A stretch of 63,890 bases of DNA, the filler included, from Hyphochytrium catenoides (Eukaryota; Protista; Hyphochytriomycota), in assembly GCA_900088475.1 (NCBI GenBank). It is 11 parts of 11 records of this genome, joined end to end, with 100 filler letters (N's around TTAATTAATTAA, not from the genome) between each part and the next. Parts side by side here need not be neighbours in the genome. Positions count along the whole stretch, not along the records: positions 56,472 to 60,987 come from FLMG01002895.1; 10 more parts are not named here. The stretch is one strand, 5' to 3'. The notes beneath the pieces were generated by a model, which saw only the letters and a program-made list of their open reading frames with translations, did not search any database and was not told where the DNA came from. Positions 1 to 63,890 of this stretch are shown here, one piece after another. The stretch's first letter is position 1; each line of letters opens with the position of its first letter. A program made the position numbers and the translations under genes.

Positions 1-32
1 GAGAGAGAGAGAGAGAACAAGCTAGGCCTTAC

Positions 33-333
33 CTCAATATTCGCTTTTGGATATCTCTGTTCTTCTGGGAATGGTTCGTTGTGAGAGAAAGCGGAAGGAC
101 TTGGAGAGGAAGAGAGAGAGAGATCCACACTGTGGGATGACGCCATGCTCTCTGCAGAAGACTAGGAGAGAGATGGGGAAGAGAGTATAAGGAGAAAAGA
201 GAGAGAGAGAGAGAGAGACAGAGAGAGGGAGAGCAGGATTTGATTAGGAGAGTTCTTCCAGAGAGAAGAGAGACAGGAAAGAGGAAAGAGAGATAAACGG
301 AGAAGAAGAGAGAGAAATAACGACGCTAAGAGA

Positions 334-374
<41 letters not shown>

Positions 375-819
375 GAAGAGAGAGAAAGAGAGAGAGAGCA
401 CATACCTCGTCTTCTTCTATCAAGTTGAATGCTCCGAAGCCCAAGATGACCAGGAACAAGAAGACGACGATGTAGAGAAAAAGAAGAGAGACACCGGGAC
501 ACAGCACAGACTCGACGTCCTCTTCTTCTGCAAAGTATAGAGGCTAAGGAGAGAGAGAGAGAGAGAGAGAGANNNNNNNNNNNNNNNNNNNNNNNNNNNN
601 NNNNNNNNNNNNNNNNNNNNNNNNNNNNNNNNNNNNNNNNNNNNNNNNNNNNNNNNNNNNNNNNNNNNNNNNNNNNNNNNNNNNNNNNNNNNNNNNNNNN
701 NNNNAGAGAGAGGGAGAGAGAGAGAGAGGAAGAGAGACATGACTGGGTTCTTACGTGGTCTATTTCAGAGTTTGTTGGTTCTACAGATTCCTGCCTTTCC
801 TCTGTTTCTTTCTTTGTCA
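33..819 (-). CDS. Fragmentary multi-exon gene, probable single-pass membrane protein of unknown function
   Basis: Candidate exons MTKKETEERQESVEPTNSEIDH|gtaag, ...VLCPGVSLLFLYIVVFLFLVILGFGAFNLIEEDE|gtatg (one TM) and a third exon ending gag|gtaag near 33. Phases cannot be resolved across the N gap. Confidence 0.4.
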
Positions 820-939
820 TTTCTCTCTCGTTGCTTTCAACTGCCAACGCTCCCTGCTAAATGAAAGAGAAGGAGGGAGAAAGAGAGAGAGAGAGAGAGA
901 GGAAGGGCGGGGAGGCAATGCGTGTGCGTGTGTGTGTGA

Positions 940-989
<50 letters not shown>

Positions 990-1244
990 GAGGGGAAGAA
1001 GAGTCGGACAGAACTGTAAGAGAGAAGATCAAGACATGAAAATGGGAAAAGAGAGAGAGAGAGAGAAGAAGTTTATAGGCAGAGGTAGCGAGGGAGAGAA
1101 AGTTATATATAGGTGAAGACAGAGGTAGAAAGAGATAGAAGAAAGAGCCAGAACGAGGGACAGAATTGGGGAGAGAAAAAGGTGATAAAAAAGAGAGAGA
1201 AAGAGGACAGAGAGAGAGAGAGAAAGAAAGAGAGAGAGAGAGAG

Positions 1245-1344
1245 NNNNNNNNNNNNNNNNNNNNNNNNNNNNNNNNNNNNNNNNNNNNTTAATTAATTAA
1301 NNNNNNNNNNNNNNNNNNNNNNNNNNNNNNNNNNNNNNNNNNNN
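1245..1344. other. Artificial contig spacer (Ns + ttaattaattaa + Ns); same spacer at 9701-9800, 11455-11554, 33544-33643, 36673-36772, 40391-40490, 42517-42616, 47184-47283, 56372-56471, 60988-61087
   Basis: Ten identical 100-nt blocks carry the six-frame-stop palindrome ttaattaattaa, and genes are cut off at them. Confidence 0.97.
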
Positions 1345-1376
1345 CTCTCTCTCTCTCTCTCTCTCTTTCCTCTTCA

Positions 1377-2530
1377 CTATTTCGACGAATCCACAGTTTT
1401 TGACTGCTGTTGAGACACCGTCGTTGGTCTCACAGAAGAAGAGCCATTTGCACTGCTGGCGGCCGACGAGGGCTGGAGATACCTGGCAAATAACAGGCGA
1501 ACCATGGCGAGACAGGCGTCGGAGAGCAGCCAAGAGACAAAGGGAAAGATGCCCATGTCTCTCTCTCTCACTGTGGCAATCAGCAGGATACTGAAGAGAA
1601 CAAAGGCAAAATGACAGAGAGAGAAAGCGTTCACATATCTCGCGATGCGCTGCCCTAACTCTATGAGAGAGACAGTCTGGGATTTCAGAAGTAAGCCGCT
1701 CAGTCCTCTCTCGGCCTGCCAGAGAATCAAACCAAAGGCAAAGCCCGCAAAGCAAGTGATGGACTGAGACGCAACGTCGATTCCCATAGATTTGAAGGCT
1801 AAATAAGCGGCGGGGATGAAGAGAGAGAGAGAGTACACGGCGACTTTTAGCGCCTTAAGCCCTGGAATGTCTGTGTTTGCCTTCATCATGCTGCTGCTTC
1901 GGATGAAGACTTCTCTCCAGATAAACAGCATTATCGCGTCTGCTACGAGGAAAGAGACACCGTTGACGGCGTGGAAGAGTGGGCGGAACACTGTGTGAAA
2001 CCAGTAACTGTCATCCACGAGATAGAGAGTGAGAAAGACAGAGCTTTCTGCCAGAAATGCGAAGAGACATCCGAGCTGATTGAAGCCTAAGATTAACTGC
2101 TTGGCCCTTTGTTGCTGGTGATTCGTGGGCGAGCGGTGCGAGGAAGGAGAGGGAGAGAGAGAAGAAGAGAGAGGATCTTTCTTTCTCTTCTTCTCTCTCC
2201 AGCCGCTGAGAGTGAGAAAGAGCTGGACGTTGTACGTTGCTGTGAAGAGGTACAAAAGAAGCAACAGAGATACCAGCACTATCAGGACATAGGATTGCTG
2301 GGCAGGGAGANNNNNNNNNNNNNNNNNNNNNNNNNNNNNNNNNNNNNNNNNNNNNNNNNNNNNNNNNNNNNNNNNNNNNNNNNNNNNNNNNNNNNNNNNN
2401 NNNNNNNNNNNNNNNNNNNNNGAGGCAGAGGAATAGAGAGGATAAAACAAGAGAGAGAGAGAAGCAAAGAGGGTGTCATGTCAATAATAGTGGCTACCAT
2501 CTTCCAACCTGTTGGCAGCACATCTGCCAT
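1377..2530 (-). CDS. Orphan ~7-TM membrane protein (GPCR-like / TOM1-THH1-GPR137-like), apparently intronless, N-terminus interrupted by an N gap
   Basis: About 300 aa of non-repetitive ORF with about 7 hydrophobic segments, including SFLVADAIMLFIWREVF, and a Ser-rich tail. The probable start is MADVLPTGW at 2530. Confidence 0.7.
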
Positions 2531-2893
2531 CTTTAAGAATCTTTGATGCATCTCTCTCTCTTCTCTTTCCCTACTTTCGTAGTCTCTTCGTCTTCTCTCT
2601 CTCTCTCTCTCTTCCTCCCCTTTCTTCTCTATACTCTCCAGCAGTCACGTACCGGGCCTCCTCCCGCGCATTGCTCAGTCTCTTCTCTTTTATAAAAGCC
2701 ATAGTATGTGGAGCAAGCGCAGATTCCTGAGGAAGAGAGAGAAAGAGAAGAAGAAGCTTCTCTCTCTTCTCCTTGTCGACGGCTATAGCAGTCATTATAC
2801 GCCGCGCTGCAGCGGCTGTTGACCCAAAGATTGCACTCTTCTCCAGCCATTTCTCTGTTCCCTTTCCTCGACTGCTACTTCTTAATTTATTAT

Positions 2894-2935
<42 letters not shown>

Positions 2936-3182
2936 AGTCACTGTCGTTCCTCTTCTCTCTCTTTCTCTCTCTTGTTCTGTCTGTCTCCGTTATGAGAGAT
3001 TGGAAGGCCAACGAGCCAGTGAGAGTGATGGAAGGAGAAGAGCGGACCGAGATGATCACAAAGCCGGCAAGGAACAACCGGAAGAGAAGAAAGACCAACG
3101 AAGAGAGGAAAAAGCGAGACAACATCAGCGGTGAAAGGCTCGACAACAAACGTGAGGAGGAAGAAAAGGAGAGTGAGATAAA

Positions 3183-3220
<38 letters not shown>

Positions 3221-3895
3221 ACAGAGAGAGGGACAAGAGGGACAGAGAGAGAGAGATAAAAGAGAGAGAGAGCAGCGTAGCTAATAGCTTATCCTGCATT
3301 ATCCGGAAAGTGCCAGTCACTGACCAGTAGAAGCTCCTAAAGGGGAGCAAACACCTATCGTCGTATTCTTCTTCTCTATCTTGCTTGGTTGTACTCTGTC
3401 TTTGCTCTCTCTCTCTCTTTCTTCCTCTCTTTTTAATCCTACCCATCTCTTTCTACTACTACCGTCGCACCCTCATCACTCTCCTTTTGTTCTAATTCCA
3501 TCTTCTCTCTCTCCGTCATCCTTCAGTGCTTGTTAGCTCTCTCTCCCTCTCTCTCTCTCTCTCTTCTTGCTCTCTTCTCTTTCCACAGTACATTGTCTCT
3601 TCTGTCCCTTTCTTCCCTTTCAACAACCTTATTACCACTCTCAAACCTCCTCCTTTTCTTCCTCTTCTTCCTTTGCGGTTTCTTCTCTTCTCTGTTTCTT
3701 TTGGCTCTCTTTCTCTGTGTGCCTCTATCCTTCTTCTCTCCCTCTCTCTCTTCTTCTTTGGATGATTCTCTTTCTCTCCTCCTTTCGTCTCTCCTGCGCT
3801 AAAGGTTACTGCTGCTCTTGGGGACTGGAGATGACTAATCAGAGCCATGGCGGGATCCTCCTGCAGCAGGGAGGAAGACTGAGGTCGTGGCCTGC

Positions 3896-3926
<31 letters not shown>

Positions 3927-6900
3927 TCTCTCTTCCTCTCTTCGTGTTCTTCCCTTCTTCTCTCTTCTTCTACTGCTTCTGCTCTTCCTCATCATCGCTT
4001 CTCTCCTTAGCCGGGGGGGGAAGAATGAAGAGTCGCTGTCTTTCCTCTTGCGTTCCTCCTTTGTCTCTCCTTTCTTCTTCTTCTCCTCCTTTCCTCACGC
4101 TCTCTTTCTCACACCTTGTTAGTGTGCTATCTTCTGTCTGTCGTTTGTCGGCCTCATTCTCTTCCCGTTTTATAGGCCCTGGTCTGACTAAGCGAGAGAG
4201 GGAGAAAAGTGGTCTTTATAATCGTCTGTCTTTTCTCTAACTCTGTCTCTCTCTCCTTCTTATTGTCTTTTCCAATACTCGTTGTCGGTCTCTTCTTCCC
4301 CATGCGAGAGCGTCTCTCCCTCTCTCTCGCTCTCCCTCTCTCTTTCTCTCTCTCTCCCTCCTCTCTCTCCCTCCTCCTCCTTCTCTCTCNNNNNNNNNNN
4401 NNNNNNNNNNNNNNNNNNNNNNNNNNNNNNNNCCCCTCTCTCTCCCTCTCTCTCTCTCTTTTTCTCTCTCTCTCTTTCTCTCTCTCTCTTTCCTATCCCA
4501 GCGGGAACGGTTGCTACCAGCTGGCAAGGGACGTTCAGGCTGGGTGGGGACCAGTGCTGAGAATGTCTGTCCGTACTTTTGTTAGTAATTGGGCGCCCAC
4601 CCACCTTGAAACAGTAGTGCAACTGTATTACAGTTATCAAACCCGTTCGGTCAGCAGCCAGACGAGCAAACTGCAACTGAACCTTCTCTCTTCTCTCTCT
4701 CTCTCTCTCGTCTTCTCGCTCCTGTCTCTCTCTCTCTCAATCAAATCTCTCCCTCCTCCTCCTCCTCTCGTCCCGCCCCTCTCATTTGGCCATTCTTCTC
4801 TGCGCCTCTGATTTGTAGGAGCTTCTTCTTTGTCTTGGTAGAATAAATCAACAGAAGAAGAAGTCATTATTACTCCGGAGTAGAAAAAAAGTGTTTCTAA
4901 CTCTTCTTCTTCTTTCTTCCTTCTTCTGGGACCGTCCTCTTCTTCTCTTCCTCTTCCCAACCACCAGTAGAACTCGACACCGCTGTCTCGTTCTCCTCTC
5001 TCCGTCCCATTCCTTCTGTCTCTTCCTGCCGTCATCCTGCTCATTTTTATAAATCTTGTCCCGACTATAATGCTGACCATCTTGCACCATCCTCTCTTCT
5101 CTCTCCTCCTCATCTCTCTTCTTCCCATGTTCGTCTTCTATTATCTCCATCTTTCTCTTCTTGTTTGCCTGGTCTCAATCTTTCCATAAGTAATATATTC
5201 TTCCTCCACTCCTTCTCCCTCTCCCTCCTCTCGATACCCTCTTTCTGCCTTTCTGGGGTAGTGGCCACCCAGACAGAGCGGCGAGGAGCAGAAGAAAGAG
5301 GGGAAGACAGAAGAGAAGAGAGACGAAGAGGAGACGATGAGTCCATCGCTCCTCACCCTTCTTCTTGGAATTTTGTCGTTATCACCTCTTCTTCTCCTTC
5401 TCGTGGCGTCTCGCTGGCGCGTAGGAGGTGTTTTCCTTCTTGCAAGAGAGGGGTCGGCAGGAGAGAAAGAGACAAGAAGATCAAGGGAGGAAATAAGATG
5501 GAGAGAGCAGCAAGCAAAAAGGAGAGAAAATCGAGAAGGTGATGGGAAGAGAGAAGAGAAAAAGTGGGTGAAGCATAATATATATAATGATGATGTTGCG
5601 AAGAAGGAGCAGGAGAGAGAGAAACATAAGCGGGAAAAGAAAACGAGTTCGAGCGTGGCAAGGGAAGTAATAAGAGAGACACCCTAGGAGAGAGAATAGT
5701 ATGCTGTGCTTGGTTGCCCAGGGGAAGACAAAAAAAGGAGAGAGAGAGAAAGAAGAGAGAATGGCAGACAGAGGCGATTAGCGGGCAAATCAGCGGAGAA
5801 GAAAGGACAAAAAACGAAGTAGAGCAGGAGAGAAGAGGCACACATGGCTGTCACATCCTCCTCCATCTTGCCTGTCTGATGAAGCTTTTCTTGCCGCACA
5901 ACAAGAGAAAATTACGGAAAGGAGAGAGAAGCAGAGAAAAGAGAAGGAGAAGCGAGAAGAAAGGGGAATAGGAGACGTTGACCTCTCTTCTTGAAGTGAA
6001 ACAAGTGAACTTTCCGATATTTGAAATCAGCCTTGTTATCCGACTCTCTAGCCTTTTGTCCTCCGTAGCAAACAGCCCATTGGCCATTTCCAAGTTCCTG
6101 GCGTGCTTTTGCTTTACTTCCTGTCATCCCTTTCTCTCTTTGTTATGATGACTCGCCCGCCCAGTGGGTGCTAAATATCCTGGTCAGAGTCCGTCACAGT
6201 GACTCTTCTTCCTCGTGTTCTGAACATGCGTAGAGCTCTTACCTCAGTTGTATGACGCGGTGGTGTCTCTGATATATTGGAAGGACTGACCTGCCTCGCC
6301 GTCTCCAGACTAGATCCTAGGGTAACCGGCTCCTCTGGCCAGCTATTGGCAATCCCTTATGCGTTGTACGGACGGCCACCAAGGGTTTCCATCTCCTGGG
6401 CACTGAACAAAAGCACTTCTGAAATAGGAACAAGTCATCTCCTGATTTAGTCTCTGGTCTTCTTTCTCTCTCTGCTGACGGTCGTGTCGCACGCAAGTGA
6501 AGGAGAAGCAGCCTGGAGTCCTCCTCTATTCAAGCTTAAAAGATCGACGTGATGGACCTATCGTCCGTCTCTGGAGCGCTCGGCCGATGTAGGGAGTGAT
6601 GCCCTGATGATGAGCGGAGCCGGACGCACTGCTTGGGCGCGCTATCTCTTACACCGCTGCTGGGTGTCGTCTACTCCACTCGCTGCCGGGGATGCCGCTA
6701 TGGCTCTCTTCTGTGTTGCACTAGGATTTAGGTAGAGTGGCAGAGAAAAATCTGTTGTCTAAGGAGAGTTCCTAGGGGACCGATGCGGTTTGAGCCGAAG
6801 TAGCAGCGGGATGCTGATGTAACGAGAAGAAGACCAAGAGATGCACTCGTAACCGATAGCCCGCAGCGCACGCCCGACAGAGAGGGGATCGGATGGGTTG

Positions 6901-7510
6901 TTGCAGTTGGGAGCACGACTGAGCGCAAAGGTGTTGCCTTTCCCCCAGCTCACCGCTCCTGTCGCGTCGACCGCAGTGGAGGTGGTTGCTTACAATTCCG
7001 TCTTTCCGGCAGAAATTCTTCACGGAAAAGCGTGGTATATGCGTGTCATCCGCGAGATAGAACCATATACTCCTCTGAACCTTGCGCCAGCGCTACGGCC
7101 AGGAGGTTTGTGTTTAACGAGGAAGGCGCTCACGAGGAGGAGGGCGAATCTCCTCTCTGGGCCAATGATTGGTTATGATTTCCGCTTTTACCACGACAAA
7201 TACCGCTCATCATCTATCTCTATGTACTCCTCTCTTCTGTGTCTCTCTCAATCCTCGATGAAGCTATACTCCTTCCTCACACTCTCCCTCACTTCGTTCT
7301 GTTTTGTCCTTGCTAATAAGGTGCTAATAAGATTGTTATTCAATCAAAAAGTTTGATTCTATAGTAAAGTCCTCCGAATCACCTTATTAAGAAGCTTCCT
7401 TCGCGAACGCTTCGTCAGAGCTGACGACTGGCCAGCCGAAGCAAAGAACCTGGCTAACCTTCCTCACTCTATCTATCTCTTCCTCTATAATAACAGTCAG
7501 GCCTAAGCTC

Positions 7511-7570
7511 TCGAAATTTTTCCGTTTTGATCTTCCTCGTTCGAAATTTTTCCGTTTCGAACTTCCTCGT
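7511..7570. repeat. 30-bp tandem duplication (tcgaaatttttccgtttYgaWcttcctcgt x2)
   Basis: Two adjacent copies with 2 mismatches. Confidence 0.9.
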
Positions 7571-8942
7571 TCCCTTTCACTTCTATCCCTCCCGAGCCCA
7601 GACGTGGTCCTTGTTAGCCTTTCTTAGTCAGCGCAGCCTTTGGGCGATTAGTCCCAGTGTCCGTTCTTAGAACTTCATGTAGATACAGCTTCACCANNNN
7701 NNNNNCACTGTTCATCTTCTACAACTGACTATTACTCTGGCTAAGTTTCCTACTGCCCAGTCAGGGGGTTAGCTCACAAGGGACTACTACTGCTTCAGTG
7801 CTCCTACTACTAGGCTTGCCCCCTACACCTACCAAGGGCACACATAGTTCTCACAGATCTTACTAAGTTGCATCGCTGCCAGCCTTCCGTTGCTAGGAGC
7901 TTCAGCAGTAGCCAGTCCTTTGCCTTACAGCCAGCAGACAGTGCGGGATAAGGCGCAGGGCAACAACTACTACTACAGCACACTTACAGTCCTTCCCTCT
8001 GTCTCCAATTCTGGTGCCTTCCGCTCTCTCGTCCTCATCTCTTGTTCTCTCCCCAACGCTTGCTCTTTTTTCCTTCTCTTGCTCTCTTCTCGCAACTTGC
8101 CCTCTCGTCGCTCTAGCTAACCTTATAAACCAAACAAAGAACAATCGGTGGTGCTACTTTCAATGCCCCGGTCTGGGCCAAATTAGTTGGTTTTTATTAG
8201 AAGAAAGAATGAAGCTGAACGCAATGCAATTGAAAAAGAAAAGAAGAGAAAGAACAGTAAGAAGCCCTTTCCTTTCATGTGGTCCTGCAGCACCAGAGAG
8301 AAGAGTTTTAGACAGCCAATATCTCCAGTCATTCTCTCCCCACCTCCTCGCCCATACGTCGTTTCCTCCCTTCATAGTTTACTTTCACTCTCGGTCTCTA
8401 ATAAGGGGGGACCAGACGAGTCCAAAGAAGCAAAAGAAAAAGGAGCATCATGGTTGGTGCAGCACTCTGAATGGTCGGGCTCTCGTGCCGGTGCTTAATT
8501 CCCGTCGCATTTGTTGTCCTACAGTGAATGGGGTGACCTATGATGGTTGAGTCTATTAGAGAGATGTAAGGAGCAGCAGTTATGAATCCTCCCTACTACC
8601 ACCAGAGACCAACCATGTGCGTCATAATGTTGCGGAGGTAAAGCGTTAATGAAGATGTTGCCCTCTGGTGGTAGGGCAGACCGATAGCGGTTTCAGAACA
8701 ATCAAGAAGAGATCAAGCCTCGGCGCCATCATCTCAGTAGTAATCCGTTGACTGATAGGGATTGTCGCATAGTGTCGCGTCCACCCACATCCGAGCCAAG
8801 AGTTTTTGGTCCTTTCACTTATCCTTACTCTTTACTCTTAAATGGTGTATCCGCTCTCCTCGGAAGGAGAATAAGAGATTAGGTGAGCACTCTGAAGCAC
8901 TTAGCTGAGCGCTGGAGTGATGACCTTGTCCTGTCGCATACA

Positions 8943-9700
8943 ATGACATCAAAGGAAGGCGGAGTTCATCCGCACAATATCGCTGTTCTACGCAGCAAGG
9001 ACCAGTATCTATCTGGTCAAGCCGGGTACGAAGTTACCTAGATGAGTTAGACCTCCTCGTCCACATCGAGGTTGAGAGTCAGACACTGATGGCTGATGAC
9101 AAAGATCCGCTCACCTGTAAGGATATCACGGAGACTAGCAAGAGAAACTGGAAGAAGAATAATCGGAAGACAATCAACAAACTGGTTCCACTTGTGTCTG
9201 ATGAGCTCCTGTCGCTGCTGGCAGGACAACGATCAGCCTACGCGGGGTGGATTAAGTGCAGGAGCAGATGGACGGAAGAGAAGGGGACAAGGTCCTCAGG
9301 CGCCTTCAGGAGATCACCAACTTAAGGTTTGATTCTGGAGGCACCACCTCTCTGAGATCCCACCTGACCACCCTGAAACAGAGAACAGACGCTCTAAAGA
9401 GTATCTTCGAAAGGAGAAAGAAGAAAGAGGACCAGCAGGACATTTATGAGACAATCCTGATCTCTCCACAATTCTCCCCAAAGCCTGCCTCAGCAACTTA
9501 GGACCCTAGTAAAAGCAATACTCAGCAACTTAGTGCGCTCTTAGCTGCTCTTATATCCTCCACTTCTTCTTCACCGGGAGATCTATCAGGAAATCTAGCA
9601 GTTGACATTAAGGGCGAAGAGCTAACTCCTGGGGAATTCATTTCTAGGGAAACTTGCGAATCTGGCCCTTTTAGGAATATTATCTATGGAGTTGTGGGAG
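8943..9700 (+). mobile_element. Decayed Ty1/copia LTR-retrotransposon gag (DUF4219 + Retrotran_gag_2/UBN2-like), with two frameshifts and an in-frame TAG
   Basis: Joined frames read MTSKEGG..IAVLRSKDQY/IWSSRVRSYLDELDLLVHIE..WKKNNRKTINKLVPLVSDELLSLLAGQRSAYAGWIK/QEQMDGREGDKVLRRLQEITNLRFDSGGTTSLRSHLTTLKQRTDAL, the typical copia gag pattern. Frameshifts are near 9009 and 9256, the TAG is at 9499, and the contig end truncates it. Confidence 0.75.
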
Positions 9701-11053
9701 NNNNNNNNNNNNNNNNNNNNNNNNNNNNNNNNNNNNNNNNNNNNTTAATTAATTAANNNNNNNNNNNNNNNNNNNNNNNNNNNNNNNNNNNNNNNNNNNN
9801 ATCTGTGACAAAATGGACAGAGGGAGCGAACAGACAGAGAGAGAAGAGGAGAGAGAGAAAAAGAGAGAGAAGAAAGAGAGAGAAGAAAGAGAGAGAGAGA
9901 AGGCCACAGCGGAGGGAGGAGAAGATGGAGGCCATCCCTGTTCAGATGCCTGCCAAATAGTGGACGCAGCGGGGCAGCCAAAGAGAGAGACAGCAGAATG
10001 ACACAGAGAAGGCTGACAAGCGCCTTCTACTTCAGGTACTGAGAAAGCTCCGTCCCGGCCTATTGGGAGAAGCTCCCGACTATAGCAAAATAGAGGAACG
10101 ACCCGGTCTTACCCTGGTGCACAGGACGCGCTATTGGAGCCGCTGGCGGAGGCATTGGCAGTATGAGCCCTGTAGATGCCTTTCAAATTCCTTGGAGCCT
10201 ATTTCTTCGCTTGAACTTGAGCTCTGTCTCTTCGTCTAAAACTTTCGGTCAGCCTCAAACGCCACCGCTAGAGTTCGTCATCAAGATCAAAACGCGCTAG
10301 AAGAGCAGTGGCAAGATAACAGAGAAGCGGGAGAGCGTCGCACCGTCGCTTTATGAGGAACAAGACCCAGCAGTGAGAGAGAGAGAGAGAGAGAGAGAGC
10401 GCGCGAGACAGAGAGAGAAAGAGAAAGAGAAGAAGAGTTGCCGCTGACAGTTGCCGCAGACGAAGCTCTTGTTCCTCTGTCTCCTCAGCCATTCCTCTGC
10501 TCTAGGGCTTTAAGCTTCTCAAAAAAGAAAGAATCAGTTATGTAATAGAACTATTATTTTATAGGTTTTCTATAAAACAGATGAAAGCGATGAACCACGT
10601 AAATGGCTGACTTGTCTAGACTTTTATCCGAGTTAACTCCTAAATAATGTGTCTATGACTCACGTCAATAAATCGCGCATTCAGTACCTTTAATGCACCT
10701 TCTCGTGGGGATGATGGGTGATCAGAAGCCATCAACTTTCCGTCTCTTCAACCATCTTCAGCCTTATAAAAAGCCCTTACAGATAGAGAAAGAGAAAGAG
10801 AGAGAGAGAGAGAGAGCGAAAGAGAGAGAGAGAGAGAGAGAGAGCGAAAGAGAGAGAGAGAGAGAGAGCGAGCGAGAGAGAGAGAGAGGATGGCAGAGAG
10901 ATAGGGGACATACAGAGGAGAGAAAAGAGCAAGCAAGAGAGGAGACTGGGACGGCAACAGGGCATGAGCTAGGAAGTTATTGTTGCAGGAAGACGAAGAC
11001 TGTGACATTTGACACGCAGCTTGCCCCAGGAAACTTTCCAAACGTCAAGCACC

Positions 11054-11395
11054 ATGCAAAGCCTCCGACTGCTCTCCTCTTTGAGCCGAAAGAGACGTCT
11101 GCTGCCATCCTCATCCTATAGACAACTACCTTTCTCCTCTCTATCAGGAAGAGAGCCATGGCAAAGAGAGAGAGAACTTACTGGAAGCAAGAAGAGAGTT
11201 GTGGTGGGCCTTTCAGGAGGCGTAGACTCTTCTGTGGCAGCCCTTCTGCTCCTCCGCGCGGGATACGAGGTCGTGGGGCTGCATATGAGGAGTTGGGATC
11301 GAGGAGACGAGTTGGGAGAGAGCGTTTGCACGGCAGATGAAGAGTTCGGAGAAGTCCAAGAGATATGCAAAGTGCTAGGAATTGTGTGTCACAAG
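11054..11395 (+). CDS. mnmA: Mitochondrial tRNA-specific 2-thiouridylase MnmA/TRMU, exon 1 only
   Basis: An Arg/Ser/Leu-rich presequence precedes [20 protein letters not shown] (PP-loop SGGVDS), then [13 protein letters not shown] and the catalytic-region Cys (VCTADEEF). The donor aag|gtgag is at 11396. Confidence 0.93.
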
Positions 11396-13615
11396 GTGAG
11401 AGACAGAGCCGAAAGAAAGAGGTACCAGGAGCATCAGAATTAGAAAAGAAGAGANNNNNNNNNNNNNNNNNNNNNNNNNNNNNNNNNNNNNNNNNNNNTT
11501 AATTAATTAANNNNNNNNNNNNNNNNNNNNNNNNNNNNNNNNNNNNNNNNNNNNGTGTGCGGAATTGGGAGCGCTCAATTTTCGCGTTCTTGTACTGTAG
11601 AGCTAATTATTTACTAGGAGGGCCATCTCCGGTGGTTGTGCGCACGCAGTCTAGTGATCAAACTACGAGATGATTGCAATGTGAATTCTAGAGATTCTTC
11701 ATCTTTCTTCCTTCCTTTCTGTCGCCAGCAGGTTGTTGCTGCTGCTCTAAAGAGTTCGTCACAGCGACTTCACTTCTTCTCATCGTCAACCGCCACCATC
11801 GCCTATTGTGTGTGGATGCTGCTGCTGCATTTCATTCCGGGTAGGCACACGCTATCGCCGCGCCGCGAGGAAGTTAGATGATGATGATGGATATAGTTGC
11901 CCGGTTCATCGCGAGGATCTCCGCGGCACCTCCACAACAGCGGGGGCACAAGCCTGATGGTGCTCACGGGCGTGTTAAGGTTCGTCGGCCCCCTTGCCTT
12001 CCCTAGACTTTCCATTTAGGGAAGGTGCCTTGCCAGGTGGTGGCGGTAGTACAACTAAGTGGAATAAGGAAGCAAACATGCTGTTTCTTTGTCTGCTGTG
12101 AAGCCCCAGAGGGCTGTAGGGCGCAGGTTTCGACTTCAAATGACACAAACATCATGATTAGGAGAAAGAGAGTCAGCAGATCATCTCCTTCGCTGCTACG
12201 CCCTCATTATTTACTTTCCTTCGTGACGACAATGGGGTTGCTCGATTCAGAGTTTTATCTATTGTTCAATATCGCCTCGTTTCAGCCACGTCGCCCTGCC
12301 AAGGACTGGTATTATAGCGTTAATCAGGCCGTAGTTGATCTCAGTCACTCTTGAGCTCGCTAAGCATTTGATGATCTCAAGAGACGAACTCTATCTGTTT
12401 AGATTACAGTCTCCTCGCTTAGTAGTAAGGCCCGGCATGGCCATTTCTTGGAGCTTGTCAGCTTGCTCTTTTTACCGTTGCTATATACAAGGTCTCTTCC
12501 AAAACTGTTGCTGCAGATGCCGCCGTCATGTCTGCACAGAAAGGTCGCCTTAATGTCGTTCAATGGCTTTGATGAAGATCCGTGGAAGCAAGAAGCAGCT
12601 CTGAGGAGGTCATGGAACCTCGCAAAGCAGGAGAGGGACTTGGTGTTGCTAAAGGAAATGGCTCTTCACTGGTGGAGAAAATGAAGGGTCGAACTGCTTT
12701 CTTTGCTGGAGGCAGCAAGACGGAGTGGCCGCCTGGAGGCTTTGCAGTTCTTTCTTGATTATTTCTTCGACTCTTCACTCCTCAAAGGCCCGTCTCTGAT
12801 TGAGAAAGGATAGTATCTACATGCCATAGATAGCACAACCAAAGCTGGGAATCTGCTTTGTCGAGGCTGCAAAGCAAGGGGATCTTACTTCACATTCGCG
12901 CGCAGCACTTTCACAGCCTGCGGCAACCTGAAGGACTTCGGGCTACATAGTTACGCCGAGCCTGTCCTTTGTGCTCATAGCGCCGCAAGGGCCACACGAA
13001 CGTCAGAGAGTGGATACTGCAGAACTATTCCTCCTCCTTTGGCAAGTTCGAGGAAAAGTTAATGGCTCTACAGGGCCTAAAGGGTTTTCTTAGGGGATAA
13101 GGGCGCTACTATGCGTCCTGCTTACCGACGTATCTGAGGCAAGGGTGGAGAGGCAAAGAGAGGAACTCTGGGAGCTTATCAGGGCTCATTGACTAATAAA
13201 CGTTATTTGACAAGGGAGACTGCCCTTGCGGGGAGCAGCTTTCTCTTTCTCATATTTAGCTCTTTGTCCTTGTCCCTCTTTCTCCTCTAAGAATAGCTCA
13301 CGTATGGCACATCCTGCTCTTTCTCTCACTTATCCCAGCGCTACCAATGGCTCCTTGTCTTCATAGCACTACTTCTGTCTCTCCTTCCGCCCATTCTACT
13401 TTGATAACCCGGAAAGACAGGATCTCCGCCGGGTCATCTCTCTGGCAGCCTTTTGTTTCTCTCCTAGGTGTTCTGGCCTGCATAGGATAATACACAGAAG
13501 AACGAGCGCTAGCTAGAAGTCTCGTCTTCTTCCTGTCCTCCCACCAGCCGCAAGCTCTGCCTCTTGCTTCCCCCTCCTCCAGCAGCCGCACTCAGTTCTT
13601 TCCTAGGGTTGTGCT

Positions 13616-13990
13616 CTATCTCTTTCCTTCCCTGGCCTGTTTGTCCCTAACAGCTTCCCCTCTTGCTCCTGGGGCATCCGCGTAGGCTTGCTCTCCTGGC
13701 TTCTCTCCTCGCATTCTTTGTGTCAGATGCCTTGCCAGTGTCCTTTGCTCTGTCGTTGTAGGTAGAGCGGCCATCTCTGTTCGGTGCTTGACAAAGTCTT
13801 TGCTCCTCTCATTATCAGAGTAGTAAAGAGGGTCTTCTCGCTCTTTCTTGTCTACCAGGACCCCCGGAGCCCTTGTCAGATACCTCCAGCCTACGTATCC
13901 TCCCACGGCCGCCGTTGCAGCCGTCAGCATGAGATTGGGCCAGGAGCCACGGTCTAAGATCCAGGGCTTGATAGCGCTACCAGCTCTCAT
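13616..13990 (-). CDS. B12D/NDUFA4 (COXFA4/MLRQ)-like small mitochondrial membrane protein, single exon
   Basis: PWILDRGSWPNLMLTAATAAVGGYVGWRYLTRAPGVLVDKKER follows the family pattern W-x-D/E-xx-(Y/W)P, then a TM helix, then R-xx-xx-P-x-V-xx-K-xx-R. The ORF is a clean ATG to TAG. Confidence 0.7.
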   Translation of the reverse strand: MRAGSAIKPWILDRGSWPNLMLTAATAAVGGYVGWRYLTRAPGVLVDKKEREDPLYYSDNERSKDFVKHRTEMAALPTTTEQRTLARHLTQRMRGEKPGEQAYADAPGARGEAVRDKQAREGKR

Positions 13991-16117
13991 CCTTCCTCAG
14001 CGTTTAAAGAGCACCTAGTTATTCAATTCGTTTCTCTGTCTCTTGGTGGGAAGCTCAATACAGTGCGACGTTATAACAAAGCAGCGATGACTGACTATTG
14101 CTCGCCGTCGAAGTTTCTGTTCTGATGACAGGGAAGAATGCAGATGAAGCTGAGCGCAGGAAGAGGTTACAACTAAGGAAGCTTGTGCTGTCCTCCAGCC
14201 AGGAGGTTAAGGAAGCCTCTTATAGAGTCTAAGTCACGGGGCTGTTGTTGGAAGGGAGAAAGGAAGAGAGAGTTCATAAGGTTCGCCTTAGAGAAGAGGC
14301 TGACGCACACGAAGCAAGGGAGAGTTCTTAGTAACCTAAGAGCCCTCGTTCTCCAAACTCTCTTATCTTTCGAGAAGGGAAGGCAATTGAGCAGTAGCTT
14401 TTTAGGTCTGGGGAGAGAGGGGGAAGAGAGAGGTCAATGGAGAGAGGAGAGAGAGAGAAGAGGCAGTGTTGAGGAGGAAATAGCCAGAAAGCTTCTGCGG
14501 TGCAAGGATTTAATGTTCGGAAGAAGACATGGCTCCCTCCTCCATGAGCTCCCCCATGTCATGCTTCAATAGCCTTATAAAGCCTATCTACCCCCAATCC
14601 TCCTTTTACTTCCCGATTCTTCTGGACGGAACTGGAACGTCCAACCGTTTTCTCCTCTGCGCACAAGAAGAGCTCAACTCTCTACAGCCTCTTGAGACCG
14701 AGAGATGCTACTACTACGAGTACTAGCAGACTGTTCTGATAGACTGGGTCATCGTCACTGAGGACAATCGTCATCGCCCTGAAGGTGCCCTTCTTCCTCA
14801 GCTCGCCTTGTTCGCTCTCCTCCTGATGATGATGACACGCACCGCCTCCCTCCCTTTCTTCCTCTCTCGCACAGCTGGGCCCCAGCTGTTCATGGTTGGT
14901 AAACTCAGTTAGAAGAGACGGTAGCAACCATTATTTCCGTCTGCTTCTTGCTGCTTCGCTGCAGTTGATGAGCTGCTTGTCTGTCTACTACCTTGACTAC
15001 GGGCACACAGCCACGATTTGAAGGAACAGATGTTGGCCATGTAAACGTCATAAATCTTAGGAAAACCTACTGTAAGGTAGAAGGCCCAAGGGCTGATGCA
15101 TGACAGTGAGATATTGGTGCTGACGCTGCCATCCTCCTATCTCCAACAGCTTATCTTCATTCTTCTTGGACCCTTCCTCGTCCTCCTCCTGCTTCTCTCC
15201 TTTCTCAGCTTCTCCCTCTTCTTTCCTACCCCAAGTTCCTCGCAAGGTCTCTGCATCCCTTGTTCTCCCTGCTGCCTGTCCACCTTTCCCTATTCTTCCT
15301 CTCTCCTTTCTAACTAACGCTCAGCAGCCAGACGGCAGCAGGCAAGCAAGAGAGGTGCAGTGCTTACTGCTCATCGATGACAGAGCACCAATTAAGAAGG
15401 CGAGGTCCTGTTATTATCTTAGGGAATTCAGACAGCGATGAGCACGCAACGCCCGCCGCTGCCGCTGCGTTTCTCTCATCATTTCCATTGTGGACTGTTC
15501 CTAATCTTTACCGCTAACGGCTTTCAAGTCTTCACAGTGTTTGCAAGGCTCGGGTAAGGATCCGGGACAGAGGCTCGGGCCCTTTATTCGAGTACTGTAC
15601 CCGAGACTATTTGATTCTCTCAACCCAGCTGTGGGAGTACCGAATTCTCCCAAGAAGTGTAGCCGAAATTCTGAAGCTTTCTAGTTTTCGCAAAATCCAA
15701 TAAAAGATCTCCGTGAATCTGTATGAAGAACGTAATCTCTATAATGTAAAAGCTCCCTTAGGATTCTGCGACATTCTTAGACTTGTGAAAGAGGGGACCT
15801 CACAGAATAACGGTGGATGCGTCATTGGTGTTGAAAGAGCTGTAAGCATACTATCCTATACGACTCGAGTGATTTGTCCGACATAAAACCCGTTCCTGCG
15901 GGGAAGTCAGTTTCAACGTGCGCGGCCGCCTTGGCTTCGAGAGGGCGATCCTAGTTCATAGTGCGATAGAGACAAACCAATCGCATCTTTTCTGTGCGGT
16001 ACTGAGCCAGGAATTTGCGAGTGGTGCTGACGCGAAGCCATAGCCTCTACTGCACATGGCAGCGTGAACTGTCTTACGGCTACGATTCGATAGAGCTTTA
16101 GGAAAAGCATCTACACC

Positions 16118-18926
16118 ATGGCGGACTATCTGAGCGAGATTCAGCAGGTAGACAACCCTGACTTGTTGAGCATTTGGGCTAAGAGGTTAAGTCTCATATT
16201 ATCCTATCTCAAGACACTCTTCAGCTGTCCTCCTCTCGATCTTCATGGCTGGTTTGCTTTGCCATAAATCTCTTATCTGGATCTTGGACGACGCACGCAT
16301 TAGTCTAATGCAGCTCTCTTTCACGTACATGATGGCCGTCATTCCTTCTCTAGGTTGATGAGATTCATGATCAGCAAGCAAAGATCCTTCAGTATAAGGG
16401 CCTCATCGACCGATTCTCAGCCACCGGCAATGTAGAGGGGGCAAAGGCTCTCGTGGAGAGGAGTAAGTATCACGTTCTTCTCTAAGGTCTAATGCTCTTC
16501 GGTCCGCTTCCTCGCCCTTATGTCTTTGATTTAGGCTCTTGATCGCTCGATTTGCACGCCATCTCTTGGTCAGCGAAGATATTAACTGTAATCGGCTGCT
16601 CTTCCTGGCTATTGCCGCGCCTCTTACCTGCATCTTTCTCTCTCAGTCTTTGCTGAGGATGTGTCGCTTGTGGTCTCTCGAGCGGTAAGTACGCGACTGT
16701 TTGACAGCGGAGGCCACTTGCTTCGGGCTCTATGTCTCCTCTCTTGCACTCTTGATGTAGCTGCTCCTGCTCCATCTAGAGTCGCTCTTCAGCAGGTGCT
16801 CCTTGTATCCTTGAAATTGATCCTTGAGACTGATGAGTTCTTGCCAGTTCTTGGATCCCAGACGCTGCCCTCGGCACTGACTTGTCTTCCTCTTTACATA
16901 TATTCAGCACTGGTTCTCTCTGCGCTTTCTGCTTTGCCGCCCCTTCTCTCTTATTGCTTTTGCCAGGTGCTAATGCACTTAGCAGTGGTCACTGCCGCTG
17001 ATGGCGGCTTCCAATCTGAGGAGAAGCAGAGAGAAGTTATCGAGTTCTCCATACAGCGGACTCCATCTGGCATTATCTCTTACGATGAACCTGTGGGTAT
17101 TACCGATCTTGCTCTTTTCCCTTCTAGCCTCTTTCTCTCTCACTCACTCTCTCTCTCTCGGTTCACTATGAGAGGTCATGTTGGACATTGTTTCTTTGAA
17201 CTGAGTCTATTGTGTCAGGCTAGGAAGGCGAGAAGAGGGTCAATCTTTTTTTCAGAGCCATTAGTGCCCTGCACTTTCTCTAAACCTTTGGCACTATAGT
17301 CTTTTCCGTTGCTGTTTCCTCTCTCTGCAAGTCGAATGAAGCTCTAGCGCTGTGCTCATGCTAAGCCGTCCTCTGATGACCTGGCACTAGGGCTATTCTC
17401 ATCATCCTCTCCTTTCTCCTCTTGCCGACTAATCTCTTGGATAGGATGCCCTGCTCAGAGAGAAACTGGCGCAGATTCACATTGACGAGCAAGAGTACGT
17501 TCAAGCGGCACGAGTGCTCGCCAATATTAACTTAGAGACGAGCACAAAGGCTTACACGGATGAGGAAAAAGCTCAAAAGTTCGTCACAATCGGAGAGCTG
17601 TACCTACAGGAAGACGACACAGTGAACGCTGAAATATTTATCAATCGCGCAGCTAGAATCATCCATGAAGTGAAAGACTGGGCCCTGCAGCTGAGATTCA
17701 AGGTGAGAGACAAAGAAAGAGAAGATGCGAAGCCTGACAGAAAAGAGAGAGAAAATGGAAGAAGAGGAGTTGCAGAGGCAGCGAGAGCAAAACAATTCAA
17801 CATTGAGCTCATAGGCAAGAGGCTAACTCTGTCTTTCTCTCTTTCCTTGTCCCGTCGATGCTTGACAGGTGTCTTATGCCCGCATTTTAGATTCAAAGCT
17901 CAAGTTCTTAGATGCAGCTATCCGGTACTACGACCTCTCCCAGGCAGACTCGCAGAACATCGTACAGGAAGACCTATTGCAGCTGCTATCGAAAGCCGTC
18001 ACCTGCGCTATTCTGGCCTCTGCTGGTCCTCAGCGCTCAAGAGTGCTGGGCACACTCTACAAGGACGAGCGAACAAAGACTCTAGAGCACGCTGCAGTGC
18101 TAGAGAAGATGTTTACGGAGAAGTTGCTGCGGAAGGAGGAGATCCAGAACTTCTCGCTCTCTCTTATGCCCCATCAAAAGGCAGTCCTAGGGAATGGCTT
18201 CACTGTGCTGGAGCAGGCCGCGCTCGAGCATAATATGTTGGCGGCAAGCAAGGTAATGCACATATTATGCTGGCGGCAATGCACCATATGCTGGCGGCAA
18301 GGAAAGGCCGAGCTTGTCGTTGCTCTACAAGCCCATTGCCTTTTTGCCTTTCTTTGCTCTCCGCGCTCACCGCTCTCTCTCTCTGCGTTCAGGTAGTTGG
18401 TGTTTGCCACCTCTCTACTGCCTTGCTGAGCTCTTTCTGACCTTTCGCTGTCTCCTCACCCCATTCTGCGGCGTCCCGCTGCCTCTTTCTCTCTCTCTCT
18501 CGTTGAAGGTGTACACTATCATCCACTTCGACCAGCTAGGCACTCTCCTGGAGATAGATGCAGGAAAGGCGGAGAAGGTGGCGGCGCGGATGATCTCTGA
18601 GGAGCGAATGAAGGCGAAGATTGACCAGATTGAGGGGCTCCTTCTATTCGAAGATGAGTCAGAGATGCTTCAGGTAGAATATCCATTATCCCTTTGCCCT
18701 TTCCCACTCTTCCCCAATCTCTTCGTTTCTTAAGCAGCTGACGGTGCTATCGGGCTCCGTTTTCATCCTAAGAGTCGCTTTTGCTCTGGATAGCTTCACT
18801 AGCGACGACCTCTAGTTCCCATGATCTGACATTCTTGCCACGCGCTAGAGCTGGGACCAGCAAATCAATGACCTTTGTCTTGAACTCAATAGCGCAGTGG
18901 AGAACATTACGAAGGTGCAGGGCTGA
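16118..18926 (+). CDS. COPS4: COP9 signalosome subunit 4 (PCI domain), 8 exons
   Basis: Spliced product: MADYLSEIQQ|VDEIHDQQAKILQYKGLI..|FAEDVSLVVSRA|VLMHL..SYDEP|DALLREKLA..DWALQLRFK|VSYARILDSKLKFLDAAIRYY..CAILASAGPQRSRVLGTLYKDER..EHNMLAASK|VYTIIHFDQLGTLLEID..IDQIEGLLLFED|SWDQQINDLC... All introns are GT-AG and phase-consistent. Confidence 0.96.
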
Positions 18927-19153
18927 GAGGATTGCCCATAAATAAATAAAGGTCAAAACATGAGAGAGAACAGGACATTTCTCTCTCTCTCCTTCTGCCC
19001 TCCCTCTCTCTCCCTTGGCGGCTTCCCTTTTTTTGCTCGTCTTGCGTGTCTACCTTTCTTCTTCTTTCTTCTTCCCGTAGACTAGCCCCTTTCTCCTCTT
19101 CCCCGTTGCTTAGTCGTGCTGGACGAGGAAGATGGGGGTCTGCAGTCTTCTCT

Positions 19154-20902
19154 CTATGAGTCCGCGAGAGATAGAGCTTGAGCTACACCTTCAGCGTCAG
19201 GCTTCGCAGCGACAGCGTCACAGCGGCCAAGTGAGGAGGTCTCCAGAGCCGCCTTAGTAGTCTTCCCTACTTGACAGATCGGTCAGAGCGTGGGCCAAGC
19301 AAGCCAGGTGGGGATAAAGATCCAGAGGAGAGCACTGAGAAGTGGCAACGCTGAGTGAAAGCGTGGGAGAGAGCCAGAGCCGATCGGGAAAGACAGAGAG
19401 AGATAAAGGTGATAACATCAGGGAGATGATGGACCTCACTCGCCAGTCAAAGAGAGAGAGAGAGAGAAAGACGCTGACAAGAAGAGCGAGGCTCAATAGG
19501 TGTCCTACCTATGGCAGCTACCCTTATGAAGGTCCAAGGTAAGTCTTTCACCTTCTCCAGCGCTGTGGAGACACCGCTGGGACTGAAGAAGACAGCCCAG
19601 AGAGGGAGAGAGAGACAAGTGGCTTCTCTCTCTCCTCCTAAGCTAATCGCCGGGCATGAGATCTTCTCACTCCGATAGACCTCAAGCTCGGTCAAGGGCT
19701 CTCCTCTCTCTTTAAAGAAAAGAGGTATCACTTCTCTGCTTTTGTCTCCTTTCAAAAAGAGAAGAGGTCTTCCTTCTCCTTTGTGATTCTTCGCTAAGAA
19801 CTTTACCAGTTCATCTGCGTTGCCGGCCTCTTCTCCCTTTAACGTCGACCCTATCGCGCGAAGAGGCTTGCCAGTCGCTCTAAAGCACAAACCGAGCCGA
19901 GTGAGTGGGTGGAAAGGTTGAGAGAGAGGCCACCACGAAAGAGAGAGAGAGAAAGGGCGATGTCAGAGCGTTCATACGATCATGAAACAGACAGACAGAG
20001 AGAAAACAAAGAGAGAGAAAGAGAGAGAGAGAGGCAGGCAGAGAGAGAGAGAGGGAGGCAGAGAGAAGGTGACACGCAGAGGGGAGGGAAACAGTCTTAA
20101 GCTAGCGAGCGAAAGACATATGCGCCTTACCTCCCCACAGCGTACACCGGAAGAAGAGAGAGAATGCTCTCTCTCTTTCCATCCGTTAGCTGCTGAAGGG
20201 CATTCACTAGAGCCTCTGAGGCCCGGGGGCTCGTCACAATGAAGCCAGAATAAGAAGCAAAGTTGCTCAAGGCCTTAGAAAGAGTGGAGTCAGTCCTTCG
20301 AGACCAAAAAAAAACGACGGACAGAGAGATGAAGCAGTGCAGGAATAGGTCTGGCAAAGATGTTGGCATTGAGAAAAGAGAGAGAGAGACAAAGAAGAGA
20401 TAAGAAAGACAGAAGGAAGAAAGAAGGCAAACAGAGAGAAGTAAATTGAAGAAAGAGAGAGAGAGAGAAGAAACCCGAGACAGAATGAAAGAGATACAGT
20501 CAGAGGACGAGAGACTCAGAGAGAGAGAGAAGGGTGCCCTCAATAGCGAGCCAGATGTTAAACTTTGTCTCGGACCTCTCGAAGAAGATCCTGATTCACA
20601 TACTTGAAGCTAAGCAGAGGACAGAAGCTGGAGTCATAGCTACGCGCCGCCAAGGCCCGCCTGCAACTCTAGCGGTCAAAGACAAGCCTGCCCACTGCAG
20701 CAATGTACAGCTTGGGCTGCGAGACTCACCTGTAAGCATCATCCTCGTCTTTAAACAGCAGTATGTGCCGACCAGAAAGCCCTAAGAATGACTGAATCCT
20801 CTGTGACACCCTCCAAAGACATGGAGTATGGGCAGCTCTGGGCTGAATATGGTGGAGCACTTGACCCAGTAGCAGTCCATAAGAGGGTGGTGCTTCCCAC
20901 AT
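19154..20902 (-). CDS. UROS: Uroporphyrinogen-III synthase (HemD/UROS), 5 exons; start codon uncertain
   Basis: Spliced product: ILLFKDEDDAYR|RALAARSYDSSFCPLLSFKYVNQDLLRE|ALSNFASYSGFIVTSPRASEA..VYAVGR|ATG..GEEAGNADEL..LLFLKGDKSREVIP..LEVY..VFFSPSGV..VAAIG|KTTKAALE..AAKPDAEGVAQAL*. It contains the TSPRA, VG-AT, FFSPSGV and AIG-TT motifs. Confidence 0.93.
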
Positions 20903-21977
20903 CAGTGCAGCGTAGTGCTTCTTCCTTGATCTAGCGCCAGTAGGCCATTGTCCGCCTAGCTCTTGGCGATGGCGATGACGGTGGTGGAGTTCAGAGAATC
21001 CAATAATCTTCAACTAAAGAAGTTGGCAAGGGGTCAAAAAGCTTCAGATCTCTGCCGCTTCCCATCAGAATCCACCTTCATTTTGACTGTATATTTGACA
21101 GAAAGCGTTTCTTACAATGATAACCTACAACTGTCAAATTTGGCCATACAAACACCTAGACCAGAATCTCGCAATTGTGGAAAACTGCCAAAATAGGTTG
21201 AAGTTGTGAATTATAGCCACAATAATGGGTTTTATTGGCTTGTCAAGAAAGAGACAAGGCACCGTGAGGAAGGCCGATGGCGATGATCAGCACGGAAAAA
21301 TGGCAATGAATGATCTTCAAATGACGTTGAGGAACACCTTACAAGTCCGACTGGGTCAATGTGACCACCAGGAGAGATAGAAAGAGACAGATGGTTCGTA
21401 GATGAAGCAGCAGGTTGAGACCTAAACAGATCATTTGAGCATCTAGAGGAAGGGTGAACGGGGCTTTATGGTCTTCCTTTGTACTCCATGCTAGCAGGCC
21501 TTGGAGGACATGCTATAGATGAATCCGCAACTTGAGTTTCTAACAGCCAGCAGAGTAGCAGGAAGCGAGGAGAGAACAAGCGGTTCCAGTTCTGTAAGGC
21601 ATAAGCAGGGATAGCTACGTGCTCGTCTCTCTTGGCATTCATAGACCATGCCTAGGCCACCTTGTCGACTAACAGAACGAGTGTTATGGCAAACTAATAG
21701 GAGAAAGTTGAGATACGTGGCGAGAGAGAGAGAGAGAGAGAGAGAAAGATTCTTCGGAAATTGCGGTGACGTCTTTCCCTCAGCCTCTGGGCTGTGGTTT
21801 CTGTCTTTAATGACTTTGTGCTCTTTGTTCTTCTGTTTGACTGCAAGTCTCTCTCTTTCCTATGGCAAGGGCCGCTTATCATAGCCAAAGGTTGGCCCAA
21901 AAATAAATAACGCCTCATTCTCTCCCTAAGCAGAGAGTTAGATTTTTCGATGGCGAGAGAGAGAGAGAGAGCGTATC

Positions 21978-22501
21978 TTACAGAGCAGAGCTTCTCCTCT
22001 CTCTNNNNNNNNNNNNNNNNNNNNNNNNNNNNNNNNNCTCCATAATCTTTAGCATGTCTTTCGTCTCCCCTTCGTATTTTGACACGAGGAACTTCTCAGC
22101 CTGCCAGGGGCGAGGGTGAAGTTCAATTGCCGGGCAAATATTGGTCTAATGAATCTAAGATAGAGAGAAAGAGAAAGAGAGAAACCAACACGCAACTTTC
22201 AGAATAAAGAGAGAAAAGAGAGACAGAGAGAGCGAGAGAGGAAGAGAGAGAAGAGAGTGAGACAGAGAGCAAATGATTATAGCTGCGAGAAGGACGCTGG
22301 GGCAGGACATGGAAAGGCAGCAAGAGACTTCAGTTGAGTAGCCAAGACCCGTCAGTTAGGGAGCGCCTTACCATTGTTCGTAGGGGACCCACAAAGGCAT
22401 CACCTACTTTTACGTGGCCTCTCTGTTCGAAAAGAGTCCTAGATAGGAAGGCGTTAGAGGTAGGGAGACAGATAGCCAACACTCAGCGGGAGAGAGAAAG
22501 A

Positions 22502-22547
<46 letters not shown>

Positions 22548-24014
22548 CTTTTGCAGCCATATCGGTCAGTATGCTCTTGAAAGACCGGGAGAAAGAGATG
22601 CAGCCAAACCCGGCGATGCGGTCAGAAGGAAGGAAAGACAGTAGCTCTAGCCCGTAAAAGGGAAGAACTCGGGAGAGAGAAAGAGTGAGGCGAGACAGAG
22701 ACAACACTGCTATGACAGGAGACAGTCAGCTCTCTCAGAAAACAAGGTCCCTACCAGCTGGGATGGTTGGGATGCTGGCGGTAGACAGCCAGGCCAGTAA
22801 AGCAGCCCAAATGCACCAAACTCGTATTACTGCCGATCTGGTACATAATCTATGAGAGAGGACATAAGCAAGAGGTTAGGAGACAGCTGCCATCACGATG
22901 CCGTACAAGCTGGACGAATGTATCTAGCGTATGTGGAGAAGAAAGACGGGAGAGAGAGACGGGAGAGAAAGAGACAGAGAGGAGAGGGGGAAAGAGAAGA
23001 AGAGAGAGAGGCAGAGAGATAGAAAGAGGCTGCCCAACGGAAGGAGGAGAGACCAAAGGCAAGCTCTTTAGAGAGGATTGCCATATCTCTTAGTGGCCGT
23101 CCCGGGACAAAGAGGGTAGTCGAAGGAAGGGAAATGTGGCGTGAGAGCGAAGTGAGAATGAGAACAGAGAAGGGGAAAAGAGAGAGAGAGTGCGAAACAG
23201 AAAGAGAGAGAAAGAGAAAACAAGAGACCCTGACCTTCTGCCGGAAGTCAATGACAGACTCCTCCTTGAAGATAATGAACTCATCCGGAACGACGCGCTT
23301 TAACAGATAGGGGGTATTCNNNNNNNNNNNNNNNNNNNNNNNNNNNNNNNNNNGAGAGAGAGAGAGACAAAGAGAGAGAGAGAGAGACAAAGAGAGAGAG
23401 ACAAAGAGGAAGAGAGAGAGAGGAAGAGACAGAGAGGAAGAGACAGAGAAGAAGAGACAGAGAGAGAGAAAGAGACAGAGAGAGAGAAAGAGACAGAGAG
23501 AGAGAGAGTCGCGAAGAAGAAAGAGAGAGAGAGAGAGAAAGGAATAAGGGTGCTCAAAAGTCACAGAAAAGCATGTCGCTCTTGACAGACCTAGACTTCA
23601 TCTCTCGGATCCTCTTGACGCACTGCCACTCAGGATACTCTTCTACGGTCTTAGTACGGATCTCCACCAAGTTTGGAGATAGGTTGTCTAGAGAGAAAGA
23701 AGGTACATAAGCCACTTCGTTTTTCCCTTCTCTCTACGTTTCTCTCTTTCTCTTCCGCTGTCCCTCTCTCTATCCCTGTCTTCTCTCCTGCCTCTCTTCT
23801 CTCTCTCCTCTTTTACTTCCGTGTCTCAAAAAGAATCGTACCAGGTAGAGGCTCAATATGTCGTCTAAAGTGCACATCAATGACCTACAGAGACACCAAC
23901 AACCGTATGAGAGAAAGAGAGACGATTAGCACTTCAAAGAGAAGCAAGGAAGAGAGCGCCACTTCGGTGTGCATCTGAAGATCAATGGGTTCTGCGCATA
24001 GAGAGAGAGACAGG

Positions 24015-24052
<38 letters not shown>

Positions 24053-24792
24053 GAGAGAGAAAAGAGAGAGAGAGAGAAAGAGGAAAACGTATGAAGAAGT
24101 GCAGCGAAGCAGGTGCAGAGAGATGATGACTGAGAGAGAAGCGAGAGCCTACCGTGTCGAAGGGATACTTGAAGACATGAGTGACCTCTCTAAAGGGCGC
24201 GGCGTCAGGATCTATTGGCAGTGTCAGCAGAGGAGGCTCTGGCAGCCCCTTGATCACTTTACTCTCCTCTGGCTCTAGATACTTAGGGCGATGCCCCGCA
24301 GGAGCTAGGAGCGCCCCCCCTGGAGGAGCAGCAGGAGGCGGGAGAGCAGCGGAAGAATTGCGCTGAGGACTCACGCCAAGAAGGCGAAAGACAGACTGTA
24401 GAAGGTAAGGAAGGGAGGCGGCGGGCGACCTATCTCTTCTTGTGAACTGTGAGAAAAGAGTGAAGATCAGTCCGTTAGCTTGAGAGAGACAGAACGGACG
24501 CCAGCGAGGCAGATGATAGGGCGAGACGTACGCTTTGCGCTAGATATTGGCTAAGGGCTAGTCCTCCAAAGAACCATAGAAGCGAACTAAAGCCTGCAAG
24601 GTAGGCCTTAAAGCTCTTGAAGGCAGCGCAGAGCTCCAGAGAGGCATGATCTGGTTCAGAAAGGATGACAAGAGGTGGACCAGTCTGACAACGGCGTTGA
24701 ATGAGCTCTAATGATGCCCCAAGCAAACAAGCGAAGAATAGTATCGACACAGATGCAACGACGACATCAAGTAGGGAATATCGAGCCACCAT
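21978..24792 (-). CDS. PRELI/MSF1-domain lipid-transfer protein (PRELID2/SEC14L1-PRELI-like) with two N-terminal TM helices, about 8 exons; 3' end obscured by Ns
   Basis: Exon 1 (24792-24532, 2 TM) splices in frame to exon 2 at 24446. The domain reads EVTHVFKYPFDT|VIDVHFRRH..|..KRIREMKSR|NTPYLLKRVVPDEFIIFKEESVIDFRQK|IMYQIGSNTSL..YRQHPNHPSW|TLFEQRGHVKV..|AEKFLVSKYEGETKDMLKIME. Confidence 0.85.
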
Positions 24793-25416
24793 CCCTTCCT
24801 GTCGCAGCCCTTCTCAGCCGTAATCTACAGTCTTCTCGGCTATAACTAAGGTGGACCCTTCAGTCAGGGGACAAAATCGAACACGTATGCCGCCAATTCT
24901 TTCCAAGTAAAGTCTATCCACTGCAAGACTGATTATGGCGCGAAAAGGAGGGCGATGGCCTCGCACTGCTGCTAAGTAAGCCCTCAATCGCTGGCCTTTG
25001 TACCTTTTCGGACTTTTGATGAAGCTCAAAAAATCCAAGAAATCTTCATCTGCGAACGCGCCAGGAAGCCGCTAACGTAGACACGCGTTATTGATATATT
25101 GCTACGGATTCAATATCCAATTGAGGAATTGTCATTTCTTTGGAATCCTCACGCAATAGTAAATTCGGTTGATGCCGAATTCTACAAGAGTTTATTGGCC
25201 GAGCGGCGCTGCTGCTGCTGCTGACGGAGCTTGAAGATGCAATAATCTTCGTCCCTCGCCGCTCATTATAGAGGCCGTTGGCGCCCTCATGCTTGCTGTA
25301 GGACAAAGGGACGTGGAGGATACTACGGACCCAAAGCTCGCTTGAGCCCTTCTGTAAGATGCTGTGAAAAGGATCAGGGGCCAGCTGGTAGAGTACGCCG
25401 CTCCAGATAGGAGTAG
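24793..25416. promoter_or_regulatory. Probable bidirectional promoter between the divergent PRELI and UGT genes
   Basis: About 625 bp free of microsatellite between head-to-head ATGs, with an AT-richer core near 25085-25200. The function is inferred from position. Confidence 0.45.
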
Positions 25417-26552
25417 ATGGCGCTCCTAAATACCACGGCCACGGAGGCCATGCCTAAACCAAGCAAAGAGTTGAGGGCGAATCGCGGAAGGCTTTTGCAG
25501 AGATTGGTTCTCTCTATCGTGGTAGTGTCCGCTCTCTGCGCTGTCGCGCTGAGTGAGCCGCTCTGGGTAGAGGTAGAGGGCAGAAGTTCGCGTGGCAAGG
25601 TGCTGCGTGAGAGGCCCTTGTGTCCTGGAAGCTTGGAGGGTCTCGAGGGCCTGCCAAAAGATGTCTGCGCTTCACTCAATTCCCTTATGGTGGGTTCTGA
25701 AGTGCACACATTCTCAAGCTTTCTCTCTCTCTCTCTCTGTGTGCTCCTTTCCTCTATGTCCCTCTCCAATGTCTTCAGGCTAGCCCTCATCTCACGGTTT
25801 ACTTCTCTCTTTCTGTCTCTCTCCCCTGCTCTCTCTCTCTCTCTCTCGTTTCAACCTCCTCTTCTCTATTTCTCTCTCTTTAGCTATTTCTCTCTCTCTG
25901 TCGCTGTGTCTTGGTGACCCCTCCTTAATTTCCCCCCGTATTCCTTCCCCTGTCTCTATGTTGAGACTTGTCCTTGTCCCCTCTCTCTCTCTCTTTCTCT
26001 TTTCTCTTTGTATTACTTCCAACATTCTCGGTCCGTCCATGTCTCTTTCAATTCTCCCCCGTCTTTTCTTTTTCTGATTCGTTCTGATCACTCGGTGCCC
26101 TCTTAGTTCTCTCTCTCCCAATTACCCTCTCTCTCTCTCGCTCTCTCTTTCTCGCTCGCTCGCTCTCATGTGTTCCCTGTTTAACTCGTCCTTCTCTCTT
26201 GTCAGCCCAACAACAGCGATATCAGCCGCAGACAAGCTTCCACTAAGGTCCCGCATGTTGCCTTTGTCTCCATCTCTTTCTTGGGCCACGCGATGCCGCT
26301 GCTGCGCCTGGCTCAGGAAGTGCAGAAGCGCGGCTACAGAGTCACCTTTGCCACGAACTCAATGGGAGAGGAACTTGTCCGAAGTATGGACCTTGAGGTG
26401 AGACTTGGGGGAGGAGATGCTCACGGGAGGAGACGAAAGGAGAGGATTCAGCAAGGTAGAGAGGGGGAGAGAGGACACAAAGGGTGAGAGAACAGAGACA
26501 AAGAGAGAGAGAATAGGGAAAGAGAGAAGAGAGCGGGACAGCAGAGAGAGAG

Positions 26553-26594
<42 letters not shown>

Positions 26595-26837
26595 AGTTAG
26601 AGTTAGAGAGCCCTGTCGCCGAGAGAGAGTGTGAGAACTACTTACCCTCCGCGCTCCGCCTCGTGCCAGTTCCTTTCTGCGGGAGACTTTCCTCTCTCTC
26701 CGTCTGACCTGAGGGCCAAGCTCCGGAAGATCACGAGGGACGCGTCAATATTTCGAGGCATTCTTGCCTTGTTCAACGAGGTGAAAGAGCTAAGACATGT
26801 TCTCTCTCCTCTTCCTCTCCCTCTCTGTCCTCTCTCC

Positions 26838-26876
<39 letters not shown>

Positions 26877-27385
26877 TCTCTCTCTCTTTGTCCTCTTTCT
26901 CTCTTTCTTTCTCTCAGTATACCTGATTCCTTTTCACTCTCTTGTAAACCTGTCTCTTCCTCTCTCCCCGAAGTAGTCCAGAATCTGGCGCTGGTGGTTG
27001 GCCTTCCTCTCTCCTCGAGTCTGTCTGTTCTAGTCTGCTCCTCACGCCATCTCCACTCTTCCGCACCACCTCGTCCTCGCTTGTCTCTCTCTCTCTCTCT
27101 CTTTCTCTCTTCCTACCGCTAAAACGCCTACTGCCCTCTCTCTCGGTATAGGTCTATTTACCGGCCGCTCAGCCGATGTACCAGTCTCTCCTTCCAGCTT
27201 TCTCTTCCTCTCCCCCGGATCTCCTGGTCATGGACATGGGGACCGTGGGCATGTTAGATCTAGTTCACAAGCTGAAGATTCCCTTTATCATTAACAGCCC
27301 AACGCTCCTCTTCGACCTGGAGGTAAGGTGTGTTCTAGAGGAGAGAGAGAGGTGTAATACGATTGCAGGAGAGAGAGGCACTGAA

Positions 27386-27421
<36 letters not shown>

Positions 27422-28953
27422 CCTACCGCCCTACCCTTTTGTCCTTTTACTAGAGCGCTCCTGCGTATGTTCCTGCATGGGGAACTGGATTCTCCATAGA
27501 TATGTCTCTCTGGAATCGCTGCATGAACATCCTCTTTCCTCGTCTCCTCTCAGTTGCGCTGACCCCACCGTTCATGCATGTCAGCAAGGTAAGCCTCGCC
27601 CATGGCCGCGTGTCTTTCTCCCTCTCTCTCTCTCTCTCTTATCTGCAAGTTTTATCTAGTCTTTGCTTTCTTACGCCGTGCTTCCTTTAATTCGGCGTCT
27701 TTATGCTGAAGGAGGATCATCTAATGGATCAACTATCTCCTCCGATGGCTCTTTTTCAGTTGTCTATCTGTCCCTCCATCGCGCTCTATTCCTTCCACAT
27801 GCTTCTCTCTCCTCCCTACTTCTCCTTCGCTCTCTCTCTCTCTCTCTCTCTCCTGACTATCAGTTTATCTATCTCAATCAAGTTTACACTCTAGACAAGA
27901 AACACTGTTCCCAGTCCTCTGTGGTCCTGTCTTACCTCCTTCTTTTCTTGTTATTCCTTTAGGTCCGATGGGAGCTGGAGCTCGCTCCTTTCAGATCGCA
28001 ACACGACGTCTTCCGTGGAACCAGAATTTTGCTAAACACAGCGTTCCCGCTGGAGCATCCCAGACCTCTCTCCCCTTTGCTGGACACCATCGGTCCTCTC
28101 CTACCTGAGCAGTATACAGAGGACTACCAGGTGAGATGGAGGTCTAATCTGTTGGTTCTTCCTCCTCTTCCACTCTCCTCTTCCTCTTTTCCCATCTTCT
28201 TCTTCCTCTTTCCCTCTAAGGTCTCTTGTTGAACTGTCTTCCCTTTGTCGCAGCCAAGCGTCCCGGAGCTCGAGAGCTGGATGCGACGAGAAGGTGGCGC
28301 AGGGATTGTCCTCGTCAACTTAGGCACCATGACGCACTTTGATGCGTGGCAGGCCAAGATCCTCGTCCAGGTACGAGACGGAGGAGAAGGAATGTTGCCC
28401 TTGATTGACTGGTCCAAAGTGGGCGGTTGATGGTCTGAGTCAAAAGGAGAGAGAGAGAGAGAGAGACTTTGTGTCTCCGTTTCTCCCTCTTCTGTCCCTC
28501 CCCTAACGCCCAGAGCTCCCTTGGCGCTCTGACGGCGTTACTTGCTGTGCTTATTTTTAGGGATTGACAATGGGGAAGGAAGATCCAGACCTCAAGATAG
28601 TGTGGATAGTAGGCGCAGATCAGGTCGACGGCTCTATTTATTGTTTCCCCGTGTCTGTCTCTCTCCCTTCTGTCCTCTCTCCCTCTCATATCATTTTTTC
28701 TCTACTTTGCTTATTCTGAGCAATGAGAAGTAAACATCATTGACACTATCTTTTGCTTTGCTCTCTCTGCCACATTCTCTCTCCAACCTTCTTTTCTCTC
28801 CTGGTATCTCTCCTCACTTGTCTCTAAGTCTAACATTTTCCTCCTGGCTCCCCGCGGCTGTGACGACAGAGAAATGCGCTTCCTTCGGCCCTTCCTTCCT
28901 CCTTTCAAATCTATGGAACATGGAGCCTTCCCTATCTAGATGTAAGCCCTCTT

Positions 28954-28992
<39 letters not shown>

Positions 28993-29180
28993 TCTCTCTT
29001 TCTTTCTCTCTCTCTCTTTCTCTCCCCTCATTCTGTGCTGTTTCTCCCTCTCCGGCCCTCTCACACCCGTGGCTCTAGATATTCTTTCTTTCCAACCTTC
29101 ATCAACTTTAATATATAGTCTGAGGACTTCCTTTGACGCTTGAAGCCACAACTCCACTGCTTTGCTCTCGTTCATATTCC

Positions 29181-29219
<39 letters not shown>

Positions 29220-29707
29220 CTCTCTCCTCTTCGCGTTTGCTGAGTCTGGTGCTGGTTCTGGAAGCGCTTAGTTCCTGCTTCCTGCCTCTCTCACACTGTC
29301 CCTTCTCTTTGTCCTTCCCATATCTAGGTTTTGGCCCATGATTTAGTCCGATTGGTGGTCTGCCAGTGCGGAATGGGGTCTGCTCAGGAAGCTCTCTACT
29401 TTGGGAAGCCAGTCCTCTGTCTTCCTTTCTTTGCAGATCAGGTCTTTGTTGCTAAGCTACTCTTCTCCTCTGTCTTCTTCTATCATACCCATTTAGAGTC
29501 ATATCTTTGTGCCATCTCTGACCTCCTCTTGCACCAGCGAAGTCTCGCTCTCTTTCTCTTTCTTTCTGAATACCTTTCGTTTCGACTCCACCATCTTACA
29601 CCCAATCTTATGCCTCGACTAGCCGGATGTGGCCGCTCGCATAGTCGATGCCAAGGCTGGTCTCATGCTGGACAAGACCAAGCTCGATGCGGACGAGGTA
29701 GGGGACC

Positions 29708-29747
<40 letters not shown>

Positions 29748-30942
29748 TGGTCTCTCTTGTCCTGTCTCTTTTGACTCGCTATCTCTGCAGTCAGACCTCA
29801 GACTCTTGCTCCTCTACTTTTCACCTAGTATTTGGCCGTCTCACTCCTCTCAAAGGTAGAAGTCTGATCATTGCTCTTCCTCTGTCTCGGACAGATCCGT
29901 CGCTCTGTGCTGGAACTCTATGAGAATGAGTCTTACACCAGAGAGGCCAAGGCGCTAGGAATTGTACTTCGACATGCAGTGAGTGTTCCTTCTCTCTCTC
30001 TCTCTTCTTTTCCTCACTATATCCCCTTCTCTCTCTCTCTGTCTTGGTCTGGGCCACTGATAGGCTAAGCTAAAAAAGTATGTCTTTTGTCGCTTAACGC
30101 TGTCTAATCCCGTCGCTCTGTCTCTTTTTATCCTCCGTTTAGGGCGGGGTCAGTCGAGCTGGTGACATCATTGAGTCGATGCTGCAGGTTGGCTCTCAGC
30201 ATCTCTTTACCGCAGATTTGAAGGTAATCCAGAAGGATAACGACGATCTGTCTGTCGTCTCATATTCTCTCTTCAGTGATCCTCACCTGCGCCTTTATCT
30301 GTAACCTCTTTGTCCTCCATAAATTCTCTCTCTTCTCTTGATGTCTCCCATCATCTTTTTCTTTTTGCTCTCTCTCTCCTCCCTCACCACACTCGCCGCC
30401 TGTCCCTCAGTTGCCATGGCACAAGACGATTATGCTGGACGTGGCCGCAGTATACATCGGGATTTTCTGCCTTCTCATAGTGGTCAGTTTCTTTGTCTCT
30501 CTCTCTCTGTGTCTCTCTTTCTCTCTCTCTCTCTCGGCCTCTTTCTTGCTTTCTTTCCTCTCCTCTTCTTTCTTTGTTTGTCTCTCTTTTTAACACGTAC
30601 CCCATCATCTCATAGCGTCTGTGGCGGTCTCTTCTCTCTTCCCATCCTTTTTCGATCTCACCCCAAATCTCACTTCCAATCCTTCTCTCCCTTGTCAACA
30701 CACCTGCTCAAACCCTTTTCTCTCTCTCCTTTCGCGTTCATTTCTTACGTGAATGTGTCTTTCTTCCACTTGCCTGACTCCCTGCTGGTTCTCTCTCTCT
30801 CTCTCTCGCCTGCCTGTCTTTTTAGGCGGCGCGGCTGCTTTGGCAGTTCATCATGTCACTTCTTTTCGCAGCTGTTACTTCGGTAGCTATGAAGGAGGGA
30901 GATTCAGACAGACAGGCCGACAAAGGGGAAAAGAGATCGTAA
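25417..30942 (+). CDS. Membrane-bound UDP-glycosyltransferase (GT1, UGT1/2/8-like architecture), about 15 exons
   Basis: An N-terminal hydrophobic segment is followed by HVAFVSISFLGHAMPLLRLAQEVQKRGYRVTF (catalytic His), PDLLVMD, SAPAYVPAWGTGFSIDMSLWNRCMN, LNTAFPLEHPRPLSP..IGPLL and IVLVNLGT. The signature reads WSLPYLDVLAH..VCQCGMGSAQEALYFGKPVLCLPFFADQ. It ends LPWHKTIMLDVAAVYIGIFCLLIV|AARLLWQF..KGEKRS*. Confidence 0.92.
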
Positions 30943-30969
30943 GAAGTTGGCGCAGAGAGGAGAGACAAC

Positions 30970-31008
<39 letters not shown>

Positions 31009-31693
31009 GAGAAGGTCTTCACCCTTTCTAAGGGGCTAATCTCTGTCCATATTTATCATTGAGCGCCCAGTGTCATAGTAAGCTGTCAGTGCTTATTGGC
31101 CAGAGAGAGAGAGAAAAGATGATAGTAGATAGACTGCTCGATGCCTCTCTCCATCTGTCTCTCTTTGAGTGTGATCCTTTGTCTTCCCTCTTGCAATTTG
31201 TCCTCTTCTTTCCTTGACTTTTTCCACTTTTATACTGTGCGTCTCTGTCTCTCTTTCTCTGCCGTTCGCTTCTATAGCGCTCTCTCTCTCTCTCTCTCTC
31301 TGAAGACAGTGCGTTCAGGACATTGGGAGACAAAGAAAATTGGAGTCACCCGAGAAGGTCGTCGACTGTGAGAGGGACAATGAACAGAAAGGAAAGGGAG
31401 AGAACAGAAGGCTCACAGAGCTAGGAAAGAGAGAAAAAGAGAGAGAGAGAGAAATCTGTCAGGGAGAGAGGCTTACGATCGTCAAACGTAGCATCAGACT
31501 GGCATATATTTACACGGCAACACGTACATAGAGTAAGCTCTCACACTGTCTCCTCTTCCATCCCTTCCTATATACAAGCGGTCCTCGCTGGCTCTCTCTC
31601 TCTCTTCCTTCCCCAAGGTATTTATAGAGCTTGACGGGAGAGAGAGAGACTCTCTTTCTCTCTCTCTTCGCCTCATTGACGCCTTCGTGGCCG

Positions 31694-31972
31694 TCATGAG
31701 AGTTCCCATTCATCCTCCTCTTCATCCTCAAAAGTTATCTTCGCAGTTTCCAGGACAAACTTTCCTTCCTTATACTTCTCGCTAGGTTCGTACGCCTTTT
31801 CCTGATAGGCAGGAAGAGGTTAAGGAGAGAAGAAGAGAGAGAGAGAGAGAGAGACATTGCAAAGGCGCACCCAAGAGACAAAAGAGAGACGGCAAGCATT
31901 AGGAACAGAACAGATTAAATGACAGAAAGAGGAGTAAGGAACTGCTCTGTTCTCTACTCCCTCTGTCCCTCT

Positions 31973-32016
<44 letters not shown>

Positions 32017-32175
32017 CTCCTCCGTTGCCACCATCTTCTGAGTGTGACTCAGGCACTTACATAGGTCCAGCCCAATACAGTGTGGCAAGCGGCGCAGGCA
32101 ACATCAGCAACAGTGTGATATCCTGTCATCAGCAGCCGTCGCTCGGGCGTCCCGCTCTCCGTGTTGACGCTAGAC

Positions 32176-32238
<63 letters not shown>

Positions 32239-32778
32239 TTCAGACATCAAGGAGAATAGGATGAGGTTAAGCTATGAGAAATCAAACATTGAGAATTGAC
32301 ACTTAGGCCGATTGAGAGGCAAGAGAGGATGTGTGTGTGGGGCAGAGAGAGAAAGAGCTTGAGAAAGAGAGAGAGAGAAAGAGAGAGAGAGGGAGAAAGA
32401 GAGAAGAAGAGAGAGGGAGATATGTCCATTGGATCAGAACAGAGAGAGAGACGAAAAGAGAGAGAGATACACGAGAGGGATCACAAAGGACACATCCAAT
32501 AAAGAAGAGACCAGACAAATTCAAGCGCAAGGGAGAGAGAGAGAGAGAGAGAAAGAGTCTGCTTACACGCTGTTGATGAGAAAAGCTCTCCCGGTCTTCC
32601 CATGAAAGTTCTTGGACATGATGCTTCCTTCGAAAGAGACGTGCGTGAGACAGTTGCCGCAGCAAATAACCTTCGCGTCTCGGAGATGGACCAGCCGCGG
32701 CTCAGAGGCAGGAGGAAGAGAAGACGGCGTGGCAGCGCATGTCTCCTTACGGAGCTGGACGAAGCTCCATTTGAACAT
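31694..32778 (-). CDS. YPEL: Yippee-like zinc-binding protein, 3 exons
   Basis: ICCGNCLTHV..IMSKNFHGKTGRAFLINSV|VNTESGTPERRLLMTGYHTVADVACAACHTVLGWTY|EKAYEPSEKYKEGKFVLE has two CxxC motifs and the family consensus. Confidence 0.95.
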
Positions 32779-33116
32779 GTTTGTCTCTCTCTCTCTTCTT
32801 TGTCTCTTTCTTCTCTCTTGGTTGGTTCTCTATTGGTCTGCGTCCTCCCGTTGGAGCAGATGCACAAAGAGAGAGAGAGATTGAAGATTTTTCTCTCTCT
32901 CTTGAGTAGCCTTTCTCCTTTATTATGTTGCGGACTTTAATATGGAGTTTCTCTCTTTCTCTCTCTTCTCTCTCTCTCTCCTTTGAGTTGCTGCTGATGG
33001 TGCTCCGTGGCGCGCCACTTTCTTAGACGCTTCTCTTTGGGATCTTTTTGGATCTTTCCTTTTTGACTCCCTGCCGCTTTTGCTTCGCTGGGTAACTCTC
33101 TCACTCTCACTCTCTC

Positions 33117-33154
<38 letters not shown>

Positions 33155-33493
33155 CTCTGTTCTCTGTTCTCTCTCTTCTCTGCACCAGGTGACTTTTCTG
33201 AGCAGCTGGCTCCACCCTCGTCTTCTCTTCCTTGCCCTTACTGTCTGGCTCAAACCTCTCTCTCTCCTGTCGCCACTTACTGAACGCACTCCTTTGTCCT
33301 CTTCTTCCTAGCTTTGGCTCTCGCTCTCTCTCTCCCTCTTCTTTCTCTACTCTTTGTCCTCTGTCTTGTAGGGGCTAACTCACTCTTCCACATGCGTCTC
33401 TTTTCCTCGTCTGCTCTTTTTTCCTCTATTCTCTTCTCTCTCACTCTCTCTCTTCCTCTCTGTCTCTCTCTTACTGATTGCTGTTTATCTGCC

Positions 33494-33540
<47 letters not shown>

Positions 33541-34980
33541 CCANNNNNNNNNNNNNNNNNNNNNNNNNNNNNNNNNNNNNNNNNNNNTTAATTAATTAAN
33601 NNNNNNNNNNNNNNNNNNNNNNNNNNNNNNNNNNNNNNNNNNNTATATATATAGAGAGAGAGAGAGGGAGAGAAGAGGACAACGGAGGAAAGGAAAAAAC
33701 AACAACTGGAGATCATCGTTTACTGTCAGTCCCTTTATCGTTCTTACTACTTAGTGCGATGTCTCTCTTCTCTCTCGCCATCATCAGATGAAAAGAGAGG
33801 ATCCAGGCGCCAGGTTCTTCGGTGGTAGGAGAAGAAAGATATGCAGAGAATCATTATTAGAGAAGAAGAGATGAAGTGAGAAAAGGTAAGAGAAAGAGAA
33901 AGAGAAGACGAGGGAGAAGACCAGCAGTGCTCGCTTGATGATTGTTCTTCTTCTCCCGCTTAGCCATAAAGATAATTACTCTCGGCAATAGAGGATCGCT
34001 TACGACGGCTACTACTGCTGCTCTAGTTCTTTTGGCTGTCTCCTTGCTGCTTTCTCTCCTCCTTTGTTTCTCTCTTTGCGTGTGTGTGTCTCTCTCTCTC
34101 CGTTCTCTCGCTCGCTGCCCTCCTCTGATCCACTCTTCTCTTGCTCCCCTGAGTTCCCCCGTCTTGCTCCCTTTCTTTCTCTCTCTCTCTTCTATCTCTC
34201 TTCTATCTCCTCTCTTCTATCTCTCTCTTTCTCTCTCTCTCTCTNNNNNNNNNNNNNNNNNNNNNNNNNNNNNNNNNNNNNNNNNNAGACAGGGAGATGT
34301 CTCCTCCTCCTGTTCTCTCCCATCATCAAATCTATCAAGTCTTCTGCCTTCTTCAGTGCTTTCCTCGCTCCTGAGGAAATGATGATGGAGAAGAAGAGGA
34401 GAGCAAAAGCATCAAGAAGCAGGAGGGAGAGAGAAAATATAAGGCAGCGAGGGACGAGGAGGGGACAGAGAAAGAGATAAAGAGGGGGAGATAGAGGGGA
34501 GAGAGAAAGAGAGACCAAGAAAAATACAGAGAGAGAGAAACTAGAAAGCGAGGGACGACGGGACGGACAGGGAAAAGGAGAGAGAGAGAGAGAGAGAAAC
34601 GGAGGAGAGAGTATGAGCAAAGAAAAGAATGGATGAGGAGAAGAAGAGCGGGAGGAGGCGGCGGGACGGCTAGTAGCGCCATCAGGCACTGGATTCTGAT
34701 GAAGTGGTGGTTGCCGTCCTTCTCTTCTGCGCAATGCCCTGGTCCTCCATCCTGCTTACTTCCAGCAGTGAGCGTTACCGTTTCTCTCTTTCTTGCTCTC
34801 CCCCTCCGCCCCCGCTCTTTCTCCTGCACATGTTTTTTCTCTCTCTCTCCCCCTCCCGCCGCTCTCTAGCAGCTCTTAATTAACTATCTCATTTCCTCTC
34901 TTTCTCTCTTTCTACATCTATCTCTTTCTTTCCCTCTCTCTCTCTGTCTCTACCATTCTTTTCTCTGCCTCTGTTTCTCT

Positions 34981-35028
<48 letters not shown>

Positions 35029-36269
35029 CTCTCTCTCTCTCTCTCTCGCTGGTCTGAAGAGGCATCCCCAAAGTCCTGAACAGACACGCAAGACGGTCGT
35101 TCAGCCTAATACAAAACCATTAGCCCTTCCGGCCACCCCTATTATTTCGCTTTTCCTGATACTCATGCCGCCTTCTGTTACACTTAACCAAACATAAAAA
35201 CCTACCAATCTTACAAGCCTTGCCATCAACATTTTGTTTCCTCTTATATTCGTATTCTGCGCTGCAGCTGAATTTTGCTTGTGTTTCAAGGGATTCACAG
35301 TGTTCATCTTAGTATTATGTTGTACCTTAACACTATTTGGGTTGGTCGGTCCAGAAGGACGCTGGGCTTTTGCAAACTATGGAAATTGCCGTTGCGTTGC
35401 CTCTTTTCTCTCTCTCTCTCTCTCTCTTTTTCTCACACACACACTCACTCTCTCTCTCATACCCACTCTCTCTCTCACTCTCTTTTTCTCTCTCTCTCAC
35501 TCTTTCTCTTTCTCTCACGTTCTTTCTCTCGCTCTTGCTTTTCTCTCGTTCTCTCCTTGTCTCTCTTCAGTTTTTTCGTTCTCTCTCTCTCTCTCTCTCT
35601 TTCTCTCACGTTCTTTCTCTTTCTCTCGTTCTCTCCTTGTCTCTCTTCAATTTTCTCTTTCTCTCTCTCTCTCCCTTCTGTCTCGTCGTTTGTGTTGTTG
35701 ACCTGTAACTGCCCCATAACACCGTCTCCAATCAGCTTCTCCATCTCTTCCTCTTCTGTTTCTCTCTCTGTGTCAGTATTTTCCTCTTTCTTTCTCTCTA
35801 CAGCTCCTCAACAAGAGAGAGAGAGACGAAAAAACGGAAGAAGAAAGAGGAAGGACGACGCTCAATTCTCCTCCTCGAAAGGCCGTTGTGTCCCTAAGAA
35901 GACCAACCTTGGAAGAGGCAACGACCGGCCAACGAAGGAGGAGAAAGAGAAGAGGCCAACTTCCTATGCCTGAGTGATGGTGGTTGACGACGTCCAGTTC
36001 GTTGTCTCTTCTCCTCCTCTGCGTCTTCTTCTCTTGTGGCTCTCTCTCTCTGTGACTCTCTCTCCTCCCCTAAGAAAGTACCTCGTTCTTCTCTCTACTT
36101 CTAACTCTGTCTCTTTTCTGCTTCTCTCTTGCTCTCTCTTCTCTCCGAAGATACTTCCTCCAGCAGACAATGGCGTGCCTCCCTGCCTCCTCTCCTTCTG
36201 ATGCCTTGCTTACCGGCCGTGACGACTGCAACGGTAGATTTCTTTTTTCCTCCGTGGTGTCTCTCTTTT

Positions 36270-36313
<44 letters not shown>

Positions 36314-36624
36314 CCTCTCTCTTTCTTTCTCTCTGTCTCGCTGACACTGCGGATGACGACCGTTCTTATGTTTGGAGGAGGGGAGAAGAAGAGAGGGCGT
36401 TGCTATGCTGCTGGGACAGATAGACTTCAACGCTCTGCTTTCCTCTGTTGTCTCTCTCTCTCTCTCTTTCTCTCCCTCTGTCTCGTCGTTTCGTCATCGC
36501 TCTGGATCTTCTACAAAAATGTCGTTTCGGGGTCTTTCGTCTTCCTTCTCTGGGCATGTTTTATGCCCCTCTCTCCCCTGCTTCTTCCTTCTTTCTTCCC
36601 ATTCTCTCCTCTTCTTTCTCTTCT

Positions 36625-36661
<37 letters not shown>

Positions 36662-36929
36662 CTCGCTCTCTCNNNNNNNNNNNNNNNNNNNNNNNNNNNN
36701 NNNNNNNNNNNNNNNNTTAATTAATTAANNNNNNNNNNNNNNNNNNNNNNNNNNNNNNNNNNNNNNNNNNNNGATTTCCGAACGACGCCCACTCACATCC
36801 TTCTCTCGATTCTTCGGGTTCAGCTTTGGTCCCTGAAAGAACGAAGTGGAAGAGAACCAAGGACAGGGGAAAGCCTTCCTCTTCATTTTTTTCACTCTCT
36901 TTTGGTGCGCCTGTTTGTCTCCACCCCAG

Positions 36930-37795
36930 GCGAGGTAAAAGGGAGCCGGGAAGACAATGAGGCGGAATTCTGCCTGTCTCTTTTAATGGCAGACCTACTG
37001 GACAATTCTAGCAGTGTCTCGTCTTTCCTTCATTCTCTCAAGGATCGCGTCACCTCTAAGGATGCCACTGCCTCGGAAGCGCTTTGCGCTCTCCACCGCT
37101 TATCGCCGTGGCTGGATGATAGGAGAACGAGCACCGGTAAAGGAATGGGCGGACTCCCACGGGACGATATGATGAAGTTTCTCAGGTGGGTGTGAGACGG
37201 ACTCCAGTGCTTGCTACCGAGTTGGTGGACATATCATTCTTTCTATGCAGCTCTTTTAGTCTCTAAGTTGCCCTTTTCCTGCTGATCTTGTCTCTGTCTT
37301 TTGGCTACTCCCATCTAAAGTCGGGTTCGTTGATATCTCAGCGTTTCCTGTCTTTCGTGTTCACGCATTATCTTGTAGTTCACCGCACTGTTACTGCATT
37401 CACCAAGGATCCCGCTGGCTGTCTCTTATCTTTAGTGCTTGCGAGACACACTGGAAGCATGACCACACGCTTTCGAACGAGATAGGAAGGCTAAAAGCTA
37501 GGGCTTCGGTTCTCCTTGAAGCTTCCTAGATGTTTCTTCTTTACCCTTTTCCTCTGGTATCGAAGTTCATCGCTTTGGCCCTAAGAGAAGGACTGTCGCT
37601 CCTTCGCTGTAACTTCCTACCCGTACTGCTCATCCTCTCCTTTAAGTCGTTCCACTACAGAGAAGCACCAAAGAACCAGGGTCATGGGCTGGGTCAAGCA
37701 GGACTGGGGTGAGAGAACGAGCCTATATGGAATGAGCCGCGAGGCGTTGATTGAAGAGAATGAAAGTGGAAGATTTTTAGGCATAAGAACATAGA
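36930..37795 (+). CDS. Possible 3' exons of an unknown gene
   Basis: Open non-repetitive stretches are bounded by splice-like sites: ..AEFCLSLLMADLLDNSSSVSSFLHSLKDRV..DDMMKFLR|gtggg and ag|..HQRTRVMGWVKQDWGERTSLYGMSREAL..*. No family was recognised. Confidence 0.35.
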
Positions 37796-38209
37796 CACAA
37801 GCAAGGGGCAGAGGCTCTCCAACTTCTTCAATCCATTTTTCTGTCCCTTGCTTAGTAGATAGAGCTTCGATTCGATCGAAGGTGTGCTGTTGAGTCCGCT
37901 TTGCATACTCACCTCTCCACCTGTCAGGTCCAACACGACTTCTACCTAGAGAGCGGGTCAAACTGAACATGAATGACGACATTCCCTTTGAGTACCATCT
38001 GTTTGGATCATATTTTAGAAGAATCCTCCCAAGTTCTGCTGAGATCCTACGGCGCCAATCGTATCTAGTGTCTTCGAAAGTGCCATCACGCCGTTAAAGT
38101 TGTCGTTTGAACTACCCACTAACCCCTTTTCACTCCAACAGCTCTGGCTCTTATGGGGCGTCCTTCGTACGGCAAGGAGATGATGCGATGCCATGTGGGA
38201 GGAGCCAGT

Positions 38210-40010
38210 CTAGAAGTCGCTATCCCGTTCATCTTCGCCCAGATATGGAGAGTCTGTGGCGTCGACTCCATTGTCTTCCTCATCCTCCGTCTCTTCTGGT
38301 ACCTTCCAGAAGGCGCACAAGGCAAGGAGCCACACCAGCATGTGCCAGATGCCCAAGAAGAAATTGTTGTCAAATACGCCATCAACACAAGGTTGGTCTG
38401 AAAGAATCATCGTGGAGGAGGAGGAGTCTGGGCTCAAAGCAGCAGTCGCGTTGAGGCTGCTGTTCGTCGGGGAAGTGGCAGCAGAAGGACTCTCAAATGT
38501 CAATGCTGAGTTATTGAAGGGAAAGTAGCCAAGCTTGCAAAGGTTATAGCGCTGCCACGCATCAAGCTCGTTTCCCCGCAAGCCGCTAATGCCTGTTCGC
38601 ACTTGGAACACCATGGTCACCACGAGGATAGTGATCAAGAGGATCAGCGTCTTGATGATCTTTGGAAGGCAAATCCAGCGAGTGTACACTGGATAACAGA
38701 CTAAAGCTAAGGGTGCGCAACATCGTCGACCACCTAAGCAGATTCTTTGCTTTAGACGGCTGAAGAAGCTGCGCGACGAGGAAAAGGGGGAATAGGGGGA
38801 ATCCTGAGGCTGACCCTGTGAGCGCTGCTTCATTAGGATCTCCATCGCTTCGCTGGAAGACTTGTTCAGATTATACTCTGACTCGATGCTCTTCTGATGA
38901 GAGGACGACGTTGCCGCATGGATGCCCATCATCGTGGCATCCTTCTTGTGGTTGACGAACTTCAGAAGCCGGTTGTTGAGGACAAGTCCAGTGTAGAGAA
39001 GGTATGCACATGAGACAGCCCCAAGACCTACACACGACGACGACAGTAAGAAATGAATGTATGAGAGAATGGGAGCCTTGATGAATGAAGACAGAGAGAA
39101 GGAATAGCAGCACCTCCAAACACCAGCAGCCGCCTAACCAGCAACAGAATGAGAAAACAGCTTGATCACCAGCAGAAGGACAGATGGTTGGAGAACAGCG
39201 ACCGTGGCTCAGCATTATCTACTATTACCTGCGAGGACAATGGACTGCATTCCTAAGTAATAGCTGTTGTCTCCCTTCATAACTGGACTCCGAGAAACGA
39301 TGACCGCAGTGAAGATCAGGACAAACCAGATGCTCAAGGCCAACAGAATGCCGACGGATTTGATCGCTAGTGGAGTCCATGAGCTGCTCTTCTCATACTT
39401 TTGGAGAACTGAACCCCACGCAATCGCAATCGCAAAGCTGACGATGAATGGGACAAGAGTGAGGGACACAGAATTAAGGACGAAGTATGAGTGACGAAGA
39501 CCAGATGAAAGCGATAAATTCAATAAAGAGATAGAGAAGAAGAAGGGACCAGCAGTGCTCCAGCTTCAAGATGAGAGAGAAATGACAGATTCCGACTCAC
39601 AGAGAGTTTAGCGATGAGAGGAAAACAAGATAAAGAGAAGCGTAGAGCTGATCCTTAGCTGGCGGGGACCGGGAGGTAAACAGATGACGAGGGGTAGATG
39701 TCAAGCAGGCTCAGCATTGTCTTCCTGGAGGCCCATACCAGACGCTGTAAAGTGAAGCGGAGCCAATCGCCCACGAGAGCTGGCTGAAGATTAGTGGGAC
39801 ACCCCAGTCATAGGCAAGGTAAACCGAGCCTCTGGTGACAAAGGTAATGGAGCAGATGAGTAGAAAGAAGAAGCAAGTCTTCTGCAGAGATGTCCCTCGT
39901 CGCCACACTCGTAAGAGTAAGTGCCAGCAAATGAAGTCAATCCCAAAGAACCCGCAGAGAATAAAGACAAGGCGCCAGATTTCGAAGTTTGTCTGCATCA
40001 CGGTCGCCAT
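38210..40010 (-). CDS. Orphan 7-TM GPCR-like protein with a long third cytoplasmic loop and acidic tail, 3 exons
   Basis: Spliced product: MATVMQTNFEIWRLVFILCGFFG..GSASLYSVC|FAIAIAWGSVLQKY..MQSIVLAG|LGAVSCAYLLYTGLVLNNRL..IIKTLILLITILVVTMVFQV..FFLGIWHMLVWLLALCAFWKVPEETEDEED. There are seven hydrophobic segments and the junctions are in phase. Confidence 0.72.
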
Positions 40011-40490
40011 AGGATCCTTGCAGGTGGGGACTAATCAACGGAAAGAGAGTGAGTGCAGGACCAAGGAAGAAAGTGTTAGCAGTTTGCATTCGATGGTTAC
40101 TCGCCCCAACAAACAAGCGAAAAGAATAATGATGAGAAGCTTTGAATGTCCTAATGAGCACATCTGGGGTGAGCACTGCTGAAAGCTAAGAATGGTTTGG
40201 AGGAGGACGGGAGCAGGATAATTTGAGGACAGAATAAAAGAGCGACAAAGACAATGAGGACAAGAGCACAAAAGGCTGCCCAAGCGGAAAGGAAATAGAA
40301 GAAGTGATTGAGATCAACTACCTATATAGGGAAACTCGCATGGAATGGCCTGGAGCGAGTCGGCTAATGTGCCGAACGTAGTGTTCATCANNNNNNNNNN
40401 NNNNNNNNNNNNNNNNNNNNNNNNNNNNNNNNNNTTAATTAATTAANNNNNNNNNNNNNNNNNNNNNNNNNNNNNNNNNNNNNNNNNNNN

Positions 40491-42516
40491 CTACTGGAAG
40501 CGCTATGCACTCTGACAATGGAGACACCATTTGTAGATGGCACTGCGACATATGGTTGAAGACCAGTCTGTCTCCCTGACAGTTGAAAAAGAGAACACCG
40601 AGAGAGAGTAGGAGGAGGAGCAAAGCCAGGCACATCGAATGATAGTCTAGGGATAAGGGAGGGAGCGCTGAGTGTGTCTCCACTCTCACTGTGTGCCCTC
40701 TCTGTGACCTCAAGACGGAAGCCACGAAGGCTAGGAAGTGAAGGGCTTTGGCCCTGGGCGGTGGCGGCTCGTGCCCTAGCCCAGGAGAGACAGAGAGAAG
40801 CCTTCGTCTCTCTTGGAGTCTCTTCTCTTACCAGAGAGGAGCAGCCTGAATCCCCCAGAAAGGAAAGAGGAGATGCAGAACTGATGAGCCCGCCTTGGCA
40901 CTGCCAGCCGTACTGTCGACCCATTGTCCCAGCCAGTAGAGCCGAGTGTGCTTGGGACTGGACGGAAAATGAACAGAAACACAGAGAGTGGACTGGCTGG
41001 GGGTTGTTCGTAGAGAGGACCTGAGAGGGATGTCTTGCCATTCGAATGTCAAAGACTTGTACTGTCCCGTTGGCAAGGCCACAATAAAGCTTGAGAGACA
41101 GTAAAGAGATGTCTTAGCGATCGGAGATCTAACGGCGACAACAAATAGATTTAAGGGTCAAAGGAGGAAGCAAAAGGAATGCCGTGCAGCTGAGCAGCAA
41201 AATTTAAAAAGAGGATGAGGTGGTAGACAGAGGCGGAGAGAGACAATAAGGGCCGAGACGTGAGACATCAGATGGCGCATTCGAGTGTGCTAGAGATAAG
41301 ACAAGGAGAGTCGGCCCGGAAAGGTGGGCGGAGGGCGTAGTACCTGGTTCCCATCTGGGTGCCACTCACACGACCATCCTGCCACCGGAAGGTTAAGGAG
41401 TGCTACCTTATTCCCAGATCCTGCCACGACTGAGAGCTGCGGAAGAAGGAAATGTAAAGGGTTAGTTGGCAGGACGGGAAGTCTCTTGGTAGAGGAGCTG
41501 CACGCTTGATCACAAAAAAGAATAGCGAAGAGGAGCAAAGTATTGTTAAGAGTTGATCTCACACCGAAACCTGTGGCACGAAAGAGAGAAGAAATATGCC
41601 TCTCACCTTGTTGTCGAATGCAGTGGTGGCGATAAGTAATCCCCTACTGACCTCCTGTACCTTGATATCCCGAATGGGAGCGGCATGAAGAGGGAACTTC
41701 AAAGCATGTTTGGGGTTATCGATGCACACCTGCAGAGTTCCGCTATATATTAGGACCACGTCCTAGGACTTGTGCCAAGAAGGACTCTCCTAGGAGCTAA
41801 GGGATAGGAGCTAACAAGCATTACCTTAGATACCCCAAAAGCCAGGCTGCCTTGAATTGGAAACTTTGTGGTTGTTAAAAGCATCTCCCCCCCGCGGGCG
41901 AAGGCAAATGCTCTTGACCCTTCAGTATCCACTCGCAGCATCTATTTAGGGAGCAAGCGGGTTAGGGAAGATCATGGACGAGGCTAACACAGAGAGAGAG
42001 AGCACAGTCCGATGGAGATGGAGAGACTCCGCCATCTCAGGAAGGTATAGACAAGAAGGGCGGTTACCAACCTCTTCGAACACAGGATCTTTCTCCTCTT
42101 GTGGCTTCAGTGAGTCATTTTTCTGCTCCTGCACAGGAGGAGCTGCATCCAACAATGGCCCAGTAGCAGCTGATCTATGACTGAGATGAGACCCAAGCGC
42201 CTGTCCCCCTGTTACATAAGAAGTGCCATAGGAAAGGCGTTACTAATGTTCCCGGTCCGCGTACTCTGTCCCAGTGACTCCTCACTCACGTCAGTGAGAC
42301 AATGGAGAAACCAATAAAGAGAGACAGATAGAGTCCAAGTATGACTCCGATCAGCAGCTGCCGGGATAAGGAAAGCCCGTCGTCTGCGTCTCTCTTTACT
42401 TTGCTGAACATAGCACATGTACCTGGCGAATTAAGGACCATCCTCTGTCGCTTGCTGAGGAGATCCTGGTACTTTGTCTTCAACAAGTCATGGTCCTGCT
42501 TCAGTATCTCTAGGCG
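40491..42516 (-). CDS. RFWD3: RFWD3-like E3 ligase (coiled coil + WD40 part; RING lies outside the contig), partial
   Basis: The coiled coil ILKQDHDLLKTKYQDLL is followed by AFGVSK|VCIDNPKHALKFPLHAAPIRDI..LIATTAFDNK|LSVV..LPVAGWSCEWHPDGNQ|..YCGLANGTVQVFDIR..QPVHSL..LLAGTM, matching the RFWD3 WSC-W..YAGL-NG-V(Y/F)D-R pattern. Confidence 0.85.
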
Positions 42517-42621
42517 NNNNNNNNNNNNNNNNNNNNNNNNNNNNNNNNNNNNNNNNNNNNTTAATTAATTAANNNNNNNNNNNNNNNNNNNNNNNNNNNN
42601 NNNNNNNNNNNNNNNNCTCAC

Positions 42622-42688
42622 CGGGTGGGTCGGACGGCTCTCCGTCTGCATCTCCAGCCACTTTCTTCTGTTCAGCGGTGAGATCCAT
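42622..42688 (-). CDS. Probable first coding exon of an unidentified gene (MDLTAEQKKVAGDADGEPSDPP)
   Basis: A ccaccATGg start context and a g|gtgag donor at the contig edge. Confidence 0.4.
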
Positions 42689-42711
42689 GGTGGGGCTGAG
42701 GAGAGACGGAA

Positions 42712-42752
<41 letters not shown>

Positions 42753-43261
42753 GGAAGGGTAGAAAGAAGAGAAAGAGCGAGAATGGGATGAGGAGTAGGA
42801 CAGGAAACGAAAGGGTGCGGTCACAAGAGAGAGACTAGATGGAGAGGGGAGAGAGAGAAAGTCTAGGAGAAGAAGGGAGTCACTGTGAGAGAGAGACAGA
42901 GGGAGATAAGAGAGACCAGCGACAAAGCTCTAAAAAGATTTTCTCTTCCACTGTTAGAGCTCAGAGATTGAGAGAGAGGGGGAGAGAGAGAGAGAGAGAT
43001 GGATAAGGGGATGGGCAACGACTCTCTCTCCAGCAGGAGCTTAAAAAGAGAGTGAAAGAGAGGGGTGACAAGAGAGAGGAGAGAGAGAGACGACCTGCAA
43101 GCCGGCTACCGACAGAGTGAGAAGAAATTAGGTTAGAAGCCTTTCTGATCGAGCAGACGAAGAAAAGAGAATGAAGAAATAGTTTGCGGTGCTCTCTCTC
43201 CTTTCTTCAGTTTTTGAGCTTTCTCAAGAGAACAGCGAAGGAGCGGCGATCGGAGGAAAGC

Positions 43262-43336
<75 letters not shown>

Positions 43337-44032
43337 AGAGAGCTGAAAGACCGTCAGGAGTCAGGCCAGGATGAGAGCAGAAGCAGGGCGAGAAGAACGG
43401 CCTTTCCAGGTCTGTTGGCGCTTGGCGCTTGACTTTCGTGAACATCCTGTCCTTTCGCCGGGAGGAAGCTGTAGCAAGGAAGAGAAAGGTGAAAGAAAGA
43501 CAGAGAGAGAGCGAGAGAGAGAGAGCTAGAGAGAGAGAGAGACAAAAGAGACAGAGAGAGAGAGAGCTAGAGAGCGCGCGAGAGAGAGGGAGCGAGAGAG
43601 AGAGAAAGCGAGAGAGAGAGAGAGAAAGCGAGAGAGAGAGAGAGAGAGAGAAAGCGAGAGAGAGAGAGAGAGAGAAAGAGAAGAAAGGAAGGATCACACT
43701 ACAGCAGGGGAGTATCCTCACAATCATATCCCCATAAGGTTGCTCACCCAATTAAGTTTAACTGTAAATGGATGAGACGTCCGCCCCTGGTAGCCGGCGC
43801 TATCCCCCACTTTGGAGATTGAGGAACTGACGGTAACGGCAACTTCTTCAAAGAGTATTAGGGTGATAACTGATAAGTGATTAATCTATTAAAGCTTTAA
43901 CCCAACTTTATCTTAGGCTCTATATATTCGTGATATAGTACAAAGACGCTCTGTTATTCCGAATAGTGAGGTGCGGAAAGCGAGATTCGGGAAATATGTC
44001 GTTTCATTGGTTGGAGAAGAGACAGAGGGTAA

Positions 44033-44099
<67 letters not shown>

Positions 44100-44463
44100 T
44101 TCTTTCTCTCTTTTCTTATTGCCGGTCATCTGCCACCTCCCGCTTCTTATTTGGAGGCCCTTTCTCAAGACCTCAATCCAAGTTCAACTCCGACGACTGA
44201 GCGATGATAGCACGCAAGAGATAAAGACAAGCAGGCAGGGAAGAGAGAAACGCTGAAACAAAGGCAGGTGAGAGACGAGAGAGAGAGAGAGAGAAATAAG
44301 AGAGAAGAGGAGATCATCGTGATACCCTGAGAAGCACCCCGAACAATTCGAGAGGAGGAGAGGGACTTGGAGGGAAGGGGAGTAGCCAAGAGAGAGAGGC
44401 CAGAAGAAAAAAGCCACATCCGCACCACATCGAGAGAGAGAGAGAGAGGGGAGGAGAGCGAGC

Positions 44464-44501
<38 letters not shown>

Positions 44502-44509
44502 ACCTGACC

Positions 44510-45183
44510 ATGTGGCTTCGCACGCTACTCGGAGGACGAGCTCTGGGGGCTAGGGAGAGACACTTGCTGCCCTTCCAGATCCGCACTTTCTCCGAGGGAG
44601 AGAAGAGAAGGGAGAGTAGCTCTGTACGGATCAACAAGCTCCTCGTTGACAAGAGTAAGTATTGAGGAGACTCCTTCTTCGCACCTCTCCCTGTCTTCCT
44701 CTCTCTCCCTTGCTCTCAGTCTCTCTTTCTCTCTCTCTCTTGAATTGTGTTGTTCCAAGCTCTTTGCTGAGTGTGTTTTCTGTCTGTCACTTCTTCTTTC
44801 ATCTCTTCCCCTTACAACTTCCCTGGGTTCTCTCTGAGAGTCACTACCTTCCCACTCGGGCTCTCTGGTGTCTGACACTCTGTCTCTCCCCCAGTGTGCC
44901 TTCTCCCTTTCTGGCTCTCATTTTCCGACTCTCCCTCTCTCCCTCTCTTCTTCTCTCATTCTCTCTCGTTCTGTCCTTCTACTCCTCTTTCTCTTCCCCT
45001 CATTTCTTCTTCTTTTCTCTCTCTCTCTCTTGTTCTCTTTCTTTCTCTCTCTCTATATATATATTCTTTCTAGGTATCTGTGATCACTTTTTCTTCCCGA
45101 TGTATATGTCTATTACAGTCTCCTCTCATTGTTCAACATCTCACACTAGTGTCCCTCCCTCTTCTCCCTATATATCTACACAC

Positions 45184-45237
<54 letters not shown>

Positions 45238-45410
45238 CTTTGCATCAGAGATCTGCTCTCGTCGGGAGGCGGATCTCTATCTCCAGAGAGGCTGGGTGAG
45301 GGTGGACGGCCAGGTCGCGGCATTGGGAATGAAGATTCTCCCGTCTCAAAAGCTCGAAGTTCACATTCCCACGGAGCTGCAGAAGGACAAGGTTAGACAC
45401 AGGCGCTGCT

Positions 45411-45449
<39 letters not shown>

Positions 45450-46203
45450 GAGCCGGGAAAGAGAGAGAGACAGAGCGAGAGAGAGATGGGAGAGAGAAGG
45501 GAGAGGGACAGAGAGAGACAAACGAGAGACAAGAATTGGCAGAAGAAATTGAAGGGAGCCGCTCTTTCCATCCTCAGGAGGAACAGGAGTTACGGAGTCT
45601 CTCCTGCTCCGTTCGGACATCTCTCTCTTCTCGGTGTGGCGGCCCCTTACTCCCTTCTTACCCACATCTGTCTCTCTCCTTTCTCTCTCTCTCTCTCTCT
45701 CTGTTGATAGGTGAACATCATGATGTACAAGCCTGTGGGCTGGCTCTCTCAATCTTCTGATCCCAAGCCCCGCCAACGCTTTGCGAAGGACCTGCTCACC
45801 CTCGAAAACAAGTCCTGGGGATGTAACTACAAAGTAGGAGAGAAAGGAAGAGGAATGCTCCTCTCGCGGCGCCTTTCTCTCACCTCTAAGCTAGCTGTTC
45901 TTTATTACCTAGCCTCTCTCTTTCTCTCACACCCGCACACGCTCGCTGTGTCTTTCTTTAGAGCCTTTCTCTCTCTCTCCCTCTCTCCAAACCCATCTAT
46001 CCCTCAAACTTTCTGTCATATCTAAATCTTCTCTCCTTTATAAATTGCCCCTCTCGCTCTTTCTCTCCCTTTTCTCTCTCCTCTCTCCTATCACAACGCT
46101 TACTCTCCTTCTTCATTGCCCTTAACGCATTATTCTTTCAAGGCATCCGTCTCTTTGGCTTCTCCCACATCAAGCCCTTCCTCTCTCTCTCGCTCTCTCT
46201 CTG

Positions 46204-46254
<51 letters not shown>

Positions 46255-46370
46255 TCCTCTCCTCGTTCCTCTCTTCTCACACCACTCTCCCTCATGTCCC
46301 TCACCTTCTTTCTCTTCTAGCCACTCACTCTCTCTCTCACTTCACCGTTTTCCTCACTCTCTATCTCCTG

Positions 46371-46403
<33 letters not shown>

Positions 46404-46637
46404 TGCATATTTCATCTAGGGCACCCCTCCTCCTGCTCTTCAGAAACTGGCAGTAATTGGAAGACTGGACGCGGACAGCGAGGGTTTGCTTCTCTTCTCT
46501 CAGGACGGGAATCTGGCTCGAGCAGTGATAGGAGAGAACTCTTCTCTAGAGAAAGAGTATCTTGTCAGAGTTACGGACGAGAGAGGAGAGATGATAGAGG
46601 GAGAAGAGAGGAGAGAGAAAGTCATTGAAGAGCTGCG
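44510..46637 (+). CDS. rluF: RsuA/RluB/E/F-family rRNA pseudouridine synthase with S4 domain and probable mitochondrial presequence, 4 visible exons, 3' truncated
   Basis: [10 protein letters not shown]|[20 protein letters not shown] (S4 domain), [26 protein letters not shown] (catalytic Asp) and LEKEYLVRV. Confidence 0.88.
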
Positions 46638-47619
46638 GTATGAATTTCTCTCCCTTCCCTTGTTCCTCTCTTAGTTTGTCGTCTCCCTGCTCGGTCTTCC
46701 TGTCCCTACTCACTTCTTCTTGTTTCTTTCTCTCCCACTGGTTTCTCTCTTTCCCTGTGTTAGTTGGGGGACTCTTTAATCCTCTCTTGACCTCTCATGT
46801 CCTTTGCTGTTCGTCTCTCTCTCACTCTTTCTCTCTCTCTCTTCTCCCTTCTCGCTCCTCTTTCTCTCTGTCTCTTCTGTCTGGCCCTCGCGTTCTCTCA
46901 GTCTGGCTCTCCGCCCGCTTGTCTCTCTCTGTCTCTCTGTCTGCGTTTCTCTTTCTCTCCTCTCGTCCCGCGTTCTCCGTGTCTGTCTCTCTTTCATCGG
47001 TCCTGCATTTAATCCCTTCCACTATCTTTTCACTATGGCGTGTTGATCTGCACTAACTCTCTCTTCGGTGTCTCTCTCCCTCCTTCTCTCTCCGTTCCTC
47101 TTTCTTTCTTTCTCTCTCTCCTCTCCCTCCTTCATTCCTAATGCGATCTAATGTCATCCCTTTCCTGTCTCTCTCTCTCTCTCNNNNNNNNNNNNNNNNN
47201 NNNNNNNNNNNNNNNNNNNNNNNNNNNTTAATTAATTAANNNNNNNNNNNNNNNNNNNNNNNNNNNNNNNNNNNNNNNNNNNNTCGGCATCAGAAAGAGA
47301 GAGAGAAAGAGACGAGACGGCTGGGCGTCCTTGCGTGGAACCGCGATGATCTGTGGTCCTAGAGCCATCTGCCAGAGATGATGTCAAGAAAGACACGGGG
47401 AGAGAGAGACAGAGAGAGAGACACACAGAGAGAGACAGAAAAGAGAGAAGAAAACAGGAAGATAAGGAAAAAGAGAATGACTGTGGAAGAAAGAGTGTGA
47501 ACTACGAGATGAAAGTGTGTTGTTCCCTGAAAAAGCAGAGGAGGAATGAGGGAGAGAGATAGGACCCGAGAGAGAGAGGGAAATGGATCGAGAGAGCAAA
47601 AGCCCTTCCCGTCTACCTG

Positions 47620-49402
47620 CATATGAGTTGTCTCTCTCGCCTCCTCTCCTGCCGTACGACGGTTGTGCTTCCTTAGCAATCTGTGTGACTCTCTGCAGCT
47701 CTTGGGCGTAGAAGACGGAGCTTAGACTGTATGCGATCACTGTTGCAGGCTCCTGAGGGTAAACCAGCAGACCCTAGCGAGCATTGAGATATGTTGATGA
47801 GCCAACGAGAGAGAGAGAAGAGGAAAGATGAAAAAGAAAGACAGAGTATGAGCGGAGAAACACAGAAAGAACAAGCCGGAAGAGAGGAGAGAGAGGGAGG
47901 AGGCATTAGGAAGAGAGAGAAAAGAGAGGATGAGAGAGACTGAGAGTCATACACAGAGGGACAAGGAGATATCGACGGCGTTGGCTGACTCTAAAAGCAG
48001 AACAAGAAATACACAGATGCTCTCTGGGGCTCCTAACGAGGTAGAGGAAGACGAAAGAAAGATGGAAAGGGAGGAAAGGAAGAAAGAATAGATTCTAGAA
48101 GAAAGAGAGAGAGAGAGCAGGAAAATAGAGAGAAGTGAGAGAGGGAGAGGGGGGAAAGGGAGAAGAAGCGGTAGAGAGAGAGAGAGAGAAAAAAAGAAGA
48201 GAGAGAGCACCTGGTTGTGCAGACCAAGGGGGAGCCCGGGGTGGCCCTCACAGAGATTCTCTGGCAAGGAGGTGGTGGATGAAGAAGAAGAGGCGGCTTG
48301 CCACGTCTTTCCCTCCGCAGCTCCACCTCTAGCTCCTACATTCACAGCCGGCTAAAGCCAAAGAGAGAAAGAGAGAGAGAGAGAGGGAGAGAGAGAGACA
48401 AAGAGAGAGAGAGGGGGGGAGAGAATGTAAGAGCCTGAGAGCGAAGTCCTGTTCAAAATAGGGGAAAGACTGGCCACTGTCAAATCGTAGGGAGAGGCTA
48501 CCTTGTCGTGGTTCTGCGCCGGACTTGTCGTCAGTATCTCCTGGCTCTGACTGTTCGAGGACAGACTCTGCTGCTCTTTCTTCCCGCCCTCTTCTCTCTG
48601 TCTATCCTCTCCCTTTTCTTTCTCTCCTCCCGATGGTGTCCGAAATGCTAAACGTGTGAGATATCCTCCGTGCTCTCGGATGGTAGAGTGACACTTGGAC
48701 AAGCGACTGTTCCACTCAACCAGCGAGAGGTAGAGAGATCTTTGAAGAAGAGCGGGAGAGACCTACGAAAAGAAGAGAGAGAGAGAAAAGCACAGAAACA
48801 GAAAGAGTGAGGGAATGGCCGAAAAAGAGAGAGAAGAAGAGGTAAAAACTAAGCTAGATGCGTCGGGTAGCTGATGGGCGACAGAAGAGAAGAAGCGCCT
48901 CGGGCGTATAATAGTCTGGATGAGAGAACGCAGCTCTACAATCAAGCCAGAGCATAGGAAGCAGTAGGGAGGAAGACAAAGCGAGAGAGCGAAAGAAGAA
49001 AGGAGAAAAAGACCATTAGACGGAGAGAGAGAGAGAGGGAGAGTGGGAGACAGAGAGAAGAGAAAGAGAAAACGAGAGCGAGAGTGAGAAAGCGGGATGA
49101 AAGAAGGAAAGAAGGAGGAAACACAGCAGCTAAGTACCTTATCGGAGGCAGAAAGCGTATTCTGCATTGGCGCTGATATGTTGTCTGTCTTCTCTCTTTC
49201 CTTTCCATTTGCAAAGGTCTCTCCTAGAGCTTTGGTACTTTCAAGAGCTTCAATAAGAGAGAGAAGGAAAGACTTCGAGGCAGAAACCTCTTCCTTCAGA
49301 CTTAGAAGGAGTTTCTCCACATCTTCTAACTCTTTGGGCAGCTTCTCTTCTTTCGCTTCAAGTGCCGGGTTAAGCAGTCGGCTCATCAACTCCAATCTCT
49401 GT

Positions 49403-49449
<47 letters not shown>

Positions 49450-51260
49450 GACAGAGAGAGACAGAGAGGAAAAGATTATCATAAGGAGCCAGATCCTCCC
49501 ATCTCTACTTAGTCAGGCTTCTCCCCTTAGGCCTTGTGTCTCTTCTCGTTTGTCTCTCTCCCGATGCGCCTCTCTCTCATGAGTTTCTTCGGCTCTCTTA
49601 TCCTCGTCTTTCGTCTCCTTACCTGCAGAAATGCTGCCAGCACCTCCTCAGCGATCGCTCGAAGCCTTTGTGCTCTCTGTTGAGAAAGAGAGAGAGCTAT
49701 TCTCTCGTCCTGGAGCAGCTCTGCTCGGCTAATAATATCATAGGCTTGAAGCTCATTCAACTTGAAGCAGCAGACAGAGTTCCCGGAGCCGAAGTACTGC
49801 AGGTGAGACGAGCGAGCAGAATGGGGACAGGAGGAAGAGGAGGAAGAGAGAACAGGATGCCTGGAAAGGGAGAAAGAGCATTGTTTGAGGAATTAGGAGA
49901 AGAGGAAAGAGGCACGTCAGGAGCGTGAATGGGGAATAAGATCAAGGGAAGAAAAGTCTGCTGGAGCATTCGTTCTTGCTCTCTTTCCTGTCCCTCTCTT
50001 TTCATCCCAGTCTCCCCTTCCCCCGCCCCACTCTCTCTCTCGCTCTCTCTCTCTCTCTTTGTCTCTCTCTGTCTCTCTCTCTCTCTTTGTCTCTCTCTGT
50101 CTCTCTCTCTCTCTCTGTGTGGCAACTATGTTAAAAGCTTCCTTCTTTTGTTCTCTACCTTTGGTGACCTTTCATTGAGTCGCGTCAAAGCAAGCACCGT
50201 CTTTGCGCTGTCTCTATCTCCATCCTCTTTCCCTTTTTCGTTCTCTCTCTCTCACGCGCTCTCTCTCTCTCTCGTCCGCCCCCTACCTCTCTCTCTCTCT
50301 CCCTTTCTGTCTGCGCTCTTCTTTACCTTACTCTTCTAGCTACCAGTTTCTCCTCCTTTCTTACCTCTCGATCATCATTTCTAGGAAGGCACCGAAGGAG
50401 AACTCCCACAAGTCATTTCTCAGTGGCCGCATATCGGAGACGATGGCTCTGCAATGGAAGGATGTTTAGCTCGTGCCAGCTAGCTTCTTCCACCTCCCCT
50501 CCCCGCCGCTCCCCTCTTTGTCTTTCTCCCTTTCTCTGTCTCTCTCTCTCTTTGTCTGAACCTAACGGGAGCTACTCACTCACTCACTCTCTCTCTCTCT
50601 CTCTCTCTCGCTCTCGCTCTCTCTTCTAGCGCTGTTGTCGATAGTAAACGCTCATCAACTCATTTTTCACTCTTTCACTCTCTCCCTCCTCCTTCTCTCT
50701 CTTTCTTCCCTTCCGGATTGCAGAGGCTCTCATTCTCTCTGCTCCTCTAACCTGCATTTCCAGCAATATCTCCACATCCAGATGGCGGGATACTGCTCTT
50801 GGACAGTAGGGGAAGAGAAGAGATGATAAGGCTCAGGTGGCAGAGAGAGAGCTCCTTTCGAGGACGACGACAGTGGGAGAGAGAGTTTCTCTCGGTAAAG
50901 AACTACTTGTCCATCTCCGTGACAGAATATCTGGAGGTGCTCTCCCAGGGCTCCCTTGCACTTGCTACATCGAGAAGAGGAGTCAAAGGAAGAAGAGAGA
51001 AGAAACTGCCCCAGGCGCATGTCACTCTCGCCGTACAGCTCGATCTCTTTTATCTCTGAAGGAAGACACTGGGTCAAAGGTGCTAAGCCTGCAAAAAGGA
51101 AAGGGAGAGAGAACGGGAATGCAATCACGAAAGGTTAAAATAGCGAGGTGCTAGGGAGAGGACAGAAATGGATAAGGCCCACAGGGAGAAGAGAACTGAT
51201 GACAAGAAAAGGAGGAGAAGCCCGAAGACAGGAAACAAACAAAGACGGCCACTCAAAGAG

Positions 51261-51324
<64 letters not shown>

Positions 51325-51767
51325 TAGAAAAGAGAAGGGAAACGATAAGAAGGCAACCAGTCTCCAAGTGCAGAAGAGACAACTGCCTCTCACAACGCCT
51401 CAGACGAGTGACAGAACCATTTTAGGGAGGCAAAGAACCCGAAGATGGTCTTCGATCCGAGGAGGGAAGAGCTTTGACTTTGGATCTCTTCTCACTTGCC
51501 TTTCTCATCCTGTCGGAGCCAAACGACTCCAACTTGGATGCGCTTCCTGCTTAAGGAGAGACAGGACAGGAGATGCCCTAGCTTCTCAGAGTAACCCTGC
51601 CCGTCTTGTTGGTTCTCTCTCTCTTCTTCACTAAGAAGCTTGTCAATAGAGCTGACATCTCTTGGGCCTAGGGGAGAAGAACAAAAGCAAGTGTTACAAA
51701 AGGGATATTTCTATCTCCGTCTGTCTTCTAAAGCCTTCCAAGCCCGAGAAACAGAGAAACGAAGTGA

Positions 51768-51815
<48 letters not shown>

Positions 51816-52960
51816 GAGAGAGAGGACGGGAGAAAGACTAGGGAAGACAAAAGGCCGATAGAAAGAGACATAAAGGGTTGAGGAAAGAGACAGAGGTCAT
51901 GCTGAGAGCAAAGACCAAGACGAGGTTGTGGAGAAGGAGAGACAATACAGAATTGAGAGGAGGACATGAAGGAAGAACAAGAGAGAGACTCTATTGAAAG
52001 AGTCATAGACATCCATACCGCATACCTCTCTTTCGTCTCTCTTCGACGGCGGGGCCAGATACAAGCCCGGACTCTGCCAAGAAGGCGGCTTCTCCCTTCC
52101 TTTGAAAGGCATCTCGCACCAGAAAGAGAAGGATTTCCTTCACTGCTCTTAGGAAATAGAAAGATGCTCCTCGGAGAAAGAGAGTGCATCCCTGGCCTTT
52201 TCTGCAACCAGGAAGAAAGACATAGCTCTCTCTCCTCATGTCTTCTCCATCCTCGTCGGCATCTTCCTCATCATGGAGAGGAGAGAAACAATCGGGAGAG
52301 AGAGGAAGAGATGGAGAAGTGACCAGAGGAGAACGATACCGAGGGACCCAGAGTGTTCGCTGTGTGAAACTATCGCAAGTGCCAACGGCTCTCTCTCCGA
52401 TCTGATCGACGTGATCCGTTGTATGGAGAACCTTAGCCTTTGTTAGCCGAGCGATGCGCTCCATCTGCTCTTTCTTCACGTTGAGAAGGAGAGTCACATT
52501 CTTCTGCTGCAGTTGCTCCTGAACGAGAGGTGGTAAGGAGTCACCCAGAGAAGGGAAAAAAAAGAAGAGAAAGAGAGAGAGAGAGGATCTCTGGTCCTGC
52601 TGCTTACGCTCTCTCTTCTAACTTCTGGATCCCCCTTTCTTCGCTTCCTCTCGCTCTCTCCTGCTCTCTCCTTGTACTTTTTTCTCCCCCCTTTCTTTCT
52701 CTCTCTCTCTTTCTCTTTTCTCTCTCTTCCCTCTCTCTATCCCACCTGTGCCTGTCTGGAGACGCCTCTACCGGTAATGAGGAGATCAGGCTTGAGGACC
52801 AGGACCTTGCTCACGAGGATCTTTGTATACTCTTTCTCTTGCTCGATGAGGGAGTCCAAGGAGGAGAGCCTGCGGTTGCAATAAGACATTGCCTCTTCTT
52901 CGTTTTCCGTGTTTAAAGTCATCTCTTCCTTGTCCGCTAGCTCTAGTACTGTTCTTTCTT

Positions 52961-53005
<45 letters not shown>

Positions 53006-53485
53006 TTTGCTAGCTCTCTCTACTCCTCACTATCTTTGCTCTAGAGCTTCTACTCCTGATCAGTTTCCCTCATTAGCGTTCTGAACAAATAAAACAGAGA
53101 AGCGGGCTCTTTGCCTCTCGGATCCCTTTCCCTTGCTAGATCTTTTTCTCTCTCTCTCTCTCTCCGCATTCCTTTCTCTCTCCATCTTCCTCACCTGGCT
53201 TCAACTCTGTCATAGTCTATCCCTCCGCCCAGGAGGACAATCTTAGGCTTGTCAATGCTCTTTCTCATCTTCTTATGAGCAATGTTTTTCCTGATGACGC
53301 CGCCGTCAACAGCCACACTCTCTCTCAGATTCCCTCCTGGGACGACCTTCACTGTGATGTATGCACTGACGTCCATTGAGTTCTGAGAAAGAGAAAGAGA
53401 GAAATGGAGATAAGGAAGTTGAATGGGGAAGAAAGAGAGAGAGGAGAGAGGAGAGAGAGAGAGAGAGAGACAGAGAGAGAGAGAC

Positions 53486-53527
<42 letters not shown>

Positions 53528-56037
53528 GGAAAAGAGGAGGGAGAGAGGATCAGAGAGAGATAGTTACGGCGAAACAGGGAGCGCCACCGGGGCAACAGAG
53601 AGTGAGGCAAGGAGCACGGTCACAGAAGGTGAAAGGAGTGTGGATAAGCAGGATGTGAGCACCGACAGATAGAGACGTAGGAGGAGGTTCAGAGACAGAA
53701 GATGGGAGAGAAAGAAAGAGGCAGACAGGAGACGGAGGGTCCATATCGAGAGGGGAGAAAAGAGGGACTAAGTGTGCAAGAAGGACAAGAACCAGGGGAG
53801 AGAGAGAGACAGACTGAGAGAGAGACAGACTGAGAGAGAGACAGACTGAGAGAGAGACAGACTGAGAGAGCGACAGAGGGGGAGAGAGACAGACTGAGAG
53901 AGAGAGAAAGAGAGGGGGAGAGAGTTAGTTACATACATCCTGTATAAGATGAGGAGATACGCTTTGAACCGCCTGGGAGATGAGCTCGTATGCTTTCTCT
54001 TCCCAAGCTTGGATCATTGCCTCGCTGTACGACCTTGCGTAAGGAAGGAGAAGGTCAAGAGAGAACAAGGGAAGGAGAGAGAGAGAGAGAGAGAGTTATA
54101 AGAATGAGAGAATGCCGGAGAGAGAAAGATGGCAATAACAGAGACAAAGCGAGGACTAATGCAGCCGCCAGCAGAGCAATATTATACAGAGGGAAAGGAA
54201 TGGGAGAAAGGAAACGTGGGCCCAAGACAGAGAGAGTCAGAGAGAAAGGACGCAACTAGAGAGAGAGAAATTCAAAAAAGAGGAGAGAGGCAATGCAGAG
54301 TGCAATGTATGAGAGGAGTGATTGTCACTTACTCTTTGTCTGTCTCTCTTAGGTAATGGAAGAGATACTTTATCTTTCTCTTCAGTTCCTCTTGCGCCAT
54401 CGCAAACGTCTCCGTTTGGCGTCTTTCTCTCTCCTCATCCTTCTTCTCATCCTCCCATCTCTTGAGCTGCTGGATGGCTTGATCCAAAGCTTTAAACGCG
54501 AGGTCTTTCTCCTGGAACAGAAGAGAAGCGGAAGAGAGATCCAACAACGGCGGCGATTTCTCTCTCTCTCCATCTTCCGTTGCACGCTTTCCTCTTATCT
54601 CATGCTCTATCTTAGTTCCTTCTCCTACTCTATCCGAGACCGTGGAGAGTCCTTCAGTCTCACTTCTTCGTCTCTTGTCTTTGGAATCTTCTCTCTTCTT
54701 CATAGAAGAGGATGATGGGGAAGCCGGAGCAGAGAGAGAAGTTGGATCAATGGCTTGAAAGAGGCCCTTTATCAGTTGCCCTGTCTCCGAGATCCTTCCA
54801 GAGAGAAAAGAGGAAGCAGGGAAAGAGTTATCTCCCTTCTCTCCCCCATCTGCAACGTCTTCAAGGAGATCAGCAGGATCCAAGATACTCTTCGCTCTGT
54901 GTCTCAGCGCATTCACTTCTAAGGGAGAGCGTGTGAGTCGAGGAGAGGGCGATGGCCATCCTCTTTCTCTCACTGTCTCTTCTGCTTCACCGTTTCTCTC
55001 CCTTTTATATCTTCTCATGACCTCTGTCTCAAACTCCTGTGAGTCAACCGTGATGCCCACAGGTGAGCTGCTGACGAGAGGTTGCCAAGAAGAGCGACGA
55101 CGAGAGGGAAGCGGTGGCGCAACAGCGCGAGAGAGAGATTGCTCCTCCTCTCTGCCGCCGGTTTTCTCCTCTTCCCTTGTTTCTTCCGTCATGGGAAGAG
55201 AGAGTGGCACTGGAATGGCTCGCTTTGGGGCTCCCTTCTTCTCTTTACCCTCGGCAAGAGATGTGACCTATTCAGGAGGAGACGCTAGGTTGAGTGCGTG
55301 ACAGACACAGAGAAGGAGGATGCTAGAGAGAGAGACAGAGGTTGTAAAGAGGAGACAGAGTGAGAGGAACAGAGAAAGGAAGAGAGAAAGAAAGAGAGAG
55401 ACGAAAAGAGAGAACAAAAAGGAAAGGGAGACAAATAGAGTAGAGTAGGAGCATTGAGAGATAGGTACAACGACAGAGGAAAAGGCCAAGAAGAGGGATA
55501 AGCTTGAAAGGAGAACATAAATTTCTTGGCTTGCCCACCTCTGCTGGGCGTACTTGTTCCTCTCTCTTCCCGTCCTTAGAAGAGGTGCTCAGAGTTGTGA
55601 TGGTGGTGCCGGTGTTCGGTTGCTTGGTGTTCTTCCCTTGTATGCGAGAAGCCTGGCACATTCAAGACAGGAAGAGGACACGGGCCTGTTAGCATAAAGG
55701 AAGAGAGAGAGAAAGAGAGGGAGAGAGAGAGAGAGAGACAGAGACAGACAGAGACAGACAGAGACAGAGGAAAATAGAGAGAGAGAGCGAAGTAGAGAGA
55801 GACAGAGAGCCAGAGAGAGAGGGAAAGGGAGAAGTACCGGTGGGAAGGGAGAGATCAAGGACTCACCTGGACACTCTTGAAGCAGAAGCTACAGGCTCTT
55901 AGCGGCGTGTCTCCCAGGTCAAGCTCCTTTCCGTTGATAAAGTTTGACGAGCAAGAGAAGCAGAAGATCTGACCGCAGAGGCGACAGTGGTGCCGGCGGA
56001 GAAAGAAAGAGAAAGGAGCATTGCACTCGTAGCATGC
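47620..56037 (-). CDS. FAB1: Fab1/PIKfyve PI3P 5-kinase, internal multi-exon portion (FYVE, CCT-like, conserved Cys-rich region; kinase domain beyond contig end)
   Basis: FYVE: CYECNAPFSFFLRRHHCRLCGQIFCFSC..RACSFC. CCT-like: SMDVSAYITVKVVPGG..KNIAHKKMRKSIDKPKI..LSSLDSLIEQEKEY..GCTLFLRGA. Further motifs: IELYGESDMRLGQFL..CSKC..H..FCHGDG, IWMWRYCWKC..WEFSFGAFLE and EPATVIAYSLSS. Confidence 0.96.
53801..53900. repeat. 16-bp minisatellite (agagagagacagactg)n in a Fab1 intron
   Basis: Four adjacent copies plus one displaced copy. Confidence 0.85.
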
Positions 56038-56165
56038 CTAAGGAAGGGAGGAAGATGACGACATTAGACGCTTTCCAAAGTCATTTAAGAGGTATAGAGG
56101 TGGACTGATAGGGATCATGGACACTGAGGGAAGAAAAGGAGCGAGTAAGAGAGAGAGAGAGAAAA

Positions 56166-56208
<43 letters not shown>

Positions 56209-57031
56209 AAGGGACAGAGACAGAGAGACAGAGACAGAGAGACAGAGACAGAGAGACAGAAACACAGAGAGAGAGAGAAAGAGAGAAGGAGCCAAAATGA
56301 GAGTAAGAGAGGGGGGAAGAGGTGGGAAGAGAAAGAGGGAGAGAGAGAGACCAGAGAGAGAGAGAGAGAGANNNNNNNNNNNNNNNNNNNNNNNNNNNNN
56401 NNNNNNNNNNNNNNNTTAATTAATTAANNNNNNNNNNNNNNNNNNNNNNNNNNNNNNNNNNNNNNNNNNNNCTTCTCTGGAGTGGTGGCTCGGTCTGTCT
56501 CAGTCTAAAGCTTCTCCTCTCTCTCCTTGTCGCTGTTGTTCCTTTCCTTGTCTGACTTCTGCTCAGTCTCAGTGTCAAGAGTCCCCGCTATCTCTGTCTC
56601 ATCTTGAGACGCAGCTTGATGGCCGTGCTGGCAGGCGTGCAAAGCAAACTCTCACTGTCCCGCCGTGCTTTTCCGCTGCCAGCTTTCTGGTCTGCTTTGC
56701 TGATCTCTAGAGACTCTGCGTCAACCTCCTCCAGGGCGTGACAGCGACAGTCAAAGGATGAGAAGACGCCGGAGGAAAATGAATGCTGCGCGATCGACAT
56801 CGCTCTTTGCTCAGTGAGTGGCTGATGATTAAAGGCGTGGAAGAAGAGGAAACAGAGACGAAGCAAGAGAGGAGAGGAGGGAGCAAGAACAGAGACGAAG
56901 GAGCAAGTGAGAGACGGAAAGCGGAGACAGAAGAAGAGAGAGAGGGAGAGGGGAAGAGAGAGAGAGAGGGAAGGGACGAGAGAGAGAGAGACAGAGCGAG
57001 AGAGAGCAGGAGCAAGCGAGAGAGAGGGAGA

Positions 57032-57069
<38 letters not shown>

Positions 57070-57117
57070 AGAGGAAGAGAGAGGAAGAGACAGAGAGAGA
57101 GAGTCAGAGGGAAGGGA

Positions 57118-57148
<31 letters not shown>

Positions 57149-57645
57149 GACAGAGAGAGAGAGGCCTAATTTGACAACCTGATCCCCCATCATTTTCTCT
57201 TCTTCCTCCTCTCTCTCTCTCTCAAGTTACCCTTCAGACCTGGATATACCACTTTACCATTAGCAGTATACATCTGCCTCTATCAGGGATATAACGCTAA
57301 GAAGGGATAATTATCTGGAAGAAGATCAGATGGGTCGTGTAATATGGGTATCCTGGGTTATGCGGGCATGTGGTGTTTTCTGTGAATTGCGGGTCCCCAA
57401 CCCGGATCCAGGGTCAAAATCACATCCAGATCTCACAGGGGCACCCCCGACAGCCGGTAGTGGAGATACTCACCGGCGGAATAGACGCTAACTATCATTG
57501 GGATTGTCGAGATACTCCCTCGAAGCTGCCCCTGGGTGAGCGAGGGTTGGGGTTGCGAAGCTTCGCATCTTCATTGCTGGGGCAGCAGATGTGGGAAAGA
57601 GATCATTCTTTTGTCTCTCCTCTCTCCCTCTCTCTCCCCGCCCAG

Positions 57646-57678
<33 letters not shown>

Positions 57679-57949
57679 TCTCTCTCTCTCTCCCCCTCTC
57701 TCTCTCTCTCTCTCTCTCTCCCTCTCCCTCTCCCTCTCCCTCTCTTGCTCTGTCTGGCCTCTCCTATGCCCTCTCTCTCCTGCGCCTGTCCTGCTGCAAC
57801 CTCCATCGACCACTTTCCCTCTCTTTCCTCCTCTCTCAGTCAAACTTATTGTGGGCGCTCCTCCTATCCGCGTCCTTTCTTCCTCCTCCCTCTCTCCCAT
57901 GGCGGCTCCTCCGATTCCTTCCTTCCTTCGCGCCGCCTCAAACCAACCT

Positions 57950-59470
57950 TGGAGCTTACTGGCTCTTCTTCTGTCGCCGCCATCGTAAGACAGATACGGA
58001 GACTGCAAGATAGATGGACAGGCTCAAGAGGAGCGGAGGATCGGAGGAAGCAGAGGCTTAGGCTTCGCCTCGCGCCAGCATTATCATAGGAATGGTGTCG
58101 GATGAGGTCTAACGTGGAAGTATAGTCATACTGGGTGATGATCGTTGATGAACTAGGGCATCTACTACTAGCAATGATGCGGGTGCAGCCTCTTGGTCTG
58201 GCGGTGGCCTCAGAGCACAGAGGCGGGTGCCTTGTTGCAGCTATTTATCTCCTTGAGTGGGGCCTGTGCAGGTTCAGTCGTGCTCTCTGTGATGTCCGTC
58301 CGATCCCGGACAGGTAGCTCGCTAGCGGTGGCCAACTTAGGTTGCCGCAGGACTTGTTAGCAGTAGGGCCTGGGGCTGGGTTTGGGCTACGAGTCAGCTG
58401 GAAGTACGAGTCCAACCAGAGGAGGCACGAGTGTACGTCAATACCGTCTCGTGCTCTATATCTAGCGAACCACTGGGGCGGCTGAAGCAGGCTAAAGCCG
58501 GCGCTGTTGACACTTCTCGTACTACTCTTCCCCATTGCGGCTTCTTTCTCCTCCTCTTCGTGATATACTCTTCTTCCTCCGTAGCGCCCTTCTTGCTCTG
58601 CGGCGTCTTAGGCGAAATGGTGCGTGTCCCTGAGAGAGTAGCCCCGTCAATGACGGAGCAAAGCTGCCAGAGCTAAGGAAGATATCTGAGATCTAGGTGG
58701 AACATATACCACTGATCGATACGCTAGGCAGCTACTAGCCGTAAGGAATAAGCAAGAGAGCATTCCCTCGTTTCATACCACTTCTTTCTTCTCCAAGATG
58801 GTCTGAAGACGTAAGAGGGCAAGAAAAAGCACGCACCAATCTTCACAACCGATCGTTGGGTCGAGTAGGCGACGTGATGTCCATCCAGGACAGCCAGGAG
58901 CCAGATAGTCTGCTAGTATCTCCGACCGCGCCCCACTACGCCGCCACATTATCCCAACGGCGGGCTTAGAACAAGAGCAACGTAGCTCAAGCGAGCACTA
59001 TTTTCATCCCCCATTGAGGTCTTTCGTCCTATGTCGCTCATCGTGCCTTGTTGTTATTAGCTTATGATGGAGAAGATGGGGTACATCGCGATAATGAAGG
59101 CAATGGGGACAACAACTTCTCAACAGCTTGTGCTCTCCCAGGGCACGCGCATCTGATGTCGGCAACTATGTGTTCTTATCCCGCTAGTGACCACTGGCTG
59201 CGTCGGCCCTAGCTCAAATGTACCATTATCCATGAGCAAGTAGAGGAGAGTGTCCTATGTCTTCTCTCTCATCTCCTCGACTTGATAGATGATGACCTCA
59301 TAGTTCACCACGCTCGAACGGCGTAGTACCGTCAGGACATGCCTCTCCTTGTCGATCCAAGAGTCCTTGCCAAAGAAACACTGCTGCAGCGTCACCCACG
59401 GCATCAGAGACAAAGGAGCAGTAAAGCAGTGTCTACTTCGAGTGCCAAGCTTCTCCTCTGCGTGGCTGAC
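57950..59470 (-). pseudogene. Decayed coding sequence (probably repeat/TE-derived) riddled with TAG stops
   Basis: The DNA is microsatellite-free and coding-like. In 58141-58530 one minus frame has 9 TAG, 2 TGA and 1 TAA in Gln/Pro-rich context. No family was recognised. Confidence 0.5.
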
Positions 59471-59972
59471 ATGGTAGTAAGGCCGCTAGGTTTAATGACG
59501 CCGCTAAGTGATAATAAGAAAAGTTCTTGAGTAAGAAGAGAAGAGGGCTCACAGGGGCACGAGGTAAGAGAAGAGTAAAAGCAGAAAGTACTGCCTACTA
59601 CGAAGAGTCTTTGCAGCTACCCGCTTACTAATATCGACTCTTCGTCTCAGTTACTGACTCAGTCCGTCCCAGAAAGAAGGTCGTCCGAGCGAACTGACCG
59701 AGAAAGAGAAGTGATGGTCTCTAATTGTCAGTTCTTCCTGGTCCTTCGCCCAGGTGGACTTCCGTGGTCTGTCGGATCAAGTCGTACCAGATCTTGCTTC
59801 TCAACAAGAAGACGAGCAGCGCAGCAGCTTAGTCTTTAAAATGAAACTTGCTCCTTGTTATATATATTATTAGCCAGTGTTCATCATGGTCATGGTACCA
59901 TGGAAAGAAGAGCTAACAAAAGAAGAAAGCTTGTCTCGAGAAGAGACCATTGGCAGCTTCCTTGCTTGCACC

Positions 59973-60987
59973 TCAGACGTCTCTCCATTGAATGTTCTCC
60001 AGCATCCCATAGCGGTCATCTCCTGGTCCAATGCCAAGAGCTCGCCACACGGCATCAGAAGCATCTGTTTGTAGAGAGTCATGGAAGAAAGGGACAGCGC
60101 AAGGTGACATCTCTCAGTGCTCACATCCACGACAATGATAAGCCTACAATCTGACTATGTCTGAGGCTATGAACGGCTCTTACCGACGATATTGTTCCGG
60201 CAAGGAGGTTGATAGGCGTGGTTATAATCACAGCCAGCGCGGGAGTCACACTCATCAATAACCGTGGCGCGAACTTTCCGCCCGTTGGCGGAGATCTCAA
60301 TCTGCTTGTGACAGCGACTTCTATCGGCAAACCAGCCCGTGGACTGCGCGAAGGATGTGGGGCGAAGAAAAGAGCATAACACGTTAGCATCGGTCCCTGC
60401 TCTCTATGACAATCTCTTCGCATTCATGGCCTGTCGGCGTGCTTACCAGGGCGACGATATACTCGGTGTTCTCGTGGTGCTGACCGTCACATGAAGCCTC
60501 GCCACCTACGTCATTGTAGCAGTAGACAGTGAGAGAAGAGAGACAGAGTTATGCTTGTCCAAGGAAGAATAGAGGTTGCGGGAGATGGCCCGGCGTAGGT
60601 GGTCAATGTAGAGGTAGAAAAGAGATGACGGACCTCTTTGATGGGACTCCATCACGGAGATCTACGGTCAAAGAAGCAGCAAATAGCAAGAGAATGCGGA
60701 CTGACCTCCATCTTCTCCCTCGCCGAAGCCATTCAGGGTCAAAGTAGCGGGAGTGGCGCGTGAGACCGCGGGTGAGCAGTAGTACTTAGGATAGCGCTCG
60801 CCCTCCTTGCAGCATTCTGAGTAGTGACCCGTGTTGCACTCTTCCACGTATATCCCATCGAGGTAGCCCTGAGGCCGGCATGTGCCGTCCGATGGCGGTG
60901 GTGCAGGGGCACCTCCCTGGCAGATGTTCGTGCCCATGTCAGGATCGTCATTGCATTTTCCGCGGATGCATGCAAGCTGCCCATCGC
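59973..60987 (-). CDS. KWL: Kissper-Kiwellin (ripening-related, Barwin-like double-psi beta-barrel) protein, 5' end cut by contig edge; exons 60987-60706, 60505-60447, 60343-60184, 60064-59973
   Basis: Spliced product: (C)[196 protein letters not shown]. The three GT-AG introns have consistent phases (1,0,1). Confidence 0.95.
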
Positions 60988-61756
60988 NNNNNNNNNNNNN
61001 NNNNNNNNNNNNNNNNNNNNNNNNNNNNNNNTTAATTAATTAANNNNNNNNNNNNNNNNNNNNNNNNNNNNNNNNNNNNNNNNNNNNCACCTGCTGCGCG
61101 CCTGACCTCAGCATCTCTAATTAGAGCTCTTCCCAGAGAAGAAGGAAACCTTATCCTCCAGCTCTTCGCTTTCTCTGCAAGAATAGATAGTGTGCGAGTG
61201 TAAGAGAGCAGGGGGAACGGGGAAGGAGAGTAGAAGGGGGAGAAAAGAGAGAGAGAGAGTGTGTGGGAGAGAGGGAGAGAGAGGGAGTGAGAGAGGGAGG
61301 CGAGAGAGAGGGAAAAGAGAGAGAGAGAGAGAGAGAGAGTGACAGAGAGAGAGGTCACAGCACATTAAGGATGAGATGAAGGACGGAAGGATGCAGGCGG
61401 CAGGAAAAGGGAGAGAGAGAGATGACGCAGCGGGAGGAGGAAGAGAGAGAGAGTTAAGATCACTCCTGGCTCCAGAAGACAACCAGTCTTCCGTCCCTAC
61501 TTTCCCATTGTCTCTGCCTCTCTTCGTCTCTATCTCCCCTCTTCACGGCCGCATCCATAGCCCTAACTAAGAGGTAGTAAGGCCTACAGTCCGGCTCGTC
61601 CTCTTCTTTTATGTCCTCTTCTTGGGCCGCTTGGCGTCTCTCGTACCCTCTCTCATACGCTCTTTCTCTCTCTCGTTGTCTCTCTGAATCTCCCCTTATC
61701 TCTCTCTCTCTCCCCGTGTCTCTTGCAGTCTTTGTCTCTCTCTTCTTCTTCTTCTT

Positions 61757-61826
<70 letters not shown>

Positions 61827-63890
61827 CTGTGTCGCTTATTAATTGTTGCGTACGTCGCTAGCTAGGTACCGCTGTCTATCGCCACCACCACCAGCAGCAG
61901 CAGCAGCGGCACATCTCTCTCTTCTTCATCATCTCCTCTGACTATCTCCTTTCCTTTCTTTCCCGCACTTATTACCTGCTGCAGAGGCCTTGCTTCTGCT
62001 GCTGACTGATCCTTGCCTTACTTTGGAGGACCCGCCCTGGGTGTGAACTCGCTCCTCTTCTCCTTCTTCCTCTTCTCCTTCTTCCTCTTCTCGTTCCTCC
62101 TCTTTCGTCTTCAGCTGGCTCTTCCAAAAGTGGTTGACACCTACTTCTTCTTGATCCTCTCTCCTCTTTTTTTCTTCTTCTCTTCTGCTGCTGCGCCCTC
62201 CCTTCCTGTCTTCATGGAGAGCAGCGGCGCCGCCACTCGCTACCACGTGGTAATCTTAGCGTTGCTGATAAGTGAGGCGGCGATAGGAGGATGGATCAGC
62301 ATCACTGCCGCCGCGCCGTCGATCGTCTCTTTCTTCTTCTTCCGTTTCTGCTGCTCGTGATGGAGGAGAAAGGAGGAACCAGCGACCGTCGTTGTTGACG
62401 ACTATATGCCTGCTGACCGGCGGCGGGGGATGGGAAGATAGCTGCAGGATATTCTACTAATTTTCTAGGAGAGAGGAAAGTAGAACCAAGGGAGAAACTT
62501 CAAAGGGTCTCCTCTTTCTCTCTCTCTCGCTCTCTCTCGCTCTCTTTATCTCTCTGTCTCTCTTTATCTCTCTCTCTCTCTCTCTGTCTCTCTCCCTCTC
62601 TCTCTCCGTCTCCCTCTCCGTCTCCCTCTCCGTCTCCCTCTCCCTCTCCATCTCTTTCTCTCTCTCTCTCTCTCTNNNNNNNNNNNNNNNNNNNNNNNNN
62701 NNNNNNNNNNNNNNNNNNNNNNNNNNNNCTCTCTCTCTCGCTCTCTCTCTCTCTCTTTCTCTTTCTCTCTCTCATTTTTCCTGAAGTTCCTGCATCTCTT
62801 TGAAGTAGCAGAATCCATCACACGAACAAGTACAGTACAATGTACCTACCACCTCTACCCCCGCCTCCGGTCACTTCTCAGAACCATCTATACCTTCCGT
62901 ATCAGCAGCTGCCGTGGGGCCTGGCGACATTTACCTTAGGAGACCGAAGACGCCACCCCCAGGCCCATCCACCCGCGACAGAGGGCCACCCACCTTCAAC
63001 AATGACGTTTTTGAAATCATAAAATAACGAATTGCTGTAGGTTTGTCTTATTCAAAATGATTGTACGATTCTATTGAAGGGAATGGTACTATTTGAAGTG
63101 TCAAACGATCATCTCTTCTTTCTCTCTCTCTCTCCTTTCTCTCTCTCTCCTTTCTCTCTCTCTCCTTTCTCTCTCTAAACCTTTCTCTCTCTCGTCTTCT
63201 CTCCCTCTCTCTTCTCTTTCTCTCCCTTCCTCTCTCAACGTGCCTCCGTCTCTTCATGGACGATCTCTTCTTTAGGATCGCTGTCTCATATATTCGCTGT
63301 CTCTTCTTCCTGGTCTGTGAGAGGATAAAGGCTCATCAGTTCCGCTTGTCATCACCGCAGGTCGAGACTGCGAGCCAGAGTTCTTCCTTTCCCTCTCTTT
63401 CTTGTCGTCTCCTCCTCCTTTGTCTCCCTCTGTTAGTCATCAAGCATGAAGAGAATCATCTGCATGCCACGCTGTTTGCTGTCCGTCTGCCACATCTCAG
63501 ATGGCTAGTTTCTCGAGGTTCCTCGGTGTTATCACCTTTCCCCTTCTTCTTCTGCTTCTTCTGGTGGAGACAAGACTTGTTCCTTCCCCAGGCCAGCGCT
63601 TTCTCACTGGGTGAGAAGGCGTCCTCTCTTTCCTGGGTTACGTTGCTGGATCTTTTCCTTGGTCTGGCGATGCTTCTGCGTCTTCTCGAGCTTCATATCA
63701 TATCTGTTGGAGGCTTACAATGCTACCGCCCGAGAGCAACAAGGGAACCACTACTGAAGAGCAGCAGGGTCGGCTTCCCTGTCCTTGACGAGCAAACCCT
63801 TTGCCTTCCATGCTATTCCAATCCCACTGGCTCTGCCACGGGCTACTCTTGCGGCGGCTGGTCCCTTGCTCTTATCTCCTTCCACTCCTT

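Follow-up and report, generated by a model that had tools for sequence, protein, structure and literature searches.

The window examined here is a stretch of 63,890 nucleotides from Hyphochytrium catenoides (GenBank assembly GCA_900088475.1) and is made up of 11 parts joined end to end. One of these, the piece at positions 56472-60987 (FLMG01002895.1), was read on both strands and carries a kiwellin gene on the minus strand that is made up of four stop-free exons and three GT-AG introns. Exon 1 (60985-60706) is partial, as its 5' end is cut by the edge of the piece, and it encodes the C-terminal 22 residues of the Kissper domain, a proline-rich linker, a cysteine-rich insert (CN..S.CC) and a CSP..LTLNGFG..DGG stretch. 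Intron 1 (60705-60506; 200 nt, GTCAGT...TAG) is in phase 1 and falls within the second glycine codon of DGGG. Exon 2 (60505-60447) lies between this intron and intron 2 (60446-60344; 103 nt, GTAAGC...CAG, phase 0), in which a branch-like GCTAAC (60383-60388) lies 39 nt upstream of the acceptor and precedes a pyrimidine tract. Exon 3 (60343-60184) encodes the predicted double-psi beta-barrel core from STGW to QPPCRNNIV. Intron 3 (60183-60065; 119 nt, GTAAGA...CAG) is again in phase 1, and exon 4 (60064-59973) supplies the C-terminal tail (..DDRYG...WRDV) and ends with a TGA stop codon at 59975-59973. All of these features lie on the minus strand. The spliced product is 196 aa long with no internal stop, and its N-terminus is missing, since the reading frame is still open at the edge of the piece. 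The GC content of the introns is 0.47-0.53, against 0.57 for the exons. Public contigs from the three sequencing runs that contain the piece (X1, X2 and X3, see below) extend beyond position 60987, by approximately 203 nt in X1 and X2 and 158 nt in X3, and 203 nt is room enough for the missing start of the Kissper domain and a signal peptide.

The product is a kiwellin by both profile and sequence comparison. The Pfam KWL1 model (PF24300), which has a curated cut-off of 27 bits, matches both exon 1 (E 1e-14, 55.1 bits) and exon 3 (E 1.3e-19, 71 bits). The solved kiwellins 4PMK and 4X9U and maize KWL1 (6FPG and 6TI2) also match both halves, with E values of 1e-13 to 1e-18 (for 4PMK, 1.7e-17 with exon 1 and 8e-18 with exon 3), and share 55-60 % identity with the spliced product. 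Each of the 13 cysteines in the 196 aa aligns with a position that is cysteine in 9-11 of 11 full-length kiwellins. The part of the Kissper domain that is present (DGQLxCIxGKCNDDPxxGTxIC) includes three of its six cysteines, and the first three lie beyond the edge of the piece. The C-terminal tail follows the pattern seen in Closterium, bryophytes and lycophytes and not that of the angiosperm Kissper-kiwellins. In the published survey of the family, kiwellins are set apart from Barwin-like proteins by a kiwellin-type double-psi beta-barrel with a beta-hairpin (PMC9813671). The gene looks intact as far as the piece reaches, and the match is not due to chance.

An earlier, sequence-only reading of this DNA had described a stop-free four-exon kiwellin gene, and the GT-AG junctions together with the Pfam KWL1 and PDB kiwellin matches bear this out. 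The kiwellin motifs that it quoted, and the CN..S.CC insert, are all found in the spliced product. Its remarks that the introns are not AT-rich and that intron 2 has a gctaac motif agree with the measured GC content and with the hexamer located above. It had also drawn attention to the presence of both modules in one protein. The Kissper part and the insert are indeed both there, but the combination is not special, as it is usual in Closterium, mosses, Selaginella and Cryptomeria.

For the identification of relatives, the large searches were run exon by exon and the spliced protein was used in local BLAST. An exhaustive HMMER search with exon 1 over 1.8 billion representatives returned 111 matches, and the best of them are only 55-65 % identical. 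These are a moss-like transcript (P0001), a protein of Closterium sp. NIES-65 (P0002) and a protein (P0003) encoded by a 1.4 kb genomic contig of run SRR28521184 (locus L003). With the spliced protein, the best matches were the Closterium NIES-68 and Naga37s-1 proteins at 60 %, followed by a EukProt entry labelled Leptophrys vorax (58 %), angiosperm Kissper-kiwellins (52-58 %), Selaginella (54 %) and mosses (51-56 %). The named matches that were looked up were all from streptophytes, except for the Leptophrys entry. No relative came out of two metagenome scans, one run with exon 1 and the other with exon 3, a word-index search found no match to the exon 1 ORF and only seven, from plants or unnamed sources, to P0003, an exact look-up of the exon 1 ORF gave no record, and a feature search of the ESM Atlas gave no usable match. 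Two JGI metagenome contigs (L006 and L007) encode moss-like kiwellins (P0115 and P0230) whose genes are intronless and in which the Kissper domain is duplicated; kiwellins of this type recur on many metagenome contigs, one of which, of 61 kb, has genes of a Ty1/copia-type retroelement.

The nearest relative of exon 1, at 65 % identity, is encoded by positions 850-1385 of L003 (Logan, SRR28521184). It has an intron of approximately 60 nt at the same position and in the same phase as intron 1 of the window gene, and the GC content at third codon positions (GC3) is 0.603 in L003 and 0.604 in the window gene. The L003 protein has a hydrophobic, signal-like N-terminus and a longer glycine- and proline-rich linker. 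The window gene is thus a member of a small separate lineage with the intron habit of its genome.

The structure of the gene differs from that of its plant counterparts. All six land-plant kiwellin genes that were checked are intronless, the length of the gene being that of the coding sequence: Selaginella (696 nt), Ceratopteris (669 nt), Ceratodon (711 nt), the moss-like metagenome contigs (711 nt), Ilex (642 nt) and Cryptomeria (735 nt). The two introns of the Closterium genes, in NM|SDCC and DAG|QDGGG, have no counterpart in the window gene, where the introns lie in DG|GG, IVAL|STGW and NNIV|DAS. Hence, as the land-plant orthologues lack introns and those of Closterium are elsewhere, the window gene is not a stray land-plant gene. 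Near-identity to a plant gene with shared intron positions, which the sequence-only reading had named as the mark of plant contamination, was not what we found: the best identity is 55-65 % and the land-plant genes have no introns to share. A hornwort or Selaginella host had been considered on account of the short introns and a GC content near 50 %, and was dropped given the intronless land-plant kiwellins.

Kiwellin genes with introns were found in three Closterium (Zygnematophyceae) assemblies, namely those of NIES-68 (L004:3001-4320), Naga37s-1 (L005:3001-4003) and NIES-65 (P0002). They lie on contigs of 0.4-6 Mb beside ordinary genes, one for an MBOAT protein and one for a protein kinase, and in the NIES-65 model two kiwellin modules are fused in tandem. 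With introns, large contigs and ordinary neighbours, these genes mean that the kiwellin family is not restricted to land plants, and they put its origin before, or outside, the land plants. The suggestion that the family is older than land plants, raised earlier from the window gene, is therefore backed independently. A family-wide survey had previously placed the origin of kiwellins in land plants and considered them absent from other organisms save for one chytrid sequence, A0A4P9WPM3 of Blyttiomyces helicus, which is the sole non-plant kiwellin reported, was placed near the root and was judged unlikely to be contamination (PMC9813671). No paper linking kiwellins to the Zygnematophyceae or to Hyphochytrium was found in the searchable literature.

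A phylogenetic analysis of 52 kiwellin sequences was performed using IQ-TREE. The backbone of the tree is unresolved and the window gene branches from it outside every supported clade, nested in no donor group, so that the tree does not point to a donor. Its partner in the best tree is L003, with weak support (68/29). Constraining it to group with the conifer Kissper clade was marginally rejected (p-AU 0.039), and constraining it to group with the Closterium clade was not rejected (p-AU 0.315). The latter result bears on the possibility that the host is an unsampled streptophyte, either an alga or an early-diverging land plant, that inherited an ordinary green-lineage kiwellin vertically. The protein is consistent with such a host, being of a basal streptophyte type with Kissper and insert, a tail like those of Closterium and Selaginella and its top full-length matches in Closterium, where the genes likewise have introns. 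However, the intron positions are not those of Closterium, the land-plant orthologues have none, and the allelic pattern described below does not fit cultured streptophyte algae or bryophyte gametophytes, which are haploid. We consider this explanation unlikely.

The tree also bears on whether the kiwellins might be an ancient eukaryotic family of which scattered members persist, without any transfer, in streptophytes, one chytrid and one stramenopile. The backbone position of the window gene, which is not nested in a plant clade, and the placement of the B. helicus sequence near the root could both be read in this way. Against it, the named matches among the 111 and 121 recovered include no oomycetes, diatoms, other fungi, animals or chlorophytes, and very many independent losses would be needed. 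Had the split occurred at the base of the eukaryotes, an identity to plant proteins far below the observed 55-60 % would be expected. This possibility appears very remote.

The EukProt Leptophrys vorax protein (P0124, EP00475) forms a sister branch to the Closterium proteins (100/95 support). Leptophrys is a vampyrellid amoeba that eats algae, and for these two reasons P0124 is probably a prey sequence in the transcriptome. It shows that kiwellins can enter protist data sets via prey, and so the window gene might similarly come from contaminating DNA, whether from pollen, algal food or a co-cultured plant or alga. That the piece carries no host marker gene is in keeping with this. No marker or housekeeping gene was recognisable on its 4.5 kb, and hence there is no physical link of the kiwellin gene to a host gene. 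None of ten ORFs taken from its remaining 3.5 kb matched a Pfam family, no tRNAs were found on the piece and, by eye, its other long stop-free frames are mostly GA/CT low-complexity sequence. The (GA)n repeat on this contig that was reported earlier is real: an imperfect array occupies 56924-57163 and is followed by a short CT run, the pair folding back on itself (56862-57225). A (TC)n array of approximately 67 copies with 79 % matches lies at 57614-57745. The public contigs break at both arrays. Many Rfam matches to microRNA families were seen at 57100-57240 on both strands, all of them far below the gathering scores (41.7 bits for the best, where 80 would be required); a microRNA was rejected and the GA/CT structure is read as a low-complexity hairpin.

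Evidence on where the piece resides comes from three public runs of one study, two of 2011 from one sample and one of 2017, which hold 83-101 Mb of contigs each and in all of which the piece is present. None of the public runs containing the locus is an RNA run. The public contigs covering the piece fall into two variants that are approximately 2 % apart and have a depth ratio of about 1:1 in both the 2011 and the 2017 libraries (example variant depths 214/433, 241/446, 232/477 and 239/466). Among the allelic differences listed, two are in exons, both of them synonymous, and the indels are found only in introns, with a 3-nt deletion and a 1-nt insertion both within intron 3. This pattern looks like that of a conserved gene in a heterozygous diploid, and 1:1 variants 2 % apart are unexpected for haploid algal or bryophyte cultures. 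The k-mer depth at the piece was 23-35 in X1 and 300-480 in X2. From the read counts in the H. catenoides genome paper, the expected diploid 31-mer depth was computed to be approximately 26 per GAIIx lane and approximately 550 on the HiSeq lane (PMC5795050), near the values for X1 and X2, respectively. The depth in X3, from the same sample as X1, was 2-5 against 23-35, a misfit for two similar lanes.

These values can be set beside the published description of H. catenoides ATCC 18719, a saprotrophic stramenopile (hyphochytrid) isolated from pine pollen and sequenced on two GAIIx lanes and one HiSeq lane as an update of an earlier BioProject (PMC5795050). The uncollapsed assembly is 107 Mb, the genome is diploid with an SNP frequency of 0.0275, and there are 3.64 introns per gene with a mean intron length of 208 nt (PMC5795050). 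The mitochondrial genome is 54 kb by physical mapping (PMC5795050). The published assembly passed GC-coverage and tetramer screens for contamination (PMC5795050), which speaks against foreign DNA as the source of the piece, as does the depth, which is that expected of the main nuclear genome, two haplotypes at 1:1 being seen in both of the libraries, which were prepared six years from one another. Moreover, no sequenced plant or alga is nearer than 60-65 %, the land-plant genes, including that of the conifer, are intronless, and a conifer affiliation was marginally rejected. Contamination therefore seems quite improbable.

The findings are best explained by an old, intron-acquiring transfer of a kiwellin gene from a streptophyte into a non-plant host, and we think that this is probably what occurred. 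The gene would be a functional nuclear kiwellin with Kissper domain and insert, and the genome in which it resides would be small, diploid, heterozygous, rich in introns and most likely not that of a plant. The horizontal source of the gene would be a streptophyte, either a zygnematophyte alga or an early-type land plant, and the transfer would be old enough for the gene to have gained at least three spliceosomal introns and the base composition of the host, with purifying selection then keeping it intact. The product is predicted, from its relatives, to be secreted and locked by disulfides, with a knottin-like Kissper peptide at its N-terminus and a double-psi beta-barrel after it; the signal-like hydrophobic segment with which P0003 starts points the same way. 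It would presumably work as an extracellular binding protein and not as an enzyme, on the model of maize KWL1, which clamps the secreted fungal chorismate mutase Cmu1 (cited in PMC9813671). The target could be a protein encountered on pollen, from either a competing microbe or the plant substrate.

A broader proposal, which we put forward only tentatively as it is more doubtful than the transfer itself, is that two unrelated zoosporic osmotrophs that colonise pollen, the hyphochytrid with its L003 relative and the chytrid B. helicus, hold the sole non-green kiwellins. These would have been gained by capture from streptophytes or by passing between the two, and the secreted protein would be used on pollen. 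In plants, kiwellins are known to serve in defence by disarming enzymes that pathogens secrete. If the proposal is true, then together with the Closterium genes it would overturn the published view that kiwellins originated in land plants and are found only in plants. A copy in a stramenopile saprotroph would represent a rare plant-to-protist transfer of an immune-type gene that is long-resident, intron-bearing and selectively maintained, and would provide a tractable, culturable system for the role of kiwellins outside plants. Neither kiwellin, barwin nor plant-derived transfers are mentioned in the H. catenoides genome paper and its supplements (PMC5795050), and the main text of a 2026 study of horizontal gene transfer in osmotrophs likewise does not mention them.

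Among known kiwellins, those of three non-seed plants, Selaginella moellendorffii (SELMODRAFT_443242), Ceratodon purpureus (M758_9G165300) and Physcomitrium patens (PHYPA_008152), have the layout of Kissper domain, cysteine-rich insert and double-psi beta-barrel that is predicted for the window protein. All of the cysteine columns and the type of C-terminal tail match, and they share 51-56 % identity over the 196 aa. However, the non-seed plant genes are intronless whereas the window gene has at least three introns, and it lies outside their supported clades. Full-length identity is highest (60 %) to the Closterium proteins (CAI5992497.1, CLOM_g23069 and the Naga37s-1 homologue), which agree with the window protein in architecture. 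Their genes bear introns, but their GC3 of 0.75-0.79 differs from the 0.60 of the window gene.

Actinidia kiwellin (4PMK and 4X9U) and maize KWL1 and KWL1-b (6FPG and 6TI2) share with the window protein a near-identical core, DECDSR.GCD...QPPC.NNIV. Kiwifruit kiwellin has no cysteine-rich insert and maize KWL1 has no Kissper domain, whereas the window protein has the insert and part of the Kissper domain. Binding of the chorismate mutase Cmu1 is a property shown for the maize proteins only. A parallel in way of life is offered by the published B. helicus protein, which, as is probable for the window gene product, belongs to a zoosporic saprotroph growing on pollen (PMC9813671); B. helicus is a chytrid fungus, whereas the probable host of the window gene is a stramenopile.
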